Shown: positions 1 through 64,000 of the stretch, one piece after another
Layout of the letters: each line of letters opens with the position of its first letter
Position numbering within the stretch: the first letter of the stretch is position 1
Origin: Piromyces finnis finn
Taxonomy: Eukaryota > Fungi > Neocallimastigomycota
DNA length: 64,000 bases
Reading direction: 5' to 3'
Assembly (NCBI GenBank): GCA_002104945.1
Contig: MCFH01000023.1
Coordinates: 682,001-746,000 of the forward strand
The notes under the pieces: model-generated
Databases searched by the model: none
The model's input: only the letters and a program-made list of their open reading frames with translations
Told to the model about the DNA's origin: nothing
Translations under genes and position numbers: made by a program

Positions 1-1504
1 ATATGTTAAACTTGAACATGTTGTTTTAGATTTCAAAGGAACATTAAATTTTACTGATGAACTTTTTGAAATAACTGGTGATTGAGAACCTTTATTAATA
101 TGATTTAGTATATTTGGAATTAAATCATGAAATTCATCTTCTTCACCTTCGTCCTTTTATTATTTAATATTAAATATTAATATATAACAATATGTAATTA
201 AATATAATTAATATATATCATCCAATTAATTAAATTATAAATAATAAAATGTCTATTCAACATAAAAGAATGAAATAATAAAACTTATTTATATACATAT
301 TTTTTATTTTATTATATTAATCTATACTTACTTGAATTGATTGAAGGATTTCATCAATTGATATAGGCTTTGGAGCTGGCTTTTTTTCATATATTGCGGA
401 ATAAAAATCATTTTCTGTTGTTTTATATACAGATGGAATTCTTTCTCTTATAAATTTTGGGAATCTAATTAGATGCATTGTTTTTTTCCAAATTTCAGGT
501 GTAATTTTAAAATTTCTCCAATCAACATGAAGTGTACATTCTTCCATAATTAAATGTATATCTTTGATAACACCATCATTAATAAATTCAAAAACACTAT
601 CATCATCAACAGTCCTATAATCCAATGGTTTTAATTCTTTTAAATCAAGGAAATTTTTATTATTGCATGTAAATCCTTTGAAACCATATCCATTTAGCCA
701 TTTAATATAATAACGATCTCTAATATACTCTTCATGATGCTGTTGACGAACAGGCATTATTTCAATATCAAGAACAATAAAATCTGAACGAATAGTAATT
801 TCATTTTTTAATCTTTGAAGTAAATCTGGATAATCTGTTGTTAATGCATCTAAAGAAGTTTTCTGAGTACCATCTTCAAAAAAAACAGAATTTTTTAATA
901 CTACACCATTAATATATGTTTTAACCTTATTAAATAAATCTAAATTATCAAGATCTACTAATTTAACCATGCTTTGGAAGAAGCTAGTCATATCTGCTAA
1001 AAGTTGAACACATCCAGGAATTCCAAGATTTTCTTCTAGATATGAAAATTCAAAAAATACAATACCTTGAATAATACCTTGTGGTAATTCATTGGTTGTT
1101 TCTTTAACTAATTTTTTTAAATATTTAAAAAAATGACCTTTTGAATGTTTTTGATAGTCATTCCATTTTTCACGAACATTAATGGAAGTCAATACCATTT
1201 TATATGAAGATACAAAATCATAATAAGAAACATTTGGATTTTTATTTTCACTCATAAACTTTAAATTTTCATTATGTGAGTTTAAAAGTTTATCAATTGG
1301 TAAAATTAATAGGTCAATATTATTATTACCATTAATATAATTTAATTTTCCTAAATCCCCATTGTATACACCAAAACTCTGAATATTTTTTGAGTTAAAA
1401 AGTGGTGTTTTATATGCTAAAATATCATTTTTTCTATTACCATTGTTACCATTATTATTATTATTATTATTGTTGTTGTTGTTATCTTTCTTTTGTTTTG
1501 CCAT
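1..1504 (-). CDS. 5' part of a large protein that runs off the left edge; N-terminal GH114-like TIM-barrel domain of the fungal Gtb3/PelF-type GT4 proteins (tentative)
   Basis: ATG at 1504. The ORF-track stop at 317 lies inside an intron: there is a GTAAGT donor at 331 (after ...QSIQ) and an AG acceptor at 155-154, both phase 0. Exon 2 (153..1) reads DEGEEDEFHDLIPNILNHINKG... with no stop. The motifs QSFGVYNG, IDLLILP, INGVVLKNSVFFEDG, DFIVLDIE and KWLNGYG match my recollection of the N-terminal domain of large fungal GT4 proteins. Confidence 0.55.
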
Positions 1505-2222
1505 AATGAAATATTACTATATTGATATATAATTATTGATACATGAAAATTTGAAATATTGAGTTAATTAGATAAATATTTGTATAATTGCCATATATAT
1601 ATCATAATAGGCTCTGAATGAATAAGCACCGAGACAAAGATATAAATATTATAAATATAAGTTTATTAATTTTTATTTTTAAATGTAATTTTTTTTTATA
1701 TAATTAATTAGTATATATTTATATATATATTTATATAATTACTTAATATATTTTTAAGCTTATATATTTTGAATAGAATATATCTTTTTTAAATTTTGAA
1801 ATTTACTTTTTATATTTTAATAGATATATCTATTTATTTCATAAAAAAATAACCCTTTATACTATTGCTATACCCATACAAAAAAATTATTATTTTTCTT
1901 TTTTAAAAATATATATTTACAAATAATAAGATTTCACTTTATTTTAGTGAAGTGACTTTTTATAAATAAACTAAATTATAAATAAAAAGAAGAATGAACG
2001 AAGATAAAAGTAAAATATAAAAAGGAAGAGTAAAAAAAAAAAAAGTATAAATATATTATTAATTTATTAATAGTAATATAGTAAAATATAATAAATATAT
2101 AATATTAATTAAATAATTAAAATATTATTATGGAAATTTAGAAAATAGAACTTTAAAATAAATATAAAAGTATTAAATTAATATATGATATATTATTTGA
2201 AGTATATTAAATATATTAAATC

Positions 2223-2254
<32 letters not shown>

Positions 2255-3463
2255 TATACATTAAACAAAAAAGTCAATAAAAATGTGGCTTGATAGACAA
2301 AATCATAACAAAATAATTATAGAAAAAAAATATTGAAAAAGAAAACAAAATATATAATCTTTTTTTTTTTTATATATAATACATATATGTATTTAAAAAT
2401 AAATAAGATTTATTCATTTTACAATTAGTCTATAAAAACATTTTTTTTTATTTTATTTTTAACAAAATTCTATTTTAAAAAAACTTTATTCTAATAATAC
2501 AATATTCTTTATGTTATATTATGCTATGTAAATTATTTTATTTAATTATTAAAGTTTGATAAAAGCTTTTTAAGTTACATAAAAAAATTATAAAATTAAA
2601 ATTTATCCCAAAATTAAATTAAAGTTTATATATAAAATATTTTAATAATAAAAATATTATTAATTTAATTTTGGATATACATATATGGGAACTTTTGCGG
2701 TAATAGAAAATTAAATTTGAAGATATAATGTAGCAAATATGTGGAAAAATATATTATGAACATTTAATATATCAAGCCACATCAATCAAATTGTTATAAT
2801 ACTATTAAGAAATAGATTACAAGAATTATTTTGCTATTTTCATAATATAGTTATTTAATTTATATATATAATATGTATTATATATTACATGTAGTTTGTG
2901 AATAGCTATAACAATATAATAACAAATACAATTAATGATTTTTATTATTAGGATAGTGGTTTATTTATATCATTATCACTATTATTATAACTCTAAATAA
3001 TTATAAAAAACTAACTTTAAAAATAAGATTATATTAATGTAGATTCATTTTAAATATAGATATAGATATAATAATAAATACACTATATTTATAATTGTAA
3101 TATAGCATATTTTAAATATTAAATAATATATATGATTGAATATTGAATATTGTAATAATTTAAAAAAGGAACAGTATAATATAATAGCTATAATTTTTAT
3201 TATAAAGAAAAAGAAATAACTTTTTTTTGTTATCAATTAATTTACTTTTTTTTTAAATGAATGAAAGATGACCATATTGCATAGAATTGTTATTTAAGAA
3301 ATACATAACTAGATATAATAATGATTTAATAATATAAATATGAGTAATTATTAGTGTATAATTAAATATTTAATTAAATAGAAACTAAATAGTTATTATT
3401 TAATTAATTAACTAACTAAATAAAAATCAATTATTATTAATAAAAATGAATTATTTATTAGCT

Positions 3464-3495
<32 letters not shown>

Positions 3496-4340
3496 TTTAT
3501 TGTCGTTTTAATAGAAAACTCATTATTAAATAAAACTATTATTAATGAGTTAATAAGATTATAATATTACTATGATAAATATAATGTTATTAATAATTAA
3601 TACATTTTTCTCTATTTTATTTTTTTTAGTAAATTTAAATATAAATTACTAAAAAAATTAAAATATTAAAATGATATATTGGTTTAGCCTTTTCTTTCAT
3701 GTAATGAATTGTAAGTTATTCATTCAAAACATTTATGTGGTTTATATAGAATGTTATTTTCAAAATTTAAATATTTCTATTACTTTTTTAAAATATTTAT
3801 GTTTCATTTTCAATAAAATTATGATATTTTTTTTTTTACTTTATAAGTATAATAATTATTAAATGTAATTATTTAAAAATTAATGAATATATAAAATTCT
3901 AACATTTTAACATAATTGCTTTAGTAATTTATATTTACTAAAAAAAAATAAAATAGAAAAAAATGTATTAATTAATTATATTTATCAATTGGAGAAAAAT
4001 ATGTGGGACAAAAGTTACACTTTTTAAAATATATCTTATTTTTTTATTTTTTTTTTTATTGATGGGAATAAGCTGTAAAGCATTATTTATTAAAACAATA
4101 ATAAATAAAAAATCTTTTTAAAAAAATATTTAATTACTTTTCGTTTAATATATAAAGAAATATTGATATTATTATAAATAGTTAAGTGGTTTTGAAACAG
4201 CTGCATAAAGTTTAATAACAAATACTTTTTTTTATTCAGAAATAAATGTGAATTTTGGTAACACAACAAATATATAACATTAAAATATAAAAAAAGTGAA
4301 TAAAATTTTATTTAATAAATAAAAATTTTTTTTAAGAATT

Positions 4341-5590
4341 ATGGAATGCAAAAATGGTAAATATCTAAAATGGAAGTTTAATGCTCAAAAATGGGAACCT
4401 TCTACAGAAGTAATTATTGATTTCTCATTTTTTTTTTTCTTTTAACAAATATAGATTAATTTAGATAAGAATTACATCATATATTTTGATATAATTATAT
4501 TTTGAAATTTATTTCTTTTTAAATACCTAAATAATATTTATATTTTAAAAGGAATACAACAATTATTTGCAATTTGTTCAACCTGAAGAACGTACAAGAA
4601 TTAAACGTTTTCATAATTTTATTGATTCTAAAAGAGCTTTAATAGGAAGATTACTGTTAAGACAAGCAATTCATATATTACTAAATGTAAATTGGAAAAA
4701 CATTGAATTAGGTCGTTCAGAAAATAATAAACCATACATTAAACAAGTAATTAAGAATGTTCAAATTAATTATTAAAAAGTTTAAAGTATAATAATAATG
4801 TTTATTTAAATTGCTTAAATATAAATAGATAAAAAATTCAGATGTATCTTTTAAGGATATATCAATAAATATATCTCATCATGGTGAATGGGTTGCTTTA
4901 ATTGCTAGTACAAAAAAAACAGTTGGAATTGATATTATGAAAATAAATGAAGATCCAAGAAGGGATGTTAATAGTTTCTTCGATTTAATGAAAGATGTCG
5001 TAAGCTTTAAATAATATAACCAATAATATTAAAAAAAAAAAAAAAAAAAACAATGAAAAATTAAACTTTTTTTTTATATTTTAATATAATTTAGTTTACT
5101 GAAAATGAATGGAAAGAAATTAATGAACCAAAAGAGGATAAAAAAAGACTTGAGAGATTTTATAAATTTTGGTCATTGAAAGAAAGTTATGTTAAAGCTA
5201 TTGGTAAAGGAATTATAATGGACCTTCAAACAATTGAATTTAGTTTAAATCGAGATGATGTTGGAAAGGTAAATATATATAATTTATTTTATCTAATTTA
5301 TTTTATCATTATAAATATAAATTATATATATTTATTTTTAATATACCTATCTCAATATCTATATTTTTTTATAATATTATTACTAAAATTATTCAAAGAC
5401 AATCGAAACAGCTTCTTTAACTAGAAACAATAAAAAATTAAATAATTGGCTATTTTATATATATCATTTAGATAATATCCATTGTTCCTCCATAGCAATT
5501 AATACAAAAGAAGAGGATGAAATTATAAAAAATTCGGAATTTGTTAACTTAACAATAGAACAGTTAATAAATAGTGCTGAAGTACTTTAA
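4341..5590 (+). CDS. LYS5: Sfp/AASDHPPT-type 4'-phosphopantetheinyl transferase, 5 exons
   Basis: Spliced exons give MECKNGKYLKWKF..., SKRALIGRLLLR, NKPY, NISHHGEWV, VGIDIM and FYKFWSLKESYVKAIGKG, which are the canonical PPTase motifs. GT-AG introns; stop TAA at 5588-5590. Confidence 0.93.
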
Positions 5591-5864
5591 ATATAATTTA
5601 GTAGAAAAAAAAACGATTTATTATATATTCATATATTCATTATCTTGTAAATAAATAATTATAAGGTTAAAAAATTATTTCATTATATAGAATTTATTAA
5701 TTAAATTACATTAATTATTTTGATTTTTTTTTTTATCTCATTTGTTTATTATTGATTTACAATGTAGAAAATAATTATTTATGATAGTGTTATAAAATTT
5801 ATTATAAATTGTAATAATTTTTATGATAACATTGGAATAATAGACGATGAATTTGTTTTCATTC

Positions 5865-8800
5865 AACTAATTTTATAATTTTATTATTTATATCGATTGA
5901 ACGGTTTCTATGTCTAAATGGCCTTTGAGCTTGTGTCTATTATATATATAATTAAAACAAAAATTAATGAAAAAATATGTTATAGTATTTAATTATAATA
6001 TTCAATAATATTAATTTTCTAATATTTACATTTTTATTTATTATTTTTATAACTTCATTATTATTATTATTATCATTATTATTATTGTTATTGTTGCTGC
6101 TGTTGTTGTTAGTAATATTTATATTATCATTTATTTTATCATTAATATTATTTATACTATGCTTCGTATCAATTAAAGAAAATGAATCTACAAATTTATT
6201 TTTTTTTGTTTTAATTTTATCATTAATTTGTCGTTTTTGATAGATATTAACAAAATCTTGTTTTTGGTATATAATTGAATTATCAATATGAGATGGTAAT
6301 TGTTTAATTATATCATTGATTGAAATATCACCATTATTATTTATTTTTCTTATTGGTTTATTATTAATGGATGGTAATTGTGTTTTATTACCTAAATTAA
6401 ATTAAAACAAAAACAAAAACAAACAAACAAAAAAAAAAAAACATTAAAATAATTTTTAAAATAATTATTAATCTTCTTTTTTTTTTTATTTATCTGTATT
6501 TTGAATTACAATAAGTTTTATTAAGAGTTGTTTGTGATCTTCTAAAGGTATAAGATGATTTATTTGAAAGAAAATCTTTTAATTTTGATTCTATAAGTCT
6601 CTTAAAATATATTTCTTGATCATAAGAAGTTAAATTCTAATAACATAATTTATATTTATATTAATATTAGTAATGATTATATAGTAAGTAATTTCAAAAT
6701 ATTGTGATTTATTGGATTTTTTATACCTTATCTTTAACCATCATTTTCATTCTCATAATTATAATATATTTTAATTTTTTTAATAGTAAATTAGTACTTT
6801 TTTATATACTTCTATTTTAGAGATTAATTATATTATTCATATATAAATATTTACTTGCTAATTATTTCATCTAAGCTATCGGATTCGTATATTTGAATTG
6901 GTCTTGATTCAGGAAATTTATCAAATTTTTCATTAATTTCAACAGTATAACTAGAACAATCATAATCCTCCTCCTCCTCTTCTTTATTATTGTCATTGTT
7001 AATTTCATCCACTCCTGCTAACTGGTCTTTATATTCCTCTATATTTTCTTCCAAATGATCCAAAATTTGTTTTTTATCAATAAAATCTTTTATTTCTTTC
7101 TTTGTTCGTTTATTTTTATGTTCATCATATACTTTTACAAAGGGGTAGTTATTATTTTCTGGATAGAATAAGAAAAAGGATGTCATCATATTAACCATGT
7201 CCTGTAATCGGATTGCTCTGTTTATTAAATCAATATCACTATTTAATTTTTTATAATTATTTGTCAACTAATATTTTAATAAATAATATTTTATATATTA
7301 GTTTATTTTTTAATTTTTATCATAAAATAATATTTTTTACAAGTATATATTAATTTCCAAATTATAGAATTTATACCATTTTTTGTAAAACTAATTTACT
7401 TTTTGTTTCACTTTCTTCCATGAGTTTATTATTGTCGTTAGTATATTCTTCTTTACTGTTATTTAAACTTCTCATTGAACTTAAGTTAGAACTATTTTCT
7501 TCCATTATTATTTCTCTTTTTAACATTGTAACCTTATCACTAATCTTATTATCATTTGATATATTTTTTGAGTTTTTACTTTTATTGGTTTTCTTCAAAA
7601 TAGAAGAGCGACTAGAATGATTATCATTATCATTTATATTTAAATTGTCCTCTTGATTATCCAATACTTTATTTTTTTCATTTTTTTCATCATCCTTTTC
7701 TTCAACTCTTTCTTTTAATTTATCATTAATTGTCTTTTTTCCATTAATAATTTTGAAAGTTTCCATGTTATTTTTCTCAACATCCCTAAAAATTTCATTT
7801 TCGATCATTTTATCAATATTTACATTCATATCGCTTGGTACTTTATTTTAATAGATGAAACAATAAATTATTGTCAATATTATAAAATAGGTAATCCTAC
7901 AAAATAAGTATATATAAATTAAATTTAATTTTTAATAATTACATTTTTTTTGTGCAATTAACCATTTCATTACTTGCTGATTAGTTTTGTTCTTTTTACC
8001 AATAAGTTTTTCAATTTCAGATAACAAGTTATTTGCTGTTTTTAATTTTGCGTTTCTTTGAACTAACATTTGGTTTTCAGATAATAAACTCATAGTTTTT
8101 TCAGACATTTTTTTTAATTGAGAATTTATAATAATGTTTTCTTGAATTGCCCTTTTTGTTGTCTTATATATATAATAATATTTATATTATTAAATATTAA
8201 TACATCTAATTTAAATAAATACTTTTTAATACCTCTGCAATCTGTTGGTCTGCAACTTTCTGAAAATTAAGAACAACTTCATTAACCTTTTGCAACATTT
8301 CTTTTCTTAGTTTTGTCTATTTAGATAATATAATATATAAAATATTATATATTATGTTTTTATTTTTATATGTATACTATATATATTTATTTATTATGCC
8401 TATATTTTTATATTTAATATTACTTTATCCTGTAACATTTTCTTTTCCATATTATATATAGTCTTTTTATATTCTTCTTCATTATCAATAATTGTCTTTT
8501 TTAAAGTTTCAATTTCTGCTTCCATTTTTTTCTGTTATATAAAAATTATATTTATTTGCGTTTTAATTTTTAAATTGAAAAGTAAACTTAATAATAGTTT
8601 ATATATTATATTCAACTATTTACTTTATTTATTTTAAATTGGTTCAGTTCGTCCAATTCTGATTTATATTTTGTATTTTGAAAATTTAGATTTTCAACTA
8701 CTACATCATGTTCTTGTTTTAATTTTTCTAATTCCATTCGTATATATTATCAATTAAATTATATAAAATAATTTAAAATTATTTGTAGTAAGCTATAATT

Positions 8801-9372
8801 TTTAAATATTAAAATTAATATTTTAATATTTGACATTTATAAATAAATAAAAAGGATATTTCCATTTTCTTCTATCATGGATTTTTCTTCTTCTAATTCT
8901 TTTATTCGATCTGCAAGTTCGGTTATATGTTGTTCATGTTCAATTACTTTTACATTTAGAAATTCAACTATATCTTTTTTATTTTGACTCGATGCTGCTT
9001 GTGTTTCACCAAGTAATGAATTTTCATTTATTAATATTTCATTTTTTTGTTTACTATATAATAACAATAACAATAACAATAATAATAATTGAAAATATAA
9101 GAATAATACTATTAATAATATTATCATTAAATATATAATAAATCCTACTATTTTTCTATTTTATCGGTTAATTCTTGTATTTTTGCTTCATATATCAGAT
9201 TTTGAACAATAGCTCTACTTTCCTTGTCATCATCTGACAAAGATGTATATATTAATAATAGAGATATTGTGTTAAGGATGACTTCAAAACAATTTTTAAT
9301 TTTTATTTTAGGAATATATTAATATTTAAAAGGATATTTTTCAGTTAATTGATTTTTTTTACGAGATGTCAT
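5865..9372 (-). CDS. CFAP157: Cilia- and flagella-associated protein 157 orthologue with low-complexity C-terminal extension, about 11 exons
   Basis: Spliced exons give NKKDIVEFL and YNMEKKMLQDK-TKLRKEMLQKVNEVVLNFQKVADQQIAE-TTKRAIQEN, closely resembling human CFAP157 ([32 protein letters not shown]...ETTKRAIKEN). Includes ORFs 8837-9127, 7371-7829 and 6851-7267. The last exon and end coordinate are approximate. Confidence 0.8.
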
Positions 9373-9619
9373 GTATATATTATATTTCTAATATTTATAT
9401 TATTTATAGCTATTAAAAAATGTAAATTTACATAAAAATAATAATAATAATAAAAAAATACTATATTATATATCAAAAATCCTTAGATTTATAATTTTCC
9501 TTTGAATTATATGAATGAAATTTTTCGATGATATTTTTACTTATTTAATTTTTAGAGTTTTTATACTTTTAATTATTTATAAGATTAATTATTTGTACAA
9601 CATAGTAAAATATAAATTT

Positions 9620-9693
9620 ATATATAAAAGTAAATCAAGAAAAAGTGAAAAATAAAAAATAATATATAAAAGTAAATCAAGAAAAAGTGAAAA
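9620..9693. repeat. Perfect 32-bp direct repeat, two copies, period 42 bp
   Basis: atatataaaagtaaatcaagaaaaagtgaaaa at 9620-9651 and 9662-9693. Confidence 0.9.
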
Positions 9694-9913
9694 TAATATA
9701 TAAATAATAAAAACAAAAAATAAACTAACTAAATATAATCTAATAACTAAATAAAAGCTAATAGGAAAAATAATATATATATATTTTATATAATTTTATA
9801 TATTTTTATTGCTTTATTTACATAAAATAGTTTTTAACATATAATTAATCATAGAAAATAAATAATTAAAAATTTATACTATTTTAAATATTATATATAT
9901 TTTATAAATATAT

Positions 9914-11998
9914 TTAATTTTGGTTTTCTTCATTTATAATAGCATTATCAACAACATTATACCAATTTTTTACTTTATCCGAAAGATTATCGTCATCTGA
10001 AAATTCAATTAGATCATTAACAGTATCTTCACTGGGATAAGTTGGAATTGATTTTCTTGGAAGTGGTTCATCTAATGATAAGGAAATATTATTACTTAGT
10101 AATTCACTTATTGAACTAATTGAATTAGTTTTGCTTTTCTTAGTTTCATTTTCAATATTAAAATCGTCTTCAAAATTTATTAAGTTATTTTCAGTAAGAT
10201 TAGAATTATTATTTTCAGTATTATTTTCGAATATATTATTATCGAAATCAATAAGAGGCTTGTCTTCGATTATATTATTAGAAATTTCATTGTTAAAATC
10301 AAGCAAGTCAATCAATGGTTGCTTTTCTTCTATTTTTTCATTTTCATTTTTAGAATAATCACTTACTTCACTATTAATATCAATTAATGGCTGAGTTTCA
10401 TTAGTTTCATTAGTACAGTAGTTATTTATTGAATCATCACCACTATTTCCATTTTCTATATTTTCTTCAATATTATCAATAAATATCTTCTCTGGGGTTT
10501 TCTTTTCTTCAGCATCAACATATACAGTTTCAACATTTATTAATTGATCTTGTGGTAATAATTCACTAGTAACTTTAGCTGGTTCTGGCATAATTGTAAT
10601 TATTTTTGGAGTTTGAATACTATCACAAACAATAGTTTCGGTTTTAACTTCCAATAACTCATCATATGGTAATAATTCTTTAGTATATGTGATTGGTTCG
10701 GGTAGAATGTGAATTAACTTTGGAATTTTCATTTCTGGCATATTAACAATACTGATTGTCAATTCAATAGGTTCATCATTAGGTAATTGTTCCCTTGTAA
10801 AAACAAGGGAATCTGGAAGCTTTTCTTCAATAAAAATGTGTTTTGGTAATGATGGATTTATTTTTTCAACATTAATTGTACTAATAAATAATGGTTCATC
10901 ATTTGCTAAAACTTCAGTAGAATATTTAATTGGTTCTGGTAATGGCTCAATAATATTAGGAACTAATGGCTTTATAGATTCAATTTTTTCATCTATTTGA
11001 GAGGTTTCTGAAGTGGTGTTTATTGATTCCTGAATTTTAACAACTTCTTCAGAAACAAGTGGACATTTTTCTAATGATTCAATTACATTTAAGGGTTTTG
11101 TTTGTGGTTTTGTTTGTACAACTTCTTTCTTTCTACTGTTACCATGTTCCCATGGTAAAGAATAAGTAGTAGTTTTTTGAGTTGGTGCAATAACAGGTGA
11201 GGAAATTATAGGTGAGGATATAACAGGTATTGGACTTGATGGTTTATAATCAGAACTACCTAGTACTGGTGAACTAGAAGTATATAAACCATATGAGTTT
11301 CTTCTTGGTTCAAGAGATGGTGATGGGCATTTTTCGTAATAACAATAACCAGGTGGAGTGGCTGGACGAGGCATAAGTTGATCAACACTACTTAATTGAG
11401 AATCTGCGAAGAATTTTTGTCTTTCATTGAATACGTTCTTTCCAACAGTATTGGTTTCTTTCTTTCCAGCCAAATCAATAATTTTCTTTTTTAATAAAAT
11501 AATATAAAAAAAATAGAGTTAACAATAAACAATGTACAAAGAAAGAATATTTATTAATTTTAAATTTGCTTACCTTTAAGGATTCCGACTTAGCAGATGA
11601 AACAGACCAATTATGGTCTGGTATAACAATTTTTTCATCAATTGTACTTCTTGTACTTTTTATATTTGATGAAGAAACTACAGGCTTATTAAATGAAAGT
11701 TTGATTTTATCATTAGATGTTTTCTTTTTGCTAACGGAGTTGTTAATTAATGATTTTGGTTTTGGGATACCACCATCATTTTCAAGCTTTTGAAGGAAGA
11801 ATTTACGTCTAGCCAAAAATTCCTCTTTACCAAAACTCTTTTTTTCTTCCTTTGGCTTACTAAGGATATTCTATATAACATATAAAAAAAGTGATTAATT
11901 TATTTGATGAATATAGAGATAAGCAATTTATTATTTTTATTTACTTTAAATGTGTTAGATTTTGGGGAGAATAAAGAATCGCTATTTTCTGAAGACAT
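9914..11998 (-). CDS. Acidic, largely disordered protein with about 39-aa internal repeats and clathrin-box-like motifs, 3 exons
   Basis: Exon 1 MSSENSDSLFSPKSNTFK (ATG 11998), exon 2 NILSKPKEEKK...SESLK, and exon 3 KIIDLAGKKETN... join ORFs 11475-11816 and 9914-11473 through GT-AG introns. Confidence 0.8.
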
Positions 11999-13155
11999 TT
12001 TCCTTTTATTCAATAATAAGAAATTATATTATATTTAATATTATATTTATAATACTTCAGTTGGTCTTTATAAATATAAACTTTTTATATAGAATATTGA
12101 ATTTGTTTTAAAATAAATTTTTTTTTTGATAATATATGCTATTTTGAAACTTTCCCGTTTGAAAGTTATGAAATAATGAAGGTAATGACAATAAATAAAA
12201 AGAAAACGCCTTTTATATAAAATATTAAATAAAAATTATGAATGGGGATATATAATTTTTATTTAATATTTTTACTAAAATCTTCTCTTTAAACTTTCAA
12301 TAATTATGTTTTTTTTTTCTGTTATTTTTTTTTTTTTTTTTTATAATAATAAATTTGATTTTTTTAATATTAATCTATATATATATATATAATTAATATA
12401 AAATGTAATAAGTAAAAAATTATAAATTTATCTGAATAATAATAATATTAAAGTACTATAATAATTACCAAATTTTACACTTTAAGAAGTGTTAGATAAT
12501 AGAATTGTATAAGTATGTCTTATTTTTATTAAATTGATTAATTATATGTTAATTTTTTTAATGAAAATTAAAAAAAAAAAAAAAAAGGGAATTTTTTTTT
12601 CTTTTATTTAATGAAATCTTTCTTTTTCTTTTATTAATATTACAACAGATTTAGAAATTGAAATTATTTCAATTATAAGAGTAGTACCAATCTTTATATT
12701 TTCTTTAATTATGATTTTAATAACTTAAAAATAGTAAAAGTTTTTAGTAATTGTATAGTGATTAAAATAGACATTTAATATAATTGATAGTTGTGATTTA
12801 ATAATTAATGAAATTTAAAACTAAATAATGAAATAGATTTTTAAGATTATTATATCAATCAAATAATATTTTGAATAGTGCTAAAAAAGAATTTAGAAAA
12901 TAAAAAGTAAAGAATATATTATTGATTTACCATTAACCAATAAATTTATATATTTAATTTATAATTTTACACAGAATTATATATAGAAATAATTATATTT
13001 ATGCTTAATTAATTAATTGTTTATATTAACATCCACATTTTTATAAATATATTAATTTCTTTTTTTAGGTTTTTGAACTATTTTTTAAAATTTTATTTTA
13101 TATAAATCTTATGGTTTTTAATGTATATTGTTAAAACTTTATTCAAAAATTTATT

Positions 13156-16131
13156 TTAATAGGTAAAGAATAAATTACTAGAATAAATTAAATTATGTAT
13201 ATATGGTAAGAAGAATAATGAATAGTTTTTTTCTTCTTCATACTTGAATTTGATGGCTTCTGTTTTCTAAAAGTTTTTATTGATATATAAGGTTTTTATA
13301 TTAAGTATATTTTTATATTATTATATATAATATTATTAATAGAATATACCTTTAATTTGTCAGATTCAAATATTTTTGAAATCTGGGTAATTTGTTCCAT
13401 AATTTCATTTGAAGATGGCAAATTTTCAGCAAAAACAATTCTATTCTCGAAAAAGTCTATTGTCTGTATTTTAATATCATTAATTTTCTTATTCTATTAT
13501 TTTTATTTATTATATATTGAACTTACATAGATGATATTATCAATAGGTTTCTTGAACCTTTCAATTTCTTTTAAATTGTTTATTGTATCTTTACTACGCA
13601 TAACTGAATATATTAAGTGAAGATTAGTTTTTAATGAATTAATAATACATGAATTAATAATTTCTAATAATAGCATTATTAAGTCTTCATTTATTTTTAA
13701 CTCCATATCCTGAAAATATATAATATATATAATTAATATAATATATTTATATATGAATTTTATATTTCTTCTAAGAAAAAATTGAGCTGTTACATCTTTA
13801 TTATAAATTTCATCTTTCATTATTTTGAAATATAATTTTTGAACCATATCTAATAAACTTTATTAAATATATATTATATTATGTATAAAAAAAGAATAAT
13901 TAATATTTTTGTATAACAATTATAGAATTATTATTTATATAATTATTTACTTTATTAATTTCTGGGAAACATAATAATGAATATTGTCCATTTTTGATGC
14001 TAAGTTTGCAATAATAGCAAGACAATTAGAAAGAAGATATATATCCTATTAAGTAAATATTTTGATTTTGATATGATAATTTAAAAAAAGAATAAGTATT
14101 AGGACAATAAAAAAATTTTTATTTTAAAAGTAATAGTTTAACATACTTTAAATTTTCCTATATTAATATTAATGATTTTTATTAATATTAATAATATAAA
14201 GTTACTTAGGGTAACTTTCTTTAAGTTATTGCTATTTTCAATAAACCAAGATGGGTGATTTATTTCCTAGAAAAAACAATTTATATGGATAATGATTTTT
14301 ACAAAAATGATTACAAAAAAAATAATATAAATATCAAACCTTGTAATTAATAACTTAATATATATATTTATATTATTACAATTTGTTGAAGTGTTTCGAT
14401 ATATATTTCATCTTGGCTCATTATTAATAGAGTTATCAAAATAGTATATATTTTATCAAAATTTATTTTATTTTTAAATGACATATATAGTGATTGCAAC
14501 ATAGGAAGTAACTTAATAATTATATTAATAGAAAACTTTTAATTTTTCTTTTTTCTTTTTTCTTTTTTTTTTAAATAGAATTAATATATAGTAATAAAAT
14601 TTTTACTAATAATTCTGGGTCAAACTTGGATAATGTGAACGAATGGAAAGCATCATTTTGAGATATCAATTGATATAATAATAAACATATTTCTTCATTA
14701 TCATATATTTTCCTATTAATTATATATATATATATTTTTTTTTAAAAAAGGATTATCAATATTTTGTTTTTATTTATCGACTATTATTATTATTAATTTC
14801 TTAAATTACTCATGTATTAATGTATATAGAGATTGGAAAGAAATTTTTAAATCATAGAATTCGCTTAATTCTAAATAAATAATTAATATATTTATTATAT
14901 ATACAATTTTAAATAAGCAATTTTAAATATATATTGAATATTATAACAATACCTTGATTATTTGATATGTCGTTTATTAAATTTGAAAGCTTTTTTTTTA
15001 TTAATTGGTTTGGTTGATTAGTTAATATTAAAAATATATATAAGCTTTTTCTTGAAATAGGTGATAAATTTGTTGAATTTTTTCTTAATACTTTTGCAAA
15101 TAAACTTTCTTTCTGATCATCGACATTTATTAAATTTAATAATAGCTTTGTAATAATTTTTCCTGAAAGATTTTCATTATCATTTTCACTATTTTAATTA
15201 TTTTAATGAATTATTTTTAGTATTATAAATTAATAATAAGAAGAAATAAGAGCAATAAATAATATTATAAAAGGTACCTCAGAACATTAAATAGAGTTAT
15301 TAGTAAAAGATTATCGCTTTTATTAATATCATGATGAAAATGTGTGATAGAGAATGTTATTAAAGTATTCAATATTTCTTCATAAAAGTCTATATTTCTT
15401 TCATTACTATTAATGGAAATAATTAATATATTGGGTTTAAAGTCTTTTAAATTTCTCTAAATAATTAATCTTTTATTACTTAAGTGGAAGATAAATCAAC
15501 GCATAAAATAGTTCTGTTACCAATGATTCTATGTTGGATTTTTTATCTAATATCATAAAGGATTAATTTTCTTTAATTCTATACAATAAAATCATATATT
15601 TAAACACAATACCATTAATAACATTTTCATTTAAATAGAGGTTTAAATTGTTTTTTTCGTTATTAGCTTCATCAGTATGGGTATCTTGAATAATTTCAGA
15701 AGGTTCTTTTAATATAAAAAAATTTTTATTTATATATATTCTAATTTAGGTATAATATTAAATCAATTTCAGAATCGTTATAAATAAACATATACCATAG
15801 TTATCAAAAAGTACTTTAATTTTGTCTGATGATATATTCTCAATAAAATATTTTGATAATAATTTAATAATGTATAATGCATTTCTTGTTGCTAAACTAA
15901 TTTCTCTTTTTAAAAATTTAGAAAGTTAGAATAAATTAATTATGGAAAACTAATATACATTTTATAATTTTAAATAATTTATTAATTTACTTTCTGTATT
16001 CATTTATTCTTGCAGTATTTAATTCAGATATCATAAATAATATCAATCTTGTGAAATTTCTTGAGGAATTGTTATTTTTTTCTATATCCAATTTCAAAAT
16101 TAAAAGTAAATAAATATATGTAGAGGTATAA

Positions 16132-16162
<31 letters not shown>

Positions 16163-16865
16163 TTTTGTATTATATAAATAAAGTAATAAATATACCCATT
16201 TCTGCACCAATGAAGTTTATTATAACATTTACATCAAATGATGCTTGTCTTATAAATATATAATTATTAAAATTTATATTAATATATTATATATATAAAT
16301 CTTTTATTAATTAACATTTTGTATACTTTGAATTAATAATAGGTATTTTCTCTTTTTTCAATAGTTTATTCCAAATATCATGGTTTGGATAATATCTATA
16401 GGCTGAGCTTAAATACATAAGACTCTCTATTAAATTTAGAGAATAAAAATCTTTTGAAGATTTGTATGTTTTTAGTAATGTGTTCATTGCTTCTTTATAA
16501 TTTGAATTAAAGGCATTAGGTTGATTAGAATTTCCAATTTCGGAATTAGAATTTACTTTTTTTTTTATTTTTTAATGTTGTTTGAAAAAAGAAATAATTG
16601 TATTATTATTATTTTTTTTTAGAATATATTAAAAAATAATAAATAAAAACAGTTTAATTATTTCCAAGAAAAATACTATTTAGTGATAACATTGAAATTA
16701 CATAATTTACTATGATTAATGGTTTATTATACCTGTTTTATTTATTGAATTATTATCAGGATTTTCTTCACAATGTTTTTCATTATTATCATTATCTTTT
16801 GTTATACTAATAACATTATTATTCGGTTCATTTTCTCCTTGGAGTATAGATTGCTCTTGACCCAT
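13156..16865 (-). CDS. DYM: Dymeclin (Dymeclin/HID1 family Golgi protein), multi-exon
   Basis: N-terminus MGQEQS has a myristoylation pattern as in dymeclin. Exons read YLLSNCLAIIANLA, LLLEIINSCIINSLKTNLHLIYSVM and KFKYEEEKNYSLFFLPYI, matching the dymeclin C-terminal motifs ([43 protein letters not shown]). Confidence 0.88.
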
Positions 16866-17250
16866 TTTTATTACTAACTACTTTTTATTTTTTTTTTTTT
16901 TTTACTACTATTTACCACAACACTTTTTTATTTTATTTATTTCTTTTATATAACTTTATTTATTGTACTAAATATGTATTATAAATGGTATACAGAAATT
17001 AATATATTACTAATTAATTTAATAAAAAAAGTTAAAAAAAAAAACAAATTTTTAAAAAATATTAATATTTTTTCTAATATTATTAAAATTACAAAAAAAA
17101 AAAAAAAAAGATAGTAATAACAATCTATTTTAATTAATCGGTAAAATTTTCCTTTTTAATGCATAAAAATATTAATAGACATTATCTCTTTTTATCTACT
17201 TTTTTTTAATATTTATTAAATAAAAAATACTAATCTTTTTTTTTTATAAT

Positions 17251-19068
17251 TTAAACATTTGGCCGCCCATCCCGATTTTCACTATAAATATTTTGAAAAT
17301 TTCCTTGATTATTCATATTTGGTATTTGAGTAGATATATTATAATATTGTTGTTGATATTGAGCTTGCGGCATTTGTTTAATTTCTTGAAATTGTGGATT
17401 AATTATATCATTAGTATAAGCTGGTATTGCACCAATACTATTAGTTTGTGTAGCATATACTGTTTGAATTTGAGGGTTAGTTACTGCAATAAATTGAGAT
17501 TTCCCTCCAATATTATTTGATATATTTGCAGTAGCATATGTAATGGTACCCGGTGGAGAACTTTGCGTATTAGGATTTTGTAAATTATTCATCATTGGAT
17601 TAGCTACATTCTGGGTATTTGTAGGTTGCATTGGTGGTGACATTTGTGTTCCAATTTGAGGTTGTTGTATATTTATATTTTGGGTTGTCATTTGAGCTTG
17701 AATTGGTTGTTGAATTTGTATAGGTGGTTGGATTTGAGCCTGAATAGTGTTTTGAATTGGTTGTGTCGTAGCTTGGATTTGTAGTGGTAGAGTTGTATTT
17801 GGTTGCTGAACATTTAATATAATTGGTGGACTTGATTGAACTGATGGTTGTTGTATATGCATTTGACTCATACCTTGAGTTAATTTATAGTCATAAGGAT
17901 TATAAATTTGGGTAGTAACTGGTTTTTGAAATTCATATTCATAGATTCTAGTTGGTTGTTGTATATTACCATATTCATTAATACTTGAAATTGAACTACC
18001 TCTTGATAAGTTACTAGATATATTACTGGAAGATAAAGAATTAGAAGACCAACTGTACACTGACAAATTGGTGCTTGAAGTAGATGCAGAACTACATGCA
18101 GAATAAGCTAAAGAACCTGAATTACTACTACTGTATAATGGATCATCAAATGTAGTTTGTAATGGATTAATCATAGCATAGGAATTCATATTTTGAGTTC
18201 CTTGAGCTAATGTATTAATAATACTCTGTTCTTGGGAAGGAGAACTAATATTATCAATCCATTGTCTGATATTCTCATGATTTTTATCTTGGTGTGGAGG
18301 ATTATCAAATTCATGTTTTAATGGATGATTTTCCTCGAATTTTTTGTTTTCTTCATTTAACTTTTTCTTTCTACGATTCTTTGAAGCCCTTGGAGTATAT
18401 TTATATCCTGGATTAGCTAACATATGTCTTTTTGCTTCTTCTTTAGCTCTTTGGTGGTAAATTTCTTTAACTTCTGGAGGTTCCTCTCTCCACATTTTTG
18501 CAATGATTTTTGAAATATCATTATTAGCTATACCAGGATTTTTTGCAGAAATAAGTTGATGTTTTTCACGTCTATATATAATGAAACAATTTTGAGGCCT
18601 TGGGATCTTAGATGGATTTCTACTTCTTTTCTTTTTTGTATTTGCTGTTAATGGGATTTCTGGATAACTTGTTTGTGTTGGATTTATTCCGTCAGTACTA
18701 CTTGTGGTAATATTAGAGTTTTCATTATTTAATCCTATATCATTTTCCACATCCTTTCCTTTTCCTGTTGATGTAATATTTTGTAAATTGTTTGTTGCTA
18801 AATTTTCATTATTTGAAATATTAAATGTAGTTGCCATACTATCATTTGGTTTTTGATAAAATGTGTATGATTCCCCAATATTATCCAATGAATTTGGTAA
18901 AACAGTTGATATCTTTATATCATCAATTAAATTTGTGGTTTTTGGAATAGTTGATTGAACTTGTTGATTTATATACTTTTGATTATATAAATCATTTTGA
19001 TTATTTTGACTAATTGTTGTTGGTGTGGTTGCTGTTGTATTAATATTATTTACTGCATTAGAGGACAT
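17251..19068 (-). CDS. Intronless HMG-box transcription factor (MATA_HMG / Sox-like class) with Ser-rich and Gln/Pro-rich activation-type regions
   Basis: 605-aa ORF containing KIPRPQNCFIIYRREKH...NNDISKIIAKMWREEPPEVKEIYHQRAKEEAKRHMLANPGYKYTPR, a complete sequence-specific HMG box. Confidence 0.93.
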   Translation of the reverse strand: MSSNAVNNINTTATTPTTISQNNQNDLYNQKYINQQVQSTIPKTTNLIDDIKISTVLPNSLDNIGESYTFYQKPNDSMATTFNISNNENLATNNLQNITSTGKGKDVENDIGLNNENSNITTSSTDGINPTQTSYPEIPLTANTKKKRSRNPSKIPRPQNCFIIYRREKHQLISAKNPGIANNDISKIIAKMWREEPPEVKEIYHQRAKEEAKRHMLANPGYKYTPRASKNRRKKKLNEENKKFEENHPLKHEFDNPPHQDKNHENIRQWIDNISSPSQEQSIINTLAQGTQNMNSYAMINPLQTTFDDPLYSSSNSGSLAYSACSSASTSSTNLSVYSWSSNSLSSSNISSNLSRGSSISSINEYGNIQQPTRIYEYEFQKPVTTQIYNPYDYKLTQGMSQMHIQQPSVQSSPPIILNVQQPNTTLPLQIQATTQPIQNTIQAQIQPPIQIQQPIQAQMTTQNINIQQPQIGTQMSPPMQPTNTQNVANPMMNNLQNPNTQSSPPGTITYATANISNNIGGKSQFIAVTNPQIQTVYATQTNSIGAIPAYTNDIINPQFQEIKQMPQAQYQQQYYNISTQIPNMNNQGNFQNIYSENRDGRPNV

Positions 19069-20014
19069 TTTGATAGTTTTTCCTCTTTTTTATTTTATTT
19101 TTATTTTTTTTAATTTGTTTAAATTATATCTATTATTATTATATAGATTATATATTAAAATAATATATAATATATTTGCTTCAATTTTAAAGTCTTTTAA
19201 ATTAATTTATATTTAATATATCTATTACAACATTAAAACTTATTAAAGATAAATAGAAAATTAAAGTTTTATTTTTACAAAAATAAAAAAGAATAATTTT
19301 TTTTTTCTTTTTCTTTTTTTTTTTTTTTTTTAAAAAAAAAAAGATCGTATGAATAAAAATTAATAGTAATTAAATATTAATAGAACTTATAGAAAATAAT
19401 ATACATAATTACAATTATTGTGATAATAATTATTAAGTATTTAATATATAATAAATATAAAAAATGGAGGCAATAAAAAATAATGAACTAATAAAAGTTA
19501 CTTTTAAAATTAACTGCTTAAATTTAAAGTTCAAAAATTCTTTATTTCAAATATAAAATTTAAATAATTTATTTTAATAATTCATCAAATCATATTATGA
19601 AAAAAAATTTATATTGAATATTATTAAATAAAAAAAATAAAAGTCTTACATTTTCATGTTAATTAAATCTTAATTATTAAGTTAATTGGTATAATTATAA
19701 AGATAATTCCTTTTATTTAATTAAAATTTTTAATTCTATTCAATTATATAAAATCTTTGATTTTTAATGTTAATAGACATTTTATGTATAAACGAATAAG
19801 TGATAATAAACTTTTAAAAAAAAATTTATAATTAATATTCCTTATTATTCATTTATATTTAATGAATGAAATTCAATACATTTTTTTTTTTTTCATTTAA
19901 TTTAATTTTAGGATTTTAAGTTAAACTTATATTTTTTGATAATCTAAAAAATAAAATAGAATCTACAATAAATTTTTGTGCTAAGTAATGAAAAATATAA
20001 AATAATTAGTATAT

Positions 20015-20060
<46 letters not shown>

Positions 20061-20562
20061 TTATTATAATTTATTTAAACTTTTTTTTAGTAGTAATAAT
20101 AATGGAATAGTTTATATTTTGTGTTTTTTTTTTTTCTTAATAATTATTATTTGTTTTGATTATATTTTATAGTTTCTTGTTATATTTATTTTTATTAAAT
20201 AACGGATATAACAATAATATTGATCAATAATAATAATAAAAAACAAAAAACGAAAATAAAATAACTGATAATAACTGGTACGGAGTTTGCTTATATATAT
20301 TATTCATAAAATATTATTGTTAATATTTTTTAATTGTTATAAAATAATTAAAAAATGAACATATTATTTATATTTGCTATTGCATTAATTATATTTTAAT
20401 GTTGAGTTTTCATTATAATAAATAAAACCATTTATAATATTTTTTACAAAAATTAATTTTTTATGCTATTTTAACATTATTTATTATTATTATTTTTTTG
20501 ATATTCCCCAAAATATAATTTTTATTATAAAGGTCTTTTTCTACTCTTTTATCATTAACCTA

Positions 20563-23198
20563 TTATAAATAATAAGATTTTGAAAATTCATGGGTTAATA
20601 TTATGGCTGTTACAAGAATTAATGTAGTTGCAATTGTCCATAAGGTAATTCGTTGGGATAAATAATTTCCAATAATATCCGCTTTTTCTTGTATTTTCTT
20701 GAGATGATCGTTTTTGGAATTTGGAGTAGCCATAGTTTTTTCTAGGTTTAGTCTTTCCTCTTCCTTTAATAATTTTACAATTTCTTCTTTGTTAAATGGT
20801 TTATTTGGTAATATCTTTTCACAATCATCAAAGTATCTTTTAACACAACAGAGTGGATTTAATTTTATTGATTCTTTTTTCATTAAGAAACTTACTGGAA
20901 ATTGTTCATATAAATTCCATGCTAATTCAATGGCTCCATCAACTGTAACATCCTTTGTTTGTGTTGCTATTGGTAAAAGATTGGTTAAAAATTGATGAAC
21001 GACCGAAAAGTTTGGCATTGATGTTTCAGGATCATTTTCATCTTCTTCATTGTTTGCTTCTTCATTTAATATTTGTGGGAATCTCTTATATAGTTGATCT
21101 TTTTGAGCTAATATTACAGCTGCTGCGAAATAAATAGGCATTATTGGATTATTTGATATGAAAAAATCAAAGATTCTTTCCATTTCAGAGGTATCTCTTA
21201 AATCATGGATACACCAGGTGATAACCCATGAAATTGAAAAATATGGTGGAATCATATTGTTATATACTAATTTATATATTTTTGGATCAGCATATTTTAG
21301 GATTGGATATAAAAGAGACATAACTTCTAAAGTTGGTTCTAGTGTTTCTTTCATATATTCTCTAAGCCAATATAAAGCTAAAACTTCAGCACAAGATTTT
21401 GCAATATCTTCACCTAAAACTAATAAAAGTAAGCTGCATATGTCATGATATCCTTGATAGTAATGTAAATATGAATGATCTTTTAATGAATACATAATAA
21501 CATTTGATAATTCAATTTGCTTTATAGTTTTTTCCTTTGCTTTTAAACCTATTTATTTTTCAAGTTTGATAAATAAAGAATAAATGAATAATTATGAATG
21601 ATAATACATAATTAATTTATTAGTATTAATATTTATTATTTTTATTTTTAATATTATAAAATAGAATATACCTTTTGGAAAATGAACAAATGCTCTATTA
21701 ACATCTAACATAATTTGTCTTTTATCTCTATATTCTATTTATTATTATTATTATTATTATTATTTTATTTGATTTAAAACAAAAAGCAAAATAAAGCAAA
21801 AATAATTTTTAATAAATTTTATTTTGTAAAGATTTTTATCATATTTTTATGTTTTTGTATACTTACTACTTTCATTTTCTATCTGTTTTAATTTATCCAT
21901 ACGATCTGGATCGTCATCTTCATCTTCATTTTCTAATATTAAATTTTTAGCTATAATTTTTTTTGTTTCTTCATTTTCTTTAATTTCTTGTTCATCTTCT
22001 AAAAGATTTAAACTACTACAACTACTATCAAAAATACCTTTATTTTCTTCATTATCGTTATAATAGCTTGAATGTATTTCATTTAATTTTACATCTAAAT
22101 CACCTTCAAATAACACATCATCACCATCATCATCAGTATGATTATTTTCAGTAAAATCTTCATTATTATTATTATTATTATTTGATGTTGTATTTTCTTG
22201 AACAATATTTTCAATGTTTTCATTATTTTCATCTTTTAAAGTTTCTGAATTTAAATCATCTTGTAATTCATGTATTTCTTTATTATTTTGTATTTTATTA
22301 TTAACATCTTTATCATTTTTTATTTTTGATTCACCATCATTGTTTTCATTAGAATTACTATGTTCGTTTTCATTAACATTAACATCCTGGATTTCAATTG
22401 GCTTCTGTTCGTTAGTTTCTTTTTCACTTTGTTTAATTTCTTCTTTTTCTTGTTGCTGTTGTTCTATTGATCCATTTTTAGATTCAGCTATGGCTAAATT
22501 ATTGTCTATTTTATTAACATTATCAATTTTCTCATTTTCTTCAACATTTTTGGTTTCATTATTATCCAATTTCTCATTATCATTTTGTTCATCAATTGTG
22601 TTTGAATTATCTGTATTATTTTTAATGTTTTTAATTAGTAATTATATTGTAATATTGAATATTTTCATAATAAATGTTAAGATAGAGAAAATATATTAAA
22701 AAAATAAATAATAAAATTTATTAATCTATTATATATATATTTTTTTAACAAAATTTAAAAATATTAGTTAATTATAATTATACCTTTTGTTATGTTCTCA
22801 TTATTTATCAATGTGTCAAAATTCTCTTTTATATCTTTGTCAATTTCATCTTTTATATTTTTTTCTGAATCTGTTGAAGTTACTCGTTTTTCGATAGAAT
22901 TTTGTTGTTCATTCTCAGTTTTACTTGAGTTTTCAGTTTCATTTTTATTACTAATAATTTCTTCATTGTTTTTTGATATTATTTCATTTTTTTCAGATAT
23001 ACGAATTTTTGATACATCTACATGAAGCAAAAAAGGCCAACATAATTTTCTTAATTCACTTGTTACAAATCCACCTTCTGTCTTTGATAGATTGCGTAAA
23101 CCATTTATATCATTATTTTTTAAGGCTTCTCGAATTTCAGAAATTTTATTTTTTTGCTTTTCACTGAGATTTTGTTTTCTATTCCTTAAAGAAATCAT
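20563..23198 (-). CDS. GYP8: TBC-domain Rab GAP (TBC1D20/Gyp8 family) with C-terminal membrane anchor, 4 exons
   Basis: GGFVTSELRKLCWPFLL, QIMLDVNRAFVHFP (Arg-finger region), LHYYQGYHDI (Gln finger), PYFSISWVITW and a C-terminal hydrophobic tail ITLWTIATTLILVTAIIL. Confidence 0.88.
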
Positions 23199-25222
23199 TA
23201 CCGCTATTATTATTACTGTTATTATTATTTAATGTACTAATATATAAATAAAGTAAAAAAAAAATATGTTTTTTTTTAAATGATTTATTTAAACTAAATT
23301 ATTATACTTTATATATATATATAATATATAAAAAGTTATTTTTTTTAATTTAAAATTAATAAATTTCTTTTATATACTATTATACAGTACTTTTTATTTT
23401 AAATTTTTATTCTTTATAATAATTTATTTCATAATTTAATTTAGAATATTTTTAGTTTAAAAAAAGAAAAGACTTTTATAAAATTTTTTATTTATTACAA
23501 TAAACTGTGTAAATTATACATATAAATCTTTATATTAATTTTTATGTAATACATTATTTAATTAAATTAATTTAGTAAATGGATAAATAAATAAATATTT
23601 AAATGTATAGATAATTATTAAAATAAATAAATTATTAATTAAAAAATTAATTTTATATATAATTATTTCAATGAAAAATTAAATAAATATTATATCATTA
23701 ATACATTTTATGCTAATTTATATTTTTCATAATTCATGGTTAATTGATAATTTTTATATTAATTAAATTTTAGCATATCGAGATTTATTTTATTTACAAT
23801 AGAGCATCACTATAATCTCGAAAATTATAAAACCTAAATTAATATCTATTTAAATTTTTAAATAGTTAATTAATGTAATACATATTAATGAAATATTATG
23901 AATTCATAATTAAATAATTGAAAATTAACATTATTTTTATAAAGTATTAATTATTCAAATTTAATTATACTAATTAATACTATAATAAAGATATAATCAT
24001 TAATACTAAATCTAATATATTTTAGGAAAGAAAAAAAAAATTGATATTTAAAAGTAATCCTTAATAGTAGTAATAAAAAATTTTCATTGAAAAACTTAAA
24101 CTTTTTATTCAATTATTATACATATCACATGATTTTCTTATATTTTATTTATTTTGAACATAAACCTTATTTATAATTATTTAATACATATAAATTATAT
24201 GTATATTTTACCACATAAAAATGTATAATTTGGTAATGTTGGCATATTAATTTAATTAAAACAGTGTAACATTATTTATATTTTATTAATTAGAAGAACG
24301 ATACATTCATAATATATTTAAGGTAGATTATTAACTTCATTTTAAAATATTACTTTTTTTTTTTAATTTTGAATATAAAAAACAGTATTATAAAAACATT
24401 TATTCTTTAGTATGAAAAAAAGAAAACTTTACAGTCATTTTAAAATTAAAGTTTTTATGTTTTCTTATATAAATTAATAAATTATTAATTAAATTACCCA
24501 ATCACAAATTGACCGTTGACTTTACCATGAAATTTTCAAAATTAAATTTTTATATGATATTAATTAATTTAATATTAATATTATTTAATAATAATAATTA
24601 AAAAATATATTTTATCACAAAGCAAAAAAAAAAAACATTAACAACAAACATATTAAGCAGAACATAAACAAAAAGTAAAAGTGATAAAATATAGAAGTAA
24701 AAATAAATAATGCAATAATACATATGAATAAAGAAAAAAAACAATGAACAAATATTTTTATGTATAAAAAATATAATAGTAAAAAAATATTTATTTAATA
24801 ATTATTATTTAAATACTAATTATACATTATAGATAATAGAATAGAAAAGAAATTTATAGTAAATATATTATAGTTTTCTCAATAATGTTTATTAATTAAA
24901 TTAACAATAATAATATTAATATTTTAATAAGTAAATTTACTGATAGTTTTATAACGCAAATAATTAACAATAAACAAAATTAGTAGTAAAATCAAGATAA
25001 TTAAATACCTATAAAAAAATAAAATAAATTACATAACAATAAAGGTAATAAATAAAACAACAATAACAACAATAATAATATAGAAAATTGAAACAAATAA
25101 ACAAAAAAGCAAGAACGAATAATTAAAAAGTTTCTTATTATTTATAGTATCCAAAAAAAGAATAATTATACAGTTTTCTTAATTTATAATATCCAAAAAT
25201 AGAATAATTATAATTAATAAAA

Positions 25223-27222
25223 ATGGATAACCATGAATATGAAACATTAAATGGTGATGATAATTTTGAATTAAATGATTTAAGTGAAATTAAACCAAAT
25301 ATATCAAAATCAAAAAATGAAACGGGAACTGTGTTTTCAAGTATAATTACATTATCAAATACTTTATTAGGTTCAGGAATGTTAGCTATGGTAAATAAAT
25401 ATATATATAAAAAGAATATAAAATATTTAATTTAATATATATAATGTAAATAAAAAAAAAAAAAGAAAGAAAAATTAATATGAATGAATAAATAATAAAT
25501 AATAACCATAGCCAGCGGCATTTGCATCTTCAGGTTTATATATGGGAATTTTAAATATAGCGATTTTTGGTGGTGGTGCACTATATGGTTTGTGGTTATT
25601 AACTCGTTGTGCAACATATACTGGAAGAAATTCATCATTCTTTTCACTATCTATGATTACGTTTCCAAATGCAAGCATATTCTTTGATTTAGCTATATCA
25701 ATCAAATGCTTTGGTGTTAGTGTTTCATATTTAATCATTGTGGGAGATCTTGTAAATATTTAATTATTGACATTTTTTATTAATATATTATAATTTTCTA
25801 TTATTCATGAATTACTATAATTAGCTATAATTTATTAATAATATAATAATGTATTTTATTTATATTATCTTCCATAGATGCCTATTGTCACAATAGGATT
25901 ATTTCCAAGTGTTCCAATGAATTCAGTATTGTTAACAAGAGAATTTTGGATTACAGTTTCTGTATTACTTATTATACCATTAGCTTTTATGAGAGTAATT
26001 ATTAATAATATAGTATATAATAATTATAAAAAAAAAAATTTTTTTTCTTTAATAAAAGGTCAACTAAAATTCATTATTAATTTTTATTTTATTTTTATAG
26101 AAATTGGATTCTATGCGTCATACATCATTTATTTCTTTATTGGCTATATTATACCTTTTCTTTATTGTTATATATTATTATTTTATCCCATTCCGTACAA
26201 ATGAGGTACAACTTCGTCGTGATCTAAGTAAAGATACAGTTCCTGAATTAAATCCATCATACCCTGTGAATCCTAAAGTAGAAAACTTTATATTTTCAAT
26301 GAATTTCTTTAAAAATTTACCAATCTTTGTTTTCGCATTTACATGCCATCAAAATGTAAGTATCAATATCGGTTGATCGAAAATGAAAATAAATTATATA
26401 AATAGTTAATAATTACCAAAAAAAAAAAAAAAAAAATTTATTTGTATATAAATCTAGATCCTTTCAGTTTATAATGAAATGAAAGATAATTCTCAAAAAA
26501 ATGTAAACAAGGTTATTTCATCTTCAATTGTATTTGGAATGATATTATATTGGGTAGTTGGTATTTATGGTTATTTAACATTTGGCGATCAAACTGAATC
26601 AAATGTTATTTCAATGTGTAAGTAAAATTTAAAATATTTTTTGATTGTAGAAAAAATGAAAATATTTATTATTATTATTAATATAAACTTTTTAAAAAAA
26701 TTAAATATATTTTTAGACCCAGCATCAAGTTATATTATATTATTTGGACAACTTTCAATGGTTATTATGGTTATGCTTAGTTATCCATTACAAATGTTTC
26801 CATGTAGATTATCATTGGATAAAGTATTTTATAATTTGAAAAGAATACTTAATTTTAATAATGAAGGTAGAAGTCTTATTAATCCAACAGAGACATCTTA
26901 TATGACCGCAAACCCAAGTAATCATTCTGAACCTATGTCAGATAAAAAATTCTTTTTTATGACTCTTTCTATTTTAGTATGTTCTTACGTTTTAGCTTGT
27001 TCTGTTAAAACGTTAGGTATTGTTTTGTCTATTGTTGGTGCTACTGGTTCTACTATGATTTGTTATATTTTACCAGGCATTCTTTATTATAAATTAGAAA
27101 CTGAAAATAATCATATGGCTCACAGAAAGAATAATAGAACTGTATACACCGCTTTATTTATGTTTATTATTGGTATTGTACTTATGGTTGTATGTTTATT
27201 ATCCATTTTCTTATTTGATTAA
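25223..27222 (+). CDS. Vacuolar amino-acid transporter, Aa_trans family (AVT5/6/7-like), about 6 exons
   Basis: LSNTLLGSGMLAMP, AISIKCFGVSVSYLIIVGDL, FVFAFTCHQN, LSYPLQMFPCR and VGATGSTMICYILPG; many transmembrane segments. Confidence 0.92.
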
Positions 27223-27989
27223 GAAAAAAAAAAAAAGTAATTTCTTCAGTAAATCAATCAATTTATTAATTTAGGTCATACTAATAATTCTTATTTTATT
27301 AAAAATAATATACATAAAGCAGTATGATATATATCAATATTAATTTTCCCATTATTTCTACAAAGTATTATAAAATATTGGAAAATTAATTAAAAATATA
27401 GAAATAATAATAAAAAAAGAAAATTATAAATAATTTTTTATGTATATATATTTATTAATATATATAAATTAAAAAAAAAAAAAAATTAAATATAAAATAA
27501 ATAACAGTTACTACTAATAATAGTTATGAAAATAATAATTCTTTTAGAAATAGTATTTTCAAAAAATAAAATATATATATAATAATCATATTATCTATTT
27601 AAAATAATTAATAAATCAAAAGCTAAACATTTAAATCTATTCTGTTATTACAATTATAAAAATTTCCTTTTAACAATAAAAAATTATTTTATATGTATTA
27701 TATTGTAAAATAAAAAAAAACTTTTATGTTTTATGATAAATAGAATTAATTTGATATGCAAATTAAATCAATTAAAACTAAATACAATTTTATTATTATT
27801 ATTATTTTTTTTATTTTAAGGAAAGATAAGTGAAAATATTTATATTTTGAATAAATAATCTATTAAAGTATGATCTAAAAATCTGTACTTTGTTTTGGAA
27901 TTTATTTAGTTACCAAAAAAAAAAAAAAAAAACTCAAGTTTTATAGTTGAATTACATATATTCAATATATAAAACTGTCATAAAAATCC

Positions 27990-28020
<31 letters not shown>

Positions 28021-28210
28021 TTTTTATTTTTCAATCTTTGTAATTTATATATATATATTTACAAATATTCAGAATATTGCAATTTTTATATGTATTATAT
28101 ATTATATATATTGATTCAATAGAAAAATTATTCTATATATACTATATAAATCATTTATATATATTGTTTTAATAATAAAGCATTATGAATAATTTTAAGT
28201 TTTTATTTTA

Positions 28211-29908
28211 TTAGGATATATTATTTTCCGGTGATTCATTATTCAATACAGAAAATGACATTTCTTTTTCTTTATCAAGTGAATTATTTGAATTTTTTAT
28301 TGATATTGAATTGGTATTTGTAGTATCATTATTATTATCTTCATTATTATTTATACTATTATTAGAATATTTAGATGTCATTATTGATTTTTGATTATCA
28401 TTAGATGTTTCTTCATCATCATCATGAAGTGACCTAGTTTGGTCAGTTGATGAAATCGAATTTTGATATTCAAAAAAATTGGCATATTGATTTATTTTTT
28501 CTTCTTCCTCGTTTATGCTTTTTCCATTACCAATTAAAATTTTATATGGTTCTTTAATAAAGAAACATTCTGAGTAAGGATTCATATTCTGTGTTTTTCT
28601 TATTTCATTGGTATCTTGATTCAATGAATCATTATAACCGAGTTTACTCTCATTGTTAATAATACTATTTACCCCAAAACTAATTTTTTTTATTTTCTTT
28701 TCTTCTTGTTGATTAGATTTTAGTATCATTAGTTCATTTTTATCATTGCTATTATCACAGCTTAGAGACTTTTTTTTTTTTTAATTTAGTTGTTTACAAT
28801 TTTTTAAAGGAGTATGAAAAATACAATAATATAATAAGTAAAAAAACCGTTCTTTATCAATATATTAATATCTTTATATATTTATAAAATATTCATATAA
28901 TATTTATATACATTAATTATTTTAGATGAATTTATCATTCCGTCATTAGTATGATCATTAATAAATACATCACCAAGTGTTGCTTGAATTTGTTGTAGCC
29001 ATGGTCTATTTACTATGTTGATTTTTACATATATAAATTATAATGAAGTTTATTATTTTTAATTATTATTTCAATGTTAATTTCTTTATAAATTAAGAAA
29101 TTTATCTTTACAAACTCTATGTTCTACAAGTTTATCATTTACTGGAATATAAGGTTCTAAGTCAAGTTCATGAGGTGTCTGTTAATAATATATATAATGA
29201 GAAAATGTTTAAAATAAACATAATATATAAATTTTTCTAAATAATTATATTATATGCTTTTTTTAATATTACAGGCTTAATATCTTCAAATCTATTAGTT
29301 TTTGAACGAAATCCTACTGAACTATAATTATTGTTTTTTGGTTCATATTTTATAGGATAATAAAAATCTTGTGGTTCATATTTTTCTTTTTTCTAATGAA
29401 ATATTAAATAATTTTTTAAAAATATTAATATATTTTTATATACCCATAATAATAAAAAAAAAAAAAAAATCAATATTTTAAATAGTTAACAGTAGAAAAA
29501 AAATATGATTGTTATTCTATTAGATAAGATTCGAACATTTGATTTTGATGTTAATAATGGTAAAAAATTGTCCCTTTTGGTATTATATAAATTGGAATAT
29601 TTATAAGAATTTTTCATTTTTAAATCCTCGATAATTTACAGAATAATTAAAAATTATGTATTATATATATATAATATATTTGTTTATAAACATTTTTTTA
29701 TTGAAATTTTATAATATTCGCTATATATAAAAAAAGATATTAAAATATAATATATAAAAAACACATATTATTAATAAAATTGAATATACCTTGAATATAA
29801 AAAGTGATATTGAATAACTGAATAGAATATATATATTAAATAAATTAATAATTTATATTATTTAATTTAGTAATTTCCTTTTTTAGCTTTCTCAATATTT
29901 GTCTCCAT
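28211..29908 (-). CDS. Hypothetical multi-exon protein, Asn/Ser-rich C-terminus
   Basis: Coding-like exons at about 29530-29620, 29295-29392 (KKEKYEPQDFYYPIKYEPK...GFRSKTNRFEDIKP), 29115-29180, 28915-29010 and ORF 28211-28729. The start and 5' exons are unresolved. Confidence 0.45.
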
Positions 29909-30396
29909 AATTTATAATTAAAAAAAAAAAAATAAAAAAAAAACAAACTTTATTTGATTTTTTATTAATAAAATAATTTCATATACAATATTAATTATAA
30001 TAATAATAATAAAAAAAACATTATATTATGATGTATATATGAAATATTAATAAAAAATCAAATGAAAGAATTAATTTTTTATTTATCAAAGTATTTTTAT
30101 TTTATTTTCATTGTAAGAAGACTTTTTAAAAAGTATAATTAAATACCCATAACAAAGAAAAATATAAAAAATTTTTATAAATAAATAAATATTATTATGT
30201 ATTTATTATTATTATGATAAAAATAATATAATTTTCATAAAATACATCATATATGAATTTTTTTTTTTTAAATTATTAGTATTTAATAATACTATGAATA
30301 CTTTTACATTATTACTTTAATAAAAGAATTAACTTTTACACTAAAAATAAATTAATTGAAAAAATAGTAGTTTGATTTCCTTAATTTACATTATTA

Positions 30397-30427
<31 letters not shown>

Positions 30428-30449
30428 TTTTTTTTTTTTTTTTTGATTA

Positions 30450-31209
30450 TTAATCTAAATTAATTTCTGTAAGTACATTCTGTGTTTGAGTAACAGAACT
30501 TAAATTATCATCTTTATTTTTTTCAGATAATAAATTTTGGGTATGTTCACTGAGTTCATAAATATTTTGTTTATTGGGTTTAGTCGTTTGAAGTTCAGTT
30601 AGATTTATTTCATCCATTAAATCGTTTAAATCAGTATCTTCTAAAAATGTACTATTACTCATAATACTATCTTCTTGATTCAATGTTTGAGATAATGATA
30701 ATGAATTAATTTTTGTATCAGATGAATCTAATTTATTATTGCTTGTTGAATTTATATTATTTATACTATTTGAATCATTTGATGTTGGATAAAGATTTAA
30801 AGAAAATTCAGAATTTGTTTTGGTTTTTAGTGTTGTTGGAGAATAAAGATTATTATAAAATCTTGATTCTAATGATATTGAACTTCTTTTAGATATATTA
30901 TCATAAATTTTTTTCTTTTCAGTTAATAACGAATTTTCTTTTTTAAGTCTTTCAATTTCCGTTGTGAAACCCAAGGAGTCACTCTAATAAAATAAATAAT
31001 TGTATAAATAATAAAAAATATATATTATTTTATTTATTAATTAATATATAAAATAATTTTATACAATTTTATAATTTTTAATAATAACTACCTTTAGTGT
31101 ATTATATTTTTTTTCAATTTCATTATAATATTCAGTTTTTGTTTCCAATTGCTCTTTTATATTTATTATTTGTGCTTTTAAATCAATTGATTCTGAATTC
31201 TAATAGCGG

Positions 31210-31240
<31 letters not shown>

Positions 31241-32675
31241 CATATATATTAAATATTAATATCTCTTTCTTTTCTTTGATATATATATATATGGAATGAA
31301 AAAAAAAAAAAAAAAAAAATTGGATAAATATATTTATTTGAATATACTTACTTTTATTCTTAATTTATCCTCTAATTCTGAAACTTTTTTTTCTAAGGCC
31401 CAATTAGTTGATGTAGCAGAAGTTAATTTTTCCTTTTCATCAGCTAACAAATCAGTTTGTCTTGTTAATTCTGTTTGAAGTATACCTACTTCATCTTCTA
31501 ATTCTTTTATCTTTATATATAGTAATAATAATTTAAGAGAGAGTTTACATAAAAAATTATTTATTTATTTTTATTAATTTATTACCCTTTCTAAATATTC
31601 ATCAGTCTCTTTTTCATTTGTTTTTCTAATATGTTCTAATTCTTGTAAATGTTGAATATTTGCCTTGATATTTTTTTATATTGTTTTTATTCAATTATTT
31701 GTATATAAATGTCAATACAATAAATTTAATCTACAAAAATAAATATAATTATTTTTTTTTTTTAAAAAATAAAATTACATTTTCTTGTCTTATCGTAAAA
31801 TGTTCTTCTAACCAAGCAACCTTTGATACATATTCTTTTATTTGATCTTTAAAGTCAATTCATTGTTATTATAATATTATAATATAAGAAATATTTAATA
31901 ACAAAAATATTGTTTTATTTTTCTAAATTTATAGTTCTTGTTTTATATATACTAACTTTTCAAAAAATTGTTTTCTTCTCTTAAATCAATCATTTTTTGT
32001 TGATATATCATAAGAGATTCATCTGAATTGTCAAGAACTATAATTTCAGGTTCGTTAACATTTTCATTATCCTTGGATTCTTTGTTAACTTCGTCCTATA
32101 TTAAGTTAAATTGAAAATAATTATTAATTAAATTATTGAATATAGTGGAAATCTTTAATTTATATTTGTGAATAATATATTGATAATTTTTAAATATTGT
32201 AAAAAAAATAAATTAATAATTTCGAATTAACATTGTAATATTCCTTACTTTTAAGGGTACATTAAATGAAGGAATTAATTTAAATAATGAATTTATTGAA
32301 TTTTCAATTTTAATATCCGGTAATAATGACTTATTTAAACTGAAAGATATTTTTCTTTCATGAATATCTTTTTTGGTTTTTTGGTCTTCTTTAGTTTGAG
32401 TATTTTTCCCGCTATTTTCATTTTTATTATTTTTATTTTCCATGTTATTATTTTCTGAATTTTCAACTTTCATTTCAGTTGTTTTATCTTTTATGTATAT
32501 ATTATGTATAATAATTAATATATATATAAATATTTTTTAAGTAATTTTAAAATTTTGAATTTAAATTTAACAAAATACCCATATCTTCATTTTGAGTAAT
32601 AGATTCCTTTTTATCTTTTTCCTTTGTGTCTTTATTCATTACCATCCCTTTTCTTAATCTTTCCAAGGTAATCAT
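30450..32675 (-). CDS. Hypothetical coiled-coil protein, about 8 exons
   Basis: ATG 32675 (MITLERLRKGMVMNKDTKEK). Heptad-rich exons (IKELEDEVGILQTELTRQTDLLADEKEKL, LEKKVSELEDKL) link ORFs 32213-32473 and 30450-30974. Confidence 0.7.
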
Positions 32676-34231
32676 TTTATTTTATTGCCATTAAAAGTTA
32701 CAAAATTTTATTATATTTTAATATTATTTATATTAAAGTTAAATGATAGCTTATGTTGAATTTTTTGGAATTATTAATATAAATACAATAATATTAATGT
32801 AATGCTTATTGAATAATTTTATTATTTTCAATATTAGAAAAAAAAAAAATAAATATATTAGATTTCCATAAATTCAATTAGTAGAGAAGAAAAAAAATAT
32901 ATATATAAAATTATAAAATTTAAAAAGAACATTACTATATTATTAAATTTATATATATTTTAATATATATTTTAAGGATTAATTTTAATAAAAGTGACAA
33001 TATATTAAAAGAAAAAATTAATATAATATTATTTAAATTAATTAATATACATATATTTAGAATTTTAATTTTTAAAAATTTTTAAAATCTTGAGACTTGA
33101 ATTTATATTTTTAATACGTTTCTATATTAGATGTTGGTTTTTCTTTTTTTTTTAATTATAATGAATAAATATTTTTTAATTCAAAATAATATAATTCATG
33201 AATAATGGTTATATATTATAAAAAAAGTTGACTTATTAAGCCATCCAGATTTTTTTTTTTAAAAAAAAAAGGCCTAAGCCATAACAAAAAAAAAAAAAAT
33301 ATATATAAATTATTAAGGAGTAAATTTAAAGAAGGGTCTTTTTATAAAACACAATAATACAATATTACAGATTATAACTTTAAATAAATATTATGGTGCG
33401 TTAAAAGTAACAAAATTCTATATTCATTTTAGGTCTAAGATGTAAACGTTATCAATTTTAGTAATGAAATTTATTAATAACAACAATTTAATTCTTTTAT
33501 AAAAAAAGATGTTTTTTACGAATTTTTATATTTAACTCTTATAATTTTTTTTTCTTTTTTTAAATAATTTTAAAGTTTAAAGTGTGACACTAAATCAATA
33601 TAATATAATATATACAAATCATATATAAAGTATATATTATTAAACGGATTATCATTAAAATTTTATAAATATTAGAATTTCTTTTTTTCATTTTCAAAAT
33701 ATTCTCAAAGTGTGATGACATTTAACGTGACAAATATGGTAATTCTGACATAATTTAGTTAAATTATATTTTCTAGTATCACTGCACCAAATGTTTATAA
33801 TAGGATTATTGTTGCATATTTTAGAAACTATTATCACCAAAATTTATATTTTTAAATATTGTAAATATCAATTATTAAAATATATTCTTTTTCAAAGTTT
33901 ATTACATATAGATAAATGTTTTTATTTTTTATAATGCTTTATTTATCATTTATTTATTTATTAAATTTATATATTATATACAATAGCAATATAATATAAC
34001 TAAAATGAAATTACATTTATTTTTATTCTATTTTAGTTTTATTATATTTATTGTTTTGAAATAATTGTTTGGTATTATTGAATTTTATATTTATAAAAAT
34101 TAATAATATTATATTTTAAAATTATCGTTTTACGAAAAATGTTTTTAATAATTTCAATTTTTAAATACTTTTAAAATTTTTTTTAATAATTTTGTTTAAT
34201 TATTCTTAATATTAAACAATTTTTTTGTCAA

Positions 34232-34534
34232 TTAAATAGTTGGGATGTAAGTAGCAAATGTCTTTTTACAATGTTTGCACTTAATTTGCTTTTTAACATA
34301 ACGGAAAAACAATGGAATACCAGTAAGCATCATTATCATACTTAATTTATCATATTCATGGACAAATTCATGGCCCGATTTGTTTGAACTTTTACTACAT
34401 ATTTCATTTCTTACTTCTTCAGTAAGATGTTTCATTTCCATTTCTTTATTTAAAGTACCTTTGAGTTTTTGGTCATACATTGGATTCATTTGATCCTTTT
34501 CATTATTATGTGGGTTACTTGGATAAGCAGACAT
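34232..34534 (-). CDS. Small BRI3/LITAF-like zinc-ribbon membrane-associated protein
   Basis: 100-aa intronless ORF with C...GH, a hydrophobic hairpin (LSMIMMLTGIPLFF) and CKHCKKTF, the knuckle-hydrophobic-knuckle layout of BRI3-type proteins. Confidence 0.55.
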   Translation of the reverse strand: MSAYPSNPHNNEKDQMNPMYDQKLKGTLNKEMEMKHLTEEVRNEICSKSSNKSGHEFVHEYDKLSMIMMLTGIPLFFRYVKKQIKCKHCKKTFATYIPTI

Positions 34535-35697
34535 TTTTTTTTATATTATAATATTAATTATATATATATTTATTTTATTTATTATTTATTACTTTAAAGA
34601 AATATTATCTTTTGTAAGTATATTATGTTTTGATTTTTTAATGTTCAAAAAAAAAAATATTTAGAGAAAAATAATTATACTTTTATTAGTAATATTTTAC
34701 AAAAAAAATCATAATATTTTAGTGACCAATGATATTAATTTAATTTATATTCTTTAATTTATATGAATATTTTATATTATTAAAAATTAAAACAAAAAAA
34801 ATAATAATAATAATGAAATGACACGTGATATTTTTAATTTTTATATAATATACATTGAAATATTAAAATGATTTTTTAGAAAGGCTAAGATGAAAAAAGA
34901 ATAATGAATTATTATTAAAATGTTCATTGGCAATACAGATACCAAAATAACTTTATTATTTTAATTGTTAATCTTAAAATTGTATTTCTTTTTTTTTTTT
35001 TTTGAAACAGTTCCTAGAATTCCTTTAGTAATATTTACAATTAATTTTTTTGACCGTTTGAAAAGATATAAAACAAAATAATAATAATAATAAAAAGATA
35101 TATAAAAAGACATTTTGAGTCAGTTAAAAAAAAATATATAAATATTAAAATTTCAAAAAAAAAAAAAAAAATAATAAAATAATTAATTTCTTCTTTATCA
35201 ATGTACAAATTTGAAATGAAATAAAAAATACATAAATGAATATATAAATAATATTTTAATTTTTTATGGTATTTTTTATTTATTTTATTTTATTTTTTTT
35301 TTTTTTTTTACTAACATTATAAAAACAATTATTTATATAATTATAATAATAATAAAAACAAAAATTAAATATATTTTATTTTTGTTAGAAATTTAAATAT
35401 TATAATGATATTAATTTATAATGTAAAAAATTTTTAATTATTTTTTATATTATAAAATATTATAATATATGAATATTTGTTTAGAAATATATTATTATCT
35501 ATATTTTTTTTTTCTTTTTTTATCTTTTCATTTTTTTTAAAAAAAGAAAGTAAATATAAAAAGAAAAAGAAATGAGAAAGGAAATGTATATATAATATAT
35601 AATTAAAATTAGAAATAATATATTATTTAATCTTCCTTTTTATATATATATGTAAATATAATAAATTCTAAGATACTATTTTTAAAGATTATTCGGC

Positions 35698-37897
35698 TTA
35701 TTTGTTAATACCGTCAATCTTTAATATTCTAGAATCTCTTCTACCTGGAACACTATCTCTACTAAGCATGCTTTCTCTGGCAGATAATGTTGATTTCATT
35801 CTTTCATCAATTGAAGAAAAGTCCGTTTCACTGTCATCAGCCTTTTCTAAACAGAGCATTGGACAAGCACCACTTTCATTTGTTCTTGTGTTAATACCCC
35901 AAACCCATCCATCATCGTAAATATAGACAACTTCAACAATATCATTTATTTCTAATAATAATTCATCATTTAATTGTGGTTCGTAAGTATGTACAGCTCT
36001 GTATGGGGTAGAATTTAATTCTCTATCGGTAGATGAACTCATTCTGTTGGAAAGCATTGTAGATGATGCCATTGAGAAAGTTTTATTTTCTAATTTTGGA
36101 ATATTTAATTTACTACTTGAGAAGTCATAACTTGTTTCACTTTCACCATAATATTGGGAACTAATACGTTGATTAGATGGAGCTTCACTGTATGTACTTA
36201 AGAACTTAGTATTTCTATTTTGTTGAATTTCTGGTTCTGGAATTTCAGTCATTTTGACCATTTGTGGTTTTGGTTCTTCATTTTCATTGTTTGTATTTAA
36301 TGGTGGTTGTTCAGATTCATTTCTATCTTGAGATTCAGGTGGTTGAATGTTAGTCATATTAACCATTTGTGGTTTTGGTTCTTCATCTTCAATCTTTATA
36401 ATTGGGGTTTCGTTAGTATTTTGTGAATCTGGTGGTTGAATATTTGTCATATTAACCATTTGTGGTTTTGGTTCTTCTTCCTTATTATTATTGCTAATTG
36501 CAGCAGCTGCAACGGCAGCACCTCCAGCAGCAGATATTGGAGCTGCGTAAATAGCGGCATTACTGAATCCATTATTATTATCGTTGTTGGCTTGAACATT
36601 TGAAGTAAAGTTAAAGTTTTTTGTGTCACCACTGAAACTAAAATCGTCCATAGGATCATTAACTTTATTCATGTTATTCATTTCATTTCTATTAATAAGA
36701 ACATCATCAGTATTTATATTCTTATTCATACTATTATTTGCACCATTATTCATACTGTTATTCATACTATTCATACCAAAGCCTGAAGAAATAGGTGGTG
36801 ATGAAAAACCAGATGAATTAAAACCTTTATTTTCTGACATTGTTTGGAAAGCTGGCATTCTATTTTCTTCATAATATGAATTATTAGGTTTATCTAATGA
36901 TTCGCCTTTTTTATAAAAATAAATTAAAGCACCCACAACTAAAACAGCACAAATACCACTTATTATAATCCATAATCTTGAATTACCTTTATCTTTTGGG
37001 TTACTTTCTTTTTGATCATTTGAATTTGTTGTTGAATTATCAATGTTAGCAGAATCCGAAGTTCCAGTAACAACTGGTTTTTGGACAGTAGTTTGTGTTC
37101 CACCATTTGGAACAACATTTTCTACTTGTGTATTGCTATTTAATGAATTACAACAAGAATCATTTACTGCGTTACCACAATAAGATCTTGCTTCGTTTAT
37201 TGTTCTAAATCCTTTAATAATAATTATTAAAATAGTATATAATTAATAAATATTTTATCTAATATTACATTTTATGAATAAATTTTATGTATTCTATAGA
37301 TATAAATTGTTTTTTAAAATAATTACCACAATTAGATTCATTAGTGAAATCAACACAATTTGAATCTCCCGAAAAATTTGAAGTACTTTTTATGCAACGA
37401 TTATTATGAGTAGTAATGTTCTTGGAAATAGCAATTGAGTCTAAGCAGGTGTTATAGCTATTAACAAGTCCTTGAAATGATTCAAAAAAATCTTTACAAA
37501 CCGTTTTACAAACTTTTTTTTGAGGCTTTATACAAGAATTTTTACTTGAATTTAAAATAAAATTACAAGCTAATGTCTTTAAGTATCTTAGATTAGATGA
37601 TGAATAAGCTTCCATTTCATTTCTATTACAATTTGAACCTTTTGCCAAATCATATGAAAAACTCTTTGCCAAAAATTCGGAATAACTTATAACATAACTA
37701 TCAAAAGAGGTTACATCTGTATAATGTGGTATTCTATTAGCATCTAATGGAAATATACCATTTATTGTATCAATTGAAAAATCTGAAAATCCAGGGCATG
37801 ATTGAGAATTTGTTAAAGGAATGCATTCACTGTTGATTTTCGTTACTATTGTTCCTAATAATAGTATAATCTTTCTTATATTATGTTTTATTATCAT
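35698..37897 (-). CDS. Single-pass receptor-like protein: signal peptide, Cys-rich ectodomain, TM helix, cytoplasmic repeats, C-terminal SH3 (Fus1-like), 2 exons
   Basis: Signal peptide MIIKHNIRKIILLLGTIVTKINS/EC; more than 10 Cys in the ectodomain; intron at about 37321-37215; TM LWIIISGICAVLVVGALIYFY; SH3 YRAVHTYEPQLNDELLL...YDDGWVWG...GACPMLCL. Confidence 0.85.
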
Positions 37898-40329
37898 TTT
37901 TTTTAGTATGATTTTTTATCTATTTTTTTTCCTAAATTTTATTTATTCTATTTATATTCTAAACTTTTTCCAAATCTTATATCTATTAATATATTTATAT
38001 AAATTCAATATTTATTTGATTTTGTTAAGAAATTATAATATTTTATATTTATATTTCTTCCTTATTTATATTTATATATACTTTTATAAAATTATTTTTA
38101 TTTTATTTACAAATGTTTTTATATAAATAAATGGATTTTATTTATATGAAGTTTGAAAATAAAAAAAAAATAAAGAAAAAAAAAAATAAAAAAAAATTTA
38201 AAAAAAAATTAATATTAAATTTTATTTATAATTAAATATTAATTTAAATGACTCGATAAAAAAGAAAAAAAAAAGTTAAACATGAAACTATTATAAAAAT
38301 AAATAAACAAATAATAAAGATTATAATTACAGTATTAATATATAATTTAGAGTATAATTTAATAAATTTTTATAATTTTTAACGACATGGTTTATATAAT
38401 TATAATATATTGAATTAATTTTAATATATTTATAATACTGATATTATATTTAAAAATTTAATATTTTAAATGGTTTTGAAGTAAAGAAAAAAACAACCAA
38501 ATGTAATTAATTGAACAAATAATTACTACAAATAATATTATATAGTAATTATTATATAAAAAATAGAACTATTTTCCATCACCAAAGTTAAGTCTTAATA
38601 TATAGGATAATTACATTAAATTTTAGCTAATAATTAACTGTAATTAGAATAAAAATAATTTCATTTATATATAACGGTATTAATTGGATTATCTTTCAAA
38701 ATATATGAAAATTTAATTTATTTCATTAATATTAATAAATTAGTAATATTATTAATTATTGGTTTGTGAAACAATATAATTATGGTTAAAAGAAATTGAA
38801 ATTAGAAACTTTATAATATATAAAACCATAAATTAGATTTGTATCCACTGATGTTAAATAAATAAATTAAAAATGAACTTTATATTATATATATTTAATA
38901 GTTTATATACTATTAAATATAGAAAGCATGTTAACAATATATTTAATAATATATAAGCTATTAAAATATAATAATATAATCATGGTTTTTAATTATTAAA
39001 TTAATAGAATTAATTCATCAATAAACTTTAAAAATTTAAGTTTATTAAATTAATTTAAAGTCCACTTTTATTTAACGGAAACTTTAAATTGGGATAAAAA
39101 TAGAAAAAAATTTTTTACAAATGATTTATATATAAAATAATTATAAAAATAAAAATAAATAATACTATTATAATAATATATAATATAAAAGATAAAATAC
39201 TATTGAATTTAAGTTTTACTATAATTTATTTTAGAAGATAAAAATACTACTTCTAGGGAAAATATTTAAATTAATAAAAATAATATGACATTTATTATAT
39301 TGGTTATATGGAAAATCACTGAAAATAATATATTATTTATTAAATCAATAAAAACAATAATAATAATATTACATAACAATTTATATTCTGAACTTTAATT
39401 CGTCAATTTATATGAAATTTTCATAATTTTCCAAAATAAGAGAAGAAGAATAAAATTTCATAAAAAATATAATACTAATTTTTTTTCAGAATGTTTTATT
39501 TTTTATTAATGTTATAAACACACCAATTAATTTATTAGCTTATGTTTTCTTTCTTTTTTTTTTTTTATTCCAAAATATAACTTTAATAATTAATTTTTCA
39601 TTGTTTTGAAATAGTTTATTTTAGAAATAAGTAGTGAAACCTTAAAATCATGCTTATAATTATGAAAATTTAATATTAAAGGTTTAAAAGGAATAATAAA
39701 TTATAATTTTAAAAATTGTTTACTATTTTAATTGTACATATATTTTCAAGATTTATTTATATGAAAATGATACATAATTTATATCAAAGAAATTATTACA
39801 ATATATTTATATTTAAAATTTTCTTTTTACTGTTTAGCTTATAATTCCATTTATATAAAATTACAAATTGAGCAATAAAAATTATTTAAATTATAAAAAA
39901 AAAAAAGATGTAAAAGTTGCAATTAAAACTTGTAACAATAATAATTTCTACTTAATTTTAACCAAAAAATTATTTTCTTTTTTTTTTTTTTCTTTACATT
40001 TTAATATTATAATTATTATTTTTTATTTTATTTTTAAAAATTGTTAAAATATAATATAAAAAATATTTAAAAAATTATTGCTTTTTTTTTTTAAAAAGCT
40101 TGAATATTAATTATACATTAATGTAACATTATTATATGTATTTACAAATCGTGTTTTTTTATGATTGGATGTATTTTAATATATTTTCTGATTTTAAAAA
40201 TCTTATTTTGATATATTAAAAGTTAATTCAAAATTGAATGATTTTAATTAGAGAAAAATAATATTTTTCTTTAAATATAACTCAAAAATAAAATAAATTA
40301 TTTAAAAAAAAAAAAGTAATAATAGAAAC

Positions 40330-41355
40330 ATGGCTCCAGCAATACTGAAATATTTAGAATTACCATTTTGTGTTTTAGGTATATACGGATGTTATTTAAC
40401 ATGGGGTATTTTACAAGAAGGAGTTAGTACAGTTAGTTACCCTTCAATAAAAACTGGTGAAATGGGACGTTTTAAATACTTTATCTTTTTAAATTTAATT
40501 CAATCCATTATTACCTCTATTGTTGCCTGTATTTATTTAATAAGCAAAGGTGAAAAAATTTCTATTCCAAATAAAGGATTAATATCAAGTTATTTCATTG
40601 TTGCATTAATTCAATCAGTTGCATCTCAATTTGGATACAAATCTCTTAAGTACATTAATTACCCAACTATGATTTTAGGTAAATCATGCAAACTTGTTCC
40701 AGTTGTAGTAATGAATTTCCTTTTATATAAAAAGAAGTACCCATGGAATAAATACGTTACTGTTGTTCTTGTTACTATTGGTGTTTCACTTTTCACTTTA
40801 TTACAACCTGCTAAGGCTGGTGCAGCTGAAAAAACTAATAGTGTATTTGGTATTGTTCTTTTATTAATCAATTTGATTTTAGATGGTACTACCAACTCTA
40901 CCCAAGATAAAATATTCTCAAAATATAAAATTACCAGTTCACAAATGATGCTTTGGATGAATGTTTTTTCATCTATTATTATGACTATTTACTTAATTGC
41001 TATTCATCCTTTAGGTAATCATGAACTTGTTAATGCTATTGGCTTCGTAGCTGAACGTCCAGAAATAATTAAACATATAATATTATTTGGTCTTTGTGGA
41101 GCTGTTGGCCAAGTCTTCATTTTCTATGTATTAGGTAACTTCGGTTCTATTGTATTAGTTACTATTACTGTCACTAGAAAAATGTTAAGTATTGTTATGA
41201 GTGTTGTCTGGTACAACCACAAATTAGTACTTGGTCAATGGGTTGCTGTTGCTACTGTATTTGCTGGTATTATATTGGATACTGTAGTAGGTATTCAACA
41301 AAAGCGCAAAAAGCAAGAAGAAAAGAAATTAAATAAGAAAAATAAGAAAAATTAA
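40330..41355 (+). CDS. HUT1: UDP-galactose/nucleotide-sugar transporter (SLC35B1/UAA family), intronless
   Basis: GIYGCYLTWGILQE, FLNLIQS, SLKYINYPTMILGKSCKLVPV, LDGTTNSTQD, MMLWMN, GAVGQVFIF and TITVTRKM motifs; Lys-rich ER-retention-like tail. Confidence 0.93.
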   Translation: MAPAILKYLELPFCVLGIYGCYLTWGILQEGVSTVSYPSIKTGEMGRFKYFIFLNLIQSIITSIVACIYLISKGEKISIPNKGLISSYFIVALIQSVASQFGYKSLKYINYPTMILGKSCKLVPVVVMNFLLYKKKYPWNKYVTVVLVTIGVSLFTLLQPAKAGAAEKTNSVFGIVLLLINLILDGTTNSTQDKIFSKYKITSSQMMLWMNVFSSIIMTIYLIAIHPLGNHELVNAIGFVAERPEIIKHIILFGLCGAVGQVFIFYVLGNFGSIVLVTITVTRKMLSIVMSVVWYNHKLVLGQWVAVATVFAGIILDTVVGIQQKRKKQEEKKLNKKNKKN

Positions 41356-42052
41356 ATTAAAACTAATAAAAAAAAAAAAAAGGGAAGAAAAAAAGATAAT
41401 AAATAAAAAAAAAAGACATTATAAATTAACAAAATTATATTAAATTTCTCTTTGAATATAAAATAAAATTATAATTTAAAGGGGATACCCAAATAATATC
41501 ATATTTTTTTTAAAGAAAATGAAATAATTAAATAAATGAAAAAAAAACTCGCTGTAATATAAAATAATAATTATTTTGTATTAGTATCATAATTATTACG
41601 AAATGTAAAACAAAAATAATAAAATAAAAATAAAAAAAAAATATTAAAATTAATGTTGCATGAACTTACGAATATTGTTTATAAACCATTTTTTAAAAAT
41701 AATAATAAAAAAAAGAGAATCATTAAATATTCTATTATTGTGTGTAATAGATACTTTCAAGTGAATTTTAAAAAAATAAATATAAAAATTTTTATTAATA
41801 AATTATGCTTTACGATTCTATTAATTAATACATATAATTTTTATACAAATTACTAGTTTTTATATATAATAAAAATCCTGATATAAAAAGGGTTTAATTA
41901 TAAATTGATTAAATAATATTGACTTTTTAAAATATAATTTTCTTAAAATAAATAATAAAAAATATATTCTTCTTTTTCTTCGTAGTCTATAAATTTTAAT
42001 GATATAAATGACATGATGAAAAAAAAATAGTTTAATTTATCCCATTCAAAAC

Positions 42053-43616
42053 TTAAATATTGTTAATAGCACCATCCTTATAGTAACATTTTAAAGAAAC
42101 CTTGAATTCAGACATTTGAATAAAGAAGTGTTTCTAGAGTTTTACAATTTATTTTAAAATATTTAGTTATTAATATTAATATTGATTAGATAATAAATAT
42201 TATATATTCTAAACTTACTAATAATTGAGCTTGTTCTGGAGTTAAAGTATCACCTTTCTTACAAACAGTGTAATCAAATAAGCAGGTAACAACACCAGTC
42301 TTAAGAGTAGTTGGTAAACCTAAAGCTCTTAATTGTGGTTCCATGTTTGATGGGAATGCTAATTTATCTTCACCTCTAGTAACAGGACCTTTTTAAATAT
42401 TAATATTTTTTACATTATTTTATATTATATTTAAAATTTAATAATCATTTATATAATTTTTATAAATGCTTATACTTTATCTATCTTACCTTCTGGAACA
42501 ACAAAGTCATGAGTGGCAATGAAACCAGAACGAGCATAGTCTTCCTTCTTGAAGTTTTCAAAGTATCTAAATTATATTTATAAGCATTATTAAAAAATGA
42601 TTTATTATTTGTATAAAAAGTAGTTTATATTATACTGTTATTTACTGTTGAACTTCCATTGGTGGAGCATCGGTAAAAAGTAAACCAACGTTTCCGACTA
42701 AACGCTATTTTTTGAAATATACAATTTTATTAATTGATTTGTTTTATTTTTTTAAAAAGTATAAACTGAATATTGATAATTACTTCAGCTAATTTACTTA
42801 AATTTGGTTTATATTCTTCTTCAGCTGTAGTACCTAAAGCCTTTGCCATAATTTTATTTTTACCGAAGAAAAATCTATTTATGGTTATAAAATTTCAATA
42901 TTGTATTTTCAAAATAATAATATATTTTTAAATTTTAATATTGCTATTTCTTTTTTTTCATTTACCTTGAAGTATTCCAATCATTTCTAACTTCCTTTAA
43001 ATAATAGTTTCTCATATTATCAATGTTGAAAATCCAAATGTATTGATATTTGTCAACGCATTTTTGAATCTTTTTGAGTATTATAAATAAAATTTAATAA
43101 ATTAACTTTAATTAAAGTGCTAAATATTTATAAATAATTACTAAATAATTACTTGTTCAACTAAAAGTTCCTTTTCTTCACGACCCTTCTTTTGAGTTTG
43201 GGTAAGGGAAACTATACAGTAAATAAATAAATAAATAAAAAAAAGAAAAAAATAAAAAGGAAAATTATTAATTATTTACAAATTAAATAATTATAATAAA
43301 TTAATAAATATATTAAAAACTGTGTAAGTAATTTATTGATTTTTAACTATTTATATATTAAATAAATTTTTATTGATATTATGAAATGTGTTTTTTTGTT
43401 TTATTAATTGAATTTTTATTAAGAAAATGGAGAAAAAAAAACTTCATTTTGAATTAAATTTCTGTTATACAATTTACTTTATCAAATAAATTTGGTATTT
43501 ATATCTTTTTACTTTCTTTAAAAAAAAAATATTATCTTTTATATCAATTTATATTATTATATACAACTCCATATTATTTGACGCTAACCTAACTTAGATC
43601 TCTTTGACTTTGGCAT
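42053..43616 (-). CDS. MRT4: mRNA turnover protein 4 / 60S assembly factor (uL10 paralogue), about 8 exons
   Basis: Spliced [95 protein letters not shown] and MSEFKV. Confidence 0.95.
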
Positions 43617-44070
43617 TTTATTTTATATTTTACTAAAAATTAATTTGAATAAAATTGAATTTTTTTTTTTAAAAAAAAAAAAAAATAAAAGATTAATTTT
43701 TTATAATTTTTAAAAAAATAAACCAATCATTTTTTAGTTTATATATCATTTTTATATTTAATTGGATCAGAATATGCGATACACATGATACACATAAATA
43801 AATACATTTATTGCATAAATTAATTTTAAAATATTTTAATAAAAATTTTAATTTATAAAATTATTTGAGAAATATAAATTAAAAAAAAAAATTTAAAATT
43901 TTTTTATCTTATATCTTCATTTATTTTTTTCTTAAAAATTTAAAAAAAATATTTTTTAAAAATTCAAATAATTGAATATTAATAAAACAGCAAATTAATA
44001 AAATAATTAAATAAAATAACTTATAAATAGAAATATATTACTTATTCTGTATATATAAAATTAAATAAAA

Positions 44071-44899
44071 ATGTTTGAAAATTCTTTAAAGAGAAGTAAA
44101 GAAAAGGTCCAAAATAAAGACTTTACACCAAAAGAATTAAGCTTTTTAATTGGAGCATTTGTTCTTCTTATTTACTTAGCTACTTACCCATTCTTTGGTC
44201 GCCTCTTTGCTGATATCGTAAATATCATTATAGAAAATATTTTTTAATTTATAATTTTAAAATATTTTAATAAAACTCGAAAAGAAATAATAAAAAAATT
44301 AAATTTAATTAACAATGATATATAATTTATTGGAATAAATATATATTGTATCCATATATAGATTGGATTTGTCTATCCAGCATATAAATCATTCCAAGCT
44401 TTAAATTATGGAAATTATGAAAAAAGAAAAGAAGTAAATAGTTTTTAAAATCATAAAATCATTATATAATTTTATATACATTTTAACAATAAAATATTAA
44501 TTTTAAATTAAATTAAAAATAAACATTTTATAGCTTTTATCTTACTGGGTAGTTTTATCATTCTTTTATGCTTTTGAATGTGTTTCAAATACACCAGGAA
44601 AAGTTAGATTATATTATATTTACAGATCTTTAATAACTCTTTGGTTATATTTACCTCAAACAAAGGTAAATTTAAAATAAATAGTATAATTTCAAAATTT
44701 TTAAAATAAACAATTGAAATTAATTTTTCTATTTTTCTTTTTTTTTTTTTTTTTTTTTTTTTTTTGAACTAAAAAAATAAATGACAAATAGGGTGCACAA
44801 TTTATATACAATAATATTATTAAAGTTGTATTAAAGCATAACCAAAAGTCTATCGATCAAACCGTTAAAGATATTTCAAATAAAATGCACTTAAATTAA
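44071..44899 (+). CDS. YOP1: ER-shaping protein, TB2/DP1/HVA22 family (Yop1/REEP5), 4 exons; missed by the ORF track
   Basis: IGFVYPAYKSFQAL, LLSYWVV, LWLYLPQTK-GAQFIY; phase-0 GT-AG introns. Confidence 0.9.
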
Positions 44900-46238
44900 A
44901 TAAATTTTAAACATACACAATTAAATTAAAACTAGAATTAATCTATAAAAAATTAAAATAATATTTATACAGCAAAATTATTACATGTAGTAATAAATAT
45001 TATATAATTTTTTTATAATATTTATATATAAAACATTATAGTACACATAAATTATAATAATCTATTAAATTATCTATCTCATTATTAAGAAACAATAATT
45101 CTATCTATCATTTAATAAGATTATATTGTTTTTTTTTTATAAAAAAAAAGTTATATAATTTTAATTATATGGTCGATATTAATTGATTCATAATTAATAA
45201 AAAAAAATTTTTTTTCGGATATGTAGGAGTAATTTCTTTAATAAGTAAAATTCAAATATAAAAAAAATACTTTAATTATTATGTTTTTTTTTTTTGCAAG
45301 CATTTTAAGGAAGGTGATAATATAATTTCTATATAAATGATTTGTTTTTTTTTTGTTGTTTTTTTTTCATATCCTTTAATTTTACATATGAAAAAAGAAA
45401 AAAAAATAATAAAAATTAATGGTATATTTAGCTATTTAAATGTTTAATTGGTAATTCATATTAATATACTAATTGATAGAATTATGTTTTTATTTATTTA
45501 TTAAATTATTTATTCATTTATTTATTGATGTATTGATTTGTTGATTTAATCAATAACCATATTTCTTTGTATTATATTTATTTACTCATTTATTTATTTT
45601 TTATTTTTTAAAACTTTTATTTGTATCAAATAATATTATTTGTTTAATTTAAATTATTTTTAATATTTGTTTTATATTAAATTTATATTAAATACATAAT
45701 TATTAATTTTAATATTAAAAACTTTAATAATATTTATTAATTTTATAGATTGTAAATTGGTATAAAAAAGATGGCGGCGGTCTATTTAAACTTTTGTATG
45801 AAATAAAAACAATAAATACAATAGAAAATGTAAAATGTATTATGTAGCATTCTTTATAATATTTTAAAATACTAATTTTTAGAGTTGTATAATAAATTTA
45901 AATATGCATCTATATAATGTATAATGTATAATAAATAAATAAATAATTTTATTATTTAAATTTAATGAAATATTATTTATTTATATATCATAAACATGGA
46001 TAAAAAATAGATTAAATATTTATAATAAATTTATATATTAAGTAAATAATAAATAAATATTTTTAATACATAAGATTTTAAGATTTTTTAGGTATATATA
46101 AAAAATTAATTTTCTTTTAAAAAATTATAATATTTTTATTAAAACATAATACTATTATAAATACATTTCGAAATTTTATATAAATATTTTTTTATACAGA
46201 GGATTATCAATAAATAAGAATAGTGATATAAAATAATA

Positions 46239-47336
46239 ATGTCTGACGATACTGGAAAATACGATCAAAATAGTAAAATCAACAAAAAGTTACAATCATA
46301 TTACTTTAATAATGTGAATAACCATGATGTCAATTTTTCTAAGCCTGTTTCCAAAAAAACAAATAGAAATTCAATGATTCATATTGATCCAGAAGAATTA
46401 CCTGAAGTTGAAAGTACTTCTTTAGGTATTGACCTTTCGAATCTTGATTCAATTATTACTTCTGATGTTCAAGATTTATTTAGTTCTACTTGGAAAGAAA
46501 GTGAAACTTCTTTAAATCTTGATTTTGATAATTTAACACTCAATACCCCAACTGATATAACTGTAAATAAAGAAATAAATGAAAAAGAAAACAGTATTTC
46601 ATTAGAAAATACATTAGCTGATATGATTAGAAAAGCTTATGACCAAAATTCTTTTATTTTAAGTTCAAAAGGAAACTTTGTTTGTTTCTTCTGTAAAGCT
46701 GAAGCTTCTATTGGTTGCCCAAAAGATTGCAAAAATAGAAATACTATGAGACAAATGCAACAAGACTTTGTATATTTAAAAGAGTTGTGGGAGGTAAATT
46801 ATTTAATATTGTTATTGTTGATGTTAACATTATTATAAATAGTACATTATTTATTATTTAAATAATAAAAATCAGTAAATATCATATATAATGAACTCTA
46901 ATAAAATTTTATTATTATATAATAATTATAACAGAGTGCAGAATATATGTTACCAAGAAATGAAATGGAAGAAAACTTTAAAGAATTTTGTGAAGAATAC
47001 GAAAAGAGTTCTGAAAAGGATTTATATGTTGAATTTATGAATTTAAAAATTATAGATTGTATTAGAAATAATCAAGATAATTTACAAGCTATAGAAGATG
47101 CATATAAGTCTTCTGAACCAAAATATGAGTCAGATACATTAATTGGTTTCTCTCGTTTAAATAAATTTGAATTTTTAGATATCACTAATAGACAAGCTAA
47201 TGCTCTGGCAAATGCTTTTAAAAATACTCAACCAGAAAACTTTTCTAAAGAATCTTCAAAAGAACTTGAGATAATTTATGAAATAATCAGACTTATTTGT
47301 ATATTTACTTCAAAGGAATTTATTGAAGCAAATTAG
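46239..47336 (+). CDS. Hypothetical protein with a CxxC-x7-C-x3-C putative zinc-binding motif, 2 exons
   Basis: ORF 46239 has a donor after ...LKELWE (GTAAAT) and an acceptor ACAG before SAEYMLPRN, which joins ORF 46947-47336. Motif CFFCKAEASIGCPKDC. Confidence 0.7.
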
Positions 47337-47803
47337 AATTTCAATATAGGCCAGCAATTATTTATGTTTCTTTGATGAGATATTAAAGAAGTAATTTTTA
47401 CTTCAATAGTTTGAATAAATAACTTGTAAATTGTCTTAAATGAAACATCCACCTAATTATTAATGAAAATGATATTTTAACCAACTATATATAATTTTTG
47501 TATATAATCGTTTATTGGTATATTACTATTTTTAAAAGAAATTTAATTATATATATTTATTTATTAACTTATTCATTTGTATCAAAAAAATAGTTTTCTT
47601 TTTTCCATACTAAAATATTTAATAAAAACAAATAAAAAGCATTATCATAGTAAAAACAAATATAAAATTTTAAATTAAAAAAAATTAAATTAAAAAAAAA
47701 CAATATTAAACAAATAAACAAAATTTAAAATAAAAATAAAAAGTTAAGTATTAGAAAAATAATTACATTTTTATATGAAAAATAGAATTAGATATAAAGA
47801 GTA

Positions 47804-47839
<36 letters not shown>

Positions 47840-48536
47840 CAATAAATATTATGAATGAAATAAAAAAAAATAAGAATTCTGTATTTTTTTTTAAAGTGTA
47901 AATATTTTTAAAACATAGGATATATGTATTTAAAATAAATTAATTAAATACAAATGGGTATTTAAACCTTTAAAACTTCTGAAAATAGTCATTGCTGGCT
48001 AATAACATAAATTATTATTATGGTTGGAAGCTTTGTATTGACTATTAAAAAATGGAAATCTTTCATAAGTGGCAGGTTTAATTTGGCACTTGTAAAAACA
48101 ATAACTTTTATAAATTTTCCAAAAGTATTATATATGCTTTAATTTATCTTATAAAATATAAATACATCCAAATATATCCAATATAAAATCCATTTATCAA
48201 TATAAAAAATAAAAATAAATAAAACAAATCATAAACTTAAATATAAATATAAAAGTTAATTTTATAATTATTCTTTAGTTATTAATATAAATAATTATTA
48301 GTAGTTGCAATATTATACATATATATTTTTATTATATTTTATTTAATATAAATATAATATATATTACATGATTATTTATACTTTAATATTATTTTATTAG
48401 AATATAAATATAAGAGCAATTGAATTTTCTATATATATGAAATAAAAATAAACATTAACTATTATAAAATTTATATATTTTTTTTTATTACTTTTTGTGT
48501 GTATGTGTGTTTTAATTTTCTAATAATACATTTTAT

Positions 48537-51500
48537 TTAATGTATTTTATTGTAAAAATAGCTTTTAATATTAAAAATAAATTCTTTAGCTCCAAAGTTG
48601 GTTTCAACTTTAGCATAATTGAATAAACCTATATTTGGATATAATTCAAGATCCTCTGTTAAGAAATTCTTAACAGCCACACCCATAAATTTTCCATTTT
48701 TAGTAAAGAATGCTAAATTATTTTTGAAATCAATACCACAACCAATAACATCATTTTGTGTAAAGGTTTCTCCATACTTTTCAAGAGAATTATTTTTATT
48801 AATGCTTCCTGTATTATAATAATCCCATGAATAAAGACGATCTTAAATTATATATAAAAAAAAATGTGAGTGAATGAATATTTTATGAGTATTCTATAAT
48901 TTAAATTAAAACTTTTTTTTTTAATACATATAATTATCATTTATTTGGCAATATATATTTACCTGGATATCTATTTAATTGAACTTTTGATGTTGAAAAA
49001 CCAATAGACCATGAATAAAGACATTTCTTGGATGGATTTGACATACCAACTTTTATTTCATAATAAAACAAGTCCATATTATTTGATATTGCCTTTGAAG
49101 TTAAAATATTCGTCCACCCTGATTCTATTGAAAGGAAAAATAAAATATTCATTAGCTTTACATTATTCTACTGATTAAATATATATTTACATTTTTTATT
49201 AATTAATTATTATATAAATACCATCATTATTAAAAATAATTAGTTGATCAACTTCATTTAATCTTACAGCTTTTTTAATAATATTATCTTTATTTTTTGG
49301 AATGTAATTTAATTCGGAAGTTTTTCTATTATATATAATTAAAGTATGCTTATTAAAATCGATATTTGCTTCAGCTCCAAAAAGATGCACTTGTTTTTTA
49401 ACAATAGATTCATCAGCAACTATACCCTTTGATTTTGAATTATTCATTAATGAATTTATTACATAATTTAAAGTGTTGTTGAAATAGGAAGCAACAGAGA
49501 ATTTTGGTTTCTTTTCCATTTCAACCTTTCTTTTCTTGTTTTTATTTATAGGAGATACAATTGAAGTAGTTTTTACTTCTTTGATATCTTTTATTATTTG
49601 CATCATCTTAATTTTCTTACGAATATTATTTTGAATATTCAAACTTTTAAAACCACGAACACTTTGATAGTCTAAAAAGTTTGTATAAAAAGTATGCTTA
49701 TCTTTATTATGTTTTGCGTTATGTTTGTTTACTCTGTAATATTGAGCCTGATTTTTATTAAATTTTTTCTTTTTCATTTGTATTTTTCCTTCTTTCTGAT
49801 ATTTCTTTTCTGGTGACCATTGAAGAAGAAGTAAATTATCATTGGAATCATATTTGGATAATGCATTATTAATATAATTTGAAATGTTTTCTTTCTTAAC
49901 ATTTATTTTTTTTTCATGATCTTTTTCTTTTTCGTCATATAATATTTTACATTTATTATCTAAATTTTATATATTAAAAATGGTATTATTTTTAGAATAT
50001 CACAATATAACTTTATCAAAATATAAAAAAAAAATAATTACCTAATTTTTTTGATGATTCAATAGCTTTTTCAAGAAGTCTCTTTTGGATGTATTTTATT
50101 AAATTATATATGAAATTAATAAATTTCCAACAAATATTAAATATGGTATGATTTTTAAGTAATTTTGCTATCCAACATAGTATTGTATATTTAAATTTAT
50201 TTTTTCTAGTATCTAATTCTTTTTGAATCACATTAAATATTAAATGAATTAGAGATGAAACGTTTTAAAATATATTATTTTGTATTTTTATAACATTAAT
50301 ACTTACTATCCATTGTTTTGTTATTAATATTATTATTGCTTTCATACTTTGTAGTAGTAACTTCACTTTTCTTATTAAAAGCTTTATTTAATTCATGTGT
50401 AATTTGAGGAATATTATCTTTATTTTTATTCCATCTTCTATAATTAAAATCAAAAGCATATTTATTGTTGAGGTTTACATTTGATTTTTGAGTATTAGAT
50501 GATGGATTTTCTTTCTTCAATTTTGTTTCTTCTTTTTGACGAAGTATAAATAAATTAGGGGAAGGATTTTCTTTTTTCAATTTTGCTTCTTCATTTTGAC
50601 GGAGTTCAAGAAGATTCTCAATACTACCAAGTAAATTGATATTTTGGCAAGAATCCCTCAATTTAAGTTTACTATATTCTTTTATATTATTTTTAGTTGT
50701 TTTATCAAAAGTTGATAATAAATTTTTAATAAATGATGTTTCACCTTCTGTAAATATAAGACTATTCTCAGAAGGTAAATCATTTTCTTTCTTAAACCAT
50801 ACATCCATTAATACTTCAATTTCTTGAGGTGTAAACATAGAAGAAATATTTTTATTTTTATTTAATAATTGAGTATTGATACTGAGAGTAATATCATCTA
50901 AATCTTTTGCAATATTTGGATCTGGCTTTGCTAAAATGTTTTTACGCTCAGAAGCAGAATTTGATATTGATAAAGGCTTTGAACTATTTGGTAAATTAAA
51001 TTTAAAAGTTTTCATTGGACTAAATGCTTTATCAGGGGTTTGAGTTGGTGAAATACTGTGTTTTTTATCTTTAGTAGCACCTGCATCATAGCCATTATTA
51101 AAAACATCATTCTTATTATGATAATCATAATATGAAATTAAATTATCATATTTCTTTAGTAATTTCTTTCCCGCATAGTATTCAGTAATTGGACTCTTCT
51201 TATTTTTTATTTTAACTTCATTATTGGAATCACTAAGTCTATACTTTTTTCTTTCTTTTATTTTACCTGAAACTGGTGATTCACTCCATGGAACCTGGTT
51301 GTCCTTTTCTGAATTAATATCCCATGTAAGTGGTTCATTGTTAAAATTAATATCAGCTGTTGCAATTGGGTTTTCATTTACATAACGAAGATTTGTATTT
51401 AGCATTAACTTATTATCTTTGTTATGACGAAATTCTTCTTTGAAAGGTGAATTTTTATCATTATTATATTTATAGTCTTGAATAATCTGATCAAATAATC

Positions 51501-53119
51501 CATCTTGTTTTTCTTTTGTAGATGACTCTCTTTCTGATTTAAAGTCATTTTCTTCATTTAAGTAATTATTAAAAATAAAGTTTAAAACATCCTTATCAAA
51601 TTCAGACGATTTATTTTTCTTTTTAAGAATAAGTTTGTCATCGTTATTAAGATTAAGGGTTAATTTATTCAATTTTTGACTTAATTCTTCTATATGCTTC
51701 TTTTTGTCTTCTTGTTCTGAATGTGTTTTTTTGTTGGAATTACCAGCAAATGCATTGGTAATTATATTTGGACAATATGTACATTCATATAATAAATGAT
51801 CAGAAAGTTTACTCTGTTTATTGCACCAAGTACAACCATTACTATAGAATGGGCATTTAATTTCAATAGATATGTCTTCACTACCATCACTATTTTTATT
51901 TTTTTCCACTGATGGAATATTTCTACTATTAGTATTATCTAATGTTTTTAATTTATTCGACTGGTTCTTTTCTTCATTATCCTTAAATTCTTTTATTAAA
52001 TTATCAATATAAAGAATTTTATTATTCAATTCTGGATTATTTGTCTCACTTGTAATACTATTATTATTATTGGAAATACTTTGATCTATTAAGTCCTTAA
52101 GTGCACTATTCAAATCATTTAATATTAAAGGCTTTGTTGTTGATTGCTATAATTTTTTTTTTAAATTTATTAAATATTATTAAAAAAAAAAAGTTTAAAT
52201 AATTAGTAATTTAAATTTTATTTCTTTATTAACAATAATTATAAATATTTTTTACCGTTTGTTTCTTTTGACTTCCAGAATTTAAATTATTTAATTCCTT
52301 TTCTTTGTCCTTATTTATTAAATCAGTAATGTCTTTTGAATACTCGCTTAAATTCTTTTGAATAATTTTATTTATACTACATTCAGAACCGTTTAAACTT
52401 GAGTTTAACGAAATATCAGCATCGTATTTAATTTCCTTAGCATTTATTGATTTCAAATTTTCCAAAATTTCATCCTTATTTTTACTGTTTCTTTTATGCT
52501 TTACTTTAATTTCTGTTTCATCTTTCTTCTTTAATTCTTTGTTCTTTTTGCTCCTCTTTTTTGATTCTTTTACTTTCTTATTCTTTTTCTTAGATTCAAA
52601 TGGTAATTTTTCATGTTTTTCTTTTCTTCTCTCTTTTTTATTTTCTGTAGTATTAATTTCAGCCCCATTTGTTGGAAATGCACCTTTACCATCTAAATAT
52701 GGATCTTTTAAATCAAATGAATTTTTATTTTGACGTTTTAATGGATTAAAGTCTAATAAAAATCCATTATTATTCATAAAATTGTCATCTTTATCAACAA
52801 TTTGATTAATCTTATTAATAGCTTTTGAAATATTTTTATTCCATTGTTCTGTACTATTTTTTCTAGATGGATTATATATTCCTTTTTTATTTTGGAATTT
52901 AGCATTACCTTTTTTTACACTATTCACATGATCTAAACTAGCTGAACTTGGATAATATTGAGTTTCATTTTCCGAATTTAATACACTCACATCAAAAATT
53001 TTTTTATATTCACTAATATTTTGACCATAGCTATCACTTATATTACTTTCATTCATTGTATTTACTTTCCAATTATGAGAAAATTTTATATATGATTCAA
53101 GAGGACCTGTACTTCCCAT
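48537..53119 (-). CDS. About 1,370-aa protein with low-complexity N-terminus, TRAF-type zinc finger and C-terminal SPRY domain, 6 exons
   Basis: Phase-compatible splices join ORFs 52229-53119, 50296-52113, 50016-50231, 49199-49777 and 48937-49152, plus a last exon YGETFTQNDVIGCGIDF...FFTKNG...LYPNIGL...VETNFG (RanBP9/Ssh4-type SPRY). Zinc finger CPFYSNGCTW...DHLLYECTYCP. Confidence 0.8.
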
Positions 53120-55174
53120 TTTTATTAATTTATATTGAAAATATAAATATTTATTAATTATATTAAAATTTATATTATAATTAATATATTACTGCTATTT
53201 AAATATGTTTTAATAAAAAAAAAAAAAAAAGGATTTAAACACTATAATTATTATAATCTATAAAAGTATTTTTTTTTTTTTCAATTATTTTGATTATACT
53301 AAATATTAATTTATAACATCTATATTAAAGAAAAAAGATTCAATAAATATTTCTTTTTTTATTTTATTTTATTATTTAGTTTACTACCTTACTTAATATT
53401 ATTAATTACTTTGGATTTAAATGTATATACAATAAAATAATTTAAATTTTTGACGAATAAATGATTGATAATGAAATATTAATGAAACTAATAATATGGA
53501 AATGTAAAAAAAAAATATGAAAATAATTATAATGTATCGTTATAAAACATATGATAAATGATAATTGACAATTGATAATTGATAATTAAATGAATAAAAA
53601 AATATAATATATGTAATTATTATAATAATTAACGATAGTATGTAAAATATATTTGATAATTAAATAAGTCGAATTTAATAAAAATTAAAAAGTTTTAACA
53701 ACAATTTTTGAATTAAAAAAAAACTAATGCCAATAATATTTAAGAAAATAAAAATTATTTAATTTATATATAAAATATAAAATAATAATAGTATTTAATA
53801 ATTCTTGTTACCTAATACTATTTATATAATATTGTTGGTTACATTAATATTTTTTTTCAATAATAAAAAAATAATCTTAAGGTTAAAGTATTCACAAAAA
53901 TAATGTTGATTATATAGTTTATTATTATTATTTTTATTAATATTATTTTCTTTAGATAATATTTATTATGATGTTTTTTAACATTTCGATTATTATTAAT
54001 ACTAATAATAATCCAATTTATTTTATTTATTATTTTTTTTTCTCTTTTTAATTATAGTAAATTTTTAAAAAAAAAAAAAAAATTTAAATTTAAATTTTTT
54101 GATATACTATAAATAAATGTTTATTTAAAAAGTATACATATTTATAAATTTCTATAAATGTTGACCAATTCATGGATTATAATATTAATGTTAATTTCAT
54201 TATTAATGATTATATAAAATATTTTCTTAAACTGTTTGTTTTTATTAATATATATATAATATTTTTATGATAATTATTATATATTATTAGGCATTTATAA
54301 GGACAATATATTGATTTGCATAGTTAAGTATTCATTTTAAGGTATTAATAAATAAAAATTATTTAGAATAAAAATTATAAAAAAGGATGACATTTATTTA
54401 ATCTTTTTATAGCAAGAAAATAACCATAAAATATTTAAACATAGTATGTTTCATTTTTAAATATAGCTTTACATTTTTTTTATAAATTAAAATGATATTA
54501 ACTATATATTTTTTCATTTATGTTTTTTTTATTTTTTCCGAAAGAATAACTTTTTTTTTATTATCAAAATAAATTTATGAAAACTTTAAATTATTTTAAA
54601 GTTAATAAATATTTGATGAATAATATGGAATGGATGTAATATTATAACCTATATTTATTATATTTGTTTATTTAATTGTTAGTGTTTCATGTACAACTAA
54701 ATATTTATTATTAAATTCTCTCAAGTTAAAAGTCATAACATAAATTTTGTAAAGTTTAATTCATACTTATAATAATTATTACTTGAAAAACATACTAAAT
54801 AAAAAATATTCTATTAATATATGTATTACAATTACGTTAAGATATACAAAGCAATATAAAATAATAACTAAAGTAATAAATGTAATAATAATAAATTGGT
54901 ATAAAAATTAGTATTTATATACTTTTTTTAATGACATTTAAATCATTAATTTAAACATTTTCTCTATAATAAAATTTTATGGTGGTGTTGTTCAGTATTT
55001 TAAGTGTAACAAATTAAATAGGTTATATATTAAAAATAAAATTGATAATATTAATAAATTAAAAAAAAAATTTAATTTTTTCTTATTGGAGTGTATGATA
55101 CAATATACAATCTTTAAATTTTATATTTAAAGAAAAAAAAAATAATAATAAAATAATAAAAAAAGAAAAAGTAA

Positions 55175-56166
55175 ATGGGTTTTATTGATTCACTCACTTC
55201 TCAATTTCCTGTATTTATTCAAATATTAGCTTCATTAGCTATATTAGCAATTGTAATAGTATTTAGAGCACCTTCTTACTTTAAAGGTTCATTTTCTAGA
55301 AGCTATAAAGCATCCGTTGAAAGATTATTTTTAATTATTAGTGATCGTAATATTTTTCGTGAACATAGAAAAGCTTTAGAACTTGTTGAAGATTTAACTG
55401 ACAAGAACGATGCAGATGCTAAGCCAAAATGGAAAGGTATCATATAATATTAATTTATGTATTTATTATGAATATGATAATAATTAAAATTAAATTGTTT
55501 AAATAAATAAACAATAACAATATACTAAACAAACGGTTAAACATTATTTTAATTAAAAGTACATTAAATTTATATATGATATTAAATTGTTAATTATTAA
55601 ATATTAAAATAAATAAAACATTTATAAACAAATTTCAAATCTATAGAATACAGCTCAAAGGGAGCTGGATATATTATTTATCAAATTAATCGTTCCGTTC
55701 CAAATGAATTATTGGAAGTTGAAATGGTTGAATCCACTTTCCACATGAGAGTAAATATTAACAGTTAATTTAATTTGAAATATTATATGTTTAGTAATTC
55801 TGATTTCAAGAATATTCTAATTGTTTATATTAAATCATTAAAACATTTATCTTTTCAATAATTTAATTTTATAATTTTCAAAATATTATAAAGGCTAAAT
55901 TTACCTATGAAATTAGTGAAGATCCTGATGATTCTTCATTAAGTTTAGTAACTATTACTGAAGAATCTAATATTACTAATGTAATTGTAAAATTAATTAT
56001 GAGTATCGGAGGTCGTGGAGCAAATGCAAGAAGAGATTTAGATATTATTGAAAGTGAATTGAAACTTCAACATGAAGTATACGAAGAATATAAAACTAAA
56101 TATGAAAAAGAAAACGAAGGAGAAATACCAAAAGAAGAAGATATTGTAACCAAGAAAGATAATTAA
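55175..56166 (+). CDS. N-terminally anchored SRPBCC (START/Bet v1-like) domain protein, 3 exons
   Basis: TM segment VFIQILASLAILAIVIVF, then SRSYKASVERLFLIISD...KWKE...IIYQI...VPNELLEVEM...FTYEI...VTITEES, the layout of bacterial polyketide-cyclase-like SRPBCC proteins. Splice phases are consistent. Confidence 0.7.
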
Positions 56167-56439
56167 ATGAGGGGAAAAAAAAAAAGTTAGAGTTATTAAT
56201 GACAAAAAATAAAAATATTTAACTACCAACAATAGATATCCATAGATAATATTAATATAATTGTTTATCAATATTTTCGAATATCTTAAAAAAAAAAAAA
56301 GACATTTAAAATTAATATCATACGTTTTCTATATAAACCAGTAATTTTTTATTATTAATATTTAACATATTGCTAATAAAGTTTTATATCAAATGAATCA
56401 TTATTTATTATTTTCCTTTTTTTTTTTTTTAATAATACA

Positions 56440-56820
56440 ATATATATTTTTCCATTATACATCAATAAATAGCATTTAAACATGCAGTCTTGTTATGTTG
56501 TATATACCTAAATGCCAGTATTCTTCAATTTTATCTATTGGAATTGGAAATTATATAAATTATATTGATCTTTTTCAACTTTTAATCATTGAATTTTTCA
56601 TTATGTATTATAAATTAATTCATTTCAACTAATTCTCCTCATTAATCTCATTTATCCATGAAATAAATTTAGAAAGTTAAAAATAATTTTTATCATTTAA
56701 ATATATGTTTGTGAAAAGTGGATTTTGCCGTAATCCTTTTATATATTAGTCTTTTATAATCTTAGTTAATTCATATTTATAGGTTAATATATTTTGAAAT
56801 AATTATCCTTATTACCAATT
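56440..56820 (-). pseudogene. Degenerate coding-like fragment (possible transposon relic)
   Basis: The minus strand reads YELTKIIKD*YIKGLRQNPLFTNIYLNDKNYF*LSKFISWINEINEEN*... and FPIPIDKIEEYWHLGIYNITRLHV, with repeated in-frame stops and a frameshift. GC is higher than in the flanks. Confidence 0.3.
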
Positions 56821-56931
56821 ATTTTGTATTTATTAGAAACATATTAAATATTTTTTTTTTTTTTTGAGTTTCACTATATTAAAAAAATTCTTTTTACTAA
56901 ATTGTTTTACTATTACTTTTTTATTGAATTC

Positions 56932-56965
<34 letters not shown>

Positions 56966-57638
56966 ACAAATATCACTTCTTGTGACATTTAACATTTGAT
57001 TATTTGATATTAATCATTATCATTAAAAGTAGTAAAAATAATAATAATAAATAAAGTTTTATTATAAATATTTAATATATAATTATTACATATGAAATCA
57101 AAATTCTTGTTTATATTGTTAATTCTACTTGAATTTAGATCATTTATTATTTTTTAAATTGAAAATTTAATTAAAAATTTTAAATATTATTGGAAGATTT
57201 CAATGAATGAAAAATGTTTATTGATGATTTTAATGTTTAAAAATACCTATTTTATACCTTTATTTTTAACAACTAAAAAACAAATAAATGCCTTTTTAAC
57301 CATAAATAAAAATATAATATTAATGTTTATTTTTTTTACAATAATATGTTTCTTTATTTTTTATTTTATTTTTTATTTTATTTTTTATTTTTTATTTATA
57401 TATTTTCTTTTCTAATTAGAGTTTAAATTAAATTAATAATTATAAAAAAAATTTATTCTATTGTAAAATTCTATTTTTAATAATCATTTTTTTTTTAACT
57501 TTTTTCTATTTATAAAGTTAAAATATACATATATATGCTTTTTTTTTTTAATAAATATGCCTTTTTATGATAATTATATATATTATGGTTTTATAATTTT
57601 TATAGTCTATATTTATATATAATTATCTATTACAAATT

Positions 57639-58515
57639 TTAAACTTCACTAAATTTCATTTTAGTAGAATCAACATCTGAAACATATCTTCTATTCCTAT
57701 TTTTGAAATTTTGTATGAATGAAAATATTAAACCAAAGATAGTCCAGAAAGCAATGACACCTATGTACATATAATACCAACCATTATTGGAAGTACTAAG
57801 GAATTTGTATATCCAATGATCACTTTTTTTATTGTATATAAAAAAAATTATTAGTATATTTATTTTTAATTTTTATTGTTAATTATATATATTATCATTT
57901 TTTACTATTCATTTAAATTACTTACTATATAGAATGATAGACTTGAACAAATATTAAATAGCATACACCAATTGTAAATGTTGGTATAAAGTGAGTAGCT
58001 TTGGATGGAACAGTAATAAGGAACCAATCAATTAATAAAAATACACTTTGAAGAACATGTTGTATAACTTGTTGAGCGTAGTGAGTAAATGTATAGTAGT
58101 AAGTTTGTAAATTTGGTAACATAACACCACAGAATATAAGTGTAACAATACAAGCAAGTGGGAATACCATATTGTAGAAAATGTGTATTAAAGTATGAAT
58201 AATTGAATTGCTAACTCTTCCTTTTAAAGTTCCATTATTATCTTTAATATGTAAAAAAATTGCTCCTAAGAAGTAAATCATAATCATAAAATATGTTTGA
58301 TTTGTAAAGAATGCAAAATATACTTTTCTTTGGTGTCTTTTTGTTTCTTCTGGGTTTGGATTTTCATATGCATATATAGAAGTATATAAACCATAGCATA
58401 ATATTACAAAAATAATAATTCTGTAATATAATAAAAATTTCTTTGAACCCTTGTATGGGGTTACCAATTGATAGAAATTGAATCCATTAGAACCGAAAAA
58501 AGTTTCAAAAGACAT
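57639..58515 (-). CDS. FAR-17a/AIG1-like (rolling-stone-like) multi-pass membrane protein, 2 exons
   Basis: AFFTNQTY in an early TM, QHVLQ and LIDWFL, then exon 2 DHWIYKFLS...; about 6 TM segments; stop at 57639. Confidence 0.7.
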
Positions 58516-60234
58516 TTTTGATAATTTAACTATATATCTATTTTTTTTGTTTGTTATTTTTGGTTTTATGATATTTTTTATATTTATATATATAGTAAAA
58601 AAAAATTATTTCTTTTTTTTTTTTAAATTCTTTTCTTAAATATATTAATTCATTAATTCATTTATTATATTGATAGTTATACTACTATTACTAGTATTTT
58701 TATTATTTATATATTTTTTTTTATCTATATATATAAATATTTTATTTTTTTTTATTTTATTTTTTACTTTTTTTAATAATTAAAATATTATTTTTTTTTT
58801 ATGGAAAAAAAAAGCCCTTTATATAAATTAAAATTGAATAATATTAAACCTTTTTTTATATAAAAAGAATAAAAATTTTATTATTAATAAAATTAATAAA
58901 TATAATTATTAATTTTACTGATCATCATGTATATCGCCATATTTTTATTTTAATTTTTTATTATACAATGCTAATTATTAATTATTCATATTGATTCATA
59001 TAGTTATTATTAATATAGTTTAATAATTTAATATAGTTTATTGTTTATATATAGCGGTATTTATTAATAATATATTCTATTATTGATATTATATATTAAA
59101 ATTGTTTACAATATAATATTAAAATATATTAAATATTAATAATTTACAATTTAATATAGTTTTGTTCCAATACAAAATGGTGCCATATTTAACTGTATAA
59201 TTCATTAACTTTTTAGGATAACAATTTTTTTAGGTAACACGGAAATAAGCCAATAAAATTTAAAAAATAGTAAAAATGAAATATTTAATATAATTAAACT
59301 TTTAACAAAATTAAAAAATTAGAAATTTGAAATAAAAAACTTGTGAAAATTTAAATATATTTAGATAATATTTTTTTTTAAACCTTTATTCCACAAATCT
59401 AATATCTTAATTTTTGATAGATTATTAATAATTATTTTTAAAATTTATATATAAACATTAAAAGTATTATAGCATTTATTATTATTTCTACAATAAATGC
59501 ATTGATAAACCGTTTTAATTATATAATATTTTATTAATATTATAATAGATAACTATTGCAATCAAAAATAAAAATAATAAAAGATATCGATAGGATTACA
59601 ATTTGATTTTTTTTAATATATAAATAATATAAAATTTGTATAGTTTAATAAATTAAATTAATATTAATAGATTATGTATACAATGCTTTTATATAAAAAA
59701 AACTTTAAAAAAAATGTATTAATTTAAAATTAATAAATTTTAACTCCTACAAAATTTTAATAAACTATAAAATTAAAATACACAAAGCGTGATAGTCATT
59801 TTAATAAGTGATTTATTTTGTTTAATATTAAAATTAATGTATCTTTCGCATTAATTTAAAAAATAGAGATTTTTATATAAATTTAATAAGGAAACAAAAA
59901 TAATAAATTATAGATTAATGAAAGCAACAATAATGATGAATTAATTTTAATTTTAATAAAGCATAATAAAATATAATGAAAGGTAGAATTTTACTTTAAC
60001 CACTTATTAATCTATATTTAATTTAAAAATTAAAAAATTAGATATTATTATGACAGCCTATATTGATTTTAAGATTTTATTTTTAATACATAATCCATAT
60101 TGAATAAGATTCTGTTTTCAATATATAATATATATAATATAAATTCCAATTTAATATTAATATTATTTGCAGTTCCTTAAAAATATTAAAAATGAAAATA
60201 TGATACATAATATGTTATTTATAAACTATTTTTT

Positions 60235-60313
60235 ATTTAAATAAAATTATATTGAATAGGAGGGAACAAAGTTGGTGTTACCTTCAATATTTTACATTTC
60301 AAGATTAAAAATA
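60235..60313. repeat. Diverged ~80-bp direct repeat, copy 1 (copy 2 at 61741-61826)
   Basis: Shared atttaaataaaattat.ttgaat..gagggaaca...gtgttacctt.aatattttacatttcaa.attaaaaata. Confidence 0.8.
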
Positions 60314-60778
60314 TAAAGATTAATAAAAGTATCAGTTTTATTTTTCTTACAACCTTCAGATTCCTTTATTAGTATTTCAATCTTTTCTTAATTATTATAA
60401 AATATATTTTAACACTATATTAGATTTTTACAAATATAATTATTTCATTTAATATTATATATTTTATTTATCTTTTTTTTTAGATATCATTTTATTTTAC
60501 AATTGTTATAAATATATATATATTAAATCATTATAGTATTAATATTATAATTGCATATGATTAATAAGAAAAACTAAAAAAAAAAAAAAAAACTATAAAT
60601 AGAATATATTCTAGTAAATTTAATTAAAATATCTAGCTATTATTCTTGAATATAATAAATATTTTTTAACTCGTTAAAATCCATTGTAAGCATTAAAATT
60701 TAAATAATCATTAAATATTATTTTTAATTGAATTATTGCTATAATTAAGTCTATATTGTTATAAACATAATGTTATTG

Positions 60779-61160
<382 letters not shown>

Positions 61161-61459
61161 TTTAAAAGTTATAACTATCATGTATCTATTTCATTTCCTT
61201 TAATAGAAAATAAATAAATACTCATTACTTAGGTTTAATGAATAAAACTTTTTTTTTTAAACTATCATCATAATAATATGATTTGATTTATTTTTCTATT
61301 TGTAAATAAAAATAATTTATTCTATAATTATATATTAATTGAGATATTTTAGAGCAATTTTATATTATTAATTGGCATCCTTTTTTATTATTCAAAAAAA
61401 ATTATAGCTATTCTTCTTAAAGTGGTTTAACCCATCTGTTATACTTAACATTTTCTAAA

Positions 61460-61565
61460 TTTATACTTTAATTTCATAAAAAATTAGCTTTCTTGATTAG
61501 CTTTTTTAGCTTTTTATACCTTCAATTTCAAAAAAAAATTAGCTTTCTTGATTAGCTTTTTTAGC
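61460..61565. repeat. About 52-bp tandem duplication containing TTAGC motifs
   Basis: aaaaattagctttcttgattagcttttttagc occurs twice, at about 61478 and 61534. Confidence 0.85.
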
Positions 61566-61740
61566 AATATTAAAAATATAACCTAAAATTATAATATTTA
61601 TAATACTAATATATTTATATATAATATATATAATATATTATTACCTACTTTTTTTAATTCACCCATAAAATAACAAGCAAAAAAAAAAATTTTAATCATC
61701 GATAATACAATTATAAAATAGGAAAAGATAATAGTAAATA

Positions 61741-61826
61741 ATTTAAATAAAATTATTTTGAATCAGAGGGAACATAATTAGTAATTAGTGTTACCTTTAA
61801 TATTTTACATTTCAATATTAAAAATA
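61741..61826. repeat. Diverged ~80-bp direct repeat, copy 2
   Basis: See the copy at 60235-60313. Confidence 0.8.
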
Positions 61827-62646
61827 ATGATAAAAATATAAAGAGAAATATAATTGTTTTTCAAATTTCTCCAAAACTTAAAAGCACAATAAAAAGAGGA
61901 GATATTATAATAATATAAAGTGAATATCTGAAATATTATTATGATTATCATAATATAAATTAATATATATATATATAAATATTATATTTTTATGTCACTT
62001 TTATTTTTTTTTTTTATATTATGTTAAAATAATATTTTATTGATAATATTCATTTCATTTTTTATTTTTTTTTTGGCAATAATTTTTTTAAAACTTTTAT
62101 TAAAGTATAGATACGTTTATTATAAAAAAAAAAAAAAAAAAAAGAGTTCAATTTTTAAAAAAAAATTATTAATATTTCTAAAACAAATAACCTAGAGTTC
62201 ATAATAACAACAAATAACGAATAGAGATCTACATATTATTTAAAAATATAATTAATAAATAAATTAATATATTGAAAAAAAAAAAAAAAAGTAGTTATTT
62301 CTCGATCATACACCCCCTTTCTTTACACATCAAAAAGACTTTTGACATTATATTTAAAGATATAATTTTTTTTTCAAGTATAAATTCTTATTTTCAATAC
62401 CGTCAACTTTTAAAGAATACTACCGATTAAATTAAGAATAATAAATATATTTTTTATAATAAACTAAAATATTAACCAAAATAAAAATTTTATTAAGAAA
62501 TGTTTACTTTTTATTAAAAAAAAAAAAAAAAAAAAAAAATACTTGTTAAAAATAAATGAATGAATATAAAAATATGATTTACTAAAAGAAAATAAAAAAA
62601 AAAAAAAGCTTTCCACTATTACATTTTAAATTCTACGCAATTTATA

Positions 62647-62651
<5 letters not shown>

Positions 62652-62714
<63 letters not shown>

Positions 62715-63047
62715 GGCATCAAATATTTTAAACTTTATTATTAATTTAATTAAAATTATAATACATGTAATATAAAAATTAAAATAAAATAAAAATAAAA
62801 AAAAATATGTTTAAATAAACACAAATGAATAAAAATTGGGTATAATGTATTCTAGTAATTTTAATTAAAGTAAGAAAGCCACTATCATACTAAAGTATAA
62901 TAATTGTATTTGACTTCCAATGGGACACCGAGCCAAAGATCAAAATTTTATCATGGGACAAAATTATGATCTCCATTGGTTGCGCTGGCCCTCCTGGCCT
63001 GTCTTACTGTTTCTTCAGCATTGACGCTCTTGGATGTTGCTTCAAAC
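62652..63047 (-). mobile_element. 5'-truncated retroposed insertion (LINE 3' end or processed retrocopy) with poly(A)60 and 14-bp target-site duplication
   Basis: Poly-T at 62652-62711; AATAAA on the minus strand 22 nt upstream of the tail (62734-62739); identical CAATTTATAATTAA at 62638-62651 and 63048-63061; GC-rich ORF remnant ending TGA TAA at 62953-62948. Confidence 0.88.
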
Positions 63048-63559
63048 CAATTTATAATTAAATCATTTCACCCTTATATATTAATGCAAAGCTCAAATTC
63101 AATTATCCATTTTAAACTTTAATCTTTTAATTTTTATTAGATAGTTTGTTTTTTAATTTTTATTTCTTTCATTTATTTTTCTTTTATTATTATTATTATT
63201 ATTATTATTCTATTTTCTTTTTTTAAGTTTTTATTTTTTTTATAATTTTAGAGTTTTTGAATTACAACTTTATAATAAAAATATTATGTTTTCAAAAATA
63301 AATATTTTATTTTACATAGTATATTCTTATAATATAAAAATTAATTTTCTTTTTTTTTTTTTTATTATTATTTCTTTATTGTTTTAAGGTAATTTTTTAA
63401 AAAATAAATTAAGATTTGTATAATTCTATTGAAACGTTTGAATTGTTATATAACAATATTTTATCGTTATATAGTCTATAAATAATTTAAAATAATTTAT
63501 ATTATATATATATAAATTATATTATAAATTTTATTTATTTAAATAAAAAAAATTGAAAT

Positions 63560-64000
63560 TTATTCTTCATCAGCGGAATCTTCAACTTCATCGGCAGAAT
63601 CTTCGACTTCATCAGCGGAAGCTGTAACTTCAATTTCATCAGCAGAATCTTCATCTTCATCAGCAGAAACAGTAACTTCAATAGTTTCAGTGACAACTGT
63701 AGTGGTGTAAATAATAGTTCTAGTAATAGTTGGCTTTTCAGTTTCTTCTTCAACAATTGAAGTAGTGGTTTCCTTTGGAATATATTCTTCACCACGGAAA
63801 GCAGCGGCCTCCTTTAAGATTTCTTCTGGATCAAAACCATATTCCTTACAAGCAAATTCAAATCTGTGCTTAATCCAACCCTTTAAACTTGGAACGACTG
63901 GGTTTTCTGGTTCAATAGAGAAATGATTTTGGAAATCTTCATAGGTATGAGTATTATCTTGACCCTTGAAATTAATTACACCTGGTAAACGACCATCAGC
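63560..64000 (-). CDS. 3' end of a secreted CotH-kinase-like protein with Thr-rich linker and acidic EDSADE repeats (partial)
   Basis: An open frame from the window edge reads ADGRLPGVINFKGQDNTHTYEDFQNHF...PSLKGWIKHRFEFACKEYGFD...SADEE*. It resembles the T..DF.....LK.WI..R C-terminal motif of fungal CotH proteins. Codon usage is C-rich. Confidence 0.6.
   Translation of the reverse strand, partial: ADGRLPGVINFKGQDNTHTYEDFQNHFSIEPENPVVPSLKGWIKHRFEFACKEYGFDPEEILKEAAAFRGEEYIPKETTTSIVEEETEKPTITRTIIYTTTVVTETIEVTVSADEDEDSADEIEVTASADEVEDSADEVEDSADEE

What the first reader, a model, noticed from the sequence alone, without database searches (positions are those of the whole stretch)
1..1504. Candidate galactosaminogalactan/Pel-type exopolysaccharide synthase (Gtb3-like) in an anaerobic gut fungus
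Seen: the 395-aa 'orphan' ORF is exon 1 of a longer gene that splices in phase (331 to 154) and leaves the window; it has no signal peptide. From memory of the family: SFGVY.G, DLLI..P, G.vl.N..f..dG, DF.v and W..y.G in this order match the GH114-like N-terminal barrel of the very large fungal GT4 proteins related to Aspergillus Gtb3 and bacterial PelF. Established: galactosaminogalactan is a biofilm adhesin described mainly in Pezizomycotina. Inference: gut fungi may make a similar adhesive polymer for colonising plant fibre. The GT4 domain itself is not visible in this window.
Basis: partly seen in the sequence, partly recalled or inferred. Interest (0 to 1): 0.75.

Follow-up and report, generated by a model that had tools for sequence, protein, structure and literature searches.

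The report
Gtb3-like polysaccharide synthase, first exon
The "orphan" ORF at the left edge of the window is the first exon of a roughly 2,840-residue membrane glycosyltransferase of the Gtb3/PelF kind. It encodes a barrel domain whose nearest known folds are the enzymes that cut galactosamine polymers, so this gut fungus probably makes a Pel- or galactosaminogalactan-like sticky polymer.

Summary
ORF 1504..317 (-) is exon 1 of a four-exon gene of about 2,838 aa that leaves the window. All three introns are GT..AG and phase 0. Each exon aligns in order with intronless paralogs and with full-length relatives.

Exon 4 carries DUF3492 plus Glycos_transf_1 and passes NCBI's PelF equivalog cut-off. 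Exon 3 holds about 12 membrane helices.

Exon 1 has no sequence-level family hit and no GH114 profile match. Its AlphaFold model is a (beta/alpha)8 barrel. In an exhaustive search of 48,161 chains, the six best matches are exactly the alpha-1,4-galactosaminidase families: GH191 and PelA/GH166 (Z 12-13), then GH114 (Z 10).

The same domain is homologous (hhalign 93%) to the N-terminus of Pezizomycotina Gtb3 orthologs, one of which sits in a complete GAG cluster. A separate model of that domain gives the same top hits.

The locus is not clustered. The genome does hold 3 such synthases, about 17 Agd3/CE18 genes and about 24 GH114 genes, but no Sph3.

The barrel is predicted to be cytosolic and keeps an Asp/Asn/Glu set at strand ends. 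The polymer itself is untested, and no RNA evidence could be obtained. Other notes of this scan flagged the paralog and the Agd3/GH114 genes on other DNA of this genome.

The parts
332..1504 (-). Exon 1 (391 codons, ATG at 1504): poly-Asn N-terminus followed by the N-terminal (beta/alpha)8 barrel domain
   Evidence: ORF. Donor directly after codon 391. The paralog tblastn match ends at 332. AF2 model.
605..1222 (-). Well-modelled barrel core, residues ~95-300, the part aligned to GH191/PelA/GH114 structures
   Evidence: pLDDT is mostly 70-95 over residues 100-300. VIA-align model ranges are 94-299. hhalign matches Gtb3-type N-termini over residues 96-318.
953..955 (-). Codon of Asp184, at the C-terminal end of strand 180-184; candidate equivalent of the nucleophile Asp of GH114/166/191
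   Evidence: D or E in 14 of the 15 rows aligned at this column (one row has a gap here). The correspondence with Ega3 D189 comes from strand order, not from a residue-level superposition.
890..892 (-). Codon of Asn205, at the end of strand 200-204 (motif LKN, as in GH114 GLKN)
   Evidence: N, D or S in all rows. Ega3 and the genome's own GH114 carry GLKN on the strand between the two catalytic strands.
761..763 (-). Codon of Glu248, at the end of strand 243-249; candidate equivalent of the acid/base Glu
   Evidence: E in 15 of 16 rows. D or E in all 15 Pezizomycotina rows at the hhalign-equivalent position. It lies 64 residues after Asp184, against 58-69 in the solved enzymes.
1439..1483 (-). 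Poly-Asn low-complexity tract (residues ~8-22)
   Evidence: Translation. Its DNA resembles more than 100 other AAT/AAC-rich loci of the genome.
154..331 (-). Intron 1 (178 nt, GTAAGT...AG, phase 0, in-frame stop at 317-319)
   Evidence: Sequence. The close relative P0001 also reads on for only three codons past the conserved Gln of the exon end.
1..153 (-). Start of exon 2. The gene continues left of the window: exon 2 to window -1043; intron 2 of 93 nt; exon 3 (872 aa, ~12 TM helices) -1137..-3752; intron 3 of 103 nt; exon 4 (1176 aa, DUF3492 + GT4/PelF) -3856..-7383; then TAA.
   Evidence: Flanking DNA was fetched as L004 = G000:C146:672501-682400. Frames and junctions. Pfam, NCBIfam, hydropathy.

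Best explanation
The ORF is exon 1 of a ~2,838-aa integral-membrane polysaccharide synthase of the Gtb3 type.

Architecture, shown here:
- An N-terminal (beta/alpha)8 barrel (exon 1).
- A ~400-aa domain of unknown fold (exon 2).
- Two blocks of six membrane helices separated by a conserved ~140-aa loop (exon 3).
- A ~600-aa unassigned region followed by a PelF-type GT-B glycosyltransferase, DUF3492 + Glycos_transf_1 (exon 4).

Mechanism, inferred:
- The cytosolic GT4 domain polymerises a UDP-activated hexosamine, most likely UDP-GalNAc, into an alpha-1,4-linked chain.
- The 12-helix block passes the chain across the membrane.
- Outside the cell, the genome's many Agd3-type CE18 deacetylases make it cationic and adhesive, and its many GH114 enzymes trim it.

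Role of the barrel, more weakly inferred:
- The barrel belongs structurally to the GH191/GH166/GH114 group of alpha-galactosaminidases.
- It lies on the same (cytosolic) side as the GT4 domain and keeps an Asp...Asn...Glu set at the ends of three successive strands.
- It therefore most likely binds the nascent alpha-1,4-GalNAc chain at the cytosolic face, and may cleave or transfer it, rather than trimming secreted polymer.
For: Gene model:
- Canonical phase-0 introns.
- Colinearity with intronless paralogs and with more than 40 full-length relatives.

GT4 domain:
- PF11997 at 1.3e-13, PF00534 at 2.4e-18.
- NF038011 PelF at 101.4 bits against a cut-off of 100.

Gtb3 kinship:
- Exon 3 matches P0068 at 20% identity over 824 aa, E 2e-13. 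Exon 4 matches at 31% over 802 aa, E 2e-110.
- Exon 4 matches P0098 at 30% over 821 aa, E 1e-104.
- P0098 lies beside Agd3, GH114, Spherulin4 and an epimerase.
- The N-terminal profiles match at 93% probability, E 3.4e-7, over 203 columns.

Barrel:
- AF2 model, pLDDT 70.5 overall with the core at 70-95.
- Foldseek top hits are GH191 and PelA, E 1e-5.
- VIA-align Z 13.4-12.2, rmsd 3.1-3.5, 179-188 residues aligned.
- In the exhaustive search the top 6 of 48,161 chains are GH191, PelA and GH114.
- ESM Atlas top rows are PF03537 clusters.
- An independent model of the Pezizomycotina domain gives GH191 at Z 16.0-15.1 and PelA at 14.5.

Conserved acidic set: read against the catalytic pairs in PMC12054363.

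Topology:
- 12 hydrophobic segments conserved across the family, and no N-terminal TM.
- A K/R-rich stretch directly precedes TM1.
- A K/R-rich stretch follows the extra N-terminal helix of Pezizomycotina proteins.

Partner enzymes: about 17 PF25115 loci with E down to 9e-91 and about 24 PF03537 loci.
Against: - There is no biochemical or RNA evidence. GT4 is a very broad family, and identity to Gtb3 in the GT region is only ~30%.
- The PelF score is barely over its cut-off.
- The locus is not in a GAG-type cluster, and no Spherulin4/Sph3, which is essential in Aspergillus, was found. That family's control search rang nowhere, so the absence is weakly shown.
- Exon 1 has no sequence-level relation to GH114: Pfam gives none at E<=10 and hhalign gives 0.2%.
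- Partial-barrel radical-SAM enzymes reach Z ~10, so the fold margin is about 2-3 Z units.
- The first two strands of the barrel are modelled at low confidence (pLDDT ~50).
- The catalytic-residue mapping rests on strand order, not on a superposition.
- The topology rests on a crude hydropathy scan.
- At least one GH114 carries CBM10 dockerins. Part of the GH114/CE18 expansion could therefore target other microbes' Pel-like polymers rather than the fungus's own.
Confidence: 0.72

Rival explanations
1. The protein is a giant GT4 synthase of the same architecture, but it makes a different polymer (for example another hexosamine or glucose polymer). The barrel is then only a generic TIM-barrel scaffold with no link to galactosamine chemistry.
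For: GT4 specificity cannot be read from sequence. Identity to Gtb3 is ~30%. There is no cluster and no Sph3. Generic barrels score Z 8-10.
Against: Of 48,161 representative chains, the six best are all alpha-1,4-GalN(Ac) polymer hydrolases. The same holds for an independent model from a subfamily that matches this one only at profile level (about 15% identity in the hhalign alignment). The only GT4 equivalog passed is PelF. The genome is unusually rich in CE18 and GH114, both specific for this polymer class.
Confidence: 0.18
2. The barrel is a catalytically dead relic that serves only as a structural or regulatory module of the synthase.
For: There is no detectable sequence similarity to active families. 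A cytosolic location gives a hydrolase no obvious substrate other than the nascent chain.
Against: Acidic residues at the ends of the strands that carry the catalytic Asp and Glu in GH114 are kept in both subfamilies, with matching spacing (64 against 58-69). The Asn on the strand between them is also kept.
Confidence: 0.4
3. ORF 317..1504 is an independent orphan gene that ends at its own stop codon, and the downstream GT4 gene starts elsewhere.
For: The ORF has its own stop codon. A 385-aa product of a relative was called as a separate protein in metagenome data. There is no RNA evidence.
Against: Paralogs and relatives encode the same domain fused in one reading frame to the rest of the protein. 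The paralog match stops exactly at the GTAAGT donor. The 385-aa call comes from prokaryote-style gene calling that cannot see introns.
Confidence: 0.03

Closest known systems
Gtb3 (AFUA_3G07860 type), the putative galactosaminogalactan synthase of Pezizomycotina and Trichosporonales
   Same: Size (~300 kDa, PMC9860509). The order of parts: N-terminal barrel, middle domain, ~12 TM helices, DUF3492 + GT4. Colinear homology across all of these parts.
   Different: Only 15-31% identity. It lacks the extra N-terminal membrane helix of the Pezizomycotina proteins. It is not in a five-gene cluster. No Sph3 was found in the genome. There are three paralogs, and this copy has introns.
PelF, the cytosolic GT4 of the bacterial Pel system
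   Same: The DUF3492 + Glycos_transf_1 architecture. The NF038011 equivalog cut-off is passed over model positions 4-426 of 489.
   Different: PelF is a soluble protein (the NF038011 model is 489 positions long) that, from general knowledge of the Pel system, works with separate membrane proteins PelD/E/G. Here the GT4 domain is the C-terminus of a 2,838-aa membrane protein. Exon 3 matches no Pfam family at all and no Pel membrane component in NCBIfam.
GH191 (TM1410), GH166 (PelA hydrolase domain) and GH114 (Ega3): retaining endo-alpha-1,4-(N-acetyl)galactosaminidases
   Same: The (beta/alpha)8 fold, with these as the best structural matches. Acidic residues at the ends of the corresponding strands, with similar spacing.
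   Different: No sequence-level similarity. Predicted to be cytosolic and fused to a synthase, whereas the known enzymes are secreted, periplasmic or membrane-anchored outside. Activity is unknown.
Fungal alpha-1,3-glucan synthase Ags1/Mok1 (from general knowledge, not tested here)
   Same: It also combines a glycoside-hydrolase-fold domain, a GT-B synthase domain and a multi-helix membrane block in one giant polypeptide.
   Different: The families differ (GH13 + GT5). Its GH domain is extracellular, behind a signal peptide. It is not homologous.

Membership tests
Gtb3-type exopolysaccharide synthase | Giant (~300 kDa) multi-pass membrane protein with a C-terminal DUF3492 + GT4 domain | tested here: met
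   2,838 aa summed over four exons. About 12 TM segments. PF11997 + PF00534 in exon 4.
Gtb3-type exopolysaccharide synthase | Full-length colinear homology to a Gtb3 ortholog defined by synteny with agd3, ega3, sph3 and uge3 | tested here: met
   P0098 lies in a complete cluster. Exon 4 matches it at E 1e-104. Exons 2, 3 and 4 match its relative P0068 in order. The N-terminal profile match is 93%. Exons were compared one by one; the joined protein was not searched.
Gtb3-type exopolysaccharide synthase | Gene lies in the five-gene GAG cluster | tested here: not met
   There are no PF25115, PF03537, PF12138 or PF01370 matches on contig C146. The neighbours are LIM-domain, HMG-box and other unrelated ORFs.
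Gtb3-type exopolysaccharide synthase | Genome encodes the partner enzymes Agd3 (CE18), Ega3 (GH114), Sph3 (GH135) and Uge3 | tested here: inconclusive
   About 17 Agd3 loci and about 24 GH114 loci are present. No Spherulin4 was found, but that search rang in no control genome. Epimerase-family genes are present, but Uge3 orthology was not tested.
Gtb3-type exopolysaccharide synthase | Product is an alpha-1,4 Gal/GalNAc polymer | not testable with these tools
   This needs carbohydrate analysis of cultures.
PelF (NCBIfam NF038011 equivalog) | Score over the curated equivalog cut-off | tested here: met
   101.4 bits against 100, E 6.2e-29, residues 615-1064 of exon 4. This is a marginal pass.
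PelF (NCBIfam NF038011 equivalog) | Stand-alone soluble protein encoded in a pel operon | tested here: not met
   Here the domain is the C-terminal part of a eukaryotic membrane protein.
GH114 / Pfam PF03537 superfamily (includes GH191 and GH166 relatives) | Sequence match to the family profile | tested here: not met
   No Pfam hit at E<=10. No PDB sequence hit. hhalign against the genome's own GH114 genes gives 0.2%.
GH114 / Pfam PF03537 superfamily (includes GH191 and GH166 relatives) | (beta/alpha)8 barrel closest to solved members | tested here: met
   Z is 13.2-12.2 for GH191/PelA and 10.4-10.1 for GH114. These are the top six of 48,161 chains. Foldseek, VIA-align and the Atlas agree, as does a second model.
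GH114 / Pfam PF03537 superfamily (includes GH191 and GH166 relatives) | Catalytic Asp (nucleophile) and Glu (acid/base) at the C-terminal ends of two strands | tested here: inconclusive
   Asp184 and Glu248 are conserved, correctly ordered and correctly spaced. No residue-level superposition was available.

The most novel reading that the evidence does not exclude
Gtb3-type synthases, including Aspergillus Gtb3, carry a second, catalytically competent active site: a GH166/GH191-like retaining barrel on the cytosolic face that cuts or transfers the nascent alpha-1,4-GalNAc chain. This would bear on the open question of whether Gtb3 acts as a single transferase. The whole synthase, together with the CE18 and GH114 toolkit, would be an ancient opisthokont system (present in chytrids, Neocallimastigomycota, Ichthyosporea and Corallochytrium) rather than a Pezizomycotina invention. 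Anaerobic gut fungi would use it to make a cationic adhesin for plant fibre.
Probability: 0.2. Interest if true: 0.8.

Novelty: new member of a known kind. Interest (0 to 1): 0.58.

Why it matters
Galactosaminogalactan and Pel are the model cationic biofilm adhesins. The fungal synthase Gtb3 is still uncharacterised, and a 2023 review states that it had not been modelled (PMC9860509). The cluster was described as confined to Pezizomycotina plus Trichosporon (PMC4817252).

This locus shows three things:
- Anaerobic gut fungi hold full-length Gtb3-type synthases alongside their known GH114 and Agd3 expansions. That turns an earlier speculation (PMC6054980) into a testable pathway for attachment to plant fibre.
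- The family reaches chytrids and unicellular relatives of animals.
- The family's N-terminus is a barrel of the same structural group as the hydrolases that act on this polymer. This gives concrete residues to mutate in any tractable Gtb3.

None of this is proven biochemically.

Tried and rejected
- Sequence-level assignment of exon 1 failed everywhere: Pfam, NCBIfam, PDB by phmmer and by profile, and hhalign against GH114.
- The word search with exon 1 found only one 385-aa fragment, so the exhaustive HMMER search was used.
- BLASTP of exon 1 against a Pezizomycotina Gtb3-type protein, and a profile against that single sequence, gave nothing. Only profile against profile worked.
- RNA evidence could not be obtained.
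These were dropped and not reused.
- The ESM Atlas feature search gave no usable lead for exon 2 or for the first 615 residues of exon 4. Exon 3 matched no Pfam family at all, so no PelG-type family was detected in it. These parts stay unassigned.
- The joined four-exon protein was never built or searched. Exons were searched singly by reference, and full-length questions were put to the intronless paralog L013.
- The idea that a hydrophobic stretch at residues 40-58 of exon 4 is a 13th membrane helix was rejected, because it is not a hydrophobic peak in the family.
- A rooted tree with bacterial PelF was considered. It was not run, because the shared 2,800-aa architecture already argues for one eukaryotic family.
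Full report
**The observation**

The window is extremely AT-rich (10-25% G+C), as in anaerobic gut fungi. On the minus strand, ORF 1504..317 encodes 395 aa. Directly after codon 391 stands GTAAGT, with the intron starting at 331. An AG ends at 154, and from 153 the same phase stays open to base 1.

The window is G000:C146:682001-746000. I fetched the DNA to its left as L004. The reading frame continues through two more GT..AG, phase-0 introns of 93 and 103 nt, to a TAA 7.4 kb left of the window. The exons encode 391, 399, 872 and 1176 aa, 2,838 in all.

The genome holds two intronless paralogs of 2,907 and 2,959 aa. tblastn of these against the unspliced genomic DNA stops exactly at window 332, resumes at window 24, and covers the other exons in order. 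Exon-by-exon BLASTP puts the four exons end to end on more than 40 full-length relatives; on P0026 they cover 3-400, 443-811, 812-1686 and 1691-2856.

Exon 1 has no hydrophobic segment, so it has no signal peptide.
- The first ~40 residues of exon 2 are an unconserved acidic linker, so the precise acceptor is inferred.
I worked beside those places and sent none of their letters to any search afterwards.

The joined protein was not assembled or searched. Exons were handled singly, by reference.

**What the gene is**

Exon 4 carries DUF3492 (E 1.3e-13) and Glycos_transf_1 (E 2.4e-18). It passes NCBI's PelF equivalog cut-off, narrowly: 101.4 against 100 bits.

Exon 3 has two groups of six hydrophobic helices, separated by a conserved ~140-residue loop. 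The same twelve peaks appear in the family-averaged hydropathy profile. No family member of the chytrid type has an N-terminal membrane helix. Exons 1-3 match no Pfam family above its cut-off.

An exhaustive HMMER search with exon 1 against 1.84 billion representatives found only 13 proteins. Nine are 2.6-3.3 kaa proteins; the named ones come from Anaeromyces, several chytrids and the ichthyosporean Creolimax. All the full-length ones scanned carry DUF3492 + GT4.

A word search with the full-length paralog extended the family to:
- Neocallimastix and Orpinomyces;
- many Chytridiomycota, and Gonapodya;
- Sphaeroforma;
- two EukProt entries (Ihof_, Clim_) whose prefixes I read, unverified, as Ichthyophonus and Corallochytrium;
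- more weakly, large GT4 proteins of Pezizomycotina.

**Link to Gtb3**

The Pezizomycotina proteins form a family that includes Neurospora, Fusarium, Venturia, Aureobasidium, Penicillium and the basidiomycete Vanrija.

- One member, P0098 of Fusarium redolens, lies next to genes for Agd3 (CBM87 + CE18 + C-terminal domain), GH114, Spherulin4 and an epimerase. That is the full canonical galactosaminogalactan cluster, so P0098 is a Gtb3 ortholog by synteny.
- Another member, P0068, lies next to an epimerase.
- Our exon 4 matches these at 30-31% identity over ~800 residues, E 1e-104 to 2e-110.
- Exon 3 matches at 20% over 824 residues, E 2e-13.
- Exon 2 matches weakly, in the right place, E 1e-5.

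Gtb3 is described as a ~300 kDa transmembrane glycosyltransferase that had not yet been modelled (PMC9860509).

**Exon 1 itself**

By sequence, exon 1 is not GH114:
- No Pfam hit at E<=10.
- No PDB sequence hit.
- hhalign probability of 0.2% against the genome's own GH114 genes.

An AlphaFold model built on 16 family sequences has mean pLDDT 70.5, with residues 100-300 mostly at 70-95. It shows eight alternating strands and helices.

| Search | Result |
|---|---|
| Foldseek, PDB | Top hits GH191 (TM1410) and the PelA hydrolase domain, E 1e-5 to 1e-4 |
| VIA-align, second look | Z 13.4-12.2 for those (rmsd 3.1-3.5, 179-188 aligned); Ega3 10.1; best unrelated fold, NifB, 10.4 |
| VIA-align, exhaustive (48,161 representative chains) | Top six are GH191 (13.2, 12.8), PelA (12.7, 12.2) and GH114 (10.4, 10.1); everything else at or below 9.9 |
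| ESM Atlas, shape search | Top row is a "bifunctional GH114/polysaccharide deacetylase" (PelA-like) cluster; three more PF03537 clusters in the top ten |

The margin over generic barrels is only 2-3 Z units. What carries weight is that every structurally known family acting on this polymer class, except GH135, heads the list.

**The domain is shared with true Gtb3**

A profile of our N-terminal domain matches a profile of the Pezizomycotina N-termini. The probability is 93% and the E-value 3.4e-7 over 203 columns, with exon 1 residues 96-318 aligned to P0068 residues 178-383.

An independent AlphaFold model of P0068 residues 1-520 has a membrane helix at 47-82 followed by an eight-stranded barrel. 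It again finds GH191 (Z 16.0-15.1) and PelA (14.5) first, then GH18 chitinases (13.3) and Ega3 (12.5).

Two subfamilies that match each other only at profile level therefore converge on the same structural neighbours.

**Possible active site (inference)**

The solved enzymes use an Asp nucleophile and a Glu acid/base at strand ends. Examples are Ega3 D189/E247 and TmGH191 D156/E225, with 58-69 residues between the two (PMC12054363). Aligning one of the genome's own GH114 proteins to Ega3 places these residues in the motifs D-P-D-N-V-D and V-N-E, with G-L-K-N on the strand between them.

In exon 1, the six strands inside the aligned range follow the same order. The third, fourth and fifth end in:

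| Residue | Conservation in the family |
|---|---|
| Asp184 | D or E in 14 of the 15 rows aligned there (one row has a gap) |
| Asn205, in L-K-N | N, D or S in all rows |
| Glu248 | E in 15 of 16 rows |

Asp184 and Glu248 are 64 residues apart. In the Pezizomycotina alignment, an Asp after the corresponding strand, the Asn of the conserved E-N motif, and a D/E in F-x-D/E are likewise kept.

This mapping comes from strand order, not from a superposition, which the tools did not offer.

**Topology (inference)**

- There are twelve helices between the N-terminal half and the GT4 domain.
- A K/R-rich stretch directly precedes the first helix, and the central loop is K/R-rich.
- A strongly K/R-rich stretch follows the extra N-terminal helix of the Pezizomycotina proteins.

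All three place the barrel on the cytosolic side, together with the GT4 domain. It therefore cannot work like secreted Ega3 or periplasmic PelA. It is more likely to hold, cut or transfer the nascent chain.

**Genomic context**

The locus is not a cluster. No Agd3, GH114, Spherulin4 or epimerase-family match lies on contig C146, and the neighbours are unrelated.

Genome-wide there are:
- three synthase genes;
- about 17 Agd3-type loci, some with the full CBM87 + CE18 + C-terminal architecture;
- about 24 GH114 loci, at least one of them with three CBM10 dockerin modules.

Spherulin4/Sph3 was not found, but that search rang in no control genome either, so its absence is only weakly shown.

**Literature**

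- GH114 is known to be among the most abundant CAZy families of anaerobic fungi, and a role for a galactosaminogalactan was suggested in 2018 (PMC6054980).
- Agd3 homologs in "anaerobic herbivore symbiotes" and Gonapodya were noted in 2020 (PMC7229062).
- The cluster itself was reported only from Pezizomycotina and Trichosporon (PMC4817252).
- I found no paper in the held library that links Gtb3 to a barrel domain of its own, or that mentions DUF3492 in fungi. This does not prove novelty.
- Other first-stage notes of this scan flagged the 8,880-nt paralog, Agd3 pairs and a GH114/CE18 neighbourhood in the same genome. My searches found these independently.

**Verdict**

Exon 1 encodes the N-terminal barrel of a Gtb3/PelF-type synthase, and the barrel belongs structurally with the alpha-galactosaminidase families.

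It is a new member of a known kind. It carries one general by-product: the same barrel is present in bona fide Gtb3 orthologs, with a conserved acidic pair. It also carries an evolutionary point: the family is older than Dikarya.

The identity of the polymer, any activity of the barrel and its topology remain to be tested.

Noticed in passing
G000:C200:1152714-1161437 (L013:714-9437) and G000:C200:1202348-1211227 (L014:348-9227): There are two intronless paralogs of the synthase (2,907 and 2,959 aa), about 50 kb apart on another contig. The copy in this window has three introns. Identity to our exons is 31/40/45/59% for L013.
   Followed up: partly
L004:8925-9125 (exon 2 residues 177-243) and L004:5915-6155 (exon 3 residues ~737-816): A module of about 70-80 residues, containing a conserved His and acidic motif, occurs once before and once after the 12-helix block (29% identity, E 2e-4). 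This may be an internal duplication flanking the membrane domain. Its function is unknown.
   Followed up: partly
Exon 3 residues ~255-394 (L004 about 7180-7600): The loop between helices 6 and 7 holds the most invariant stretch of the membrane half, a K-K-x(3)-E-K-x-N-R-G motif that is invariant in 11 full-length relatives. No explanation was found.
   Followed up: no
L012:1618-2772 (G000:C200:865450-866604): A GH114 gene carries three CBM10 dockerin modules. At least part of the GH114 expansion is therefore probably associated with the cellulosome.
   Followed up: partly
window 1423-1500: The DNA that encodes the poly-Asn tract resembles more than 100 other loci of the genome (75-90% identity). 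This is a common AAT/AAC low-complexity coding repeat, not a sign of a mobile element.
   Followed up: no
No conclusion was drawn, and the letters were not sent to any search afterwards.
   Followed up: no
L004:167-787 (about 8.7-9.3 kb left of the window start, minus strand): The next gene downstream looks like a LIM/zinc-finger protein with Cys-rich repeats. It is unrelated to polysaccharide synthesis.
   Followed up: no
window 17251-19068: This is a 605-aa ORF with an HMG-box-like basic region. Another first-stage finding (s1-186152) already noted it. It was not examined here.
   Followed up: no
P0012, P0056 (named sources); P0045, P0058 (EukProt ids only): Full-length family members occur outside fungi: Creolimax and Sphaeroforma, plus two EukProt entries (Ihof_, Clim_) that I read, unverified, as Ichthyophonus and Corallochytrium. 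P0050 (Siphonaria) is a gene model fused to a transportin, which is probably an annotation merge.
   Followed up: partly
G000 as a whole: The assembly is 56.46 Mb in 232 contigs. From memory, this matches the published Piromyces finnis assembly. The nearest named relatives of the paralog are Neocallimastix proteins at 74-79% identity. This was not verified.
   Followed up: no
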